In this document: in pieces, positions 1 to 64,000 of the stretch
Layout of the letters: every line of letters begins with the position of its first letter
How positions within the stretch are numbered: the stretch's first letter is position 1
Made by a program: the position numbers and the translations under genes
The notes under the pieces: generated by a model
Told to the model about the DNA's origin: nothing
Seen by the model: the letters and a program-made list of their open reading frames with translations, nothing else
Databases searched by the model: none
Origin: Smithella sp.
Lineage (GTDB): Bacteria; Desulfobacterota; Syntrophia; Syntrophales; Smithellaceae
Direction of reading: 5' to 3'
Assembly (NCBI GenBank): GCA_035350895.1
Contig: DAOPVC010000001.1
Coordinates: 2,304 to 66,303 of the forward strand
Length of the DNA stretch: 64,000 bases

Positions 1-1
1 A

Positions 2-484
2 AAGAAACTCAAAGAAGCTAATTTAGGTATTCTGACCAGTTTTAACGGGATGAATGTCGAAAAAATGGAAGCTTTGAGAAATGAGTTGCGCAAGTCCGAT
101 GCCGAGTGGAAAGTTGTGAAGAATACTCTTTTGAGAATTGCTTCCGACGGCACCGATTTCAGCATACTTGCCGATCATTTCAAGTGGCCCGTCGCCGTTG
201 TGCTCAGTTATAAAGACCCGGTGGCGCCGGCCAAGGCTCTGATTGATTTCGCCAAAAAAAATCCCGAACTGGAAATCAAGGTCGGCGTACTGGATAAGAA
301 GCTTTTAACCAGAAACGATCTTAATGTTCTGGCGGAATTACCCGGGAAAGATGTTCTTTTGGGCAAACTGGTTTCGGTCATGGCGGCGGTGCCGACATCG
401 TTCGTAACCGTCTTAAGCGGTGTGCCGAGAAGTTTTGTGCAAGTGCTTAACGCTTATTGCGACAAGAAAAAATCTTTAAACTAA
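2..484 (+). CDS. rplJ: 50S ribosomal protein L10, 5' end cut by window edge
   Basis: The frame of ORF 50..484 stays open back to base 2 (KKLKEANLGILTSFNG then MNVEKMEALRNELRKS). The sequence is L10-like and sits directly upstream of L7/L12. Confidence 0.9.
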   Translation, partial: KKLKEANLGILTSFNGMNVEKMEALRNELRKSDAEWKVVKNTLLRIASDGTDFSILADHFKWPVAVVLSYKDPVAPAKALIDFAKKNPELEIKVGVLDKKLLTRNDLNVLAELPGKDVLLGKLVSVMAAVPTSFVTVLSGVPRSFVQVLNAYCDKKKSLN

Positions 485-509
485 TCAAACATACAGAAAG
501 GAATAAAAA

Positions 510-899
510 ATGTCAGATAAAATTACGAAAGATGATGTGGTCAAGTTTATTGAAGGAATGACGGTATTGGAGCTTTCCGCTCTGGTCAAAGAATTGGAAG
601 AGAAATTCGGCGTGTCCGCCGCCGCTCCGATGATGGCTGCTGTTGCCGCTCCGGGTGCCGCCGCTGCCGCTGCTCCGGCTGAAGAGAAAACCGAATTTGA
701 TGCTATTTTAACCGGTTTCGGTGCTGAAAAGATTCAGGTCATCAAGGTTGTTCGCGCTATCACCAATCTGGGATTGAAAGAAGCCAAGGATTTGGTTGAG
801 GGTGTTCCCAAGCCCATTAAAGAAGGTGTTTCCAAAGATGAAGCCGCTGATATCAAGAAGAAAATCGAAGAAGTGGGCGGTACCGTCGAGATTAAATAA
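510..899 (+). CDS. rplL: 50S ribosomal protein L7/L12
   Basis: Ala-rich hinge ([16 protein letters not shown]) and C-terminal [20 protein letters not shown] motif. 129 aa. Confidence 0.97.
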
Positions 900-939
900 C
901 GCGATCTCAATCATATAAATTTATTTTTTTAAGGATGCT

Positions 940-3900
940 ATGGGAGACTTTAGAAAAAATTTTGGTCAGGTAAAAAAGATACTGGATATTCCCAATCTGA
1001 TTGACATTCAGACTCAATCTTACGAGAAATTTCTCCAGAAGGACATCGTGCCCGTAAAACGGAGTAATTTCGGTTTGCAGGGTGCGTTTAAAAGCGTTTT
1101 CCCCATTTCCGATTTCAGCGGGAAATGTTCTCTGGAATTTGTGAGTTATAAGCTGGGTGACATCCGGTATGACGTAAAGGAATGTGTCCAGAAAGGAATG
1201 ACCTATGCGGCGCCTTTGAAGATTGTGGTTCGTCTGGTCGTTTTTGAAGCTGACCGTCCTGCCGAGAGCAAAGGCAATGGAGAAGCGGCGGAAACGAAGC
1301 AGATTCGCGATATCAAAGAGCAGGAAGTTTACTTCGGTGAGATTCCTCTGATGACGGAAAACGGTACGTTCATCATTAACGGGACTGAACGGGTGATCGT
1401 TAATCAGCTGCATCGCTCGCCGGGTATCTTTTTTGATCATGACAAAGGCAAGATTGTTGCCAGCGGCAAGTTGATTTATTCCGCGAGAGTCATTCCCATC
1501 AGAGGTTCCTGGCTGGATCTGGAGTTTGATTCCAAGGACATTCTTTACGTGAGAATTGACCGGCGTAGAAAAATGCCGGTGACCATCCTGCTGAAGGCGC
1601 TGGGCAATTCCACGGAGTTTATTCTGAATTATTTTTATAATGTCAACACAGTGACCCATGACAATAAAAAGGTTTATTTTACGGTTGATGATTCTCTGGT
1701 TGGAAAGAAAGCGCCCGAAGACATCAAGGATGCCAAAAGTTCCGAAGTGATTGTCAAGAAGGGAAGAAAGCTGACCAAACCGCTGATCAAGAGAGTCATT
1801 GATTCCGGAATTAAGCGGATTGCCATTAACGAAACTGAGCTTGTCGGGAAAATTCCTTCCCAGGATGTTCGCGATCCGGAAACGGGCGATATCGTATTCC
1901 GCTGCAATGAAGAAATGCCGGCGAATTGTCTCGAAACGATCAGAGAGAAGAACATTAAAGAATTTAAGATTATCCATATTGATGAAGACATGGATAACGC
2001 TTCTATCCGGGATACGCTGCTGCTGGATAAAATTGACACGACTGAAGACGCCATCATGGAAATATACCGCCGTTTGCGTCCCAGCAATCCTCCCACGCCG
2101 GAAACAGCGGATAAATTCTTCAAGAGTCTTTTCTTTGAACCGGAGACTTATGATTTGTCAAATGTCGGCCGCGCCAAGATGAATTATAAATTACACATGA
2201 ATGTGCCGACCGATACGACGGTGTTGAGCAATGATGACATTCTGTCGGCGGTTAAATATCTGATCGATTTGAAAAACGGTGTCGGTGACTGTAGTGTTGA
2301 CGACATCGATCATTTGGGCAATCGCCGGGTGCGATCGGTCGGTGAGCTCATTGAAAATCAGTATCGCATCGGCCTGGTGCGTATGGAGCGGGCTATCAAG
2401 GAAAAAATGAGCCTGCAGGACATTGAAACCATGATGCCGCATGATTTGATTAACGCGAAGCCGGTTTCCGCAGTCGTGAATGAATTTTTCAATTCCAGCC
2501 AGCTTTCCCAGTTTATGGATCAGACCAACCCTCTGTCTGAAATCACACATAAAAGAAGATTATCGGCATTGGGCCCCGGCGGCCTGACGAGGGAGCGAGC
2601 GGGATTCGAAGTTCGTGACGTTCACCCCACGCATTACGGCCGGATTTGTCCGATTGAAACGCCGGAAGGTCCGAACATCGGATTGATCGTGTCGTTGAGC
2701 ACCTATGCCAGAGTGAATGAATTCGGTTTTATTGAAACACCTTACCGAAAAGTGGAGAGCGGTCGGGTTTCCGATGATGTAAATTTCGTGACGGCCATCG
2801 AGGAGGAAAATCAGATTATTGCTTCGGCGGATCGCCCGCTCGGTAAAAACGGCAAGTTTGCCGAAGAATTAATATCGGTTAGAAAAGGCGGCAGTTATAT
2901 TTCGGTGGAACCGGAAGAAATCAGACTGATGGATGTGTCCCCCACTCAGTTGGTAAGCGTTGCCGCAGCGTTGATTCCCTTCCTGGAACATGATGACGCG
3001 AACCGCGCGTTGATGGGATCCAATATGCAGAGACAGGCGGTTCCCCTGATGAGTCCGGAGGTTCCGGTTGTCGGCACCGGCATTGAATCTGTTGTTGCCC
3101 GTGATTCCGGAGCCGTGGTTGTGGCCAGAAGAGCGGGTGTCGTGGAAAGTGTGGATGCCTCGCGCATTATCGTTCGGGCTGATCGCATGGAGGACGACGG
3201 TATCGACAGCGGTGTCGATATTTACAATCTGGCAAAATACCAGCGATCCAATCAGGATACCTGTTTCAATCAAAAGCCGATTATCAGCACAGGTCAGCGG
3301 GTCGGCAAAAAAGATATTCTGGCGGATGGGCCGGCGATTGATAACGGTGAACTGGCGCTGGGCAGAAATGTCATGGTGGCCTTCATGTCCTGGGGCGGTT
3401 ACAACTATGAGGACTCCATCCTGGTCAGTGAAAGAGTGGTCAAGGACGATATCTTCACGTCAATTCATATCGAAGAATTTGAAACGATGTCCCGCGATAC
3501 CAAACTGGGCAAAGAGGAGATTACGCGCGATATTCCCAATGTCGGTGAAGAAGTGCTCAAGAATCTGGATGAAAGCGGTATCGTTTGCATTGGTGTTTCG
3601 GTAAAACCAGGCGATATCCTGGTCGGTAAAATTACGCCTAAAGGTGAAACGCAGCTATCGGCTGAAGAAAAACTTCTGCGCGCGATCTTCGGAGAGAAAG
3701 CCAGTGATGTCAGAGATACGTCGCTTCGTGTTCCTCCCGGTGTGGAAGGAACAGTTGTTGACGCAAAAATTTTCACCAGAAAAGGCGCGGAGAGCGATCT
3801 GCGTTCGCAGGCTATCGAAGCCGAAGCCATTGAGCAGATTACAAAAGACCGGGACGATGAAATCCGTATTCTGACGGAAACCATCAAGAAAGACATAACC

Positions 3901-5070
3901 AAACTGGTGATTGGCAAGACGGCGGCCACAAAGATTGTTGATGGCAAAAAGAAAACGATCCTGAAAAAAGGCGATAAAATCACGAAGGAAATCTGGAATG
4001 ATTTGCCTTACGCCAGCTGGAAGGATATTACCATTGCCGAGGACGACGGATCAGAGGAAAAGATTTCCAACCTGATTGCCTCTCTGGAACGGAAAATTGA
4101 TTTTGTCAACGCTCATTTTGAAGAGAAAATGGAGAAAATTAAGGCGAGTGACGAGCTTCCGCCCGGTGTGATCAAAATGGTTAAAGTTTATATCGCCATC
4201 AAGAGACGGCTTTCCGTGGGTGATAAAATGGCCGGTCGTCACGGCAACAAAGGCGTTTTATCCCGCATCCTGCCGGAAGAAGATATGCCGTATTTTGCCG
4301 ATGGATCCACGGTGGATATCGTCCTGAATCCACTGGGCGTTCCTTCGCGAATGAATGTCGGCCAGATTCTGGAAACTCATCTGGGATGGGCGGCAAAATC
4401 AATCGGCGAAAATTTGAATGAATTGCTGGAACAGCATAACCTCGGCCTGAATAATATTAAAAACGAATTGAAAAAATCTTATTCTTCACCGGAATTCGAC
4501 AAATTTGTTGATCAGGCCTCGTCTGAAGACATCAAGAGATTTGTCAGTCGCTTGAAGAAAGGGATGCTGGTGGCCAGTCCGGTCTTTGATGGTTGCCCCG
4601 AAGATCAAATCAGGGAAATGTTAAGAAAAACCGATTTGCCGGAAACGGGTCAGTCGATTCTGTTTGACGGTCGAACCGGGGAACCGTTTGATCAGGAAGT
4701 GACGGTGGGCATCATTTATATGATGAAACTGCATCATTTGGTCGACAACAAGATCCATGCGCGTTCCATCGGTCCGTATTCCCTGGTGACGCAGCAACCC
4801 TTGGGCGGCAAGGCTCAATTCGGCGGTCAGCGACTGGGCGAAATGGAAGTCTGGGCCATGGAAGCTTACGGCGCCGCATATGCTTTGCAGGAATTTCTGA
4901 CCGTCAAGTCCGATGATGTGGCGGGAAGAACCAGGATTTACGAATCCATTGTCAAAGGTGAACATAATTTTGAATCGGGCCTGCCGGAATCCTTTAACGT
5001 GCTGGTGAAGGAACTTCAGGGGCTTGGATTGGATGTGGAATTAATAGAAGAGGCGGATGGTTTGAACTAG
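940..5070 (+). CDS. rpoB: DNA-directed RNA polymerase subunit beta
   Basis: 1376 aa. Contains the Rif-region sequence [34 protein letters not shown] and [15 protein letters not shown] near the C-terminus. Confidence 0.98.
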
Positions 5071-5152
5071 CCGGTGAAATCATTACGGTCAAAAGCTCAA
5101 CCATGCCGCTCAACAATTTCACATAGTTTTTTTAAAGTACAGGAGAAAATCT

Positions 5153-8100
5153 GTGGAAGACGTTTTTAGCTATTTCGAAAAACCGAAAAATTCAGTCAAA
5201 TTTAACGCGATGAAAATTTCCATTGCTTCGCCGGAAAAGATTCTGTCCTGGTCGCATGGCGAAGTGAAAAAACCGGAAACCATCAATTATCGCACGTTTA
5301 AACCGGAAAAGGACGGTCTATTCTGCGCAAAGATTTTCGGTCCGGTCAAGGATTATGAATGTCTTTGCGGACGGTATAAGAGAATGAAGCATCGCGGCGT
5401 CGTCTGCGAAAAATGCGGCGTTGAAGTCATTCAGTCCAAGGTTCGCCGCGAACGCATGGGGCATATTACGCTGGCTACGCCGGTGGCTCACATCTGGTTT
5501 TTGAAAAGTCTTCCCAGCCGTATCGGCAATGCCGTGGACTTGTCGCTCAAAGAGCTGGAAAAAGTCCTTTATTTTGAATCATGGATTGTTCTCGATCCTA
5601 AGAATACGCCGTTAAAGAAAAAAGATCTGCTCAATGATGAAGAGTATGAAGATGCCAGAGAGCAGTATGGGAATGACGGTTTTGTTGCGGGAATTGGCGC
5701 CGAAGCTATCCGGCAGTTGCTGGAAGAAATTGATCTGGAAAAACTTTACGAAGAACTTCGTTCTGAAATTGTCACCTCCGTTTCCGACACCAAGAAAAAG
5801 AAACTGGTGAAGAGATTAAAAGTCGTCGAAGCGCTCCGTAAATCCGGTAATAAGGCCGAATGGATGATTCTCACGGTGCTTCCGGTTATTCCGCCTGATC
5901 TGCGTCCTTTGGTCCCGCTGGACGGAGGCCGTTTTGCCACATCGGATTTAAATGATTTGTATCGAAGGGTGATTAACCGGAATAACCGTCTGAAGAGGCT
6001 TCAGGAACTCAACGCCCCGGAAATCATCATCCGTAACGAGAAGCGCATGCTCCAGGAAGCGGTGGACGTCCTGTTTGACAACGGACGCCGCGGCCGGGCG
6101 ATTACCGGAACGAACAAGAGACCTCTGCGCTCCCTGTCGGATATGCTCAAGGGCAAACAGGGGCGCTTCCGCCAGAATCTGCTGGGGAAGCGAGTTGATT
6201 ATTCCGGACGTTCGGTTGTTACGGTCGGTCCGGATTTGAGGCTGCATCAGTGCGGTTTGCCCAAGAAAATGGCCATCGAATTGTTCAAGCCGTTTATTTA
6301 TAATCGTCTGCTGGAAAAGGGATATGTCACCACGGTCAAGAGCGCCAAGAAAATGGTCGAAAAAGAATCGGCGGAAGTCTGGGATGCGCTCGATGAAGTC
6401 GTGCGCGAATATCCGGTTATTCTGAATCGCGCACCCACGCTGCATCGTCTGGGCATTCAGGCCTTTGAACCGGTGTTGATTGAAGGCAAGGCCATTCAGC
6501 TTCATCCGTTGGTCTGCACCGCTTTCAACGCGGACTTTGACGGTGACCAGATGGCTGTGCATATTCCGCTGTCCATTGAAGCGCAGACGGAAGCCCGTGT
6601 TCTGATGATGTCCACCAATAATATTCTTTCACCGGCCAACGGCAGTCCGATTATCATTCCCAGCCAGGATATCGTTCTGGGTATTTACTACCTGACCCGG
6701 GCGAAAACCGGGGTCAAAGGTGAAGGCATGATTTTCGCCGGTCCGGATGAGGTGCGCTGCGCCGTTGATTCCGGGGCCATTGACTTGCATGCACGGATTA
6801 AGGTGCGCATTAATTCCGAAATAAAAGAAACGACAGCCGGACGAATCATTCTTTCTGAAATCGTTCCGGAGGAAATCAGTTTTGATAATATCAACAAGCT
6901 GATGAATAAAAAGGAACTGACCAGTCTGATCGATCATTGTTATCGTTCGTGCGGTGATAAAACCACCATTATCCTGGCTGATAAACTTAAGGATTTGGGA
7001 TTTAAATACGCCACGATTTCCGGTCTTTCCTTTGCTGTGGGCAATATGATCATTCCGGAGCAAAAGAAAAAAATTGTTTTGCAAGCCGATAAAGATGTTT
7101 TAAAGATTCAAAGACAGTATATGGACGGTTTGATTACGGACGGCGAGCGTTACAACAAGGTGGTTGATATCTGGGCGCAGGCGACCGAAAAAATAGCTTC
7201 CGAAATGCTCAAAGGCATCAGCACGGAAGAAGTGGGCGCCGCTGACGGCAAAAAACGCAGAATTGAAAGTTTCAATCCTATTTACATGATGGCGGATTCC
7301 GGCGCCCGCGGTTCCGGACAGCAGCTCAGACAGCTGGCCGGTATGCGCGGTCTGATGGCCAAGCCCTCCGGTGAAATTATTGAAACGCCGATTACGGCTA
7401 ATTTCCGCGAAGGCCTGACGGTCTTGCAGTACTTTATTTCGACGCACGGCGCCCGCAAAGGTTTGGCTGATACCGCGTTGAAGACAGCCAATTCCGGTTA
7501 CCTGACCCGAAGGCTGGTGGATGTGGCGCAGGATTGCATTATCACCGAGCATGATTGCGAAACCGTTGATGGCGTATACGTTTCCGCGCTGATGGAAGGC
7601 GGTGAAATTATCGAAACCGCCGGCGAGCGCGTGCTGGGAAGGGTGGCCCTGCAGGAAATCAAGGACCCGTTCAGCGGTGAAGTTATCGTCAAAACCAATC
7701 AGGAAATTGATGAAACGCTCGCTGAAAAAATAGATAATGCCGGTATTGAAAGAGTAAACATCAGATCGGTTCTGACCTGTCGTTCCAAACACGGCGTTTG
7801 CGCCATGTGTTACGGACGCGATCTGGCTCACGGCCATCTGGTCAATATCGGTGAAGCGGTCGGTATTGTTGCGGCTCAGTCCATCGGCGAACCGGGAACG
7901 CAGCTGACCATGAGAACGTTCCATATCGGCGGTACGGCGAAATTCGATGAACATTCCACCCTTGAAGCCCGCCATGACGGCATCGTTAAATTCGTCAACT
8001 TGAACACCGTCAAAACCAGAGAAGGCGATCTGGTCGTGATGAAGCGCAACGGCGAAGTGCATGTTCTGGATGAGCAGAAACATGTACGGGGAAAATACGT

Positions 8101-9247
8101 CCTGTCTTATGGGGCACATCTGAAAGTGACCGATAACAGTTCGGTCAAGAAGGGACAGTTGATTGCCGAATGGGATCCCTTCTCCATACCGATTCTGGCG
8201 GAAGTTGACGGAACGATAAAGTTTGACGATATTATCGAAGGAAAAACCATGCAGGAACAGGTCGATGAGGTTACCGGCCTTTCCCGCAAAATCATCGTGG
8301 AATTCAAGGGCGGAGATTTGAGGCCACGCGTGTCAATCAAGGACAGCAAGGGTAAAACGGCCAAGCTGACCGATTCGAATGCCGTTGCCCGTTATCTTTT
8401 GTCCGTTGGTGTAAACCTTGTGGTTTCCGAAGGAGATGAGGTCAAGGCCGGAGATATTCTGGCTAAGATTCCGCGCGAAACAACCAAAACAAAAGATATT
8501 ACGGGTGGCTTGCCCCGTGTGGCTGAACTTTTTGAAGCCCGCAAGCCCAAAGATTTTGCGGTGATCAGCGAAATCAGCGGTGTTGTGTCTTACGGCAAGG
8601 ATGCCAAAGGAAAACGCAAGATCATTGTTACACCGGAAATCGGTGAAGAAAAGGAGTATCTGATTCCTAAAGGTAAGCATATCAGCGTGCAGGAAGGAGA
8701 TGTTGTCATCCCGGGCGATGCATTGATGTCCGGCGTCAATAATCCCCACGATCTCCTTTCCATCAAGGGCGAGAAAGAACTGGCCCGGTATCTGGTTGAC
8801 GAGGTCCAGGAAGTTTACCGTCTGCAGGGTGTGAAGATTAATGACAAACATATGGAAGTCATCGTTCGCCAGATGCTCAGAAGAGTCAAGGTGCTTGATC
8901 CGGGCGATACGGCATTTATTGCCGATGAAAAGATCGAGCGTTACCGCTTCCAGGAAGAGAACGAAAAAGTTATCGCTCAGGGCGGCCGTCCGGCTATCGG
9001 TGAACCCATGTTGCTGGGAATTACCAAGGCGTCGCTTTCCACCCAGAGCTTTATTTCCGCTGCCTCATTCCAGGAAACCACCAAGGTGCTTACGGAAGCG
9101 GCTCTTTCCGGTAAAACCGATTATTTAAGAGGCCTTAAAGAAAACGTGATTATGGGCCGGTTGATCACCGCTGGAACCGGTCTGGTGATGTATCGAAAAC
9201 TGGGAATCAAGCAGGAGAATGAGGAAATCGAAGCGTTGGCAGAATAA
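5153..9247 (+). CDS. rpoC: DNA-directed RNA polymerase subunit beta'
   Basis: 1364 aa with a GTG start. Has zinc-binding [23 protein letters not shown] and the catalytic [12 protein letters not shown] motif. Confidence 0.98.
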
Positions 9248-9357
9248 TTTAAAATATCGACAGAAAACGCTTGACATATATAAATTGAACTGGTACGTAC
9301 CACCGGTTCGCTGCCGGAAAGAATAAAATAAAAGCAGCGATTTGTTTTAGGAGGAAA

Positions 9358-9729
9358 ATGCCGACAATTAGTCAACTGGTTCGCAAAGGCAGAACGAAAA
9401 TTAAAAGAAAAACAAATTCACCGGCGTTGGTCGGTTCGCCGCAGCGTCGTGGTGTTTGTGTCAGGGTGTACACAACGACACCGAAAAAGCCGAATTCAGC
9501 TTTGCGCAAAGTGGCCAGAGTTCGCCTCACCAGCGGATATGAAGTGACTTCATACATACCGGGAATCGGTCATAATCTGCAGGAGCATTCTGTGGTTCTG
9601 GTGCGTGGAGGAAGAGTCAAGGATTTGCCTGGAGTCAGATATCATGTGATCCGAGGTACGCTTGATACGGTCGGAGTTCAGGACCGCAAACAGGGTAGAT
9701 CAAAGTACGGTGCGAAAAAGCCAAGTTAA
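9358..9729 (+). CDS. rpsL: 30S ribosomal protein S12
   Basis: [12 protein letters not shown] start and [16 protein letters not shown] motif. AGGAGG lies upstream. Confidence 0.98.
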
Positions 9730-9742
9730 ACGGAGACTGTAA

Positions 9743-10213
9743 ATGCCGAGAAGACGGGAAATTGAAAAAAGAGATATTTTGCCCGATCCCAAGTTTAATA
9801 ATAAACTGGTAGCAAAATTTATTAATTCATTGTTGAAAAGAGGCAAAAAGAGCGTTGCGGAAAGTATCCTTTACGGTGCTTTTGACATCATTGAAAAGAG
9901 AGTCAAAGAGCAGCCGGTAGAATTTTTTGAAAAGGCGGTTAACAACGTCAAGCCGGTCATTGAAGTCAAATCAAGACGTGTCGGCGGCTCCACGTATCAG
10001 GTGCCAACGGAAGTCGTTCCGTCCAGGCGCACCGCGCTGGCGATTCGCTGGCTGATATCCAACGCACAGGAGCGGACGGAAAAAACCATGCGTGAAAAAT
10101 TGGCTGCGGAGTTGATTGACGCCGCTAACAACCGGGGTGGAGCGATTAAGAAAAAAGAAGCTGTGCACAAGATGGCCGAGGCGAACAAAGCCTTTGCTCA
10201 TTATAAATTTTAA
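9743..10213 (+). CDS. rpsG: 30S ribosomal protein S7
   Basis: [18 protein letters not shown] start, 156 aa, follows rpsL. Confidence 0.97.
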
Positions 10214-10268
10214 ATCATAATTAAACGATAAGGAAACCAACCATTCAAAGTTAAGGAGGAAAGGTGAG

Positions 10269-11462
10269 ATGGCAAAGAAAAAATTTGAAAGGACTAAGCC
10301 GCATTTAAATATAGGAACAATCGGTCACGTGGATCATGGCAAGACCACGTTAACAGCCGCAATTACCAAATATCTGGCGAAAAAAGGTTTCGCGGAATTC
10401 CGCGCCTTCGACTCTATTGATAATGCTCCGGAAGAAAAAGAGCGCGGCGTTACCATCAATATTTCTCATGTGGAATACGAAACGGAAAAAAGACATTATG
10501 CTCATGTGGATTGCCCCGGCCATGCCGACTATATCAAAAATATGATCTCCGGCGCCGCCCATATGGACGGAACCATTCTGGTTGTTGCCGCCTCCGATGG
10601 TCCGATGCCTCAGACCCGTGAACATATCCTCCTTGCCCGTCAGGTGCAGGTTCCTTACGTTGTCGTTTATCTTAATAAAGTTGATCTGGTTGATGATCCC
10701 GAACTGCTGGATTTGGTTGAGCTCGAATTAAGAGAGCTTTTGACACAGTATGAATTCCCCGGTGACACGATTCCCATCATTCGCGGTTCGGCTCTGAAAG
10801 CTCTGGAAGCCGAAGATGTCAATTCTCCCGATGTGAAAAGCATTGCTGAACTGATGGACGCTGTGGACAATTATATTCCCGAACCGAAACGCGATACCGA
10901 TAAACCCTTCCTGATGCCGGTGGGCGACGTTTTCACCATTTCCGGCCGTGGAACGGTTGTGACCGGAAGAGTGGACCGCGGTATTATCAAGGTCGGTGAG
11001 GAAGTTGAAATTATCGGAATCCGGCCGACCATCAAGACGGTTGTGACCGGCGTGGAAATGTTCCGTAAAACCCTGGATGAAGGCCGTGCCGGTGATGATG
11101 TCGGCTTGTTGATTCGCGGTATCAAGAGGGAGGAAGTGGAAAGAGGACAGGTTGTGGCCAAACCGGCATCCATTACTCCGCATACCAAATTTGAAGCGGC
11201 TGTTTACGTTCTGACCAAGGAAGAAGGTGGCCGTCACACGCCATTCTTCTCCGGTTATCGTCCCCAGTTCTATTTCCGCACAACGGACGTGACGGGCGTT
11301 GCAACGCTTCCCGAAGGCGTGGAAATGGTGATGCCCGGTGATAACGTGAAGATGACCATTGAGTTGATTACTCCGATTGCGATGGAAGAGCAGTTGAGAT
11401 TCGCTATTCGCGAAGGCGGCAGGACAGTTGGTGCTGGTGTCGTAAGCAAAGTCATTGAATAG
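10269..11462 (+). CDS. tuf: Elongation factor Tu
   Basis: 397 aa with [18 protein letters not shown] and NKVD GTPase motifs. AAGGAGG lies upstream. Confidence 0.98.
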
Positions 11463-11482
11463 GGAATAGGTTTATTTTACCG

Positions 11483-11791
11483 ATGAAAGAACAAAAGATT
11501 AGAATTCGTCTCAAAGCTTACGACTATAAACTGTTGGATCGTTCCGTAGAGGAAATCGTGGAAACAGCTAAAAAGACCGGTGCGCGTGTTGCCGGCCCCA
11601 TTCCCATTCCTACGGAAATCAACAAGTACTGCGTGAATCGCTCACCGCATGTGGACAAAAAATCTCGCGAGCAGTTTGAAATCAGAACACACAAAAGGTT
11701 GGTTGATATCGTCGGGCCTACTCAAGCCACAGTGGACGCTTTGATGAAACAGGATCTTTCCGCCGGGGTTGATGTGGAAATAAAAGCGTAG
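11483..11791 (+). CDS. rpsJ: 30S ribosomal protein S10
   Basis: [17 protein letters not shown] start, 102 aa. Confidence 0.97.
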
Positions 11792-11809
11792 GCGTGCTTT
11801 TTAATTCTT

Positions 11810-11845
11810 GAAAGATGGCACTGAGAACTGCCATCTTTCATTTTT
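11810..11845 (+). terminator. Intrinsic-terminator-like hairpin (possible attenuator) between rpsJ and rplC
   Basis: Perfect 11-bp stem GAAAGATGGCA (11810..11820) pairing with TGCCATCTTTC (11829..11839). The loop is 8 nt and the stem is followed by ATTTTTG. Confidence 0.6.
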
Positions 11846-11879
11846 GAAGTTTCTATTACTAAAAAAGTTGGAATATCAG

Positions 11880-12506
11880 ATGAGCAAGGGAATTATAGGT
11901 AAAAAATTAGGAATGACCCAGGTTTTCGCGGAGGATGGCTCGGCGGTAGGCGTTACGGCCATTGAAGTTGAACCGTCGGTTGTTTTGCAGGTGAAAACAA
12001 AGGATAAAGACGGTTATGATGCCGTTCAGCTTGGCTACGGCCGTGTTAAACAGAAAAATGTTGCCAAGCCTCTGCAGGGTCACTTTAACAAGGCCAACAA
12101 AGGCTTCTTCCGTTTTGTCAGAGAATTTGCCGTGCAATCTGAAACATACGATGTGGGGCAGGAAATTACAGCCGACATATTCAAAATGGGCGATTACGTT
12201 GATGTTGTAGGGACGTCGAAAGGAAAAGGGTTTCAGGGCGTTGTTAAAAGACACGGCTTCGGCGGCGGCAGGGCTACTCACGGGTCCATGTTCCATCGCG
12301 CACCGGGTTCCATTGGCGCCAGCGCTGATCCCTCCCGTGTTTTTAAAGGAACAAAAATGGGTGGTCAGATGGGTAATGTTCGTAAAACCACTCAGAATTT
12401 ACAGGTGTGGCAGGTTCGTTCCGACAGAAATTTACTGCTGTTGAAAGGGGCTGTCCCCGGCAGCAGAAACGGTTTTGTATTAATTAAGAAAGCTAAGAAA
12501 AAATAG
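11880..12506 (+). CDS. rplC: 50S ribosomal protein L3
   Basis: The canonical N-terminus [16 protein letters not shown] begins at ATG 11880. The track ORF from TTG 11808 runs through the hairpin and is probably an artefactual extension. Confidence 0.93.
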
Positions 12507-12535
12507 CTATTTAAGGTGCATCTGGAGTTATAAAC

Positions 12536-13159
12536 ATGGCAGTCGCGGATGTTTTTGATATCGAAAAAAAGAAAGTTGCTGAAGTTGATCTGAATGATGC
12601 CGTATTCGGCGCTGATGTCAATGAAGCGGTCATATATGATGTGGTCAAAATGCAGTTAGCTGCAAGGCGCTCCGGTACGGCATCCACCAAAACCCGAAGC
12701 GATATCAGCGGCGGCGGCAAAAAACCATGGCGTCAAAAGGGAACCGGTCGCGCGAGGTCCGGGTCGTCGAGATCACCCATCTGGCGAAAAGGCGGAATCG
12801 TTTTCGGTCCTCATCCCAGAGATTATTCCTACAGTGTTCCGAGAAAAATTCGTAAAAAAGCGTTGATATCCGCTTTAAGCATGAAATTCAAAGAGAATAA
12901 GATGGTCATCTTGAAAGATTTCCCGATGGAAAAAATCAGCACGCGCGTTTTTCAAAAAGTTGTCGATCTCTTCGATTTGAAGAAAGCGCTTTTTGTGTTG
13001 GCTGATAACAACGAAGTCTTGTTGAAATCATCGCGTAATATAAAGAATGTTAAGATGATCAGGTCGGAAGGCATTAACGTTTATGATATTTTAAATTATG
13101 AACATTTGATCCTTCTCGAACCCTCCGTAAAAAAGATTGAGGGAGCTTTGCTGATATAA
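12536..13159 (+). CDS. rplD: 50S ribosomal protein L4
   Basis: GGGKKPWRQKGTGRARSGS motif, 207 aa. Confidence 0.97.
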   Translation: MAVADVFDIEKKKVAEVDLNDAVFGADVNEAVIYDVVKMQLAARRSGTASTKTRSDISGGGKKPWRQKGTGRARSGSSRSPIWRKGGIVFGPHPRDYSYSVPRKIRKKALISALSMKFKENKMVILKDFPMEKISTRVFQKVVDLFDLKKALFVLADNNEVLLKSSRNIKNVKMIRSEGINVYDILNYEHLILLEPSVKKIEGALLI

Positions 13160-13446
13160 TGGAAATTAACAAAATTATAAAAAGAATACTGGTTACGGAA
13201 AAGAGCACCGCAGCGCGGGATGCATCAAACAAATATTTTTTTGAAGTTGACCGTAAAGCGAACAAAGTGGAAATAGCGGGTGCGGTTGAAAAACTTTTTA
13301 AAGTCAAAGTGGTTGATGTTCGCGTCATGCATGTTTTGGGGAAAAAGAAAAGAATGGGAAGAATTGTAGGTCAAAAAAGCTCCTGGAAAAAAGCTGTAGT
13401 GACATTGGCCGCCGGTAACAGTATCGAATTTGCTGAAGGCGTATAA
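13159..13446 (+). CDS. rplW: 50S ribosomal protein L23
   Basis: 95 aa, VTEKS and FEVDRKANK motifs. Overlaps the rplD stop by 1 nt. Confidence 0.95.
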
Positions 13447-13469
13447 GAATTGAGTTAAGGATTAGACTG

Positions 13470-14294
13470 ATGGCAATTATTAAGTATAAACCGACATCAC
13501 CGGGCAGAAGATTTCAGAGCGTTTCTGATTTCGCCGAGATTACCTCAACCGAACCGGTGAAGAGATTGTTGAAGCCTTTGAAGAAGAAAGGTGGTCGCAA
13601 CAGCTATGGAAGGGTTACGGCGCGTCATATCGGTGGAGGTCACAAACGCAAATATAGAATGATTGATTTTTGCCGGAACAAGGCTGATATTCCGGCCAGG
13701 GTTGCGTCGATTGAGTATGATCCGAACAGAACCGCGAGAATCGCTCTGCTCAATTACCGGGACGGCGAAAAACGATATATTGTCGCCCCAGCCCAGGTCA
13801 ATGTCGGTGATGTTTTGTACAGCGGTGAAAAAGCCGATATTAAACCGGGCAATGCTGTTCCGCTGAAGTACATTCCTCTGGGATCTTTGATTCACAATGT
13901 AGAATTAAAAGTCGGGCGCGGCGGACAGCTGATCAGATCAGCAGGAGCCTACGGTCAGTTGATGGCCAAAGAAGGAGATTACGCTCAGGTTCGCCTGCCT
14001 TCCGGCGAAGTCCGCAAGGTATTTATTGAATGCATGGCAACCATCGGACAGGTTGGCAATAATGAACACGAAAACATCAGTATCGGCAAAGCCGGACGAA
14101 AGCGCTGGCTGGGCAAAAAGCCGCACGTGCGCGGTGTCGTCATGAATCCGGTTGATCATCCGATGGGCGGCGGTGAAGGCAAGTCCTCCGGCGGCCGGCA
14201 TCCCTGTACGCCTTGGGGCATTCCGACAAAAGGTCATAAAACCAGAAAAAATAAGAGAACTGATAAGTATATTATTAAGAGAAGAGGTAAATAA
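13470..14294 (+). CDS. rplB: 50S ribosomal protein L2
   Basis: [14 protein letters not shown] start and [14 protein letters not shown] motif. Confidence 0.98.
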
Positions 14295-14296
14295 GC

Positions 14297-14575
14297 GTGG
14301 CACGTTCGATCAAAAAAGGTCCGTATATTGAAGAAAGGTTGCTGGCTAAAATCAGAAAAATGGAAGCCGAGGGAACCAAGAATGTTATCAAGACCTGGTC
14401 ACGGCGTTCAACCATCACACCGGAGCTGATCGGTTATACGTTGGCCGTGCATAACGGGAAAAAATTCATTCCGGTTTATGTCACGGAAAATATGGTGGGG
14501 CATAAGCTTGGAGAATTTGCGCCGACCAGAGTTTTCTTTTCGCATTCTGGAGATCGCAAGACTAAAGTGAGCTAG
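14297..14575 (+). CDS. rpsS: 30S ribosomal protein S19
   Basis: GTG start. ARSIKKGPY and [11 protein letters not shown] motifs. Confidence 0.97.
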
Positions 14576-14618
14576 CGGTATTTTAAAGATACAGCGGTAA
14601 GGTTTGGAGTTGATAAAT

Positions 14619-14951
14619 ATGGAAGCAAAAGCGGTTGCAAGACATATACGAATGTCGCCACAGAAGGTTAGGCTTGTGGCTGATCTGATCCGGGGGAAGA
14701 AAGTGCGGGAAGCGCGTAATATCCTCCTCTACACCCGAAAATACGCTGCAGGGATTGTCGCCAACGTGCTGAAGTCGGCAGTGGCCAATGCCGTACAGAA
14801 TCCCAACATTGACGAGAATATTCTTTATGTAAAAGAAGTTTTTGTGGATCAGGGACCGTCATTGAAGCGCTGGCGGGCAAGAGCGCAGGGAAGAGCGGCG
14901 GGGATCAAGAAAAGAAGTTCACATATTACTGTTATTTTGGACGAAATATAA
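14619..14951 (+). CDS. rplV: 50S ribosomal protein L22
   Basis: [26 protein letters not shown] from ATG 14619, with GGAG 8 nt upstream. The track ORF starts at TTG 14604. Confidence 0.94.
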
Positions 14952-14963
14952 GGAGGTACGGTT

Positions 14964-15605
14964 TTGGGTCAGAAGGTTAACCCGGTAGGATTACGGTTGG
15001 GCTACATTAAGAAATGGCAATCGGTATGGTATACCGATAAAAAATACAGCGAAGTCCTGCACGAAGACTTGCAGATCAGAAAGTACCTGAAAAAGAAACT
15101 GTATCATGCGGGGATTTCCAAAATCGAGATTGAACGAGCGGCCAATAAAGCCAAGGTGAATATTTACTCGGCCCGACCCGGGGTGATCATCGGGAAAAAA
15201 GGATCCGAAATAGAGAAACTCAAATCGGAAATAGAAAAATTTTCGCAGGCGGAAATTATCATTAACATTCTGGAAGTACGCAAACCGGAAGTTGATGCTC
15301 AATTGGTTGCGGAAAATGTAGCCATGCAGTTGGAAAAGAGGGTTGCTTTTCGCCGGGCCATGAAGAAGTGCGTCGGATATGCCTTGAAATTCGGCGCCAA
15401 AGGAATCAAAATCGCGTGCTCGGGAAGATTGGGCGGCGCGGAAATGTCCCGTGCAGAATGGTACCGGGAAGGAAGAGTGCCGCTGCACACGCTGAGAGCT
15501 GACATTGATTACGGATTTACGGAGGCCAATACAGCCTACGGATTGATCGGCGTGAAAGTTTTCATTTTTCACGGGGAAGTTTTGCCGACAAAGAGTGATA
15601 AATAA
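14964..15605 (+). CDS. rpsC: 30S ribosomal protein S3
   Basis: TTG start after [19 protein letters not shown]-terminus and KH-domain sequence. Confidence 0.96.
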
Positions 15606-15613
15606 AATAAATT

Positions 15614-15646
15614 CTGCCTGCGTTTTGCGCAGTTCAAAACGGGCAG
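15614..15646 (+). other. Bulged 12-bp hairpin in the rpsC-rplP spacer
   Basis: CTGCC (15614..15618) pairs with GGCAG (15642..15646). CGTTTTG (15621..15627) pairs with CAAAACG (15635..15641). There is a 2-nt bulge and no U-tract follows. Confidence 0.45.
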
Positions 15647-15683
15647 CTATTGATGTGGTTAGGAAAATCGGGAGAGTAGTTTT

Positions 15684-16106
15684 ATGTTAATGCCGAAAAG
15701 GGTAAAATTCAGAAAATTGCAAAAAGGGCGAATGGGCGGCAAGGCGACCAGAGGGAGTTCCATCGCTTTTGGCGAATATGGATTGCAGGCGGCGGAATGC
15801 GGCTGGATAACATCCCGCCAAATTGAAGCGGCTCGTGTTGCCATGACTCGTCATGTCAAACGCGGGGGCAGAATCTGGATCAGAATATTTCCCCATAAGT
15901 CCATAACGAAAAAACCGGCGGAAACCCGTATGGGTAAAGGTAAAGGCGCTCCTGAAGGATGGGTGGCGGTGGTCAAGCCCGGATCGGTTCTTTATGAAAT
16001 GGAGGGCGTTTCCAAAGAAGTAGCAAAGGAAGCGTTTCGCTTGGCGGCCCATAAACTATCCATAGCAACAAAATTTTTATCGAGGGATATCGCTGATGAA
16101 AATTAA
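15684..16106 (+). CDS. rplP: 50S ribosomal protein L16
   Basis: [17 protein letters not shown] start, 140 aa. Confidence 0.97.
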
Positions 16107-16290
16107 AGAAATCAGAGCTCTCGACGTCAGCGGGCTCAAACAAAAAATCGCTGAATTGAGTGAAGAACTTTTCCGGTTAAAGATCAGACATGCATCGGGG
16201 CAACTCGAATCAACAGTCATGCTTGGTAAAATACGCAGGGATATCGCCCGTGTCAACACCGTGTTGAAAGAAAAGGAGGCAGCGAGTTAA
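16096..16290 (+). CDS. rpmC: 50S ribosomal protein L29
   Basis: 64 aa, [15 protein letters not shown] motif. Overlaps the rplP end by 11 nt. Confidence 0.93.
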
Positions 16291-16293
16291 TCC

Positions 16294-16551
16294 ATGACTG
16301 AAAGAGGAAATAAACGCACGATCAAAGGCGTGGTGATAAGCAACAAAATGGATAAAACCATCGTGGTCAGGGCCGAGCGCCTGGTGAAGCATCCGGTTTT
16401 TCATAAGTATGTGCGTAAACATGTGAAATACAAAGCTCATGACGAGAAAAATCAGAGCAAGTTGGGGGATACAGTTTTAATTATTGAATCAAGGCCGTTG
16501 AGTAAAGAGAAGCGCTGGCGGATGCTGGAAATTCTGGAAAAGGCAAAATAG
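16294..16551 (+). CDS. rpsQ: 30S ribosomal protein S17
   Basis: KGVVISNKMDKTIVV and KYKAHDEKN motifs, 85 aa. Confidence 0.95.
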   Translation: MTERGNKRTIKGVVISNKMDKTIVVRAERLVKHPVFHKYVRKHVKYKAHDEKNQSKLGDTVLIIESRPLSKEKRWRMLEILEKAK

Positions 16552-16596
16552 ATTGAGTGACTTATTCAATGAAGTCAGTTTGATGAGGATTTTTTT

Positions 16597-16965
16597 ATGA
16601 TTCAGATGCAGACCATATTAAATGTTGCGGATAACTCCGGTGCCAAGAAGGTTGCTTGCATCAAGGTGCTGGGCGGATCGAAGCGGCGTTATGCAAGTTT
16701 GGGGGATGTGATTGTTGTTTCCGTGAAGGAAGCAATTCCCAATTCCAAGGTTAAAAAAGGTGATGTCATTAAAGCGGTTATCGTGCGCACCGTCAAGGAA
16801 GTAAGAAGACCGGACGGCTCTTATCTGAAATTTGACGACAATTCGGCGGTGTTGATTTCCAATCAGATGGAACCAATCGGAACAAGAATTTTTGGACCTG
16901 TCGCCCGCGAATTAAGAGCGAGACAGTTCATGAAAATTATATCTCTGGCTCCTGAAGTTTTGTAA
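16597..16965 (+). CDS. rplN: 50S ribosomal protein L14
   Basis: [17 protein letters not shown] start, 122 aa. Confidence 0.98.
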
Positions 16966-16987
16966 AAAAGATTCGCAGAGGGAAAAA

Positions 16988-17311
16988 ATGAGTTTAAGCA
17001 AATTAAGAAAAGGGGATACGGTTAAAGTTCTTGCCGGTAAAGATAAGGGTAAGACGGGAAAGGTCCTGGCGGTCATTCCTGAAAAGAACAGGATTGTGGT
17101 AGAGAAGGTTAATATCATTAAAAAACACAAACGACCTGACCAGAAATCCAAGGGCGGAATCGTGGAAAAAGAAGGTTCCATTCACATATCCAATGCCGGA
17201 TTGTTCTGCAGCAAATGCAACAAAGCCGTCAGGATACAAAGCAAAAAACTGGAAGATGGAAAGAAAGTACGCATCTGCAGCAAATGCAAAGAAGCAATTA
17301 ATGTGGGTTAA
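16988..17311 (+). CDS. rplX: 50S ribosomal protein L24
   Basis: [23 protein letters not shown] motif, 107 aa. Confidence 0.95.
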
Positions 17312-17316
17312 ATAAA

Positions 17317-17856
17317 ATGGCAAGATTAAAAGATTATTATTTGAAAACGGTAGTTCCGGCTCTGGTCAAAGAGTTCAATTATAAGAATCCGATGCAAGTG
17401 CCCAAAATGGATAAGATTGTCATCAATATGGGTCTTGGCGAAGCCATTCAGAACGTAAAGATTATTGACGGCGCCGTGCAGGAACTGGCGGCGATTACAG
17501 GCCAGAAGCCGATCGTCAACAAGGCGAAAAAATCTATTGCGACGTTTAAGCTCAGACAGGGTATGCCGATCGGTTGTTCTGTCACGCTGAGAAAACAAAT
17601 TATGTATGAATTTTTTGATCGTCTGGTGAACGCCGCACTGCCCAAGGTCAGAGATTTTCGTGGCATATCGCCGAATGCTTTTGACGGCAGGGGGAATTTT
17701 TCCATCGGGTTGCAGGAACAGATCATTTTCCCTGAAATTGATTATGATAAAATTGAAAAAAATAAAGGAATGAATATTACCATTGTGACCACGGCAAAAA
17801 CCGACGCGGAAGCCCGATTTTTGCTGAAAATGATGGGCGTTCCTTTCAAACAGTAA
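17317..17856 (+). CDS. rplE: 50S ribosomal protein L5
   Basis: MARLKDYY start, [18 protein letters not shown] motif, 179 aa. Confidence 0.97.
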
Positions 17857-17882
17857 ATTGTTAAGCTCCGGAGGAATTTTGC

Positions 17883-18068
17883 GTGGCTAAAAAGTCATTG
17901 ATAGCGAAGGCGAAAAGAGAGAAGAAATTTTCGGTCAGAGAATATAACCGCTGTCCTCTTTGCGGACGGCCGCGGGCATATTACAGAAAATTTGACATGT
18001 GCAGAATTTGTTTGCGTAAACTTTCCCTGCAGGGAGAACTCCCCGGGGTAATAAAATCCAGTTGGTAA
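17883..18068 (+). CDS. rpsN: 30S ribosomal protein S14, short zinc-binding type Z
   Basis: 61 aa with a GTG start. Has the CPLCGRP...CRIC pair of CxxC motifs and ends in W. Confidence 0.94.
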
Positions 18069-18090
18069 CTTCAGTTTAAGGAGAAAAAGC

Positions 18091-18492
18091 ATGGGGATGA
18101 CGGATCCTATTGCCGATATGTTAACCAGAATCAGAAACGCGAATAAAGCGCGTTTCAAGAAAGTTCATGTCAGTGTATCGCAGATGAATGTTAATATTGC
18201 CGGTGTGTTGAAAAAGACAGGTTATATTGGTAATTATGAGAAGGTCAAAGATGAAAAAGGTGGGCAGACGCTGGAAATAATTCTTAAATATCCCGACTCC
18301 AAGCGTACGGTGATTACGAATATCAAGAGAGTCAGCAAGCCGGGACGCAGAATTTATGTTCCCGCGGACAGCATTCCCAAAGTCTTGAACGGTTTGGGAA
18401 TTTCTATTCTTTCAACTTCCAAAGGTGTCATCACCGACGCGGAAGCCAGAGAGTTAAATGTTGGCGGAGAAATTCTCTGTAACGTTTGGTAG
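18091..18492 (+). CDS. rpsH: 30S ribosomal protein S8
   Basis: TDPIADMLTRIRNA motif, 133 aa. Confidence 0.97.
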   Translation: MGMTDPIADMLTRIRNANKARFKKVHVSVSQMNVNIAGVLKKTGYIGNYEKVKDEKGGQTLEIILKYPDSKRTVITNIKRVSKPGRRIYVPADSIPKVLNGLGISILSTSKGVITDAEARELNVGGEILCNVW

Positions 18493-18528
18493 TTTGAACA
18501 TTATGATAATAAGCAGGAGCTGTGGTTC

Positions 18529-19068
18529 ATGTCGAGAATAGGTAAAAAACCAATAAGTTTTCCCAAAAATGTCAAAATCAGCCAGAACGCTGATGTAATC
18601 AAGGTTGAAGGACCCAAGGGGGCTCTTTCTTCTAAATTGCCTGAAGGAATTAATATTAAGGTAGATGATGGCAGCATCTCGGTGGAGAGAAAATCAGAAG
18701 CGCTTGCCGTTCGTTCCTACCATGGCTTGACCCGAACACTGATCGACAATATGGTGAAAGGCGTTACCACCGGCTTTGAAAAAAAACTCGAAATATCCGG
18801 AGTCGGTTACCGCGCTGAAGCTGCCGATAAAATTCTGAAATTGATCTTGGGATTTTCCAGCCCGGTGCAATACGATATTCCCAAGGGAATCGACGTCAAG
18901 ATTGATAAACAGGTGAGCATTGTTGTTTCCGGCATTGACAAAGAATTGGTCGGAAGAGTCGCGGCAGAAATAAGGTCTTTAAGAAAACCGGAGCCCTACA
19001 AAGGCAAGGGTATCAAATATGCTGACGAATATATTAAGCGCAAAGCCGGCAAGTCGGCCAGTGCTTAA
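18529..19068 (+). CDS. rplF: 50S ribosomal protein L6
   Basis: MSRIGKKPI start, PEPYKGKGIKY motif. Confidence 0.97.
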   Translation: MSRIGKKPISFPKNVKISQNADVIKVEGPKGALSSKLPEGINIKVDDGSISVERKSEALAVRSYHGLTRTLIDNMVKGVTTGFEKKLEISGVGYRAEAADKILKLILGFSSPVQYDIPKGIDVKIDKQVSIVVSGIDKELVGRVAAEIRSLRKPEPYKGKGIKYADEYIKRKAGKSASA

Positions 19069-19107
19069 TTTGAGAAAAATAATATTTTACCGTAAAGAGG
19101 TAGAAAA

Positions 19108-19473
19108 TTGGCTTCGAAAAAAACATTAAAAATCAGAGAAAAGAGAGAAAAAAGAACAAGGTCGAAACTTGTTGGAACACAGGAAAGGCCTCGCCTGTCC
19201 GTCTTCCGGAGTGACAGGCATATTTATGTTCAAGCCATCAATGATGCCCAGGCAAACACTCTGGCCACCGCATCAACGCTGTGCAAAGAAGTAGCGAAAA
19301 AGATCAAAGATAAAAACAAAACGGATGTGGCCAGGGAAGTTGGCAAGTTGATTGCTGAACGTTTAAAAGCCAAGGGAATTGACAAGGTAGTGTTTGATCG
19401 GGGAAGGTTTCTCTATCACGGGCGTGTTAAGGCGTTGGCTGAAGCCGCCAGGGAAAGCGGTCTGAAATTTTAA
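19108..19473 (+). CDS. rplR: 50S ribosomal protein L18
   Basis: TTG start. [16 protein letters not shown] and [21 protein letters not shown] motifs. Confidence 0.95.
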
Positions 19474-19510
19474 TTTTATTAAATAAAAAAGATAATAAAG
19501 GAAAGAACCT

Positions 19511-19996
19511 TTGGACAAGAAAGAAAAAGAAATGAAAGATATGGAGCTTCTGGACCGGGTTGTCGCCATTAACAGAACGGCGAAGGTGGTCAAGGGCGGC
19601 AGACGTTTCCGTTTCAGCGCCATTGTGGTTGTGGGAGACGGCAACGGAATGATCGGCACAGGATTGGGGAAAGCACATGAAGTTCCCGAAGCAATCCGCA
19701 AGGGCATGGACATGGCTAAGAAAAATATGGTGAAAGTTGCCGTTGTGGAAAGAACCATTCCATATGAAGTCATTGGACGTTACGGCGCAGGCAAAGTCCT
19801 TTTAAAACCGGCATCCGAAGGAACGGGATTGATTGCCGGCGGCGCTGTCCGGGCGGTGCTGGAGGTTGCCGGCGTTCATAATGTTTTGACCAAATGTCTG
19901 GGGTCTCATAATCCTCATAACCTGGTGAAAGCAACTCTGGAAGGCCTCTGTCAATTGAAAAATCCGGAAGAGATTGCCGCCCAGAGAGGCAAGTAG
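19511..19996 (+). CDS. rpsE: 30S ribosomal protein S5
   Basis: TTG start. [24 protein letters not shown] motif. Confidence 0.96.
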
Positions 19997-20027
19997 TTCC
20001 GTCAATCATACGATGAGGTAGATAAAC

Positions 20028-20216
20028 GTGGGTAAAATGTTAAAGATAACAAAAGTAAAAAGTGTAATCGGCCGTCCCGAAAAACAGAGAAAAATTTTAA
20101 AGGGGATGGGCCTGACCAAATTAAATAAAACAGTCACTTTGTCTGATACGCCGCAGATACGCGGTATGATCAATAAAGTCATTCATTTAGTGTCCGTGGA
20201 AGAGTCAAAGGAGTAA
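20028..20216 (+). CDS. rpmD: 50S ribosomal protein L30
   Basis: [24 protein letters not shown] motif. The start may be GTG 20028 or ATG 20037. Confidence 0.92.
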
Positions 20217-20219
20217 AAT

Positions 20220-20666
20220 ATGGATCTGAGTTCATTAAAAGTTCCCGTGGGCGCGACAAAAAAACGCAAGCGCGTTGGACGGGGCAATGCTTCCGGTCAT
20301 GGTGGGACATCCGGCAAAGGCCACAAGGGGCAGAAGGCTCGTTCCGGCGGAAAAGTAAGAATGGGGTTTGAAGGCGGACAAATGCCGATGGCGCGGCGTT
20401 TGCCAAAACGCGGCTTCCGCAATCCTTTCCGGGAGAAATTTGTCGCGGTCAATATCCTCGATTTATGCCGGAAGTTCAGCAAAGGCGCGGTTATTGATGA
20501 AGCGGCTCTTGTGAAAAACGGTATTGTTAAAAAAGAAGGAATCAATATCAAAATTCTGGCCAAGGGCGAGATTGATTTTCCCGTTACGTTAAAGATAGCC
20601 AGAATCAGCCCGGCCGCGAAAAATAAAATTACCGCTGCGGGCGGTTCGGTGGAAGAGGTAATCTGA
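20220..20666 (+). CDS. rplO: 50S ribosomal protein L15
   Basis: [24 protein letters not shown] motif, 148 aa. Confidence 0.96.
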
Positions 20667-20667
20667 G

Positions 20668-21975
20668 TTGTTAGAAGGGCTGGGCGGCGTATCTAAAATT
20701 CCGGAACTGCAAAGAAGGATTTTGTTCACGATTCTTCTTCTGGGCGTTTATCGCATTGGTGTTTACATTCCCACTCCCGGGATCGACAATGTCGCTCTCC
20801 TAGCTTATTTTGAACATGCCAAAGGCTCGTTGTTCGGTCTGATGGATATGTTTGCCGGAGGCGCTTTCAGCAATTTTTCTATTTTTGCCCTGGGCATTAT
20901 GCCCTATATCAGTTCTTCGATTATTTTGCAGTTGCTGACGATTGCGGTTCCGCATTTGGAACGGCTGTCCAAGGAAGGTGAATCGGGCAGGCGCAAAATC
21001 ACGCAATACACCCGTTACGGGACTGTTCTTTTAAGTATGATTCAGGGATTCGGCATCGCTTTCGGTTTGCAGCAGATGGCCGGACCTTCAGGAGCCCCGA
21101 TTGTTTTGAACCCGGGCATTGGCTTTGTTTTGATGACGATGATTACGCTGACATCCGGCACGGCCTTTATCATGTGGCTCGGTGAAGTCATTACGGAAAA
21201 AGGCATCGGTAACGGCATATCACTGATCATTTTTGCCGGTATTGTTTGCCGGATACCGGCGGCAATCGGAAATACCTTTAGACTGGCCACGGCCGGTGAA
21301 CTGGGGGTATTGATTATCTTGTTAATTACCGCTTTAATGGTGGCGGTGGTTGGCGCGATTGTTTTCGTGGAAGGCGGGCAGCGCCGCATTCCCGTACAGT
21401 ACGCCAAGAGAGTTGTCGGTCGGAAGATGTATGGAGGACAGACAACGCATCTGCCTCTGAAAGTGAATACATCAGGAGTTATTCCGCCGATTTTTGCATC
21501 GTCGGTGATTATGTTTCCGGCAACGATTGCTAATTTTGCTCCGCAGACCTGGATGAAGGATATCGCTTCTTACCTGGTACCGGGCAGACTGGCTTATGAA
21601 GTTCTTTATGTTGCTTTTATCTTTTTCTTTTGCTTCTTCTACACGGCGGTGACTTTCAAACCCGATGACGTTGCGGAAAACATGAAGAAATACGGTGGTT
21701 ATGTGCCGGGAATCAGACCCGGGAAGAAAACCGCCGAGTATATTGAAAACGTCCTGGAGAAATTGACATTCAGCGGTGCAATCTATGTTTCCATCATTTG
21801 CGTGCTGCCCAGTGTTTTGATTGCTCAGTTAAACGTTCCATTTTATTTCGGCGGAACGGCGCTCTTGATTGTTGTCGGCGTGGCGATGGATACGGCAAGT
21901 CAAATTGAATCGCACCTTTTGACCAGGCAATATGAAGGATTCATGAAAAAGGGCCACATTGCCCGCAGGAGATAA
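20668..21975 (+). CDS. secY: Preprotein translocase subunit SecY
   Basis: 435 aa and multi-TM. TTG start. Has LGIMPYISSSIILQLL and GGTALLIVVGVAMDT motifs. Confidence 0.97.
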   Translation: MLEGLGGVSKIPELQRRILFTILLLGVYRIGVYIPTPGIDNVALLAYFEHAKGSLFGLMDMFAGGAFSNFSIFALGIMPYISSSIILQLLTIAVPHLERLSKEGESGRRKITQYTRYGTVLLSMIQGFGIAFGLQQMAGPSGAPIVLNPGIGFVLMTMITLTSGTAFIMWLGEVITEKGIGNGISLIIFAGIVCRIPAAIGNTFRLATAGELGVLIILLITALMVAVVGAIVFVEGGQRRIPVQYAKRVVGRKMYGGQTTHLPLKVNTSGVIPPIFASSVIMFPATIANFAPQTWMKDIASYLVPGRLAYEVLYVAFIFFFCFFYTAVTFKPDDVAENMKKYGGYVPGIRPGKKTAEYIENVLEKLTFSGAIYVSIICVLPSVLIAQLNVPFYFGGTALLIVVGVAMDTASQIESHLLTRQYEGFMKKGHIARRR

Positions 21976-21987
21976 CGGAAGATTATC

Positions 21988-22737
21988 ATGGTTATTCTGA
22001 AGCTTCCGGAAGAAATTGAAAAAGCAAGAGCGAGCAACCGTATCGTTGCAGAGGTTTTAAGCAGACTGAGAGAAAAAGTCAAACCGGGTGTCAAAACAAA
22101 AGACCTGGATGCGTTTGCGGAGGGGATCGCGGAAAAAAGAGGAGCCAGGCCGGCCTTTAAAGGGTATCATGGCTATCCGCACTCTCTGTGCATATCGATA
22201 AACGAAGTGGTTGTGCACGGCATGCCTTCAGAGCGGGTGCTCATGGAAGGAGACATTGTTGGACTTGATTTTGGAGTCTGTTATCAGGGCTTCTACGGTG
22301 ACGCAACCATAACCTTGCCGGTGGGCAGGGTGACGGACAGAGCCTTAAAGCTGATGCAGGTTACCGAACAGAGTTTATACGCCGGTATAGAGCAGGCCAG
22401 AGAAGGCAACCGATTGGGCGACATATCTGCCGCTGTTCAATCCGTGGCCGAAGACGCAGGGTATTCGGTGGTTCGAGACTTCGTCGGTCACGGCATAGGA
22501 AAGAATCTGCACGAGGAACCGCAGATTCCCAATTTCGGTCAAAAGGGACGAGGCATCGAGCTGAAGAAGGGAATGATTCTGGCGATTGAGCCGATGGTCA
22601 ATGAAGGCCAGTTCAGAGTTCAGATTTTGCCGGACGGTTGGACGGTTGTTACGAAAGACGGCAGCTTGTCGGCTCATTTTGAGCATTCGGTGGCGATCAC
22701 GGAAAACGGTCCTGACATATTAAGTAAACTGAACTAG
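21988..22737 (+). CDS. map: Type I methionine aminopeptidase
   Basis: 249 aa. [19 protein letters not shown] and AHFEHSV metal-site motifs. Confidence 0.95.
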
Positions 22738-22757
22738 TTTTGGGTAATGAAAAGAGT

Positions 22758-22976
22758 ATGGCCAAAGAGGAAGCAATAGAAGTTGAAGGGAGAGTGATTG
22801 AGCCCCTGCCCAATGCCATGTTCCGGGTGGAACTGGACAACGGACACAAGGTGCTGGCCCATATATCCGGTAAGATGCGCATGCATTTTATTAAGATCCT
22901 GCCGGGAGATAAAGTGACGGTCGAACTTTCACCTTATGACTTAACCCGGGGGCGCATTACTTACAGGACGAAGTGA
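22758..22976 (+). CDS. infA: Translation initiation factor IF-1
   Basis: [30 protein letters not shown] from ATG 22758. The track ORF starts at TTG 22740. Confidence 0.95.
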
Positions 22977-23009
22977 AAACATTTTTACTGAAAATGAGGA
23001 GTTAAGATC

Positions 23010-23123
23010 GTGAAGGTTAGATCGTCAGTCAAAAAAATATGCGAGAAATGTAAAATTGTCAAACGCAAAGGTGTTTTGCGGGTGATTTGTGAAAATCCCA
23101 AGCACAAACAGCGTCAGGGATAG
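23010..23123 (+). CDS. rpmJ: 50S ribosomal protein L36 (below the ORF-track size cutoff)
   Basis: Hand translation from GTG 23010 gives [37 protein letters not shown] and a stop at 23121..23123. GAGGAG lies 7 nt upstream. Confidence 0.93.
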
Positions 23124-23148
23124 TTTTTAAACATTCAGGAGGTTATAG

Positions 23149-23517
23149 GTGGCACGAATTTCAGGTGTTGATTTACCGAAAAATAAGAGAATGGAAGTTG
23201 CTTTAACTTACATTTACGGCATTGGGCCGGCTAAGGCGAGGCAGATCCTTAAAAATTCCGGCGTCAGTCCGGACACAAGAACGGATGATCTGGCCGATTC
23301 GGAAATATCAGCAATCAGAAGTATCATTGACAAGGATCACAAGGTAGAAGGCGATCTGCGCAGAGATACGTCCATGTCCGTCAAGCGTCTGATGGATATC
23401 GGAACTTACCGGGGTTTGCGGCATCGCAAGGGACTTCCCGTAAGAGGTCAGAGAACACATACGAACGGACGAACCAGAAAAGGTCCGCGCAGAGCGATTG
23501 CAGGCAAGAAAAAGTAA
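23149..23517 (+). CDS. rpsM: 30S ribosomal protein S13
   Basis: GTG start. [13 protein letters not shown] and [17 protein letters not shown] motifs. Confidence 0.97.
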
Positions 23518-23543
23518 TTTAATTATTTCCAGCTGGAGGCATC

Positions 23544-23936
23544 ATGGCGAAAGCAGTCAGAAAAACTGGCAAGAAAAAAGAAAAGAAAAATATCACCGAA
23601 GGTATTGCGCATATTCAGTCGACGTTCAATAATACGATTGTTACCATAACCGATATGAGCGGTAATGTCATCGCCTGGTCTTCGTCCGGACTTCAGGGTT
23701 TCAAGGGATCGCGCAAGAGCACGCCTTTTGCGGCGCAGATGGCTGCGGAAGATGTTGTGCGCAAGGCCAAAGAGCAGGGAATGCGCAAGGTCCAGGTTTA
23801 TATCAAGGGCCCCGGCGCCGGCAGAGAGTCTGCATTGCGCTCATTGCAGATAGCCGGTTTGACGATAACTTTGATTCGCGATGTGACGCCTGTTCCGCAT
23901 AACGGATGCCGGCCGCCGAAACGTCGCAGAGTGTAA
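23544..23936 (+). CDS. rpsK: 30S ribosomal protein S11
   Basis: [18 protein letters not shown] and [12 protein letters not shown] motifs. Confidence 0.97.
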
Positions 23937-23988
23937 ATGTAAATCACAGGAATAATAATTTATCAGGAAATATTATAGGGAGGCTTTT

Positions 23989-24618
23989 TTGGCAAGATAT
24001 ACGGATTCCTCATGCAGGTTGTGTCGCCGTGAAGGACTAAAACTTTTTTCCAAGGGCGACAGGTGTTATTCGGAAAAATGTTCCTTTGAACGAAGGGATT
24101 ATGTTCCGGGCGATCATGGTCAGATGCATAAAAAACAGCGTTCTGATTACGGTGTTCAGTTGCGGGAAAAACAAAAGCTAAAAAGAATGTACGGGCTTTT
24201 GGAAAAGCAATTCAGAAGTTATTTTGAAAAGGCTGATAAGCAAAAGGGTATCACCGGCACGAATTTACTGGTGCTTCTGGAAAGAAGAATGGACAACATG
24301 GTTTTTCGCATGGGCTTTGCCAATTCCAGAATTGAGGCCAGACAGTTAATCAGTCACGGCCATTTTCTTGTGAATGGCAAACCGGTGAATGTTCCGTCTT
24401 ATTTGCTTAAAGCCGGGAATGAAGTTAGCGTCAAGGAAGGCAGCCGTCAAATTACCCGTATTATGGGAGCGCTTGAAACGGTTGTCAGACGAGGCGTTCC
24501 GCAGTGGCTGGAGTTGGATAAAGACAATTTCAAAGCCAGAATTAAAACACTGCCGGTGCGGGAAGATTTAACCATGCCGATACAGGAACAGCTTGTTGTC
24601 GAACTTTATTCGAAGTAA
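23989..24618 (+). CDS. rpsD: 30S ribosomal protein S4
   Basis: TTG start. [16 protein letters not shown]-terminus and S4 domain, 209 aa. Confidence 0.96.
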
Positions 24619-24665
24619 AAATAAACTATTTTCATAAACCAGCAACTATAAGGATGGGTTTAATT

Positions 24666-25634
24666 ATGCAAAGGAACTGGTCAAGTTTGATTCGTCCCAA
24701 GCGTATTGATGTTGATGAAGCGACACATACGAATTTCTACGGAGAATTTACCATTCAGCCTCTGGAAAGAGGATTCGGTATCACGTTGGGCAACGCCTTG
24801 AGAAGGGTATTGCTTTCTTCCATACAGGGCTCTGCCATTGTTTCAGCGAAAATTGAAGGGGTTTTGCACGAGTTTTCCACAATTCCCGGAGTTAAAGAAG
24901 ACGTTACGGACATCATCTTAAATTTAAAGGGTGTTCGTTTTAAACTCGGACAGGCAAACGCGAAAGAAGTGAGCATTGATGTGGCCCGTGTTGGGGAAGT
25001 AACAGCCGCCGATATCATTACAGACGGCGCCGTGGAAATTCTGAATCCCGAACATCACATTGCCACCATATCCAGCGGGTCTTTCAAGGCCAAGCTGATG
25101 GTCAAGATGGGTAAGGGGTATGTACCGGCTAAAAAAGAACTGGAGCCCGATCAACCCAAGGGCACGATCAACATCGACGCAATTTTTTCTCCGATTAAAA
25201 AAGTAAATTACATTGTCTCCCACGCCCGCGTCGGTCAGATTGCCGATTATGACAAGCTGACGCTGGAAGTGTGGACGGACGGCAGCGTCAGGCCGGAAGA
25301 TGCCATCGCTTACTCCGCGAAAATTCTCAAACAGCAGCTGGATGTTTTTATTAATTTTGAAGAAGTTGAAGAGGAAATTGTGCCGGAAAAGCAGGACGAA
25401 CCGGACAACTTGAACAAAGTGTTATCCCGTTCCGTGGAAGATCTGGAGCTGTCGGTGCGTTCAGCGAATTGCCTGAAAAATGCAGGAATCAACACCATCG
25501 GAGAGCTGGTTCGAAAAACAGAAGCGGAAATGCTCAAAACGAAGAATTTCGGCCGCAAATCATTGAGTGAAATTAAAGATATTTTAAGTGAGTATGATCT
25601 CACGTTCGGCATGGATATCGACTCTAAGAGTTAG
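24666..25634 (+). CDS. rpoA: DNA-directed RNA polymerase subunit alpha
   Basis: The N-terminal dimerisation domain is followed by a C-terminal domain ([24 protein letters not shown]). The start may be ATG 24666 (MQRNW) or ATG 24654. Confidence 0.95.
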
Positions 25635-25682
25635 AATTTAACATCACATTGTATTTATTAAAAGGAAAGAGGTAATTTAACC

Positions 25683-26114
25683 ATGTATCACGGGAAAGCG
25701 GGCAGCAAACTGGGCAGAACTTCCAGCCATAAGGAAGCAATGCTTCGTAATATGGTTACTTCTGTTATTAAACATGAACGTATCCGCACAACAGATACCA
25801 AAGCAAAGGAACTGAGAAAATTGGCGGAAAAAATGATTACCCTGGGTAAAAAGGGCAGTCTGCACGCACGTCGTCAGGCTTTGGCGGTTGTCAGAGATAA
25901 AGAAACGGTTAGCAAACTTTTCGGTGAACTGACGGAACGCTATCGCAATCGCGCGGGAGGATACACGAGAATCGTCAAGGCCGGTTACCGTTACGGTGAC
26001 AACGCTCCGGTGTCCATCCTAGAATTCATCGCCGATGAGAAAAAGAAAGAAAAAGCCAAAGCGAAAGGAAAAGCCAGAACAAAGGCCAAAACAAAAGAAA
26101 AAGCGGCTGAATAG
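25683..26114 (+). CDS. rplQ: 50S ribosomal protein L17
   Basis: [22 protein letters not shown] motif and a Lys/Ala-rich C-terminal tail. 143 aa. Confidence 0.96.
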
Positions 26115-26140
26115 CTTGTTTCTTCATGAGAAATTGAAAA

Positions 26141-26167
26141 AGCGGGGTTTGCGCCCCGCTTTTTTTA
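26141..26167 (+). terminator. Rho-independent terminator closing the ribosomal superoperon
   Basis: AGCGGGG tttgcg CCCCGCT followed by TTTTTTT, starting 27 nt after the rplQ stop. Confidence 0.85.
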
Positions 26168-26298
26168 TGGTTGTTTTTTAACAGCAAAAGAAGTATTGAA
26201 AGACAGTCGCTGAAAAAGCGAGGGGCGATGTTTTTCCCTGCCACCGGAAGGTGGCGGAAGCATTTGCGCTGGAACATGAATAACAATGGAGGTTGATC

Positions 26299-26559
26299 AT
26301 GGCAGAAAAGAAAATTGGCGAAGTAATGAAATTTTTCTCAAAACCTTCAGTGGCTGCGGTGAAAATAACGGACGGAGAACTTCATATCGGCGACAGCATC
26401 AAATTTTCCGGACATACTACTGATTTTACAGATGTCATCCAATCCATGGAGGTGGATAATAAATCAGTACCCAAAGCAGTTGCCGGTGATTTTATCGGTG
26501 TCAAGGTTTCCGATCGTGTTCGTCCCGGCGATGAGGTTTTCAAGGTTACACCGGACTAA
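26299..26559 (+). CDS. Small EF-Tu domain-2-like (translation-factor beta-barrel-like) protein
   Basis: 86 aa from ATG 26299, with GGAGG 6 nt upstream. GDSIKFSGH...VPKAVAGDFIGVKV...VRPGDEVF resembles the domain II barrel of translational GTPases. The family assignment is from memory only. Confidence 0.6.
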   Translation: MAEKKIGEVMKFFSKPSVAAVKITDGELHIGDSIKFSGHTTDFTDVIQSMEVDNKSVPKAVAGDFIGVKVSDRVRPGDEVFKVTPD

Positions 26560-26821
26560 TTTCTTCTTTCTGAAAGATTTCCGACTTTTGTGACTCCCCA
26601 TAACATGAAGTCAAGGGGAGTTTATGCGCAAAAAACTACTTTCCATGCATCGGCCACATCATGACAACAGAGAAAATAAATTCCTGAATGTGCCGGCGAT
26701 CAATACATTTTATCGTTTCCCCAATCATACCCTGATGGCGAGCCGCAATGATTTATTTTTTCCGAAAGCTATGATATGAAAATTCAATTTTCTGAACGTC
26801 AATATTCATCACAGTAAAACA

Positions 26822-27349
26822 ATGCGTAAAATTATCATATCATTCTTAGTGATTCTGACTTTGATTTGCTCCTGCTCGGACAAAAACGAAAAAGCGGCGG
26901 ATTGGGTCCATCAGGCAGACAAATTATGGGACGGACAAAAATATACCGATTCTGAAAAGGCAATTGAATGCTTGGGGCGTGCTATTGAATTGCGGCAAAC
27001 GAACGCCGAACTTTATAATAAACGAGGAAATGCCTATTATAATATCGGCCAGTATGATCTGGCTGTTGATGATTTCAGCAGAGCTGTCAATATGGCGCCG
27101 AAATATGCCGATGCCTACAATAACAGGGCCGCTGCTTATATCCGGCTTGGTGAATATCAACGTGCCGTCGAGAACTATAATGAAGCCATCCGCCTGAACC
27201 CTCATCATGCCGTTTTCTTTAACAACAGAGGGGTTGTTTACCTTCTTCAACACCAGAAAGAATCCGGTTGCCGCGATGTGCAAAGAGCGTGTGCACTGGG
27301 AGATTGCGTGACGATGGCAGAGGCTAAGCTCAAAGCATACTGCTTCTGA
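26822..27349 (+). CDS. TPR-repeat protein, probable lipoprotein
   Basis: Signal-peptide-like N-terminus ending LTLICSCSD. Has repeated A-x-YNNRG/AY-x-LG-Y-x-A TPR units and four Cys in the C-terminal 30 aa. Confidence 0.75.
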   Translation: MRKIIISFLVILTLICSCSDKNEKAADWVHQADKLWDGQKYTDSEKAIECLGRAIELRQTNAELYNKRGNAYYNIGQYDLAVDDFSRAVNMAPKYADAYNNRAAAYIRLGEYQRAVENYNEAIRLNPHHAVFFNNRGVVYLLQHQKESGCRDVQRACALGDCVTMAEAKLKAYCF

Positions 27350-27484
27350 TGTGATGCAGAACAATCATGCGGGTCTGACGGCCAATACCGCTGACTTCCG
27401 CTGTCGAAACTTCCCTGCAGGCCCGGTCGGATTTTTCTTTCCGATATCGTTCATGGAAATTCTTCTTTTAAAAATCATAAATGC

Positions 27485-27493
27485 TGCTATAAT
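27485..27493 (+). promoter_or_regulatory. Extended -10 promoter element TGCTATAAT
   Basis: Exact TGnTATAAT match 66 nt upstream of the 34-codon ORF. There is no good -35. Confidence 0.4.
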
Positions 27494-27558
27494 ATAATAG
27501 CTCAAAGTCAAATCGCATTTTAAAGGTTTGAAACGATTAAGCGGGAAGGAGAATAGGA

Positions 27559-27663
27559 ATGCTCAGCTCAAAAACAGAAATTGTAACCACCGTTGTTATC
27601 GTGTTATATCTGATATCATTATTCATGGTGCTGCTTAAAGAATTGGGCATATGGACACCATAA
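27559..27663 (+). CDS. 34-aa hydrophobic micro-protein with a single predicted TM helix
   Basis: MLSSKTEIVTTVVIVLYLISLFMVLLKELGIWTP. GGAAGGAG lies 7-8 nt upstream of the ATG. It has its own -10 element and a downstream terminator. Confidence 0.5.
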   Translation: MLSSKTEIVTTVVIVLYLISLFMVLLKELGIWTP

Positions 27664-27686
27664 GCATCAATGATCAAAATTTTTAT

Positions 27687-27715
27687 GGCAGGGTCAAAAA
27701 CGGCCCTGTTTTTTT
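27687..27715 (+). terminator. Weak-stem intrinsic terminator after the micro-gene
   Basis: CAGGG (27689..27693) pairs with CCCTG (27704..27708), extendable by G-U pairs. A run of 7 T follows. Confidence 0.5.
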
Positions 27716-27782
27716 ATGGAGGAAGTGTTTTAGTTTTGGGGACCTCTTTCTCTTTTCAGCGAATAATAAAACATAATTCCCA

Positions 27783-27812
27783 TGGACAATATATTGTCAG
27801 GATTTTTATAGT
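27783..27812 (+). promoter_or_regulatory. Possible sigma-70-type promoter for the DUF169 gene
   Basis: TGGACA, an 18-nt spacer, then TATAGT, about 30 nt upstream of ATG 27843. Confidence 0.3.
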
Positions 27813-27842
27813 CATGTAAAGAAAGGATGGCTTAACAACCAG

Positions 27843-28667
27843 ATGGAAAGTGCAATTGCCAGAGCGATTCAATTAAAATATCATTCTGTCGCGCTGATGT
27901 GGTCTGATGAAAAGCCGGCGGATGCCATGCAGTTTTCCGAAGGGAAATGGGGCTGTGTCATGTGGCTGGCTGTTCATGCGGCTAAAGGCAAGTCTGCCGT
28001 TGCTGATCAAAAGACATTCGGCTGTTTCGGCGGCGGCGTGGGACTCGGATTCGGTAACCAGTATAAAAGTTTTCCCGGCGGTGAAGAAAGTTTTTGTCAT
28101 TTTCTTTCCGGCGGCAATGCCCAACGCAAAGGCGGTATGGAAACTGCCGAAAAGATAAAACCGTTCATGACCAAAGAAAGTTATGATAATTTTCTTCATG
28201 GCGAGCGCTATATTAAAAGTCCGGAGCTTGTCCGAAAATTTGTTGACGGCCTGCCCGTAACGAACATACCCGCACAATATGTTATTTTTAAACCTCTATC
28301 CGATATTGAGATTACCGGAGAAGAACCGCAGACGGTCATTTTTTTCGTCAATCCCGATCAGTTGTCCGCTTTAACCGTTCTGGCCAATTATGGACGCGTT
28401 AATAACGAAAATGTCATTATGCCTTATGCGGCCGGTTGCCAAAGCATCGGTATTTACCCGTACCGGGAATCAAAATTACAAAATCCGCGCGCGGTTGTCG
28501 GCCTTACCGACCTATCCGCCCGGGTATATGTCCGCAAGCTCCTGGGAGATTCCAACTTGATGACATTTGCCGTGCCTTTTTCTCTTTTCAGCGAAATGGA
28601 GCAAAACGTTCCCGGATCTTTTCTGGAGCGTCATACTTGGCGGAATTTGTTATCTGAGAGAAAATAA
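27843..28667 (+). CDS. DUF169-family (COG2043-like) protein of unknown function
   Basis: 274 aa. The KWGCVMW...FGCFGGGVGLGFG pattern and the length recall DUF169. The assignment is from memory, not a search. Confidence 0.6.
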   Translation: MESAIARAIQLKYHSVALMWSDEKPADAMQFSEGKWGCVMWLAVHAAKGKSAVADQKTFGCFGGGVGLGFGNQYKSFPGGEESFCHFLSGGNAQRKGGMETAEKIKPFMTKESYDNFLHGERYIKSPELVRKFVDGLPVTNIPAQYVIFKPLSDIEITGEEPQTVIFFVNPDQLSALTVLANYGRVNNENVIMPYAAGCQSIGIYPYRESKLQNPRAVVGLTDLSARVYVRKLLGDSNLMTFAVPFSLFSEMEQNVPGSFLERHTWRNLLSERK

Positions 28668-28779
28668 TATCGATTAAAGTAAAACGCTATAATTTAATTG
28701 CCTGCCCGAATAAGGTGTGCTAGGTTGCTGCATATTGAATCATCCATTATAAAAATATTTAAATATCAATAACATAGCT

Positions 28780-30087
28780 ATGAAATCAGACAAGCCAAAT
28801 TCTTCTGCATATCTGGAAAGCCTGAACATCGATAAGATGCGTTTTGGTCTCGATGCCATCAGAAAGCTCTTATTCCGGCTGGGAAATCCGCAGAAATCAT
28901 ACAGAACAATCATCATCGCCGGAACAAACGGTAAGGGATCAACCGCCGCCATGACCGCATCTGTTCTGCGCGCCGCCGGTTACCGCGTCGGGCTCTACAC
29001 ATCGCCGCATTTAATAGATGTCAGGGAAAGGATCGTTGTCGGCGGGAGGAAAATATCTTTAAAAGAATTTAACCGGACGATTGCCGATGTCAGGAATCAC
29101 GTCAAGCAAAACGTCAGTTATTTTGAATTTCTTACTGCAGTAGCCCTGGTGTATTTTCAGAAACAAAAAGTAGATATTGCCGTGCTGGAAGTCGGTTTGG
29201 GCGGAAGACTGGACGCGACCAATATCTGCAACCCGCTGGTTTCGGTGATCACAAATATCAATTTCGATCACACGGCTTATCTGGGCGACACTCTGGAATC
29301 CATTGCCCGCGAGAAAGCCGGGATCATCAAGCAAAACGGCCTCTGTCTTACAGCGGTAAAACAAAAAAAAGTTCTGCACGTGCTGAAAGAGGTTTGTCGG
29401 GCCCAACGGGCAACATTGTACGTCCTGGGGCGTGATGTGAAAATAAAAAAACAGAGGGATGGATCTTTTCATTATTACGGGCTGAATCGTACTCTGAAAA
29501 ATCTGACCATTCCTCTGCAGGGAGGGCATCAGTTATTCAATGCAGCGCTGGCTTTGGCGGCCGTTGAAATGGGTGAAAAGAAGGGACTCGTCGTCGGCGC
29601 CGAGGCCATTTACCGGGGCCTCGAAAATGCCCGTTGGGAAGGGAGGCTGGAAGTCCTTCAGAAACACCCTCTTGTTCTTCTTGACGGCGCGCATAATCCT
29701 GCCGGTATTGACACCCTGTGCCGATCCTTGAAAAAGGATTTTTCTTTTCGTCGTTTGATTGTTATTTTTGGAGCCCTTGCAGATAAGGATTATCAAAAAA
29801 TGCTTGGTAAACTCTGCCCTCTTGCCTCGAAAATAATCGTGACGCAAATCAACGCCAAACGGGCTGTCCCGGTGAGTGAATTGAAAGCAACAGCCCGTGA
29901 AATGGGTTATCCCTCCGTGATGACTGGAAATGTGCGGCAGGCGGTCGAACGGGCGCTGGCGCTGGCTGGACAAGAAGACCTGATTTGCGCTGCAGGGTCC
30001 TTTTATCTTGTCGGAGAGATAAAACAGGCGTTTCCTAAAACGTCCTTATGTGATAATGGAAACAGGCAGAGAAAATCGGCTGTTTAA
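28780..30087 (+). CDS. folC: Bifunctional folylpolyglutamate synthase / dihydrofolate synthase
   Basis: 435 aa. Mur-ligase P-loop IIIAGTNGKGSTAAM, YTSPHLIDVRERI and LDGAHNPAG motifs. Confidence 0.9.
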   Translation: MKSDKPNSSAYLESLNIDKMRFGLDAIRKLLFRLGNPQKSYRTIIIAGTNGKGSTAAMTASVLRAAGYRVGLYTSPHLIDVRERIVVGGRKISLKEFNRTIADVRNHVKQNVSYFEFLTAVALVYFQKQKVDIAVLEVGLGGRLDATNICNPLVSVITNINFDHTAYLGDTLESIAREKAGIIKQNGLCLTAVKQKKVLHVLKEVCRAQRATLYVLGRDVKIKKQRDGSFHYYGLNRTLKNLTIPLQGGHQLFNAALALAAVEMGEKKGLVVGAEAIYRGLENARWEGRLEVLQKHPLVLLDGAHNPAGIDTLCRSLKKDFSFRRLIVIFGALADKDYQKMLGKLCPLASKIIVTQINAKRAVPVSELKATAREMGYPSVMTGNVRQAVERALALAGQEDLICAAGSFYLVGEIKQAFPKTSLCDNGNRQRKSAV

Positions 30088-30115
30088 ATCCAGAAGAAGC
30101 AAAGACACGTTGCGA

Positions 30116-32440
30116 ATGGAAATGAAAATTACGACGAACCATAAAATCATTTTTACCGGGGGCATATTTAAAAATGTTTTCCTGCCCGTTTTTCTTCTGG
30201 TCACCATCCTGCTGGCACCGTTTTCAACAACTCATGCCGCAAATCGCACGTCGGGTCATCAGGAGCCTGCACCCCGCGATCAGAAAAAGGTCTCTGCCAA
30301 GGACATCTCCGACAATCAAAAAAGCCCGGTTAATATTGAGGCCGACCTGATGGACTATGATCATGAAAGCGATTTATACCGCGCCAAGGGCAACGTAGCC
30401 ATATTTTACGGGGGATCGTCTCTTCGGGCCGATGAAGTGGAATTGGATAACAAAAACAATACGGCCAGAGCGCAAGGCAATGCTTTTCTGAAAATGGAGG
30501 AAGATACGCTGCGGGGAGAGCGGATCATTTTTAATATTGAAGATAAAACCGGCGCCGCTTATCAGGCCGATGCCTTTTATGCGAGAAACAATTTTCATGT
30601 CCGTGGCGATAAAATTGAAAAGACAGGAGAAAATACATATTTTATCAATCAGCCGTCAGCGACGACCTGTGACGGCGATGATCCCGACTGGGAGATCGCC
30701 GGCAGCGAAATGAATGTGACCCTCGAGGGTTACGGTTCGATGAAAAACGCGTGCTTTCGGGTCAGGAGCATTCCGCTGCTCTATTCTCCCTATATTATTT
30801 TCCCGGCAAAGACAAAGCGACAGACCGGTTTGTTGCTTCCCTATCTGGCTTACTCCCGCGATAAAGACGGTATCGATGTGGAGCTTCCTTTTTTCTGGGC
30901 CGTTTCTCCTCAGATGGATGCGACGTTTTATCAGCGTTACATTGAAAAAAGAGGGTTTAAAGAAGGGGTGGAATTCAGATATGACTTCGGCAATAAATCC
31001 TTCGGCACGTTTTACGGGGATTATCTGGAAGATACGAAGCGGGTGACGGAAACGGCGGATGAGTCACTAAAACGCGACTGGCAGGGAACCCACAAACGCT
31101 GGTCTTATTACCTGCATCATCAGACCGAATTCGATACTCAGTTTTACCTTCGAACGGATCTGAAAAAGGTGTCCGACAAATGGTATTTCAAGGATTTTTC
31201 GGCTCACAATTATTATCGTGACCATTTCAACAGCTCTTCCGAAGACCGTTTTCAGAATGTGTCGTTTGAAGGTGACAAGTCGCTGCGTTATCTGGAATCA
31301 ACCGTGCGTTTGTATAAAGGATGGTCCAATTACAATGTGACGGGTTTCATAAATGCGACTGACGATTTTGCGGCGGTCAACAACGATCGGACGCTGCAAA
31401 GATATCCGGAAATCATTTTCACCGGCGCCAAGCAGCCCTGGATGAATACACCTTTTTATTACGAATTTTCCGGCCGTTATGATTATCTATACAGAAAGGA
31501 AGGCGATAAGGGACACTTTGCCGATTTGTCGCCATCCGTTTCCATGCCGGTCAACATCTCCGACTACATCAGAATCATTCCTCAGTTTACGTTCAAAGAG
31601 ACATTCTGGAGCCGGGATGATGAAGAAAACGCGTTGAAAGAAAAAACAGGTGACCGCGCTGTTTATAACGCGTCGGTGTCTCTTAGCAGTCAGCTTTCCC
31701 GGGTATTCCATCTCAATATGAAACATTGGGAAAAAATCAGACATGAGATAAAACCGGAAATCATCTACTCCTATGTGCCGAACGTTTCTGCGGATGACGT
31801 GCCCGATTATTACCTGCCGGCTTCATCGTCATTTGTCCTGCCGCTGACAACGTTATCGGACAATACGTTAAACGAACAGAATGCCGTTGCCTGGTCGCTG
31901 ACCAACACGCTGACGGCGAAGGTTCAAGATGGAAACGGCGCTTTCACTTATCTGGAATTTCTTCGTTTGAAGTTGTTTCAGACCTACGATATTGATGAAG
32001 CCCGCCGGGATACGGACAAGAATGCTCCGGATCGCAGGCCTTTTACGGACATGGGTATAGAATTCGACTTGAATCCTCATAAATACTTTTCTTTCCGGGT
32101 GCGTGACAGATATAATGTGTACAGCGGATGGAAACAAAACAGTTATGAGGTAAGCGTCCAAAACTGGCGTGGCGATGCGCTGCTGGTGGCTTACCGGAAT
32201 ACCGAAGATGTGGCAGAAGAAATCAATCTGGGCGTGAAAGCCGTCATTACCGATCATCTCTACAGCACTTTTGCTCTGAAACGCGACCTGAATAATTCCC
32301 GGAAAATAGAAAACTCGCTGGGGTTTGTTTATCATAAACAATGCTGGAGTCTGGGATTCGATCTTACCGATACGGATGACGATGTCAGATTTCTGTTCAG
32401 AATATCGCTGGCCGGTTTTGGAAAATCGGGAAATAAATAA
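30116..32440 (+). CDS. lptD: LPS-assembly outer-membrane protein LptD
   Basis: Signal peptide ending THA-AN. OstA-like N-terminal domain (YRAKGNVAIFYGGSSLRADEVELDNKNNTARAQGNAF) followed by a large beta-barrel region. Starting at ATG 30116 or 30122 avoids the overlap with folC implied by track ORF 30050. Confidence 0.85.
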   Translation: MEMKITTNHKIIFTGGIFKNVFLPVFLLVTILLAPFSTTHAANRTSGHQEPAPRDQKKVSAKDISDNQKSPVNIEADLMDYDHESDLYRAKGNVAIFYGGSSLRADEVELDNKNNTARAQGNAFLKMEEDTLRGERIIFNIEDKTGAAYQADAFYARNNFHVRGDKIEKTGENTYFINQPSATTCDGDDPDWEIAGSEMNVTLEGYGSMKNACFRVRSIPLLYSPYIIFPAKTKRQTGLLLPYLAYSRDKDGIDVELPFFWAVSPQMDATFYQRYIEKRGFKEGVEFRYDFGNKSFGTFYGDYLEDTKRVTETADESLKRDWQGTHKRWSYYLHHQTEFDTQFYLRTDLKKVSDKWYFKDFSAHNYYRDHFNSSSEDRFQNVSFEGDKSLRYLESTVRLYKGWSNYNVTGFINATDDFAAVNNDRTLQRYPEIIFTGAKQPWMNTPFYYEFSGRYDYLYRKEGDKGHFADLSPSVSMPVNISDYIRIIPQFTFKETFWSRDDEENALKEKTGDRAVYNASVSLSSQLSRVFHLNMKHWEKIRHEIKPEIIYSYVPNVSADDVPDYYLPASSSFVLPLTTLSDNTLNEQNAVAWSLTNTLTAKVQDGNGAFTYLEFLRLKLFQTYDIDEARRDTDKNAPDRRPFTDMGIEFDLNPHKYFSFRVRDRYNVYSGWKQNSYEVSVQNWRGDALLVAYRNTEDVAEEINLGVKAVITDHLYSTFALKRDLNNSRKIENSLGFVYHKQCWSLGFDLTDTDDDVRFLFRISLAGFGKSGNK

Positions 32441-32539
32441 AAATATTGACCGGTTTGTGCTTATCTCTTGAGTGAATGGGCTCGAGAACAAACGACTTCA
32501 AACATAAAATTTCCATAAAAACTACTCTTTTAAGGTAAC

Positions 32540-34060
32540 ATGGATACGTTCATTTTAGCCGCAACCAGCTTTATTATTGCCGTCTCCCTGATGATTACCG
32601 GCAAAAAAGATAAGCTGCAGGCCTCTTTCGCCGTTTTATGCGCGGTCATTTTTATCTCCCAGATCGCCACCAGCCTTGAAGATATTTTTCATAATGAAAT
32701 ATTTTCCACGCTTAAATATCTGGGAACGCTGGCCATTGCGCCGGCGGCGATTTTATTTTTTCGTTATCTGACCCGGCACAAATCGATCATATCGCGAAAG
32801 ATTTTCATTTTTTTTATTCTGGCCAGTCTCTGCGGGGCCGTGACGGTGTTTACGCCTTTATCCAGGACGCTTTATTTTCATTCCGCCGTCATCACATACA
32901 TGCTCTCTGCGTTGGTGGTTTGTTATGCGGGATTGATGTGGTATGTAAAAAATTTGCCGCCGGGAACAGAAAAACGGCGATTTGGGTACTTGCTTTTTGC
33001 CTGTCCCAGCGCGTTGATCCTGGGTCATCTGGATTTATTGAATTTCTGGGGTTTGCATCTTCCGGTGATCAACGGGATGGTTTTATCCGTTCTGTTATAT
33101 TTCATTCTGTTGATTGTTGCTTATCCGCAACTGCGTGAACTTCATGATTTCTTTGCCCGTTCCCTGGTGATTTTTATCAGTACCGTGACGGGTGCCGTTA
33201 TTTTTTATTTCGCGGCGTCCGTCTTCGGCGGCACCCCCCCTCCGCTGACAGGATTGTTGCTGGCCTCTTTCCTGCTGGTTATTTCTTTATCTCCGTTGAA
33301 GATGATTCTGAAAAAAATATTCGGTTTCTTTTATCCGGATAGCCGGGATGTTTTTACGTCTCTGTACGAATTTGACGAGAAGCTGGAAAGAGAAAAAGCC
33401 CTGCTGCTGGCGGAAATGGCCCCGGTTTTCGCCCATGAAATCCGTAATCCGCTCGGGTCCATCAAGGGAGCGGCACAATACCTGAAAGAGGAAGCGACAA
33501 CCGATGAACAGCGGGAACTGTTGAACGTTATTGTTGAAGGTACCGATAGACTCAATACGGTTGTGAGTAAATTTCTGGATTACGCGCGACCGTATCAACT
33601 CAATCTTAAATCTCAGAACGTCAATGCAATTATTCAAAACGCTGTTTCGATTATCGCAGCAAACAAGCTGGTGGAAAAAATTAAAATCATTCAGGATCTG
33701 GATGATGGTCTTCCCGATGTCGAACTGGATGAGCAGCAATTTATGCAGGTGATCTTGAACATTGCCTTAAACGCGATAGAATCGATGCCGCGTGGCGGAA
33801 CTCTTGCCTTGCGCACGTCCGGAGAAGAATCTGTCGGAGAAGATGTAATAACCGTAACCATTGGTGATACGGGTGCCGGAATCAACAAAAACGATTTGAA
33901 GGATATCTTTAAGCCGTTTTTCACAACGAAAGAAAGGGGGGTCGGACTGGGGTTGGCTATCTGCCAGAAAATTATCAAAGAACACGGCGGCAGTATCAGT
34001 GTCCAGTCATCCTCTACGCAAGGCACCGTGTTTGTCGTTAAACTTAAGGTAACGGAATAA
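32540..34060 (+). CDS. Membrane sensor histidine kinase
   Basis: About 260 aa of polytopic TM segments, then the HisKA H-box FAHEIRNPL and HATPase_c N/G boxes (NAIESMPRGG, DTGAGI, GVGLGLAI). Confidence 0.9.
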   Translation: MDTFILAATSFIIAVSLMITGKKDKLQASFAVLCAVIFISQIATSLEDIFHNEIFSTLKYLGTLAIAPAAILFFRYLTRHKSIISRKIFIFFILASLCGAVTVFTPLSRTLYFHSAVITYMLSALVVCYAGLMWYVKNLPPGTEKRRFGYLLFACPSALILGHLDLLNFWGLHLPVINGMVLSVLLYFILLIVAYPQLRELHDFFARSLVIFISTVTGAVIFYFAASVFGGTPPPLTGLLLASFLLVISLSPLKMILKKIFGFFYPDSRDVFTSLYEFDEKLEREKALLLAEMAPVFAHEIRNPLGSIKGAAQYLKEEATTDEQRELLNVIVEGTDRLNTVVSKFLDYARPYQLNLKSQNVNAIIQNAVSIIAANKLVEKIKIIQDLDDGLPDVELDEQQFMQVILNIALNAIESMPRGGTLALRTSGEESVGEDVITVTIGDTGAGINKNDLKDIFKPFFTTKERGVGLGLAICQKIIKEHGGSISVQSSSTQGTVFVVKLKVTE

Positions 34061-34115
34061 CGACCGGTGACAATCAGGCTTGATAAAAGTTTCAAAGCGT
34101 AATATCTGAACGCCT

Positions 34116-35489
34116 ATGAAAAAGATTTTGATCGTCGACGATGAACTGAATATGCGGCTGGTTTTGTCCGCCATGCTGAAAAAGGAAGGCTTTGACGTAT
34201 CGTCTGCTTCCAATGGCCGCGAAGCCCTGCAGGTTCTCCAATCGAACCGCTTTGCCGTGGTGATCACCGACTTGAAGATGCCGGATATTGACGGCATGGC
34301 GCTGTTGTCCCGTATCGCCGAACAGCATCCGGAAATACCCGTGATTATGATTACCGCACACGGTACGATTGCCACCGCTGTGGAAGCCCTGAAGAAAGGC
34401 GCTTTTGATTACATCACCAAGCCTTTTGATCTTGATGATTTGAAAAATATTATCTCCAAAGCGGTCAAGACACGCACGCTGAAAGAAAATGAATTGTTTT
34501 TGACGCCCTCGGAGGTCGATCGTCTGGGGATCATTGGCACAAGCCCCAGAATCATGGAGATATTTGAAGCCATTAAACGGGTGGCTCCGACCACGACGAC
34601 GGTGATGATTACCGGAGAAACGGGAACGGGTAAAGAACTGGTCGCTGACGCAATTCATTATAATTCCCCGCGCAAGAAGAATCCGCTGATTAAAATCAAT
34701 TGCGCCGCTATTGCGGAAACGCTGATGGAAAGTGAGTTGTTCGGTTATGAAAAAGGAGCCTATACGGGCGCTGCTGTGACCAAACCGGGTAAATTTGAAC
34801 TGGCGCACAAGGGCACGCTTTTTCTTGATGAAGTGGCTGAGATCCCGCGCGAAATGCAGGTGAAATTGTTGCGTGTGCTTCAGGAACAGACGTTTGAGCG
34901 GGTCGGCGGATTACGCACCATTAAAGTGGATGTGCGAATCATTGCCGCAACAAATCAGAACCTTTCCCGACAGGTGCAGACGGGAAATTTTCGGGAAGAT
35001 TTATATTATCGCCTTAAGGTCTTTCCCATCGATATTCCGCCGCTGCGGGAAAGAAAAGAAGATATCCCGCCCCTGATCGATTATTTTCTGGAGAAATTTA
35101 ACAAAAAATTGGGGCTTTCAGTGGGAATGAGCGACGAGGGCAGAGAGATACTTTTACGCCATGAATGGCCGGGCAATATCCGTGAACTGGAAAATCTCAT
35201 CGAGAGAATGATGCTTTTGGCGGAGAATAAACAAATTACATCCCGGGAAATTCCCGATGAATTTAAAGTTTCCGTCGCTGAATGTCAAACCAAAGGGGTC
35301 GATGACGGCAGGATGCCTTTCAAAGCCTACGTGCGGGATCAGGTAGAAAATGTCGAGCGGCAGGTGATCATCAAGTGTCTTGAGGAATCCGGCGGAAATA
35401 TTACCCAGGCGGCGAAAAAAATGGGATTGAGCCGCAAAGGGCTGCAGTTAAAAATGATTAAATATAATCTACGCAAAGAGCCAAAATAA
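34116..35489 (+). CDS. Sigma-54-dependent response regulator (NtrC family)
   Basis: Receiver domain (DDE...D at VVITDLKMPDIDG). AAA+ domain with GETGTGKE and GAYTGA/ESELFGYEKGAYTG (the GAFTGA-type loop). C-terminal Fis-type HTH. Confidence 0.93.
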   Translation: MKKILIVDDELNMRLVLSAMLKKEGFDVSSASNGREALQVLQSNRFAVVITDLKMPDIDGMALLSRIAEQHPEIPVIMITAHGTIATAVEALKKGAFDYITKPFDLDDLKNIISKAVKTRTLKENELFLTPSEVDRLGIIGTSPRIMEIFEAIKRVAPTTTTVMITGETGTGKELVADAIHYNSPRKKNPLIKINCAAIAETLMESELFGYEKGAYTGAAVTKPGKFELAHKGTLFLDEVAEIPREMQVKLLRVLQEQTFERVGGLRTIKVDVRIIAATNQNLSRQVQTGNFREDLYYRLKVFPIDIPPLRERKEDIPPLIDYFLEKFNKKLGLSVGMSDEGREILLRHEWPGNIRELENLIERMMLLAENKQITSREIPDEFKVSVAECQTKGVDDGRMPFKAYVRDQVENVERQVIIKCLEESGGNITQAAKKMGLSRKGLQLKMIKYNLRKEPK

Positions 35490-35530
35490 AAACATCATGC
35501 TTTTTTCGTCCAGATGACAGGAGGAAGAAA

Positions 35531-35740
35531 ATGAATTATAAAATCGGACTGATTGCAATACTTGCCTTTATCGTTCTGATATTCCTGGCTCAGAATATGG
35601 AGGTGACGACCGTTCGTTTTTTGTTCTGGTCAATCTCCATGTCGCGGGCGGTTCTTTTGTTTTTTTCCGTGTTGATCGGTTTTATGATCGGCTGGTTCCT
35701 GCACAGTTATATTTCATACAGCAATCGGAAGAGGCATTGA
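35531..35740 (+). CDS. LapA-domain (DUF1049-like) small inner-membrane protein
   Basis: 69 aa with two TM helices. The VRFLFWSISMSRAVLL pattern is typical of the family. Confidence 0.65.
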   Translation: MNYKIGLIAILAFIVLIFLAQNMEVTTVRFLFWSISMSRAVLLFFSVLIGFMIGWFLHSYISYSNRKRH

Positions 35741-35799
35741 AAGATGTCAGGATTAATCTTGAGGGTGTGACGGATAATTTTTGACGGGTGGCCGGCCGG

Positions 35800-36642
35800 T
35801 TAATTTCTCAATCCATCATAAATATGAAGCACCGCCTGCACGTAGGCGTCGCTGTGATTGTATGCATAAACCGCTCTGTATCTCCTGTTGCGGTTGCTCA
35901 TATTTCCTCCGGAGAGGCCGTTCCTGTGAAGATAGTTTTCGATACTGAAGATGGTGTCTTCTATGGAAAACGGATCAATATCGTCATTGGCGCCATGTTC
36001 GTCTACAAAGAAGAACAGCAGCGACGAGGGAATGAACTGCCCCCAACCGATGGCGCCGGCGTATGAACTTTTAAAATACCATGGTGACTGGTCGGTCTTT
36101 CGTGAAAACCTGTAAAGGGCTGTAATTTCGCGCACGGCAAATTTTTTCCGATCAGCAAAAATGTATTGTGACACCAGCGAATTGAAAGCGTAAAATTTTC
36201 CGCGATAACGACGCTCGGCGAAATTGGTTTCCATGCCGATGATGGCCGCAATCAATTCCTTGTGAATGCCGTGTTTTGTTTCCGCGCGCTCCAGAACATT
36301 GAAATGATCCTCAATAAACGGCTTCCCTTTTTTGATTTTGGCATCCACACCCAGCCGGGCAAAGTACCATTCAACCGTCCGTTTTTTATCGCGATCCGTT
36401 TGCTTCTCCGCCGATTTTCTGAAATATTGATCCATGTCGGGATGGAGCCGGAAAGCATAATGATCGATCTGATCATCAAACCATTCCCCGGGTACGCCGT
36501 TGGCCGCCAGTTGATGTTTTAATTCAAGAATCCTGAACTGGATAACCGATTCGGGAACGTTTTTGATCCGGACGTTTTCGGATGCACATCCGATAAAGAG
36601 AAAAACCATCGAAACGGCAATAAGCGATAATTTCAAATTCAT
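35800..36642 (-). CDS. Lytic murein transglycosylase (MltB/SLT_2-like), lipoprotein
   Basis: Lipobox LFIGC. AIIGMETNFA and GAIGWGQFIPSS motifs resemble the MltB catalytic region. Confidence 0.8.
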   Translation of the reverse strand: MNLKLSLIAVSMVFLFIGCASENVRIKNVPESVIQFRILELKHQLAANGVPGEWFDDQIDHYAFRLHPDMDQYFRKSAEKQTDRDKKRTVEWYFARLGVDAKIKKGKPFIEDHFNVLERAETKHGIHKELIAAIIGMETNFAERRYRGKFYAFNSLVSQYIFADRKKFAVREITALYRFSRKTDQSPWYFKSSYAGAIGWGQFIPSSLLFFFVDEHGANDDIDPFSIEDTIFSIENYLHRNGLSGGNMSNRNRRYRAVYAYNHSDAYVQAVLHIYDGLRN

Positions 36643-36832
36643 TTTATGTGACTCGCTGCTGATTTTTTAATTTCTGAATCGCACATCTGTAAAAATGTTT
36701 ACTCGATAATCAGCGGCATTGTCAAATCTTTTCAGACCGCCCGGCGGAATTATTTTTTAAAGATGCTTTCTTGTAATCGTGTTCAGGTTAGGGTATAAAA
36801 TTTTAAACTGATTGTCACCGTGGAACTGAACC

Positions 36833-37567
36833 ATGCATCTTAAAGGCGTAACATTTCATTCCTTAAAATATCCGACAAAAGATTACTATCCGTTCAATCT
36901 GCCGCTTTTTCGGGAAACACAGCAATTAATGTTGGATGTGCCCGTTACGTTGTTTGTCGGGGAGAACGGCACGGGGAAATCAACGCTGCTTGAAGCTCTG
37001 GCTGCCGCCTGCAATATTCATATCTGGCGCAATACACAAAGGATCGGGCCGGACCGCAATCCTTACGAAGATAAATTTCATCAGTATATATCCGTGCGCT
37101 GGGTTAATGACTGTGTGCCCGGATCGTTTTTCGGCTCAAAGGGGTTTCAGTACTTTGCCGAACGTCTGGACGAATGGGCGACGGCGGATCAAGGGCAGTT
37201 GAATTATTTCGGTGGGAAATCCCTGACCACCCAGTCCCACGGACAATCGCTGATGTCTTTTTTCCGCAGTCGTTACCGGATAAAAGGACTCTATTTACTC
37301 GATGAGCCGGAGACAGCCCTTTCACCGCGTTCGCAGATGGAGTTTCTGGATATTGTGCAAACGATGAGCGCCGCGGGGCATGCGCAGTTCATCATCGCCA
37401 CCCATTCGCCGCTTTTGCTGGCCTGTCCAAAGGCGACAATCTACAGTTTTGACCGTTCGCCGCTGCGAAAAATTTTGTACGAACAAACCGAGCATTACCG
37501 CATTTATAAAGATTTTATGCTGAATAGAAATAAATATCTAAAACAAGAAGAGGAAGAAAAATGTTGA
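36833..37567 (+). CDS. Stand-alone ABC/SMC-fold P-loop ATPase
   Basis: Walker A GENGTGKST, signature-like SHGQS, Walker B LYLLDEPETALS and H-loop ATHSP. 244 aa. Confidence 0.8.
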   Translation: MHLKGVTFHSLKYPTKDYYPFNLPLFRETQQLMLDVPVTLFVGENGTGKSTLLEALAAACNIHIWRNTQRIGPDRNPYEDKFHQYISVRWVNDCVPGSFFGSKGFQYFAERLDEWATADQGQLNYFGGKSLTTQSHGQSLMSFFRSRYRIKGLYLLDEPETALSPRSQMEFLDIVQTMSAAGHAQFIIATHSPLLLACPKATIYSFDRSPLRKILYEQTEHYRIYKDFMLNRNKYLKQEEEEKC

Positions 37568-38691
37568 GCAAACAGGAAATCATTCAGGAAGCAAAACGTC
37601 TGCGATTTGCCGACATCGGTTTCACGTCCGCGGAACCTTTCACGTCGCAAAAGGAATACCTGTTGAAACATCAGAAAGAATACGGCTGGGCGGAAACGAT
37701 CGGGTTGGGCTTGCTCGCAGGTACCGATCCGCAAAATATCCTTCCCGAAGCAAAATCCATTATCGTTGTGCTGGAATCTTATTTCGAAGAATCTTTCCCT
37801 CAAGCGATGGAGCGTCATTTTGGCCGATGCTATCTTGATGATGACCGGGTGACGAAAGATGGTCTGGCGTTGAAAATAAAAATCTTCAGGAAATTTTTGC
37901 AGACGCACGGCATAAACTCCAAGGTGCCTTTCAATCTGCCGCACCGTTTGTCGGCCGCCCGTGCCGGACTGGGAACGTTCGGCAATAATTGTGTCTTTTA
38001 CGCGTGTCGTGTCGCTCGCGGGAGTTCGTTTGTCTTGCCCGTGGCTCTGGTTGTGGATCATGAATTTTTGCCGGATGAACCGTCCGTTGCCGTGGGTTGT
38101 CCGGACTGGTGCCGTAACGCCTGCGTGGCAGCCTGTCCGACCCGCGCTCTCCAGGGAGGCGGAAAAATTGATCCGCAGCGTTGTATTTCATTTTTGTCTT
38201 ATTACGGAGAAGGACTCACGCCGTTAGAACTTCGTGAACCGATGGGACTGTATGTTTACGGGTGTGACCGTTGCCAGAATGTCTGCCCACGCAATATAAA
38301 CTGGATGGCGAAAGAAAAACCTCTTAATCCCCGAGTTTCAGCCAAAGCCGCCGACTTTGATCTTCCCCGGCTTCTTCATATGGACAAACCGTATTTTGAG
38401 CAGAAAATATGGCCCCACATGTTTTATATGTCCTTCAATGATATCTGGCGCTGGAAAATGAACGTCGCCCGTGCGATGGGCAACAGCCGCAATCCTGCAT
38501 ATGTCGGAGAGTTGATCCGGGCGTTCAAAGAAAACAAGGATGAGCGCGTACAATGCATGACGGTCTGGGCGCTGGGGCGCATCGGCAGTCCGGAAGCTAT
38601 GGAAGGGCTCAGGCGGTTTTTAAAAGACAGCAATGGCGCTGTCAGAGAAGAAATTGAACAAGCCATGGCATCGGCTTCCGTAAGAGTTTAA
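37561..38691 (+). CDS. queG: Epoxyqueuosine reductase (QueG)-like Fe-S protein
   Basis: 376 aa. N-terminus EIIQEAKRLRFADIGFTSAEP, two ferredoxin-type Cys clusters (CPDWCRNACVAACPTRA, CDRCQNVCPRN) and a C-terminal HEAT-like repeat. The 7-nt overlap ATGTTGA joins it to the upstream ATPase gene. Confidence 0.7.
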   Translation: MLSKQEIIQEAKRLRFADIGFTSAEPFTSQKEYLLKHQKEYGWAETIGLGLLAGTDPQNILPEAKSIIVVLESYFEESFPQAMERHFGRCYLDDDRVTKDGLALKIKIFRKFLQTHGINSKVPFNLPHRLSAARAGLGTFGNNCVFYACRVARGSSFVLPVALVVDHEFLPDEPSVAVGCPDWCRNACVAACPTRALQGGGKIDPQRCISFLSYYGEGLTPLELREPMGLYVYGCDRCQNVCPRNINWMAKEKPLNPRVSAKAADFDLPRLLHMDKPYFEQKIWPHMFYMSFNDIWRWKMNVARAMGNSRNPAYVGELIRAFKENKDERVQCMTVWALGRIGSPEAMEGLRRFLKDSNGAVREEIEQAMASASVRV

Positions 38692-38701
38692 ATGAGAAAA
38701 A

Positions 38702-39181
38702 TTATTCTTCTTCCACGGAAATATCGATAACTTCCAGATTGCGCGTGCCGCCGGGTGTCTGCACGCTGACTTCAGAGCCGATGCTTTTGCCGATCAGAGC
38801 CCGTCCGATGGGCGACGTTACGGAAATTTTGCTCTGGTTGATGTCGGATTCATAAGGACCGAGCAGCTGGAAATTTATTTTTTCGCCGCTGTCGATATCT
38901 TCCAGGCTAACGCAACAGCCGAACACGACTTTGCTTGTATTTAATCCTTTTAAATTAATGATGTTGGACGTGGCCAGCTGATTTTCCAATTCCTGCATTT
39001 TCCCGTAAAGAAAAGATTGTCTTTCCTTGGCGGCGGAATATTCGGCGTTTTCAGAGATATCGCCGTGCGCGCGCGCCACTTCAATATCGCGAACATTTTC
39101 GGGAATAGACACGTTTTTCAATGTTTCAAGGTCTTTTTTAAGCTTTTCAAAACCAGCTTTTGTAATCGGCACTTTTTCCAT
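38702..39181 (-). CDS. greA: Transcription elongation factor GreA
   Basis: 159 aa. The pattern PITKAGFEKLKKDLETLK...ARAHGDISENAEYSAAKE is diagnostic. Confidence 0.95.
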   Translation of the reverse strand: MEKVPITKAGFEKLKKDLETLKNVSIPENVRDIEVARAHGDISENAEYSAAKERQSFLYGKMQELENQLATSNIINLKGLNTSKVVFGCCVSLEDIDSGEKINFQLLGPYESDINQSKISVTSPIGRALIGKSIGSEVSVQTPGGTRNLEVIDISVEEE

Positions 39182-39353
39182 GGTAACTCCGGATTGTTTT
39201 GCTATTCCTGACGTGATTTATTCAACAACGGGCAGGAGAATACTTTGTTGTGTTTAATAGAGAATAAATAGCCTGTCAAGGAACATTTAATGGCTTTGAC
39301 CGGATAATTATGCTATTTAAGGCACAATGAAAAAATAAGGTTGAAATACGATT

Positions 39354-40346
39354 ATGCTTGATAAATACAGTCGAGAAATAAATTATCTGCGTGTCTCCAT
39401 TACCGACAGATGCAATCTGCGCTGCATTTACTGCCGTCCCAAGGAAGGAATTTCCCTGCAGGGGCATGAGGATATTTTGCGCTATGAGGAAATGCTCCGT
39501 GTCATTTCCGTGGCGGTAAAAATGGGTTTGATCAAAGTGCGGGTGACGGGAGGAGAACCGCTTGTCCGCCGCGGGTTTGTTGAATTTATTGCCGAGCTGA
39601 AAAGCATCGATGGATTGAAAGATATCAGCCTGACGACGAACGGGATTCTACTGGCGGCGTTTGCCCGGGGAATTTATGACGCCGGAATCAGCCGCATCAA
39701 TGTCAGCCTGGATTCTCTGAACAAGGATAAATATTTCCAGATTACCCGGGGAGGCAATCTGGATGATGTTTTGCGCGGCATTGCCCGGGCGGAGGAAATC
39801 GGTTTTTCACCGATCAAGATCAATACGGTGGCCATCAAAGGCTTCAATGACGATGAGGCTCTGGATTTTGTCCGTTTGGCGGAGGAAAAGCCTTTTCAGG
39901 TGCGGTTCATTGAACTGATGCCGGTCGGGAAAATACATCGTGATTACGGTCAGGATTATATTCCGGCGTCGCAGTTGATCGAAAAAATCCGACGTCGCTA
40001 TGAACTCGAACCGGTGAAACAAAAAATAAACAAATCGGACGGTCCGGCAAAAATATTCAAGATAAAAGGCGGACGTGGAGAAATTGGTTTTATTAATCCG
40101 GTCAGTGATCATTTTTGCTCAACCTGCAACCGCATGCGCCTTACATCTGACGGAAAACTCAGAGCCTGCCTGCTCAACGAATCTGAAGTGGATTTAAAGA
40201 CGGCTTTGAAGGAAAATTGCAGCGATGCCGAGTTGGAAAAGCTCATTTGGGATGCTGTTTTATTAAAACCGAAACAACATGATATGGTCTGCACCGATAA
40301 CAGTTTGAAAAAATGTTCCCGGAATATGTCGGAAATCGGCGGTTGA
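39354..40346 (+). CDS. moaA: GTP 3',8-cyclase (molybdenum cofactor biosynthesis protein A)
   Basis: YLRVSITDRCNLRCIYC radical SAM motif and C-terminal CSTCNRMRLTSDGKLRACL cluster motif. Confidence 0.93.
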   Translation: MLDKYSREINYLRVSITDRCNLRCIYCRPKEGISLQGHEDILRYEEMLRVISVAVKMGLIKVRVTGGEPLVRRGFVEFIAELKSIDGLKDISLTTNGILLAAFARGIYDAGISRINVSLDSLNKDKYFQITRGGNLDDVLRGIARAEEIGFSPIKINTVAIKGFNDDEALDFVRLAEEKPFQVRFIELMPVGKIHRDYGQDYIPASQLIEKIRRRYELEPVKQKINKSDGPAKIFKIKGGRGEIGFINPVSDHFCSTCNRMRLTSDGKLRACLLNESEVDLKTALKENCSDAELEKLIWDAVLLKPKQHDMVCTDNSLKKCSRNMSEIGG

Positions 40347-40491
40347 AAAATCTTATCCGAAAAGATATATTTCAAAAAGATATCAGGGTGCTTTCCACCT
40401 GTGAAAAGAAATGCAGGATGATCATGCGGGGTAAAGATTTCAATAAATTCGTCAGAATGTCCGTTGTGATAGATTAAGCAGGGCGAGTAAA

Positions 40492-41274
40492 ATGTTTCTC
40501 GATCAAAAGAAGACCGGATTTTCCGGCGAGAAATTAGAAACACCGAGAGACGATTACATTTTTTCCAGACAAAAAGACCTGGTTCTGGATTTCGTTACGC
40601 CGCTGGCCGGGGAAAGGCTTCTGGATATAGGCTGCGGTACCGGCAGTCATTTACAGATATTTCGCGAAAAATGGTGCTCCTTAACGGGCGTTGATGCGTC
40701 CGGGAAGAACCTGGACGTTGCCCGGCAAAAGCATGGTGATCGGGCAGAGCTGATTCAGGCGGAACCGACGGATCTTCCTTTTTCCGATAACGAGTTTGAT
40801 ATTGTAACGATCATCAATTTTCTGGAGATTGCCGACAATCCGCAAAAAATTATTGAAGAAGCTGTGCGAGTCTGCCGCAACCGAATTTTTATCGGCTTTT
40901 TAAACAAGTACTCCTTTGTGGGAACCCGACAACGCCTGAAAAAAATGTTCGGATTCCCTCTTTCGCTTCCCGTCCGTCTTTACAGTCTTCCGGAAATCAA
41001 AAGCATGGTGGCGGATGCCACCGGCCCGGCTTCCGTCAAATGGGGAAGTGTCATTTATTTTCCGGCAATGGTTTACGATTTTTTTGAAGAGCTGGAGGAA
41101 ATGCTGCCGGTGAGGAAAAATCCTTTCGGCGCGTTTGTCGGCCTGACATTTCCGGTGAAATACATATACCGGACAGCGCAAAGTCCGGTTATAAATTCAT
41201 TCCAACTCAAGGCGAAAGCAAACCACACGGCTCCGGAAGCCGTGCGGGATATGTTGAGGCAGGCGAATCCATGA
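40492..41274 (+). CDS. Class I SAM-dependent methyltransferase
   Basis: Motif I LLDIGCGTG and post-I/II pattern. 260 aa. Confidence 0.8.
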   Translation: MFLDQKKTGFSGEKLETPRDDYIFSRQKDLVLDFVTPLAGERLLDIGCGTGSHLQIFREKWCSLTGVDASGKNLDVARQKHGDRAELIQAEPTDLPFSDNEFDIVTIINFLEIADNPQKIIEEAVRVCRNRIFIGFLNKYSFVGTRQRLKKMFGFPLSLPVRLYSLPEIKSMVADATGPASVKWGSVIYFPAMVYDFFEELEEMLPVRKNPFGAFVGLTFPVKYIYRTAQSPVINSFQLKAKANHTAPEAVRDMLRQANP

Positions 41275-42281
41275 TTAAAGAAGCGATGCTTTACTCCAAG
41301 CTTGAGGAAGGCCGGGTCCGCTGCAATCTTTGTGCGCACGGCTGTACCATTAATCGCGGCCGACCCGGTATTTGCGGTGTGAGAGAAAATAGAGAAGGGG
41401 TTCTGTATTCTCTGGTTTACGGAACACTGATTGCCGCAAGTGTTGACCCCATCGAAAAAAAACCTTTTTTCCACGTTCATCCTGCGTCTAAATCCTATTC
41501 CATTGCCACCATGGGATGTAATTTCAGCTGTGATTTCTGCCAGAACCACGACATTTCACAGATGCCCCGAACAACGCGCATGATTACCGGTGAAGATTTC
41601 CTGCCAGCGGAAATCGTGGCAAAAGCAAAAGAGAGCGGTTCTCAAACGATTGCCTACACCTATACCGAGCCGACTGTTTTTTTCGAGTTGGCTTATGATA
41701 CTGCGAAAATTGCCGTGGAAAACGGCTTGAAAAACTTGTTCGTTACGAATGGTTTTATGACCACGGAAGCCATTGAAATAATAGCGCCGTATTTGTCCGC
41801 CGCCAACGTGGATTTGAAATCGTTCCGCGATGAGTTTTACAGGAAGAAATGCGGCGCAAGATTAAGTCCTGTTCTGGAAAGCCTGAAAAAAATGAAAGAA
41901 AAGGGAATCTGGGTGGAAATAACCACACTGCTTATTCCGGCGCTCAATGACAGTGACGAAGAGTTGAAAGACATCGCGAGATTTATAGCCGGGCTGGGCA
42001 GGGAAACGCCCTGGCATATCAGCCGCTTCCATCCGCAATACAAGATGCAGAACGTGGCGATAACCCCGCTTGATTCGCTGCATCGCGCGGCGCAAATCGG
42101 CAGAGAAGCCGGATTGAAATATGTATACAGCGGCAACGTTCCCGGGGATGATGGTGAGAACACCCGTTGTTTTCACTGCGGTAAGCTTTTGATTGAGCGT
42201 TACGGCTTTAAAATCGTCGGTACGAATCTGCAAGGCGGCAAATGTCCGCACTGCGGAACGATACTGGACGGCATATTTTAA
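41271..42281 (+). CDS. AmmeMemoRadiSam-type radical SAM enzyme (PflA-like activase fold)
   Basis: N-terminal CNLCAHGC...GICGVR, the radical SAM motif CNFSCDFCQN, and C-terminal CFHCG...CPHCG. The 4-nt overlap ATGA joins it to the methyltransferase gene. Confidence 0.8.
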   Translation: MIKEAMLYSKLEEGRVRCNLCAHGCTINRGRPGICGVRENREGVLYSLVYGTLIAASVDPIEKKPFFHVHPASKSYSIATMGCNFSCDFCQNHDISQMPRTTRMITGEDFLPAEIVAKAKESGSQTIAYTYTEPTVFFELAYDTAKIAVENGLKNLFVTNGFMTTEAIEIIAPYLSAANVDLKSFRDEFYRKKCGARLSPVLESLKKMKEKGIWVEITTLLIPALNDSDEELKDIARFIAGLGRETPWHISRFHPQYKMQNVAITPLDSLHRAAQIGREAGLKYVYSGNVPGDDGENTRCFHCGKLLIERYGFKIVGTNLQGGKCPHCGTILDGIF

Positions 42282-42453
42282 ATTAAATTTTTATATTGTC
42301 CCGCAACGCGGGCCTCCGCAGCAAAGTTCGATTCCGAATAAACAAAAATTACTGAACTCTGATCGGATATGTGGTAAAAAAACATTGCCTGAAGTCCGAA
42401 ATCCTGTTTAAAAGCAGAAAATTCAGTATCCGAAAACATGAGAGGAAATTTTT

Positions 42454-43212
42454 ATGATTGAAACGGAAAAAAATAAAACACCGGCCCGCAGGTTTGTCAG
42501 CAATTGTTTGATTGGGATTGCGGTTCGATCCCGCCGTCGCGGCGTATCAATTCTGATGTTGTGTGTGGCGATTTTATGCCTGGCCGGATGCTATTCTTAT
42601 CATGAAAGAAACTGGACGGACCTCAATTTAATTGTGGGGGAAACGAAAGTATGCAAAGCATCATGGTACGGTGAGTATTTTCATAAAAAGTTGACGGCAT
42701 CCGGTGATGCCTACGACATGTATGATCTTACCTGTGCGCATAAAAAATATCCTTTCGGGACAATTATCCGGGTGACCAATCTTGCCAACGGCAAGGATAC
42801 GGTGTGTCTGATCAATGACCGGGGACCTTATTACTGGTTCAGAAAACTGGATCTTTCCTATGGGACGGCCAAAAGGCTGGATTTTGTTGATCAAGGTGTC
42901 GGTCCCGTCCAGGTCGAGGTGTTGGGCAGAGACTATGCTTATGCCCGATACGTGGAATACGGCAAACTCAGGAATGCAAAATCCTTGACCATCCAGGTCG
43001 GCTCCTTCCCGGATAAGAACATGGCCAGAGAATTGAAAGATCAGCTGGACGTACATTATAAAGATGTTTACATAAGCTGCGCGACCGAGGAACATGAAAC
43101 GCATTACAGGGTCAGAGTGGGTAAATTCAGGAAAAGGGCCGAGGCTCTGGCGATAGCCGCGCGCATCGCAGAAGAAGGATACAGTGTGATGATATTGCCG
43201 CACAGATCGTAA
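42454..43212 (+). CDS. rlpA: Septal ring lytic transglycosylase RlpA-family lipoprotein with SPOR domain
   Basis: Lipobox LAGC. DPBB domain ASWYGEYFHKKLTASGDAYD...VCLINDRGP and a C-terminal SPOR-like region (IQVGSF...YRVRVGKF). Confidence 0.88.
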   Translation: MIETEKNKTPARRFVSNCLIGIAVRSRRRGVSILMLCVAILCLAGCYSYHERNWTDLNLIVGETKVCKASWYGEYFHKKLTASGDAYDMYDLTCAHKKYPFGTIIRVTNLANGKDTVCLINDRGPYYWFRKLDLSYGTAKRLDFVDQGVGPVQVEVLGRDYAYARYVEYGKLRNAKSLTIQVGSFPDKNMARELKDQLDVHYKDVYISCATEEHETHYRVRVGKFRKRAEALAIAARIAEEGYSVMILPHRS

Positions 43213-43312
43213 CCATCATCAATTTTATCACGATAAGAAGTCATCAATCTGAACAGGAAAAGATGCTGCTGTCAAATTGAAAAATCGGCGGTTTTTCAAG
43301 GTGAGAAAAAAT

Positions 43313-44503
43313 ATGGACACTCATCGCACAAAAATCATCGTTAGGAACACGTCCATGATTGTGTTGCTGGTTGCCTCCCTGTGGGGTTGTGCGCTGACCC
43401 GGGGCGTTAAAAATATAACCGGCATGGATGAAAGCATCCCGATCAGAGGAAATCTCTGCCGGTTATCCGCTTTGGAAGAAGCTCTTGCTGATTATCAGCA
43501 GATAGCCCTCAGGGGAGGCTGGCCGCAAATTCCATCCGGTCCCACACTCGGCGAAGGTGACGAAGACAAGCGGATTCCTTTGATCAGACAACGCTTGACG
43601 GCAAGCGGCGAGTTGAATTCAGCGAAAAGCACCTCTTATCTTTTTGACAGGAAGCTCAGGAAGGCTGTTCAGCGATTCCAGCGTCATCATGGTCTGACGG
43701 CAGATGGTCGTGTCGGTGGAAAAACGCTTCATGAACTGAATGTGTCTATCGGCGAACGCATCCGACAACTCGATGAAAGTCTTCAGGGCTGCCGGTCGCT
43801 GAAACCTCTTGAGGAGAGCCGTCATATTGTGGTGAATATTCCCGATTTCACCCTCACCCTTTTTGACGGTCATCATCTCCTGTTTTCCATGCCGGTGATT
43901 GTCGGGACGCCGGCCCGGCAAACCCCCGTTTTTCACAGCCGCATTCACGCTCTGGTCATCAATCCGAACTGGACGGTTCCGCAGATCATTGCTACGGAAG
44001 ACCTCATCCCCAGGGTTAAAAAAGATCCGAACCATCTGAAGGATTCGAAATTCCGGATATTGAAGGATTTAAAAACTAATGAAGAAATTGATCCCGATAC
44101 AATTGACTGGGAGAACCTGTCTCCGGAAAAGCTTACCTATCGTTTCCGCCAGGATTCCGGCCCGGCCAATGCTCTCGGCCGCGTTAAATTCCTGCTTCCT
44201 AATCCCTACGATATTTACCTGCATGGCACACCGGGGCAGTCGTTGTTTCTCAAGGATATTCGCGCATTCAGCTCCGGTTGCATAAGACTGGCAAGGCCTC
44301 TGGAACTTGCCGCTTACCTCCTGAAGGGCACTCCCATGGATTCCGAGAGGACCTTGCAGGCAGCGATTTCCAGTGAAAAGACGCAGAAACTGACGGTTCC
44401 CCACCCCCTGGACATTTACATCATTTACATGATGGCCTGGGTGGATGAAGACGGCGCGGTTCAATTCCGCCCCGATATTTACAAACGTCACACGGCCATG
44501 TAA
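43313..44503 (+). CDS. L,D-transpeptidase (YkuD domain) with PG_binding_1 domain, probable lipoprotein
   Basis: LWGC lipobox. AVQRFQRHHGLTADGRVGGKT is a peptidoglycan-binding repeat. The catalytic sequence is HGTPGQ...FSSGCIRL. The start is uncertain (TTG 43277, ATG 43313 or ATG 43355). Confidence 0.85.
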   Translation: MDTHRTKIIVRNTSMIVLLVASLWGCALTRGVKNITGMDESIPIRGNLCRLSALEEALADYQQIALRGGWPQIPSGPTLGEGDEDKRIPLIRQRLTASGELNSAKSTSYLFDRKLRKAVQRFQRHHGLTADGRVGGKTLHELNVSIGERIRQLDESLQGCRSLKPLEESRHIVVNIPDFTLTLFDGHHLLFSMPVIVGTPARQTPVFHSRIHALVINPNWTVPQIIATEDLIPRVKKDPNHLKDSKFRILKDLKTNEEIDPDTIDWENLSPEKLTYRFRQDSGPANALGRVKFLLPNPYDIYLHGTPGQSLFLKDIRAFSSGCIRLARPLELAAYLLKGTPMDSERTLQAAISSEKTQKLTVPHPLDIYIIYMMAWVDEDGAVQFRPDIYKRHTAM

Positions 44504-44702
44504 GTCCACTTTCTCAACGTTGTTTTAAAAAATTTTTAATCTCAGGAACAGATCATGTCTGCATTATTTGTCCGGAAGAAAATTTTTAAAAACGTGATCA
44601 TTTTTCCTGGAAAAGGATGCGGGGTTCTTTAGACATTCGGCCTTGACATTTCTGAGATTTTATAAGGACATTATTGATTATCATGATCACAAGGAGGCGC
44701 GA

Positions 44703-46631
44703 ATGCGGTTTGAGCATCTTTTTTCACCATTGACCCTCAACGGAATGACTCTGAAAAACAGGGCGGTGATGCCGCCCATGGCGACCGGTTACGGCAATGT
44801 CGACAGCACGGTCAGCGAACGCTTGCTGGCTTACCTGGAGCGTAGAGCACAGGGCGGAACGGGTTTGATTATTACCGAGGTCTGCGCGGTGGATCCGCGC
44901 GGTAAAGGATTCCCCAATGAAATCGGCGTCTGGAAGGATGATTTTATTCCGGCGCTGTCGCGTATTCCGGCCGCGTTGCATCGTCATGGCGCCAAAGCCG
45001 CGCTGCAACTGCACCATGCCGGCCGTGAAACGTTTGAAGCCGTGCTCGGCAAAAAACCTGAGGCTCCCTCGGCGATCCCCAGCGCAGTGCTAGGTCAGCC
45101 GTGTGAAGCAATGTCTCCGGAGCGCATTGCTGAAATGGTCCGCGCTTTTGCTCAGGCGGCCGGACGCGCCCGTCAGGCCGGATTCGATGCCGTGGAACTT
45201 CACGGCGCGCACGGCTATCTGCTGAATCAGTTTCTTTCTCCTTTTTCCAACAAACGGGAAGATGAATACGGCGGAAGCGAGGAGAACCGCATGCGCTTCA
45301 TTCTGGAAGTCATTGCAGCGGTGCGCAGTGTTGTCGGACATGATTTTCCCGTCTGGATCCGCGTATCGGCGGATGAGATGGTTCGCGGCGGCTACGATCT
45401 TTCTTTGATGCGCAGATTTGCACCCCGGATGGTTGCCGCGGGCGTTGATGCCATCCATTGTTCCGTGGGTGTTTATTCCACGCCGGGCGGTCTGTCCATC
45501 GCATCCATGGATACCGATCCCGGATTCAATCTGTTCCGGGCCCGTGCGCTTAAAGAGGTGGTGAGCGCCCCGATAATTGGCGTGGGTCGAATCAGTGATC
45601 CGGAAATCGCCGATCAGGCCATCGCCCGGGGAGACGCCGACCTGATCAGTTTCGGACGTCAGCATTTGACGGATCCGGATTTCATTGAAAAAATCCGTAC
45701 CGGCGTTCTGGAAGATATCCGTCGCTGCACCGCCTGTAATCAGGGGTGCATCGAACGCCTGAGCTTTGAGATGAAATCCACGACATGCAGTTTCAATCCC
45801 GAATGCGGACGCGAATACAAAGGCCCCGTTTCGCCGGCCGATAAGCCAAAAAACGTATGGGTGATCGGCGCGGGTCCGGCGGGACTTTCCGCCGCCATGG
45901 CGCTGATTGCCCGAGGGCATAACGTGGAGATATTCGAAAAAGAGGACGCGCCCGGAGGGCAATTGTTGTCGGCCAGTCGTCCGCCGCACAAAGCTGTTTT
46001 TCTCGACTGGGTGAAGTGGTCTTTGCGCCGTCTGGAAAAATCTTCCGTTCGTGTTCATTGTCACCATGTTGTCAGAGCCGATGAGATTCGACAACAGAAA
46101 CCGGACGCCGTGATCATTGCCTGCGGCGCCTATCCTGTTACCGCTTCCATTCCCGGCATGAATTCCAGGATCGTTGCTGATGCGCGTGATGTTCTCACCG
46201 GAAAAGTCAAACTTGTCAGTCCGGCTGTTGTTTTGGGAGCAGGATATGTCGGGATGGAAACCGCAGATTACCTGCTGGCTCACGGCATCGCCGTGACGGT
46301 GCTGGAAATGCAGACCATTCCGCCGGTGAACAGATTTTCCGCACACGGATACTGGCTGCATAAACGCATCAAAGACGGCGGAGGAAGATTGTTGTGCGGC
46401 GCCCGGGTTCTGGGGATTGAAGACCACATCGTGCGGTATATGCAAGCAGATCAACAAAGCGAGGAAAAGGCCTCCCTGATTGTGACCGCCATGGGTGCGA
46501 AATCGGAAAATACGCTGGAAGATACGCTCAAAGAATTGGCCGTTCCTTACCGGATCGTAGGGGACGCCCGCGGTCCGCGACGCATTTTGGAAGCCATTCA
46601 TGAAGGCCATCAAGCAGGGACAGAATTATAG
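44703..46631 (+). CDS. Old-Yellow-Enzyme-family flavin oxidoreductase fused to an FAD/NAD(P)-binding domain (2,4-dienoyl-CoA reductase-like)
   Basis: The N-terminal OYE barrel has MPPMAT, HGAHGYLLNQFLSP and a 4Cys motif CTACNQGC...C. It is followed by GAGPAGL Rossmann motifs. AAGGAGG lies upstream of ATG 44703. Confidence 0.85.
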   Translation: MRFEHLFSPLTLNGMTLKNRAVMPPMATGYGNVDSTVSERLLAYLERRAQGGTGLIITEVCAVDPRGKGFPNEIGVWKDDFIPALSRIPAALHRHGAKAALQLHHAGRETFEAVLGKKPEAPSAIPSAVLGQPCEAMSPERIAEMVRAFAQAAGRARQAGFDAVELHGAHGYLLNQFLSPFSNKREDEYGGSEENRMRFILEVIAAVRSVVGHDFPVWIRVSADEMVRGGYDLSLMRRFAPRMVAAGVDAIHCSVGVYSTPGGLSIASMDTDPGFNLFRARALKEVVSAPIIGVGRISDPEIADQAIARGDADLISFGRQHLTDPDFIEKIRTGVLEDIRRCTACNQGCIERLSFEMKSTTCSFNPECGREYKGPVSPADKPKNVWVIGAGPAGLSAAMALIARGHNVEIFEKEDAPGGQLLSASRPPHKAVFLDWVKWSLRRLEKSSVRVHCHHVVRADEIRQQKPDAVIIACGAYPVTASIPGMNSRIVADARDVLTGKVKLVSPAVVLGAGYVGMETADYLLAHGIAVTVLEMQTIPPVNRFSAHGYWLHKRIKDGGGRLLCGARVLGIEDHIVRYMQADQQSEEKASLIVTAMGAKSENTLEDTLKELAVPYRIVGDARGPRRILEAIHEGHQAGTEL

Positions 46632-46777
46632 CCGGTGTCAAAAATTAAGATGGGGCACGCCGTTCCGTGAAGCATCAAACAAATCCGGAACGGATTAAAT
46701 GCTTGCCATATTTTTATTTTTCTTTTAAAATAATTTTCAAGCACGGACAAATAAATCGAATTTATCAGGAGGTGTTG

Positions 46778-47224
46778 ATGATGCAGAGAGTGAGCGACAT
46801 TTTAAAAAGCAAACCGAAGCAACTGTGGACGATTATTCCGGACGCTACAGTATTTGACGCCCTTAAGATCATGGCCGATAAGGAAATCGGGGCATTGATG
46901 GTTGTTGATAAGAAAGGTAAAGTTGCCGGCATAATTACTGAACGCGATTACGCCAGAAAAATTGTCCTGAAAGGTAAAACTTCTCCTAAAACACTGGTCA
47001 AAGAAATCATGACACCTTTTAACAAAATGTATACAGTGAAACCGGATACTTCCGTTGAAGATTGCATGGTATTAATGACAGGCAAGCATATCAGACATGT
47101 TCCGGTTTTCGATGGTTCCAAGTTCATGGGTATTATTTCCATTGGCGATGCTGTTAAATCGACAATTTCCGAAAAAGATGTGCTTATTAATCAGTTAAGT
47201 AACTATATTGCCGGAAAATATTGA
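46778..47224 (+). CDS. CBS-domain pair protein
   Basis: Two CBS repeats (GALMVVDKKGKVAGIITERD and HVPVFDGSKFMGIISIGD). AGGAGG lies 5 nt upstream of ATG 46778. The track ORF starts upstream with an implausible extension. Confidence 0.85.
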   Translation: MMQRVSDILKSKPKQLWTIIPDATVFDALKIMADKEIGALMVVDKKGKVAGIITERDYARKIVLKGKTSPKTLVKEIMTPFNKMYTVKPDTSVEDCMVLMTGKHIRHVPVFDGSKFMGIISIGDAVKSTISEKDVLINQLSNYIAGKY

Positions 47225-47267
47225 TTTGTTAATTACTTCAATAGCTTGAGTTGTTTAATGGTTTTTC

Positions 47268-47300
47268 AAGGCAGGGGGTGGTGAAAACCCTGCCTTTTTA
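47268..47300 (+). terminator. Rho-independent terminator after the CBS gene
   Basis: AAGGCAGGG (47268..47276) pairs with CCCTGCCTT (47288..47296), followed by a T-rich run. Confidence 0.8.
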
Positions 47301-47383
47301 TTCATTCGGAGTTATTTTTCACTCTAAAAACAAGACAATTGGAGAGTTTATTAAAAAGCTAAACAAATCAAATCACTACATAT

Positions 47384-47423
47384 TGTGGTTCGGTCTCAGC
47401 AAAACCACATTTTGTTGTATTTT
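47384..47423 (+). other. Second terminator-like hairpin upstream of smc
   Basis: TGTGGTT (47384..47390) pairs with AACCACA (47403..47409). The loop is 12 nt and TTTTGTTGTATTTT follows. Confidence 0.4.
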
Positions 47424-47493
47424 CCCTTTACAAAGGCATATTCTTTTGCTAAAATTCCACAAATTTTGAACAATTTAATAAAGAAGTTTTTTT

Positions 47494-50400
47494 ATGAATC
47501 TGAAAAGTTTGGAAATATCGGGTTTTAAGTCATTTCGCGACAAGGTTATCCTTGATTTCTCTCATGGAGTTACCGGAATCGTCGGCCCGAATGGTTGCGG
47601 TAAATCTAATATTGTTGATGCCATCCGCTGGGTGATGGGAGAGCAAAGGGTCAAGGCTCTGCGCGGGAAAAAAATGGATGATGTTGTTTTCAACGGCAGC
47701 CAGGATTCCGCGCCGGTAAGCATGGCGGAAGTGACGATGACGTTGTTTGCCAACGGTCAGAGTTTTCCCGGAGCGTATTCCGAATTGAACGAAATATCCA
47801 TTTCCCGCCGGGTTGTTCTGGACGGCGAGAGTGAATACTATATTAATAAAGCTCCCTGCCGTCTTCTCGATGTCAAGGAATTCTTCATGGGTACCGGTGT
47901 CGGCGCCCGAACCTATTCTCTGGTTGAACAGGGACATGTCACAAATCTTGTCGAAGCCAAGCCCGAAGACAGAAGATTGTATATTGAAGACGCCGCCGGT
48001 GTGTCAAAGTATAAGAGTCGCAAGGAAGCCGCTGTCCGTAAAATGGAATTGACAAAGCAGAACATGGTGCGGCTCAACGATATCATCAAGGAAGTCAAAG
48101 CACAGCTGAATACCATTTCCCGGCAGGCAAAACGAGCGGAACAATATAAAAACATTAAGCAGGAAAGCAGGGAGGCGGAAACAACCGTGGCCCTGCAAGC
48201 CTATGTGGATTTTGCCGAGAAGGAATCAGCGCTGCAGAATCAACGCACGGAATTGCAAAATCAGGAAGCTCTTATCCACGCTAATCTGGAAGCAAAAGAA
48301 TCAACGCTGGATGAAATGAAAATGAAGCTTCTGGAAAATGAAGAACTGACGGCAAAGGTTCAGCAGGAACTCTACGAGATAAAAAACACCATCAGCATCA
48401 AAGAAAAAAGCATCGAATTTGCTCAGCGCCAAATCACCGACGTTTCCGAACGCAAACAGAAAGATCTGGCGGAAATTCAGACTCTGCAGATCCGAAAAGC
48501 CGATTTGAGCGCAGAAATTGAAAATCTGCGGAAAACGTCGACTGGGGCGGAAGAGAAAGTTTCTGCTCTGAAAATCGAGCGTGAAAAGATTCAGCAGAAA
48601 GTTCAGGAACTTGGCAATAGCGATAAGGAATTGAGCAACCGTCTGGAAGAAAAAAAGATTTCGTTTATCGACATTGTGACGGAAAAAGCCAAGCTGCACA
48701 ACATGATTTCCAGTTTGACCAGAAACATCGAAGACCTGAAAAAACGGGAAGAACGCGAAATACACGAGCTTGAGGAAGACCAGAAAAAACTTGCCGATGT
48801 GTCCGGAAAACTGGAAACGATCGTTGAAGCGTTGAAGACGGATGAAACGGAAATGACCACACTGGAAATCAAAATGACGGAGGCTTTATCCGAACTGGAG
48901 AGAGCCAAATCGGACTTGCAGCTGAATGAAGAAGATGTTGCGAAAATTAAGGAAGACACCCATGTCAAGTCTTCCCGGCTTGTTTCGCTCAAAGAGTTTC
49001 AGGAGGCGTCCAAGTGGAGCAATGAGGGAATCAAAACGATCATTGAAAATAAAGATCATCATGATAAATTTTATGGAGTCATTGCTGATCATATCAGTGT
49101 ACCTCGCGAGTATGAAGCCGCCGTGGAGGCCGTGCTGGGAGAAAAACTTCAATACGTGGTGGTGAAAAGCCAGGAAGATGGACTGCGCGCGATTGATTAT
49201 CTAAAAAGCTATCAGTTGGGGCGAGGAAGTTTTGTTTCCGCCGATTTGAGAAATCATGGCGTGAAAACATACAGTGAGGAGCATCTTACCGAAGCACAGC
49301 CCCTTCTGGATAAAGTTAATGTCCGTGATGATTTTCAACCCATCGTGGATTGCTTGCTGGGAGATGTATTGCTGACGCCGACGATTGAAACCGGAATTTC
49401 CCTCTGGAAGAAAAACGGTTTCCAGGGGACGTTTGTCACGCCGGAAGGAGACATTATCAGTCCGCACGGCGTGTTGACCGGCGGTAGTTCTTCGGCGGTG
49501 GAAAAGAGCCTGCTGGCGACAAAAAGAGAGATCGGCGAATTGGAAGACGACGTGTCGAAACTGACCGTTGAACTGGAGATCAAAACAAATCAAAAAATGA
49601 ATCTCCTTGCCGCAATTTCCCGCTGGGAAGAGGAAGCTTCACAGATAAAAACAGCAATTCATGCTCTGGAAATTGCCGTCAATGGAAGAAAAAAAGATCA
49701 TGAACGTTTTGGAGATGAGATCAACCGCTTAAAGCAGCGCGTTGCGGTTCTGGAATTCAACCGACAGAATCTGAATGCGGAAAAATCAGAAGCAGAGGAA
49801 AGGCTTCGCGCATTCAGCACCGACGTGTTGCGGAAGGATGATGAAGAAAAACAGGCTAATGAAATCATTGCCGGTTTAAACGTTCAAAAAGAACAGTCCC
49901 GGGCTCAGATTGACGAACAGGAAAGATATTTAACGGCAAGAAAGATTGAGATCGCTTCTCTGGAAGAGAAAAAGGAAGCTGATTTACGGACGATAGCAAG
50001 GTTGCAGGATCATATCATCGCCATGGAGAATGAAAATAAATCCAAAGAAGAAGAAATCATTCTCTGCGAGAAACAGGTTGCGGAATTAACACAAACCATT
50101 GAAAATGAGCAGGCTCTGCTGAAAAATTTGTACGGCAGTTTTGCGACACAGGAAACGCTTCTGGCGGAAAAGAAAGCCGAACAGAATCGTGAAGATGCGC
50201 AGCTGAAAATAAAAGAAGGCGAAATCAGGGAAATCAAAAAGAGCATTGATGATTTGCGTCAGCAAATCAATGAAATAGAAATTCAGTGCCGGGAAACGGC
50301 TCTGAACAGGGAAAACCTGCGCAGGGGCGTGGCTGAAAAATATGAAATTGATCTGGCGGGTGCAGCTCCGGAGTTTGAAAAAGTCTCGGAAGAAAAACTT

Positions 50401-51042
50401 GCCGAACTGACGGCTTTGCTGGAAAAAAACAAACAGGTGATCGACAATTTTGGCGAGGTAAATCTGCTTGCCCTGAATGAATATGAAGAACTGGACAAAC
50501 GCTATAACTTCCTGTCAACGCAGATAGCGGATTTGAATTCCTCCCTCAATGTTTTGCAGCGAACCATCGCGCGGATTAATAAAATTTCCCGTGCCAGATT
50601 TGCCGAAACCTTCGAAGCCGTCAATGCCTGCTTCAAAGAGGTGTTCGCGCAGATTTTCTCCGGCGGACGGGGCGAGCTGATTCTGACGGATGAAAACGAC
50701 CTGCTGGAGACAGGCGTGGATATCGATATTCAGGTGCCCGGCAAAAGAAAACAAAACGTGAATCTGCTTTCCGGCGGTGAAAAATCACTGGTGGCCGTTG
50801 CTCTGATTTTCGCTATTTTAAAATATCGTCCGTCGCCGTTTCTGGTGCTGGACGAAGTTGATGCCGCCCTGGATGATGCCAACACCAATCTGTTTAACCG
50901 GTTGATTAAAGATGTGGCCGGGAACTCTCAGGTTGTGATGATTACACACAATAAGAGCACGATGGAAGTAGCCGATACGCTCTTTGGCGTGACCATGCAA
51001 AAACAGGGGATATCTACTCTGGTCTCCGTCAATCTCAACTAG
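47494..51042 (+). CDS. smc: Chromosome segregation protein SMC
   Basis: 1182 aa. Walker A GPNGCGKSN, long coiled coils, a hinge, then the C-terminal LSGGEKSL signature and Walker B FLVLDEVDAALD. Confidence 0.96.
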   Translation: MNLKSLEISGFKSFRDKVILDFSHGVTGIVGPNGCGKSNIVDAIRWVMGEQRVKALRGKKMDDVVFNGSQDSAPVSMAEVTMTLFANGQSFPGAYSELNEISISRRVVLDGESEYYINKAPCRLLDVKEFFMGTGVGARTYSLVEQGHVTNLVEAKPEDRRLYIEDAAGVSKYKSRKEAAVRKMELTKQNMVRLNDIIKEVKAQLNTISRQAKRAEQYKNIKQESREAETTVALQAYVDFAEKESALQNQRTELQNQEALIHANLEAKESTLDEMKMKLLENEELTAKVQQELYEIKNTISIKEKSIEFAQRQITDVSERKQKDLAEIQTLQIRKADLSAEIENLRKTSTGAEEKVSALKIEREKIQQKVQELGNSDKELSNRLEEKKISFIDIVTEKAKLHNMISSLTRNIEDLKKREEREIHELEEDQKKLADVSGKLETIVEALKTDETEMTTLEIKMTEALSELERAKSDLQLNEEDVAKIKEDTHVKSSRLVSLKEFQEASKWSNEGIKTIIENKDHHDKFYGVIADHISVPREYEAAVEAVLGEKLQYVVVKSQEDGLRAIDYLKSYQLGRGSFVSADLRNHGVKTYSEEHLTEAQPLLDKVNVRDDFQPIVDCLLGDVLLTPTIETGISLWKKNGFQGTFVTPEGDIISPHGVLTGGSSSAVEKSLLATKREIGELEDDVSKLTVELEIKTNQKMNLLAAISRWEEEASQIKTAIHALEIAVNGRKKDHERFGDEINRLKQRVAVLEFNRQNLNAEKSEAEERLRAFSTDVLRKDDEEKQANEIIAGLNVQKEQSRAQIDEQERYLTARKIEIASLEEKKEADLRTIARLQDHIIAMENENKSKEEEIILCEKQVAELTQTIENEQALLKNLYGSFATQETLLAEKKAEQNREDAQLKIKEGEIREIKKSIDDLRQQINEIEIQCRETALNRENLRRGVAEKYEIDLAGAAPEFEKVSEEKLAELTALLEKNKQVIDNFGEVNLLALNEYEELDKRYNFLSTQIADLNSSLNVLQRTIARINKISRARFAETFEAVNACFKEVFAQIFSGGRGELILTDENDLLETGVDIDIQVPGKRKQNVNLLSGGEKSLVAVALIFAILKYRPSPFLVLDEVDAALDDANTNLFNRLIKDVAGNSQVVMITHNKSTMEVADTLFGVTMQKQGISTLVSVNLN

Positions 51043-51119
51043 CCAATCTTCAAATCCATTTCTTTACTTCTTTATAAAAAATAGTTATGAACTAATCATC
51101 GCAGAAGAAAGGTGTATGT

Positions 51120-52040
51120 ATGGCCATCACGAGTTTTTTTGAAAAATTGAAGACGGGACTGACAAAGACCAGGGCAGCTCTGACTAAAAATCTGGATAAT
51201 CTTGTGTTCGGCAAGAGGGTTCTGGACAAGGAACTTTTTGAGGAACTGGAAGAAATTCTGATTTCGGCTGATATGGGGCCGCAGTTTACCTATGATCTGA
51301 TTGACGACGTCAAGCAGCGTGTCAGCCGGAACGAGTTGAACAATGCGCAGGAAATCAAAAAGGTCTTGCAGGAGCGCATGACGTCCATCCTGAAAAAGAT
51401 GGAAAAACCGCTTGTGATTCCACGCAATAAGCCTTTTGTGATCATGACCATCGGGGTTAACGGCAGCGGTAAAACAACAACGATCGGTAAACTGGCTAAC
51501 ATGATCAGGAGTGAGGGACACGACATCATGCTGGTTGCTGCGGACACGTTCCGGGCGGCGGCGGTTGAACAGCTTGAAGTCTGGGGTGCGCGTGTGGGCG
51601 CTCCCGTCATCAAGCACAAAACCCATGCTGATCCGGCGGCGGTGGTTTTTGACGCCATATCCAAAATCAAATCCGGTTTTTCCGGCGTTATGATCGTGGA
51701 TACGGCGGGAAGGCTGCACACCCGGATCAATTTGATGGAAGAACTGAAAAAAGTTAAAAGAATAATCAACAAAGAACTCCCGGAGTTGTCACCGGAAATC
51801 CTGCTGATTCTCGATGCAACCACCGGCCAGAATGCCGTTGCTCAGGCCAAGACCTTTAAAGAAGAAATCGGAGCAACCGGCATTGTTTTGACGAAGCTGG
51901 ATGGTACCTCCAAAGGCGGCGTCGTGGTGAGAATTGCCAGCGAACTGGATCTTCCCGTGCGGTATATAGGCGTCGGCGAGGGGCTGGATGACTTGCGCGT
52001 TTTTGAAAGCGCTCATTTTACAAAAGCCCTTCTGGATTAA
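51120..52040 (+). CDS. ftsY: Signal recognition particle receptor FtsY
   Basis: NG domain with GVNGSGKTTTIGKLA, DTAGRLH and TKLDGTSKGG motifs. 306 aa. Confidence 0.95.
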   Translation: MAITSFFEKLKTGLTKTRAALTKNLDNLVFGKRVLDKELFEELEEILISADMGPQFTYDLIDDVKQRVSRNELNNAQEIKKVLQERMTSILKKMEKPLVIPRNKPFVIMTIGVNGSGKTTTIGKLANMIRSEGHDIMLVAADTFRAAAVEQLEVWGARVGAPVIKHKTHADPAAVVFDAISKIKSGFSGVMIVDTAGRLHTRINLMEELKKVKRIINKELPELSPEILLILDATTGQNAVAQAKTFKEEIGATGIVLTKLDGTSKGGVVVRIASELDLPVRYIGVGEGLDDLRVFESAHFTKALLD

Positions 52041-52064
52041 GTAACAAAACAGAAATCGGACAGA

Positions 52065-52715
52065 GTGGCGATGAAAAAAATCTTTGCCGTCGGCGATATT
52101 CACGGTTGTCTGACCAAGCTCAGGGATTTGATGTCCAGGATTGACATGGATGATGAGAACGATACGCTGGTGTTTATCGGCGATTACATCGATCGCGGTC
52201 AATCCAGCCGGGAAGTCGTTGATTATGTCCTGGAACTGAGAGACACGCATAAAAATGTGGTTTGTCTGCTCGGCAATCACGAACAGATGTTCGTGAATTA
52301 TCTCGCCGGAAGAGATGAAGATATGTATCTGAGGAACGGCGGCATGCAAACCCTTCGTTCCTATGAAATTATTCTTACGGACGGCCCGGAGGAACGAGAA
52401 GATAAAATTCCCGCACAGCATCGAAGGTTTTTTGAATCGCTTCTGCCTTATTATGAAACCGAAAAGTATGTTTTTGTTCATGCCGGTCTCAGATCGGGTC
52501 TGCCGCTCAAAGAACAAACCTCCGATGATCTTCTATGGATACGCTACGAGTTTATCAATGCGGAAGATGATTTTGGCAAGACCGTTGTATTCGGCCATAC
52601 TCCTTTTATCAGTCCGTTGATTAAAAAAAACAAGATAGGCATAGATACCGGTGCGGTATACGGCGGCAAACTTACTTGTGTGGAACTGCCGGGCGTCAAA
52701 ATTTTCCAGACGTAA
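52065..52715 (+). CDS. Metallophosphoesterase (PPP-family Ser/Thr phosphatase / ApaH-like)
   Basis: GDIHGC, GDYIDRG, GNHE and GHT motifs. 216 aa. GTG start. Confidence 0.85.
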   Translation: MAMKKIFAVGDIHGCLTKLRDLMSRIDMDDENDTLVFIGDYIDRGQSSREVVDYVLELRDTHKNVVCLLGNHEQMFVNYLAGRDEDMYLRNGGMQTLRSYEIILTDGPEEREDKIPAQHRRFFESLLPYYETEKYVFVHAGLRSGLPLKEQTSDDLLWIRYEFINAEDDFGKTVVFGHTPFISPLIKKNKIGIDTGAVYGGKLTCVELPGVKIFQT

Positions 52716-52744
52716 ATATCACGGGTCGGAATGCAAAAACAAGA

Positions 52745-52771
52745 TTTACAGAGGATGAACTTTGTTATAAT
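52745..52771 (+). promoter_or_regulatory. Promoter-like element with an extended -10
   Basis: TTTACA (52745..52750), a 15-nt spacer including TG, then TGTTATAAT (52763..52771). This would give a leader of about 265 nt before ATG 53043. Confidence 0.4.
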
Positions 52772-52830
52772 CCCTCGTCGCCTATAGTGACCCCATGGTG
52801 CCCTTCAGGGTATTTAGGTTATTCACTCTT

Positions 52831-52889
52831 GGGATAATTCGTCCAGCAAATTTCAGCGCGCTGCGCTTCTGAAACTTGGGGCTCACTAC
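52831..52889 (+). repeat. Hairpin-bearing repeat unit A
   Basis: GGGATAATTCG...AAATTTCAG-N12-CTGAAACTT...GGGGCTCACTAC. It is 42/59 identical to unit B and 53/59 identical to the reverse complement of unit C. Confidence 0.8.
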
Positions 52890-52911
52890 CCTCCGCTTTG
52901 CGGGATAATTT

Positions 52912-52935
52912 CCAATCCCGATTTACCGGGATTGG
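52912..52935 (+). other. Perfect 9-bp hairpin between repeat units A and B
   Basis: CCAATCCCG, loop atttac, then CGGGATTGG. The 3' arm overlaps the first bases of unit B. Confidence 0.6.
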
Positions 52936-52991
52936 ATAGTTCGATTTATAAATTTCATTACGTTGCACTTATGAAATTTGAGTCTCACTAC
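52933..52991 (+). repeat. Hairpin-bearing repeat unit B
   Basis: TGGATAGTTCG...AAATTTCAT-N12-ATGAAATTT...GAGTCTCACTAC. The 9-bp stem at 52950..52979 is perfect. Confidence 0.8.
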
Positions 52992-53042
52992 GACGAATGC
53001 TTTACTATAGTTCAGCAAGTCTCATGATATGGGAGTTCAACA

Positions 53043-53945
53043 ATGAAAATTATCGAATGTGTGCCGAATTTCAGTGAGGGATGCGACTCTGAGAAACTGA
53101 AGGCAATCGCCGGAGTTTTTAAATCCTTTCCTCATGTCCGGCTGATCGATTTCAGCGGGGATGCCGATCATAACCGGAGCGTTTTCTCTTTTTTGGGAAA
53201 GCCTGAGGATGTGCTGGACGCGGCGCTTGCTTCCTGCGGAAAAGCGCTGGAATTAATCGACATGCGCAGGCAATCGGGCGTCCATCCGCGGCTGGGAGCG
53301 GTCGATGTTGTTCCTTTTATTCCGCTGGCCGGAGCGCGAATGAAAGACGCCGTCAATATAGCCCATGCGTTCGGTAAGCAGTTTTCGGAACAATTCGGCG
53401 TGCCGGTGTATTTCTATGGTTTCGCGGCGCGCAATGTTCAATGCATTGAACTTCCGGATGTTCGCCGCGGAGGTTATGAGCGTCTGGCTGATAAGATGTC
53501 CCGCGCGGAAGGTGTTCCCGATGTGGGAGAACGCACATTCAATGCCCGTTCCGGCGCCACGGCCGTGGGCGCCCGGGATGTGCTGGTGGCCTACAATATC
53601 AATCTTGCCTCTGACGATCTGCTTCTGGCGCGGCATATCGCCTCGCGAATCAGAGAAAAGGGCGGTGGACTGAAGAACGTACGGGCGATTGGCGTGATGC
53701 TGAAAGAACAAGGCGTAGCTCAGGTATCCATCAATCTGATCGATTGTAAAGAAACGCCATTGAAGACGGTATTTGACCGGGTAAAAACTCTCGCTGCCGA
53801 GGGAGGGGTCCGGATTCTGGAATCGGAGCTCATCGGTCTGGCGCCGCAGTGCGCTTTTGCCGGCGCCAAGCCCGAATATCTAAAACTGAAAAATTATGAC
53901 GAAAACCGGATACTGGAAACACACATAAAACGTTTATTGAAATGA
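53043..53945 (+). CDS. ftcD: Glutamate formimidoyltransferase (FtcD N-terminal-type formiminotransferase)
   Basis: The MKIIECVPNFSEGCD start is diagnostic of the family. 300 aa. GGGAG lies 7 nt upstream. Confidence 0.85.
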   Translation: MKIIECVPNFSEGCDSEKLKAIAGVFKSFPHVRLIDFSGDADHNRSVFSFLGKPEDVLDAALASCGKALELIDMRRQSGVHPRLGAVDVVPFIPLAGARMKDAVNIAHAFGKQFSEQFGVPVYFYGFAARNVQCIELPDVRRGGYERLADKMSRAEGVPDVGERTFNARSGATAVGARDVLVAYNINLASDDLLLARHIASRIREKGGGLKNVRAIGVMLKEQGVAQVSINLIDCKETPLKTVFDRVKTLAAEGGVRILESELIGLAPQCAFAGAKPEYLKLKNYDENRILETHIKRLLK

Positions 53946-53946
53946 A

Positions 53947-54243
53947 TCATGTTTTTCTCTTGGCTTCTTTCTTTTTTGCTTTTGCCAGCGTTTTCAGCAT
54001 TTTTTTATCGGGAGCGTTGTTCGTCGGCGCGGCAACCGGTTGCGGCAGAACAGACTGTTCTTTAGAAAAAGCTGAAGTCATTTCTTTTTTATCACCATCC
54101 GCTTTATTCCGATCTGCATGTATTTTTTTGGCGATTGCTTCCGCCGCCATTCTGCCGAATTGACCGATAAATCCGGCAATCAGAACCAGGACAATCCATT
54201 TCAGTACAGACCAGGTGCTGATATATTCCAGTAAGTCGTTCAT
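53947..54243 (-). CDS. Small single-TM protein with a Lys-rich tail, hypothetical
   Basis: 98 aa with a TM helix (WIVLVLIAGFIGQFG). It starts 14 nt downstream of the HAD gene on the same strand. A competing + strand ORF at 53942..54163 cannot be fully excluded. Confidence 0.45.
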   Translation of the reverse strand: MNDLLEYISTWSVLKWIVLVLIAGFIGQFGRMAAEAIAKKIHADRNKADGDKKEMTSAFSKEQSVLPQPVAAPTNNAPDKKMLKTLAKAKKKEAKRKT

Positions 54244-54257
54244 TATTTGCTCAATAC

Positions 54258-54872
54258 CTAGATCAGTTGCAAAAGGTCCTGCGGTTTATCGTAGAGATAA
54301 TCAGGCTGAGCGGCTGCCATTTTTTCTTTGCTGTGCCATCCCCACGTCACCCCTACGGTTTTGACTCCGGCTGCCTTGCCTTCCTTGATGTCTCCTGTTG
54401 TATCGCCAACATAGTAAATATTGTTTAATTCGACATTGTATTTTTTTGCAGCATAGAGAATCTTTTCTTTCTTGCTGAACATGAAGTCGGAGCCGAGGAT
54501 GTCTCTAAAATAGTCGTTGTAATGGAATAAATCAAGCGCTTCCTTGATGGAGGCGTAATCGTTGGATGAAACAACAATCAGGCAATGTGTTTTGTGCAAT
54601 TCTTCAATAACCGCAGCGACGGCGGGAAAGGGCTTCATGTCTCTGATTTTAACCTGTGCAAGGATATCCCCGGCCGCTTTCATAAAGACATCCAGATCCA
54701 CGCCTTTATTTTTCAGTGATGTATAAAAATTATCTTCAAAAAGTTCGAGGAACTCTTCCCGGCTGCGTACGAAAGGCTGTTTTATATCTTTGAGACAGTC
54801 GGTTACCGTTTTTTCATAAACATCGAGCGAATCGGCCAGCACCCCGTCAAAATCAAAAATGAACAACTTCAT
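54258..54872 (-). CDS. HAD-superfamily hydrolase (subfamily IA, phosphatase-like)
   Basis: FDFDGVLADS motif I, a VVSSN-type motif II and GDTTGD motif IV. Its start overlaps the mtnA stop by 4 nt. Confidence 0.85.
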   Translation of the reverse strand: MKLFIFDFDGVLADSLDVYEKTVTDCLKDIKQPFVRSREEFLELFEDNFYTSLKNKGVDLDVFMKAAGDILAQVKIRDMKPFPAVAAVIEELHKTHCLIVVSSNDYASIKEALDLFHYNDYFRDILGSDFMFSKKEKILYAAKKYNVELNNIYYVGDTTGDIKEGKAAGVKTVGVTWGWHSKEKMAAAQPDYLYDKPQDLLQLI

Positions 54873-55918
54873 CGCTTGATTCCTCCTCTAAATACCCGGG
54901 AAATAGCGGAGCGGAAAGGTTTTCTTAAAATCCCTTTTTCCGTGATAATTGCCGTGATCAGCCTTGCGGGCGTCACATCGAACGCCGGATTGTAAACGTT
55001 TATGCCTTGCGGCGCACTGCGGACGCCCTTGATGCTGGTGACTTCTTCGCCGTTTCTTTCTTCAATGGGAATAGCCGCGCCCGTTTGTAAAGAAACGTCA
55101 ATGGTGGAAAGCGGAGCGGCAACATAAAATGGAATATTATGGGCCTTGGCCAGGACCGCCAGAGCATACGTGCCGATTTTATTGGCCGCGTCTCCATTGG
55201 CGGTGATTCTATCCGCTCCGACGATAATCTTGTCGATCTTTCCCTGCTGCATCAGAAATCCTGCCATGTTATCCGTAATTAACGTGCAGGGGATTTTTTC
55301 TTTTTTTAATTCCCAGGCGGTGAGCCTTGCGCCCTGCAGGACAGGTCTGGTCTCGTCCACGAAAACATGCAGTTTTTTACCCTGTTCGTTGGCCGCGCGA
55401 ATCACGCCCAGTGCCGTGCCGTATCCCGCGGTGGCCAGCGCGCCTGCATTGCAGTGAGTGAGGATGTTGTCACCGCCGGCAAAGAGTAAACGGCCGTTTT
55501 TACCCATCCGGCGGTTGATGGCGATATCTTCCGCGCAGATTCGTTTTGCTTCATCCGTGAGCTCTTTTACCAGATTGGCTTGTTTCTTGTGATGATTCCG
55601 ATCAGCGACTTTTTTCATGCGTTCCAGCGCCCAGAAAAGGTTGCGTGCCGTCGGCCGCGCCTGAGCTATCTCGTCGCAGAGAGTGAAAAACGTCTGCCGA
55701 AATTTTTCCGGTGATAAAGAGGGAAGGTTAAGTGCGCCCAGCGCGGCACCCATCGCGGCGGCCACGCCGATGGCGGGAGCGCCGCGCACGGTTAAATCTT
55801 TGATACAGGCAATAACGTCTTTGTATGATTTGCAGGTTATATATTTCTCGGCGAGCGGCAAAGCGTTCTGATCAATCAAAACAACAGAATTGTTTTTCCA
55901 AAAAATTGTTTTAATCAT
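54869..55918 (-). CDS. mtnA: S-methyl-5-thioribose-1-phosphate isomerase (MtnA / eIF-2B-related family)
   Basis: VVLIDQNALPL...VRGAPAIGVAAAMG motifs. The likely start is ATG 55918 (MIKTIFWKNN), with GGAG 8 nt upstream. The track ORF extends to GTG 55966 through the repeat element. Confidence 0.88.
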   Translation of the reverse strand: MIKTIFWKNNSVVLIDQNALPLAEKYITCKSYKDVIACIKDLTVRGAPAIGVAAAMGAALGALNLPSLSPEKFRQTFFTLCDEIAQARPTARNLFWALERMKKVADRNHHKKQANLVKELTDEAKRICAEDIAINRRMGKNGRLLFAGGDNILTHCNAGALATAGYGTALGVIRAANEQGKKLHVFVDETRPVLQGARLTAWELKKEKIPCTLITDNMAGFLMQQGKIDKIIVGADRITANGDAANKIGTYALAVLAKAHNIPFYVAAPLSTIDVSLQTGAAIPIEERNGEEVTSIKGVRSAPQGINVYNPAFDVTPARLITAIITEKGILRKPFRSAISRVFRGGIKR

Positions 55919-55932
55919 GGTGAAACTCCAAT

Positions 55933-55991
55933 TTAGTGAGTCCCAAGTTTCAGAAGCGTAGCGCACTGAAATTTGTTGGACGAACTATCCC
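55933..55991 (-). repeat. Hairpin-bearing repeat unit C (inverted copy)
   Basis: Its reverse complement is 53/59 identical to unit A, and 60/69 when extended to 56001. It lies in the gatB-mtnA spacer and ends 14 nt upstream of the mtnA ATG. Confidence 0.8.
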
Positions 55992-56045
55992 AGGAGCGAA
56001 GCGACGTGGAACTGTTGCAGGAACCGACAGCAGCTTGCTTTAGGG

Positions 56046-57488
56046 TCAACCTTGAGGTGGTCCGGCGAGCATCTTTTTAAGAAGTTCGTTGACCAACTGC
56101 GGGTTGGCTTTTCCCTTGGTTGCTTTCATCACCTGACCGACAAAGAAACCAAAAACTTTTTCCTTTCCACCGCGATACTCAGCAGCCTGCGCCTGATTGG
56201 CTTCAATGATGGAGGTGATAGCCTTGATGAGTTCCCCTTCATCCGTAATCTGTACCAATCCTTTTTCCTTGATGATGGTCTGCGGCGATTTACCGGTCTT
56301 GTACATATCCTCAACGACTTCTTTGGCCATTTTCCCGCTGATGGCGCCTTCTTCAATCAGTCTGATCATATCGGCCAAAGACTGCGCGGAAATGGGACAT
56401 TGACGGATATCACGTTTATCTTCATTAAGGAACTTCATGACGTCACCCATGATCCAGTTACTCGCAATCTTAGGTTTCGCGCAGATTTTGACAACGTCTT
56501 CGTAGTAAAGCGCCAGCGCCTTGTCCGAGGTTAATACCCCGGCGTCATAGGCCGGAATTTGATAGTCTTTGACAAATCTCTCCCGTTTGGCCAGCGGCAG
56601 TTCGGGAAGTTCTTCCTTGATTCTTTCTACCCAGGCATCATCCACCAGAATTGGCACTAAATCGGGATCCGGGAAGTAGCGGTAATCGTGCGCTTCTTCC
56701 TTGCTGCGCATGGAATTGGTCGCGCCCTGCGCGTCATCCCACAGGCGTGTTTCCTGAACAACGGCACCGCCGTTTTCCACAAGATATTGCTGGCGCTTGA
56801 TTTCATACTCCAGGGCTCGCTGCACGTTCCGGAAGGAGTTCATGTTCTTTAACTCCGTTCGGGTGCCGAATTCCTTCTGCCCTCTGGGGCGGATCGAGAC
56901 GTTGGCATCGCAGCGGAAGGAGCCCTCCTCCATGTTGCCGTCGCAGATTTCCAGATACACCAGAATTTCATGCAGGCGTTTGAGATAATCGGCGGCTTCC
57001 TCCGGTGAGCGCATGTCCGGTTCGCTGACAATTTCGATTAACGGAACACCGGTGCGGTTCAGGTCAACGTAACTGACCGGATTGTGCTCGTCGTGAAGAA
57101 GTTTCCCGGCGTCTTCCTCCATGTGAATCCGGGTGATGCCGATTTTCTTCTGCTCTCCGTTGACATCCAAAATGACATGTCCGTGCTCTGCCAGCGGATA
57201 GGCATATTGCGATATCTGATAGCCTTTGGGCAGATCGGGATAAAAATAATTTTTTCGGGCGAACTCGCAGGATTTGTTGATTGCGCAGTTTGTCGCCAAC
57301 GCCATTTTCATCGCGTATTCGACGACTTTTTTATTCAGCACCGGTAAAACGCCGGGCATGCCCAGACAAACCGGGCAGGTGTGGCTGTTGGGTGCTCCCC
57401 CGAATTTGGTGGAGCAACTGCAGAAAATTTTCGTATTCGTTAACATTTGGGCGTGAACTTCCAGCCCGATAACTGCTTCAAAATCCAT
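56046..57488 (-). CDS. gatB: Asp/Glu-tRNA amidotransferase subunit B
   Basis: 480 aa. [15 protein letters not shown] start, [15 protein letters not shown] motif and a C-terminal YqeY-like tail. Confidence 0.96.
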
Positions 57489-58945
57489 TACAGTTTAGGC
57501 CTCCTCTTCTCAATTTTCGCATTTTTCTCGTAAGCAGAGGCAACTTGAATCAGTTTCCCTTCCTCGAAATGACCGGCCAGAAACTGCACCCCGATGGGCA
57601 AACCGCCGGATGTAAAGCCGCAGGGAACCGAGATTCCCGGTATTCCCGCCAGATTGGTTGAAATGGTGAACACATCGGAAAGATACATCTGCAGGGGGTC
57701 ATCCGTTTTTTCGCCGATTTTAAAAGCCGGCGTCGGTGTGGTGGGCGTCAGAATCACATCGCAAATTTTAAACGCCTCGTCAAAATCACGTTTGATGAGA
57801 GAACGCACCTGGGATGCTTTTTTATAATAGGCGTCATAATAACCCGCAGATAAGGCATAGGTGCCGATCATAATTCTTCTTTTAACTTCCGCGCCGAAAC
57901 CCTGCATGCGCGTTGTTTTGTACATTTCCAGAAGTTCGCGGACATCGGCAGCCCGGAAACCGTATTTAACGCCGTCGTAACGCGCCAGATTGGAACTGGC
58001 TTCCGCCGGTGCGATAATATAATAAGTTGCCACACAGTATTGTGTGTGAGGCAAGGAAATATCCACACACTGCCCGCCGCTTTGTTCGATAACCTGCATG
58101 GCTGTTTTCAGGGCGTTATTCACTTCGGCATCAATGCCGTCGATGAAATATTCTTTGGGAATGCCAATTTTCCAGCCTTTAATATCGCGTCCTGCAAATT
58201 GCGTATAATCGGGGACGTTCTCCGGAACAGACGTGGATTCCCTGGGATCGTAACCGGCCAACACATTCATCATGATGGCGCAGTCTTCCACATCCTTGGT
58301 AAAAGGTCCGATCTGATCAAGCGAAGAAGCAAAAGCGATCAGGCCGAAGCGGGAAACCCTTCCGTAGGTGGGCTTCAGGCCCACAATGCCGCAAAGCGCC
58401 GCGGGCTGACGGATGGACCCGCCGGTATCGGAGCCGATGGATGCGATACATTCATCGGCGGCAACCGCCGCGGCCGAACCGCCGCTGGAGCCGCCGGGGA
58501 TTCTTTCCAGGTCCCACGGATTGAACGTGGGGCCGAAATAAGACGTTTCCGTTGAAGAGCCCATGGCGAATTCATCCATGTTGGCCTTGCCGACAAAAAT
58601 TGCGCCGGCATCTTTCAGTTTTTCCACGACGGTCGCATTATAGGGTGGAACAAAATTATGGAGAATGTGTGAGCCGCAGGTGGTGAGAATGCCTTTGGTG
58701 CAGACAATATCCTTCAGCGCCACGGGAATGCCGGTTAATAACTTGATGTCGCCTCTTTTAATGTCCTCGTCCGCCTTTTGAGCGGATGCAAAAGCCTGTT
58801 CCTTCAGCAGGCGGATATAGGCATGCACCCGTTCTTCCACGGCGTCGATTCGTGAAAACACGGACTCGGTAATCTGTACTGCCGTCGCAGAGCCGTTTCT
58901 AATTTTTTTCTGTAACTCGTGTATGGTTAATTGGCTTAATTCCAT
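57488..58945 (-). CDS. gatA: Glu-tRNA(Gln) amidotransferase subunit A
   Basis: 485 aa. Amidase signature [13 protein letters not shown]...[12 protein letters not shown]. Overlaps gatB by 1 nt. Confidence 0.96.
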
Positions 58946-59003
58946 AATCTCCCTTAAATCGTTGATTGATATTTCAGATATTCAAAGGTTCCGGATGTAT
59001 GCG

Positions 59004-59315
59004 CTAATCGATGACCTTCGGTACCCGGAAAAACTCGCCCCGCCTGTCCGGCGCGTTGGCCAGGGAATTCTCCGTGCCGATGGAGTCCAGTATTCTGTCT
59101 TCGCGAAATGCGTTGGTTACGGCAATCGCGTGGCTCATCGGTTCCACGCCTTGGGTTTCCAACTCATTTAATTTATCGATGTATAACAGAATATCGTTGA
59201 GCTGAGAGGTGAACTTTTCCTTTTCTCCCTCCGTTATTTCCAAGCGCGCCAGATGCGCCACGTAGTCGACTTCCTGGGGACTTATCTTCAAAACACGATC
59301 TCCTTCTAATTCCAA
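59004..59315 (-). CDS. gatC: Asp/Glu-tRNA amidotransferase subunit C
   Basis: KISPQEVDYVAHLARLEITEGE motif. The true start may be a few codons downstream of ATG 59315. Confidence 0.9.
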   Translation of the reverse strand: MELEGDRVLKISPQEVDYVAHLARLEITEGEKEKFTSQLNDILLYIDKLNELETQGVEPMSHAIAVTNAFREDRILDSIGTENSLANAPDRRGEFFRVPKVID

Positions 59316-59319
59316 CGCA

Positions 59320-60408
59320 CTAAAATACTTTCCAGTACGGGTTTATTTTTGCGACAACTTTGTCGATAATTAATTCACTGGTTTTTTCATCTACTTCTTG
59401 TTCCAGCAAAGATAGTCTTTCATCCGAAAAATGCGTTTCGTCCAGCATTTCGTTCAGCACGGCTTTCACCGATTTGACCAGTCCGCCCAGATGATAACCT
59501 CCTTCCAGCACGGCGACGAAACGTCCCTGACAACAGGCATCGGCAATATTAAGCAGGATGCGCGTCATCGCGGCATATCCTTCGGGTGTGACTTTCATCC
59601 CGCCCAGCGGATCCTGATAGTACGTATCGAACCCGGCCGATAACAAGACCAGTTCCGGTTTGAATTCCAGCGCCACCGGTTGGAGAATCTTGCGAAATAT
59701 TTTGACGAAAGCGGCGTCGCCCACCGACATCGTCAGAGGAACATTGATGGTGTAATATTCACCCTGTCCCCGGCCGCTTTCCGAAATGCTTCCCGTTCCC
59801 GGATAATAGGGATACTGGTGAGTGGAAAAGTACAGAATGCGCTGATCCCCGTAAAAACTGTGCTGGGTGCCGTTACCGTGATGCAAATCCCAGTCAACGA
59901 TTAATATTTTTTTAAAATTATATTTTTGAATGGCGTGCATGGCGCCGATGGCAATGTTATTGAAAATGCAGAAACCGGCCGCCGTGTCTTTTTCCGCATG
60001 ATGTCCGGGAGGTCTGACAAAGGCAAACGCGTTATCTACCTTGCCTTCCACCACGCTGTCTATGGCGTTGCACACACCGCCGGCGGCAAGTTTCGCCGCT
60101 TCGTAAGATTCCGGAGAGGTCGATGTGTCGGGATCGAGAAAGACGCTTCGCTTGCCCGCGGTGCTGGCAATAAATTCTACATAAGATCGGGCATGAATCA
60201 TTTCGATTTCTTCGTGAGTCGCTTCACGCGGCTCGATTTGTGTGAATTTCCAGGACATTAGCGGATTGTCCAGCATTTCATAGATGACGGCGAGTCTTTC
60301 CGGGCATTCGGGATGAGCAAAGCCCATCGAATGCTGCATGTACCTTCCATCCTTGACAATGCCTGTTTTTCTGGACAAGATAACCTTCTTTCTTGAGAGA
60401 AAATTCAA
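59320..60408 (-). CDS. Histone deacetylase-family (acetoin utilisation / acetylpolyamine amidohydrolase-like) protein
   Basis: HPECPERL, RPPGHHA and DWDLHHGNGTQ motifs. Its stop lies 4 nt upstream of the gatC start. Confidence 0.88.
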   Translation of the reverse strand: MNFLSRKKVILSRKTGIVKDGRYMQHSMGFAHPECPERLAVIYEMLDNPLMSWKFTQIEPREATHEEIEMIHARSYVEFIASTAGKRSVFLDPDTSTSPESYEAAKLAAGGVCNAIDSVVEGKVDNAFAFVRPPGHHAEKDTAAGFCIFNNIAIGAMHAIQKYNFKKILIVDWDLHHGNGTQHSFYGDQRILYFSTHQYPYYPGTGSISESGRGQGEYYTINVPLTMSVGDAAFVKIFRKILQPVALEFKPELVLLSAGFDTYYQDPLGGMKVTPEGYAAMTRILLNIADACCQGRFVAVLEGGYHLGGLVKSVKAVLNEMLDETHFSDERLSLLEQEVDEKTSELIIDKVVAKINPYWKVF

Positions 60409-60562
60409 TTAGAATACGGTTCCCGCTTATCATAAATAATTCCAAAGAGCAAAATAAATCACGATATTAAAAGGGATAAAAAAATCAAAACGCACTTTTT
60501 TGTTCGTTTTGGAATTGCTGAATCATGGTGGAAAGGCTGCGTTTCCCCGGGTCACAAAAACA

Positions 60563-60590
60563 TTGACAAAAACGGCAATCAATATATAGG
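60563..60590 (+). promoter_or_regulatory. Possible sigma-70 promoter for tatA
   Basis: TTGACA (60563..60568), a 16-nt spacer, then TATAGG (60585..60590), about 25 nt upstream of the tatA start region. Confidence 0.3.
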
Positions 60591-60614
60591 TATACGTAAC
60601 TGAAAACAGGGGAC

Positions 60615-60863
60615 ATGCAAAAAATGTTTGGCATAGGAATGCAGGAACTTTTGATTATCGCGGTTATCGCGCTCCTGGTTGTCGGTCCCAGGAAATTGCC
60701 GGACCTGGCCAAGTCTCTGGGCAAGGGATTCAGTGAATTCCGGAGAGCTGCTGACGGCGTGACTGAAGATATTAAGCAGGCGGTCAAAGAAGACGAAAAG
60801 CCGAAAAATGATGACGACTGGAAAGATTCTCTCTTAATGAAAAAGCCCGGCAATGAAAAATAA
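60615..60863 (+). CDS. tatA: Twin-arginine translocase subunit TatA/E
   Basis: MFGIGMQELLIIAVIALLVVGPRKLP is the canonical TatA N-terminus. The start may be ATG 60624 (MFGIG) or ATG 60615. Confidence 0.93.
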   Translation: MQKMFGIGMQELLIIAVIALLVVGPRKLPDLAKSLGKGFSEFRRAADGVTEDIKQAVKEDEKPKNDDDWKDSLLMKKPGNEK

Positions 60864-60947
60864 AAACTGATTCATCCGAATAAATATCCTGAATAAATTA
60901 ACAATCCTCTCACATTTTAAAACTGAAAACAGGCAAAATGTTAAACT

Positions 60948-61712
60948 ATGGAAACAACGCAAGCGACCGAAGATAATAAAATGTCCCTGACTGATCATTT
61001 AATGGAGCTTCGGAAAAGACTCAGCCGTTCGCTGATAGCGCTGGGCCTCGGTTTTTTTGTCTGTTACTATTTTAAAGATTTCATTTTTGAAATTATTACC
61101 AGGCCGCTGACCCGGGTTCTGGCAAAGAACAGTTATCTGATTTATACCGGTTTGACGGAAGCGTTTTTCACCTATATGAAAATAGCTTTTTTTGCCGCGC
61201 TGATCATTACCAGCCCCTTTATCCTTTATCAAATATGGAAATTCATTTCGCCGGGGCTTTTGCCCAGGGAAAGACAATATGTCGTGCCCTTTGTCCTTTC
61301 CTCGTCTTTCCTTTTTATCGGTGGAATTCTGTTCGGATATTTTATCGTCCTGCCCACCGCATTTGAATTTTTTGTCAGTTTCAATAACGACTATTTGAAG
61401 GCGATGCTGTCTTTCAAAGATTACCTGTCTCTTTTCGTTACTTTTTTGCTGGGATTCGGCATATCTTTCGAACTGCCGATCTTCATTTTTTTTCTGACCA
61501 AACTCGGTATCGTCAACGCCCCGATGCTTTCCAAACAACGCCGATACGCTATCCTGATTATTTTTCTGGTTGCCGCCGTTCTGACCCCTTCACCGGATGC
61601 CTTGAGTCAGATATTAATGGCAATTCCTTTGATGTTCCTGTATGAGGTAAGCATCTTTGTTTCCAAGTTTGCCGAAAAAAAGAAAACAGAATCTGCACAT
61701 GATGAGAGGTAA
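60948..61712 (+). CDS. tatC: Twin-arginine translocase subunit TatC
   Basis: 254 aa with six TM segments. LTDHLMELRKRL start and TPSPD motif. Confidence 0.93.
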   Translation: METTQATEDNKMSLTDHLMELRKRLSRSLIALGLGFFVCYYFKDFIFEIITRPLTRVLAKNSYLIYTGLTEAFFTYMKIAFFAALIITSPFILYQIWKFISPGLLPRERQYVVPFVLSSSFLFIGGILFGYFIVLPTAFEFFVSFNNDYLKAMLSFKDYLSLFVTFLLGFGISFELPIFIFFLTKLGIVNAPMLSKQRRYAILIIFLVAAVLTPSPDALSQILMAIPLMFLYEVSIFVSKFAEKKKTESAHDER

Positions 61713-61723
61713 TCGCTAAAATT

Positions 61724-63748
61724 ATGTTTCTGCGCCGTAAAAGAACCAATAAAAAAAACGGAGGGGAAGTCAGAAAACTTTCGCTGCTTTTTAATATACT
61801 TCTGGGGATCATTGTCTTTATCTTGATTGTCACGGTTACCGGTGTGGCCGGATTTTACGCTTTCACCATGGATTTGCCCGGCATTGACGCGCTCAAAGAT
61901 TATCGTCCCAGCATTTCCTCCCGTGTTTACGATGACAAAAACGAACTGATTGATGAATTTTTTCTGGAGGACAGAAAACTCATCAAAATTAATGAAGTTC
62001 CCAGAGTTGCGATCCAGGCTTTCGTTGCCGCGGAGGATTCCCGTTTTTTCGAACACAAGGGTTTTGATGTACAAAGTATTTTTCGGGCGGTTTTTAAAAA
62101 TCTTGAAGCGGGGCACATCATCCAGGGTGGCAGCACCATCACGCAGCAGGTGGCCAAGATGATGTATCTCTCTCCCGAAAAAAAATATACCCGTAAATTC
62201 AAGGAGGCCATTCTCGCTTATAAGATCGACCGGTATCTGACCAAAGAGGAGATCCTTAATTTATATTTAAATCAGATTTACCTCGGACATGGAACTTACG
62301 GCGTGGAATCGGCATCTCTCGGTTATTTCGGAAAGAGCGCGCGGGAGTTGAAATTGCATGAAGCGGCCCTGCTGGCGGGCATGCCGAAAGCGCCCAGCAA
62401 TTATTCCCCTTTTCTTCATTACGACAAAGCCAAGCAAAGGCAGTATTACGTTCTGACGCGCATGGTAGAGGACGGCTACATTTCCAGGGAGCAAATGGAG
62501 AAAGCCTACAAGGTTCCGCTGAACCTGCGTCCGATCAGGCCCAAAGACAAAATGGCGGCTTATTTTGTTGAAAATGTTCGTCGTTACGTTCAGGAAAAAT
62601 ACGGCGCCGATGTTTTGTATAAAGAAGGCCTTTCCATTTATACGACGCTGGATCTGAATGCGCAGAAATATGCCGGCGAAGCGATGGAACGGGGATTGAA
62701 GGAACTTGAGGAAAGAAATAAATATCAGCCGGGGCTTGTTCAGGGCGCGCTTTTCTGTATGGACGTGAAAACAGGGGCCATTCGCGCAATGATCGGCGGG
62801 CGTGACTTCAATAAAAGCGAATTTAACCGCGCGACGCAATCGCGGCGGCAACCCGGATCGGCTTTTAAGCCGATCATTTATACGGCGGCTTTTGATAAAG
62901 GCATGACGCCGGCAACCGTATTCGACGACGCGCCGATCGCCGTGAATGACGTGTCTCAGGAAAACGGCGTCTGGAGCCCGAAAAATTTCGACGGCAAATT
63001 TATGGGGCCGATCACCATGAGGACCGCTCTTGTCCTGTCCCGCAATGTCGTCACGGTTAAAATCCTGCAGGAAATCGGAATCGACTACGCCATATCGTAC
63101 GCCATGAACATGGGAATCACGTCGCCCCTGGACCACGCATTATCTCTGGCATTGGGCGTGTCCGGTGTGACCTTGCAGGAGCTTGTGCAGGTTTACGGTG
63201 TCCTGGCCAACCAGGGTCAGAAGGTAACGCCTTATTTTATAAAAAAAATTGTAGACCGCACGGGCAATGTTTTTGAAGAAACCAAAGTTCAACCGGAGCA
63301 GGTCATCGATCCGCGCATCGCGTACATCGCGACTCATGTTATGCAGGACGTCGTGACCATGGGTACCGGTACGAGAGTCAGAAGCATCGGAAGGCCGGTT
63401 GCCGCAAAAACCGGAACGACCAACGATACGCGCGACGCCTGGTTTATCGGCATGACGCCTTCCTTGATTGCCGGAGTCTGGGTCGGGTTTGACCAGGAAG
63501 CTTCTCTGGGATCGCAGGAAGTCGGAGGAAGAGCGGCGGCTCCCATCTGGCTCTATTTCATGGAAAAGACATTGCAGAATACACCGGTGGAGTCATTTCC
63601 CGTTCCGGAAGGCATTGTCTTTGAAAAAATCAATCCCAAGACGGGAGAACCCGCCGGACCTTCGGAAAAAGGGACCAATGAAGCCTTTCTTCAGGGAACT
63701 TCACCGGGCAGCAGCCTGGGCGACGGAATAAAAAGCCTGTTTCGCTGA
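61724..63748 (+). CDS. mrcA: Penicillin-binding protein 1A (bifunctional glycosyltransferase/transpeptidase)
   Basis: GT51 motifs EDSRFFEHKGFD and GGSTITQQ. Transpeptidase motifs SAFKP, SRN and KTGTT. N-terminal TM anchor. Confidence 0.92.
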   Translation: MFLRRKRTNKKNGGEVRKLSLLFNILLGIIVFILIVTVTGVAGFYAFTMDLPGIDALKDYRPSISSRVYDDKNELIDEFFLEDRKLIKINEVPRVAIQAFVAAEDSRFFEHKGFDVQSIFRAVFKNLEAGHIIQGGSTITQQVAKMMYLSPEKKYTRKFKEAILAYKIDRYLTKEEILNLYLNQIYLGHGTYGVESASLGYFGKSARELKLHEAALLAGMPKAPSNYSPFLHYDKAKQRQYYVLTRMVEDGYISREQMEKAYKVPLNLRPIRPKDKMAAYFVENVRRYVQEKYGADVLYKEGLSIYTTLDLNAQKYAGEAMERGLKELEERNKYQPGLVQGALFCMDVKTGAIRAMIGGRDFNKSEFNRATQSRRQPGSAFKPIIYTAAFDKGMTPATVFDDAPIAVNDVSQENGVWSPKNFDGKFMGPITMRTALVLSRNVVTVKILQEIGIDYAISYAMNMGITSPLDHALSLALGVSGVTLQELVQVYGVLANQGQKVTPYFIKKIVDRTGNVFEETKVQPEQVIDPRIAYIATHVMQDVVTMGTGTRVRSIGRPVAAKTGTTNDTRDAWFIGMTPSLIAGVWVGFDQEASLGSQEVGGRAAAPIWLYFMEKTLQNTPVESFPVPEGIVFEKINPKTGEPAGPSEKGTNEAFLQGTSPGSSLGDGIKSLFR

Positions 63749-64000
63749 CCCTGATTGCAAGCCTCTGTTGCGCTTTAAGGGCTGAACGATAATCGTCGCT
63801 GTCTAAAAAAAATATTGTTGACAAAGATTTTTTTTTCCGTTATTGAAAGCGCAAAGTAACTCAATGGAATGAATTTGTTATGTTTCTTAAAGTTTTAAAA
63901 AGCGGCATTATCCGGGTACTGAATAAAGTACTGGTCCTCGTAGTAGTCGTACTTACGGGGTCTGCCGCTCTGTATCTTTAAGAAATCAGAATAAAAGATA

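Follow-up and report, generated by a model that had tools for sequence, protein, structure and literature searches.

The 327-nt gap between a calcineurin-like metallophosphatase gene and an ftcD-like gene in this Smithella sp. contig very probably represents a small interspersed repeat of the Smithellaceae, of the BIME/BOX/REP kind, in a local and composite copy that carries its own ribosome-binding site. Since it would be a local copy of a repeat scattered among unrelated genes, the leader would not be a switch dedicated to ftcD. A small repeat family was one of the readings offered in a preliminary description of this DNA, and it is supported by copies elsewhere in the window (the whole 64-kb stretch analysed here), in related loci and in metagenome contigs.

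The family may be depicted as a set of palindromic modules in a constant polarity: a head made of TCAC and the palindrome GGGTAT-N-ATACCC, small hairpins rich in GC, between one and three core hairpins of roughly 60 nt with the flanks GGATnnTTC and TCAYTA, and a tail with a ribosome-binding site. The two units in the gap, A and B, would be copies of the core hairpin from two subfamilies and not a local duplication selected at ftcD. The element would have been inserted, and later rebuilt, between the phosphatase gene and ftcD, which would originally have abutted and probably been translationally coupled. It would have spread as DNA, either by transposition or by recombination or gene conversion among copies, and its hairpins would join the operon transcript, with ftcD being translated from the GGGAG site of the element. 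The hairpins may change mRNA stability or translation, as in BIME, REP, ERIC and BOX; no ligand sensing is implied.

Modules of the phosphatase-ftcD gap

The gap spans positions 52716-53042, between an ORF ending at 52715 and an ORF starting at 53043, and its length is as first described. Homologues of the ftcD-like gene in Smithella and Syntrophaceae MAGs are annotated as glutamate formimidoyltransferase. The genes and the modules between them are as follows, together with another copy of the element that lies elsewhere in the window.

52065..52715, + strand: calcineurin-like metallophosphatase gene (Pfam PF00149, E = 4e-19), 5' neighbour of the gap
52716..52742, + strand: degenerate head module (ATATCACGGGTCGG...), directly 3' of the phosphatase stop codon; family consensus (A)ATCACGGGTATGAAC, from the head alignment
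52743..52771, + strand: AT-rich box with TTTACA (52745-52750) and TGTTATAAT (52763-52771), corresponding in the head alignment to the degenerate right half of the 13-bp palindrome GGGTAT-N-ATACCC
52772..52835, + strand: hairpin hp1 (CCCTCGTCG ... TCACTCTTGGGAT), with two nested mini-hairpin inserts in its loop
52781-52792 plus 52814-52822, + strand: insX, mini-hairpin insert in the hp1 loop
52793-52813, + strand: insY, mini-hairpin insert in the hp1 loop
52829..52893, + strand: core hairpin module of unit A, with two helices, the outer at 52841-52844 / 52879-52882 and the inner at 52847-52856 / 52869-52878
52889..52906, + strand: small hairpin hp1' (CCCTCCGC TTT GCGGGAT); the same module lies 3' of a unit in L169, L180 and L081
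52911..52936, + strand: hairpin hpT (TCCAATCCCG ATTTAC CGGGATTGGA), 10 bp
52931..52995, + strand: core module of unit B, GACT...AGTC subfamily, loop TTACGYTGCAC; model match of 69.7 bits, the unit being in the seed
52996..53042, + strand: tail, with a degenerate hairpin GCTTTAC TATA GTTCAGC (52999-53016), then GTCTCA, then the ribosome-binding site
53043..53945, + strand: glutamate formimidoyltransferase (ftcD-like) gene (Pfam FTCD_N, E = 4e-61; FTCD, E = 5e-26), 3' neighbour of the gap
55919..56045, - strand: second copy of the element, in the gatB-mtnA gap; it holds a third unit at 55929-55993 (minus strand, 81 bits) and has a tail that leads directly into the start codon of mtnA (ATG at 55918)

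Across the family, 45 of 118 instances have the head motif 100-150 nt 5' of the unit and on its strand, and 25 of 60 heads adjoined the stop codon of a long ORF. TTTACA and TGTTATAAT, previously proposed as a promoter, are both present in the AT-rich box, but no promoter was called in a consensus scan of 52600-53150, because the spacer is 15 nt. This TTTACA-15-TATAAT pair is identical in L081 only, the closest relative. Other -10-like boxes are the invariant GAT-nn-T of the 5' unit flank and a TATTAT-like box of the head, and as the module lengths vary, no -35 spacing is conserved. Putative transcription starts would fall at about 52778, some 7 nt 3' of TGTTATAAT, or 3' of GGATAATTCG. A leader peptide or small ORF was considered and rejected, as copies do not retain the ATG of the head and differ by indels that are no multiples of three.

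Without its inserts, hp1 has the form CCCAC-N-GGGAT or CCCTCCGC..GCGGGAT in L023, L037 and others. Inserts of the insX and insY type also occur inside the unit loops of L001, L003, L009, L081, L091, L115, L119 and L200. The hp1' type is the commonest element just 5' of units, and a CCAAT...ATTGGAT module of the hpT type lies directly 5' of the unit in 25 of 118 instances.

The two tandem units are confirmed at 52832-52889 (A) and 52934-52991 (B); each is 58 nt long, they are 72% identical and their offset is 102 nt. The pattern GGATARTTCG-N25-45-CTCACTAC matched these two units only in the 64-kb window, and none of 100 shuffles. Both units contain the hairpin arms AAATTTCA / TGAAAYTT, and the compensatory change of the closing pair from G52856-C52869 in A to T52958-A52971 in B stands, as does the replacement of the A/C mismatch 52850/52875 of unit A by an A-T pair in B. 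The loop, given earlier as 12 nt, has that length if the closing pair G52856-C52869 is counted in the stem; between the arms as first written (AAATTTCA and TGAAA-TT) the distance is 14 nt. The additional perfect hairpin exists, with 10 bp (52911-52920 with 52927-52936) and not the 9 reported. Unit A has the conserved flanks GGATAATTC and CTCACTA and belongs to the GTCC...GGAC subfamily; its model match of 74 bits is expected, because it is part of the seed alignment. Near-identical B-type units occur in L005, L083, L006 and L037. A local duplication of A into B was rejected, since A-type and B-type units are each nearer to units at other loci than to each other. The long-range complement 52785-52794 / 52879-52888 also exists, at 90%, but is lost in L081 (TAGTGACC to TCGTGGCC), and one partner lies inside an optional insert module; a long-range pairing was thus rejected.

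The tail ends in a ribosome-binding site, GGGAG at 53031-53035, 7 nt 5' of the ftcD ATG and within the 3' arm of a predicted 6-bp hairpin (53020-53025 / 53029-53034). A homologous tail, ...GAGTCTCATTAAATTGGAGTTTCA(A/C)(A/C)ATG, is found 5' of ftcD, mtnA and other genes, with GAGTCTCATTAAATTGGAGTTTCA identical before the unrelated ftcD and mtnA, and the predicted ribosome-binding site belongs to the repeat.

Distribution of the repeat and conservation of its hairpin

The whole leader folds more strongly than shuffled sequences (z = -4.1). In 150 units, pairing was found in 96% of cells compared to 82% in shuffles, and the covariation first noticed between A and B extends to double changes at all 14 pairs of the longer hairpin, including six pairs not used in choosing the units. 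The hairpin is maintained across the family. At least eight arm variants occur, complementary throughout (AAAT/ATTT, AAGC/GCTT, AAGT/ACTT, CAAT/ATTG and others). In most units (163 of 186) the arms are 14 nt apart. The sequence of the loop is conserved, and within the conserved flanks GGATnnTTC and TCAYTA the letters GGAT..TTC and TCA are invariant. Over 2100 pair cells, G·U/U·G (n = 32) compared with A·C/C·A (n = 41) gave no excess of RNA-type wobble. The covariation of the units stems from subfamilies of a palindromic repeat, not from selection acting on a leader of ftcD.

Of 77 Smithellaceae species loci, 69 have the phosphatase gene and ftcD next to each other (-4 to +6 nt), and just 8 have a long gap (104-244 nt) between them. 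The length is 316 nt in L081 and, in L083-L086, 220 nt; filled gaps range overall between 104 and 327 nt. To all appearances the long gap is a derived, patchy insertion. Between the window and L081 the flanks are 95.7-96.9% identical, and 52781-53011 is rearranged with the inner modules in another order; module turnover is apparently fast. At the gatB-mtnA junction the genes overlap as ATGA or TAATG in about 28 related loci, and the junction is filled in 8, the window included. Comparison of filled and empty junctions between species revealed 1-3 nt of A/T microhomology only and no clear target-site duplication.

Judged solely by presence/absence and rearrangement, the repeat would be mobile. 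No transposase was matched by tblastn in 1.25 Mb using crude IS200 TnpA and YafM (Y1/RAYT) probes, nor did one appear among the top Pfam families of ORFs flanking the units in the matches listed. Terminal inverted repeats were not found, the left end (A)ATCACGGGTATGAAC not being an inverted copy of the right end ...GAGTCTCAYTA.

A model scan found three units in all in the 64-kb window and 31 matches in 83 Smithellaceae loci (487 kb). In these related loci the same modules occupy gaps in the vicinity of smc, of ftsY and of the phosphatase gene as well as 3' of ftcD, in either orientation, with inverted copies 3' of ftcD in L001. A search with a fixed-spacing pattern showed that at least 120 metagenome contigs carry the unit. 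One of these contigs, L155, was placed in the Smithellaceae via its Der GTPase; placing metagenome contigs by the proteins of the window yielded no overlapping orthologues, and a plasmid collection contained no match to the repeat.

Among the matches listed, with gene calls taken as crude long ORFs, the units lay between co-directional genes in sense (n = 24) or antisense (n = 26), between divergent genes (n = 13) and between convergent genes (n = 7). The 150 flanking ORFs of the matches listed matched 215 Pfam families, none of them enriched, and the commonest family had 6 members and was related to neither folate nor histidine. An ORF start on the same strand within 150 nt was found for 54 versus 38 of 128 units, a weak lean to downstream gene starts.

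An element holds one to three units. The head lies at -100 to -150, the small hairpins just 5' of the unit and the tail 3' of it, nearly always on the strand of the unit. Adjacent units within 400 nt formed 15 direct (same-orientation) and 7 inverted pairs, and the ORFs found between paired units encode DAP epimerase, HSP20 and a radical SAM protein. L169 and L180 have unit spacings of 102 and 99 nt with the same modules in between, next to dienelactone hydrolase and TPR/methyltransferase genes, respectively. The tandem arrangement of unit, small hairpins and unit at a spacing of about 100 nt is, as far as the sequences can tell, a feature of the family.

Phage copies and competing explanations

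Units are denser in IMG/VR contigs (34 model matches in 136 kb) than in the Smithellaceae loci (31 in 487 kb), and pattern searches of viral contigs returned 14 matches to the unit pattern and none to the head pattern. About 15 of the 34 IMG/VR matches lead directly into a long ORF, with the sequence CTCATT-ATG or CTCATTAGGAGG-N6-8-ATG, and a start or stop codon is in exact register for 17 of 21 phage units. Major head genes lie 3' of the unit in four phage contigs (phrog_371, phrog_1005 and, in L207 and L208 alike, phrog_29592/4523; these two contigs also have related head-protease genes), a count somewhat inflated because IMG/VR contigs are enriched for structural-gene regions. A portal, a head-tail adaptor and a tail assembly chaperone gene follow one unit each. 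The phage register and the head genes suggest that at least some copies may be used and not merely tolerated.

A possible but doubtful reading is that the unit would be a portable expression leader kept by selection, and the ftcD copy a selected intercistronic platform, possibly with its own promoter. The hairpins would shield the polycistronic mRNA or mark boundaries within it, and the 3' end GGAG-CTCATT-ATG would give a ribosome-binding site and start context. This overlaps with the repeat reading, and the difference lies in whether the copies are functional or merely tolerated. Apart from the density, register and structural genes seen in the phage contigs, it draws on the tail that would give a ribosome-binding site to the chromosomal ftcD and mtnA, on the weak sense bias (54 versus 38 units facing a gene start) and on the likeness of the GAT-nn-T flank and the TATTAT-like head box to -10 hexamers. 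However, units in chromosomal co-directional gaps are antisense (n = 26) as well as sense (n = 24), copies also lie between convergent genes, the ftcD junction is free of any leader in 69 of 77 relatives, G·U is not in excess of A·C mismatches, and no promoter was called and no -35 spacing is conserved.

It is rather unlikely that the repeat, instead of being inert DNA, is a portable gene-boundary cassette common to the Smithellaceae and their phages, a cassette which the phages would keep before their most highly expressed genes, the major head genes of the four contigs. Such a cassette would settle exactly at stop/start junctions, its CTCATTA end serving as ribosome-binding site and start context and the reverse complement, TAATGAG, as tandem stops, and it would grow by 20-21-nt mini-hairpins inserting into its own hairpin loops. 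Insertion of that kind would suggest that hairpins in single-stranded DNA are the target of an unrecognised mechanism, either transposition or template switching. If the association with phages is functional, the unit could serve these organisms as a compact, transferable leader that gives high expression, and could also link phage contigs to Smithellaceae hosts by sequence.

The preliminary description had also put forward a cis-regulatory RNA and an operator. A tandem riboswitch or attenuator dedicated to ftcD and sensing a folate or histidine-pathway signal would account for a structured leader, for two similar hairpin units with compensatory changes and for a location 5' of the gene of a folate-dependent enzyme. 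Dozens of copies were nevertheless found, in both orientations and independently of gene context, the very outcome under which the preliminary description had said that this reading would fail, and among the matches listed the unit adjoins 215 unrelated Pfam families; most orthologous loci (69 of 77) have no leader, and the module order differs in L081, the closest strain. A search of Rfam 15 found no relevant family in 52600-53150 at E <= 10, and over the whole window no family reached the gathering score. No terminator-like site was detected in 52600-53150, with neither a U-tract nor a terminator/antiterminator pair, and the hairpins of the gap are followed by AUAAUUCG or CUCAYUA and not by a U-tract. 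This reading is extremely improbable. The proposal that AAATTTCA-N14-TGAAATTT is a DNA operator for a dimeric transcription factor, its copies forming a regulon, is in keeping with palindromic arms at a fixed spacing of 14 nt, with a conserved loop sequence and with symmetric G·U and A·C mismatches, which fit recognition at the DNA level. It is very improbable, given that the arm sequence is not conserved: complementarity alone is kept among the variants, with no conserved half-site, some copies are found at the 3' ends of genes or between convergent genes, and the flanking genes have no functional theme.

Comparison with known repeats

The conserved tetranucleotide of REP sequences is GTAG, unlike the flanks GGATnnTTC and TCAYTA of the Smithellaceae repeat, which further differs from REP in its AT-rich stems and its unit of about 60 nt. 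No RAYT-like gene was seen near any copy with the crude probe, and direct tandems (n = 15) outnumber the inverted doublets (n = 7) that would be REPIN-like. What is shared with REP and REPIN (for the REPIN/RAYT concept, PMC3116915 and PMC3337134) is a short imperfect palindrome as core with conserved single-stranded flanks, many intergenic copies over the loci and contigs scanned, subfamilies with compensatory stem changes, and the lack of terminal inverted repeats or clear target duplications.

The repeat resembles the BOX elements of Streptococcus pneumoniae (boxA-boxB(n)-boxC) and the enterobacterial BIMEs (PMC3049150) in being short (less than about 350 nt), intergenic and highly base-paired, with differing sub-sequences in a regular order, a variable count of the internal module and length variation between strains. 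There is likewise no tie to a functional class of genes, and co-transcription is expected to affect the neighbours. It has, however, no sequence similarity to them and no boxA/boxC-type terminal inverted repeats were seen; it nests mini-hairpins inside hairpin loops, has a ribosome-binding tail that is in register with the start codon following it, and is also present in phage contigs.

MITEs such as Correia and RUP (PMC3049150) are also small and non-coding, with strong secondary structure, presence/absence polymorphism at orthologous sites and possible effects on the expression of neighbours. The Smithellaceae repeat differs from them by having no terminal inverted repeats and no demonstrable target-site duplication at filled and empty sites.

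Promoter-early stem-loop cassettes (PeSLs) of T4-type phages (PMC4122927, PMC2839356) are small composite intergenic hairpin motifs with expression signals, repeated between phage genes and implicated in modular shuffling between close relatives. The repeat is comparable in that its phage copies lie at gene boundaries and its modules are reordered between strains 96-97% identical. The promoter function of the PeSLs has only a putative counterpart in its -10-like boxes; unlike the PeSLs, it is mainly chromosomal and in phages precedes late structural genes, not early ones.

A literature search returned no paper on this repeat, and the family is regarded as an undescribed composite palindromic repeat of an uncultured syntrophic lineage, unusual in its hairpin-in-loop nesting, its built-in ribosome-binding site and its copies in phage contigs. 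It removes a false riboswitch candidate from the annotation and would explain Smithella operon junctions of hundreds of nucleotides where most are overlaps. The start codon of mtnA is corrected to 55918 from 55966, which lies inside the repeat.

Content of the gap upstream of ftcD

The closest named relatives of the ftcD-like protein in the window were proteins of Smithella and Syntrophaceae MAGs. Every one of the 80 genome loci that this protein retrieved also came from such a MAG, and the chromosome is Smithella-like (Smithellaceae, Syntrophales). The features discussed here are as follows.

52065-52715, metallophosphatase gene, upstream of the gap
52716-52774, head of the repeat element, degenerate form
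52781-52822, mini-hairpins in the loop of the first small hairpin
52832-52889, core hairpin unit A
52911-52936, extra 10-bp hairpin between the units
52934-52991, core hairpin unit B
53043-53945, plus strand, formimidoyltransferase gene (ftcD)
55919-56045, minus strand, second element copy with a third unit, filling the gap between gatB and the IF-2B family gene mtnA

As the preliminary description had reported, the two genes are separated by 327 nt containing two repeat units (here 58 nt each, 72% identical, spaced 102 nt apart), both with the AAATTTCA/TGAAAYTT hairpin and with closing pairs that differ by a double change. The extra hairpin is real, and the long-range complement in the leader exists, at 90%. 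The unit pattern occurred twice in the 64-kb window and never in 100 shuffles, and the leader folded better than shuffled sequences (z = -4.1). No riboswitch class had been recognised in it, and Rfam 15 gave no match even at E <= 10. Of the suggested promoter, the TTTACA/TATAAT pair is present with a spacer of 15 nt, but the consensus scan called no promoter, nor a terminator in the leader region. What had been taken for an extended -10 corresponds to the right half, in degenerate form, of the palindrome in the head of a repeat element (GGTATTATACCC changed to TGTTATAATCCC).

Among the 77 Smithellaceae species loci keeping the phosphatase-ftcD pair, the gap was -4 to +6 nt in 69 and long (104-244 nt) in only 8; one value of 46 nt was an artefact of an incomplete match. 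When the loci were ranked by FtcD identity, long and short gaps were interleaved, with 2 nt in L040 and L001 (FtcD 82% and 80% identical), 138 nt in L009 (80%) and 244 nt in L005 (78%). The long gaps were mosaics of common pieces in varying numbers. In the closest relative, locus L081 (FtcD 99% identical, flanks 95.7-96.9% identical to the window in DNA), the stretch 52781-53011 was rearranged, a B-like unit preceding an A-like unit, and an insert that in the window precedes unit A lay inside the A loop. The interior of the element, as this comparison demonstrates, changes fast, and the gap is best interpreted as a derived, unstable insertion. In locus L011 the 104-nt gap (2897-3000) has been masked with N.

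Architecture of the composite repeat

Similarity between copies was highest over the unit and faded by about -120 and +140 nt, the unit being flanked by further modules of fixed polarity.

Head: (A)ATCACGGGTATGAAC; reduced in its shortest form to TCAC and the 13-bp palindrome GGGTAT-N-ATACCC
Small GC-rich hairpins: CCC...GGGAT and CCAAT...ATTGGAT
Core: imperfect hairpin of about 60 nt
Tail: GAGTCTCATTAAATTGGAGTTTCA(A/C)(A/C)ATG, in part of the copies; supplies a ribosome-binding site for any following gene

The core is made up of two helices, an outer one of 4 bp and an inner one of 10 bp with a 2-nt bulge between them, and a loop of fixed length; in 163 of 186 units the arms lay exactly 14 nt apart. 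When 150 distinct units were aligned, the flanks were invariant (5' GGAT..TTC, 3' TCA) and double changes appeared at all 14 pairs. Of the cells, 96% were paired, compared to 82% after column shuffling and no more than 56% with slid partners. Six of the 14 pairs were independent of unit selection, among them 13-54 (GC 136, AU 14, unpaired 0), 16-51 (UA 73, CG 65) and 28-41, the closing pair noted earlier (GC 85, AU 39, UA 8, CG 7). The covariation previously proposed from units A and B is on these statistics real, but it is the signature of palindromic-repeat subfamilies and not of selection on the ftcD leader. Mismatches included 32 G·U and 41 A·C; G·U was not the commoner, which argues against strand-specific RNA selection and is consistent with a palindrome at the DNA level or with neutral decay of units copied recently.

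The head forms the 5' end of the element, as for example in L037 (1074-1095), L118, L187 and L096. Longer heads have arisen by insertion of GCAAGC-centred palindromes that split GGGTAT-N-ATACCC, a perfect palindrome that could be a protein-binding site. Mini-hairpins of 20-21 nt (CCTATAGTGACC-TTTAGGTTAT and ..GCCCTTYAGGGT..) were inserted, sometimes nested, in the loops of two different host hairpin kinds: about 10 units carried one in the loop and one unit a nested pair, and the same mini-hairpins lie at 52781-52822. Mini-hairpins were also found in L001, L003, L009, L081, L091, L110, L115, L119, L181, L200 and L206.

The tandem unit pair is a family layout. Adjacent units within 400 nt were in the same orientation in 15 pairs and inverted in 7, and two comparison loci, L169 (spacing 102) and L180 (spacing 99), aligned with the window across the full tandem stretch in the order unit, CTCACTAC-CCCTCCGC..GCGGGAT, CCAAT..ATTGGAT, unit. 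The neighbours of these tandems, and of a further one in metagenome contig L155, are unrelated to ftcD: dienelactone hydrolase in L169, TPR glycosyltransferase and methyltransferase in L180, and Der GTPase and PilZ protein in L155, which was assigned to Smithellaceae via the Der GTPase. That unit B is a local copy of A was rejected, since A-type and B-type units are each closer to units at other loci than to each other.

Dispersal in chromosomes, metagenomes and phages

The long gaps were compared by short-word BLAST with the window and with all loci, and element modules turned up in other intergenic gaps. The gatB-mtnA junction was also filled in L007, L014, L021, L024, L030, L031 and L047, whereas the genes overlap by ATGA or TAATG in about 28 other loci, including L083 (FtcD 92% identical). 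Gaps in the vicinity of smc, ftsY and the phosphatase gene held further copies. Locus L001 carried an inverted copy directly 3' of the ftcD stop and lacked the upstream leader, and L037 a copy 3' of ftcD in the orientation of the gene. The element is polymorphic in presence at orthologous junctions. The stretch between ftcD and a HAD hydrolase gene in L037 (3895-4075) is an element array; its equivalent in the window (53946-54257) holds a 98-aa minus-strand ORF, also found in L081-L086, with no match to a Pfam family.

At least 120 metagenome contigs matched a pattern of fixed spacing, GGATNNTTCG-N10-TTYA-N14-TRAA-N8-CTCA, in which 18 bases are fixed and 2 half-fixed. Among the matches listed, and by crude ORF calls, co-directional gaps held 24 sense and 26 antisense units, divergent gaps 13 and convergent gaps 7; also among these, 150 ORFs flanking units matched 215 Pfam families, of which the commonest, the receiver domain of response regulators, had 6 members. 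Chromosomal units leaned weakly toward downstream gene starts (54 vs 38 of 128). Unit copies are dispersed, in both orientations and beside unrelated genes, and the proposal of a cis-regulatory ftcD leader therefore falls, this being an outcome that the preliminary description had named as refuting it; a gene-specific riboswitch failed every test applied.

The pattern also matched 14 IMG/VR viral contigs (L207-L220). A covariance model gave 34 matches in 136 kb of viral contigs, 31 in 487 kb of Smithellaceae loci and 3 in the 64 kb of the window, these last being part of its seed. About 15 viral matches led directly into a long ORF through TTGGAGCTCATT-ATG or CTCATTAGGAGG-N6-8-ATG. Of 10 ORFs directly downstream of phage units, 4 encoded major head proteins (phrog_371 in L216, phrog_1005 in L212, and both phrog_29592 and phrog_4523 in L207 and L208) and 3 a portal, a head-tail adaptor and a tail assembly chaperone. 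In viral contig L217 (5990-9950), five consecutive plus-strand genes each ended exactly at an antisense unit, with the stop codon within TAATGAG, the reverse complement of the conserved CTCATTA. Units stood exactly in register with a start codon or a stop codon in 17 of 21 cases in phages and, among the matches listed, in 17 of 122 in metagenome contigs. On this evidence the unit is possibly a portable leader or gene-boundary cassette, with a loose likeness to the PeSL cassettes of T4-type phages as outlined in PMC4122927. The phage association does not rescue an ftcD-specific role.

Relation to known repeats and effects on gene ends

The family is a dispersed, modular, palindromic repeat whose modules turn over quickly while the hairpins are maintained, and it carries its own ribosome-binding tail. 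Among known kinds it stands nearest to the composite interspersed repeats (BOX, BIME), whose testable defining features it shows, and next to REP/REPIN, from which it differs in that the GTAG motif is absent and inverted doublets do not predominate. Its likeness to MITEs and PeSLs is looser; the terminal inverted repeats that characterise MITEs were not found. No transposase was detected near copies (flanking ORFs, ORFs between units, approximate-query search), and filled and empty gatB-mtnA junctions revealed no clear target duplication. Our literature search found no paper describing the family, which is notable for its nested architecture, built-in ribosome-binding site and phage link.

The element has probably spread, or been homogenised, at the DNA level by transposition or recombination among copies. 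Insertion into an overlap junction would uncouple the translation of the two genes; the downstream gene would stay translatable through the ribosome-binding site that the element brings. Hairpins in the transcript may alter mRNA decay or translation, effects that PMC3049150 reports for BIME, ERIC, Correia and BOX repeats; protective operon structures are described in general in PMC5927463. In the predicted fold, the GGGAG site of the window lies within the 3' arm of a 6-bp hairpin.

The most likely start of the mtnA-like gene is ATG 55918 and not GTG 55966 of the ORF list, which falls within the repeat; the product from ATG 55918 has 350 aa, in agreement with orthologues of 349 aa. The window gatB product ends in ...MLAGPPQG* (56046-56066, minus strand) and those of relatives in ...MLAG*. 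There CCACCTCAAGGTTGA stands where TAA and then the TCACGGGTATG head would be usual, and the 5' end of the element has therefore altered the C-terminus of the upstream protein.
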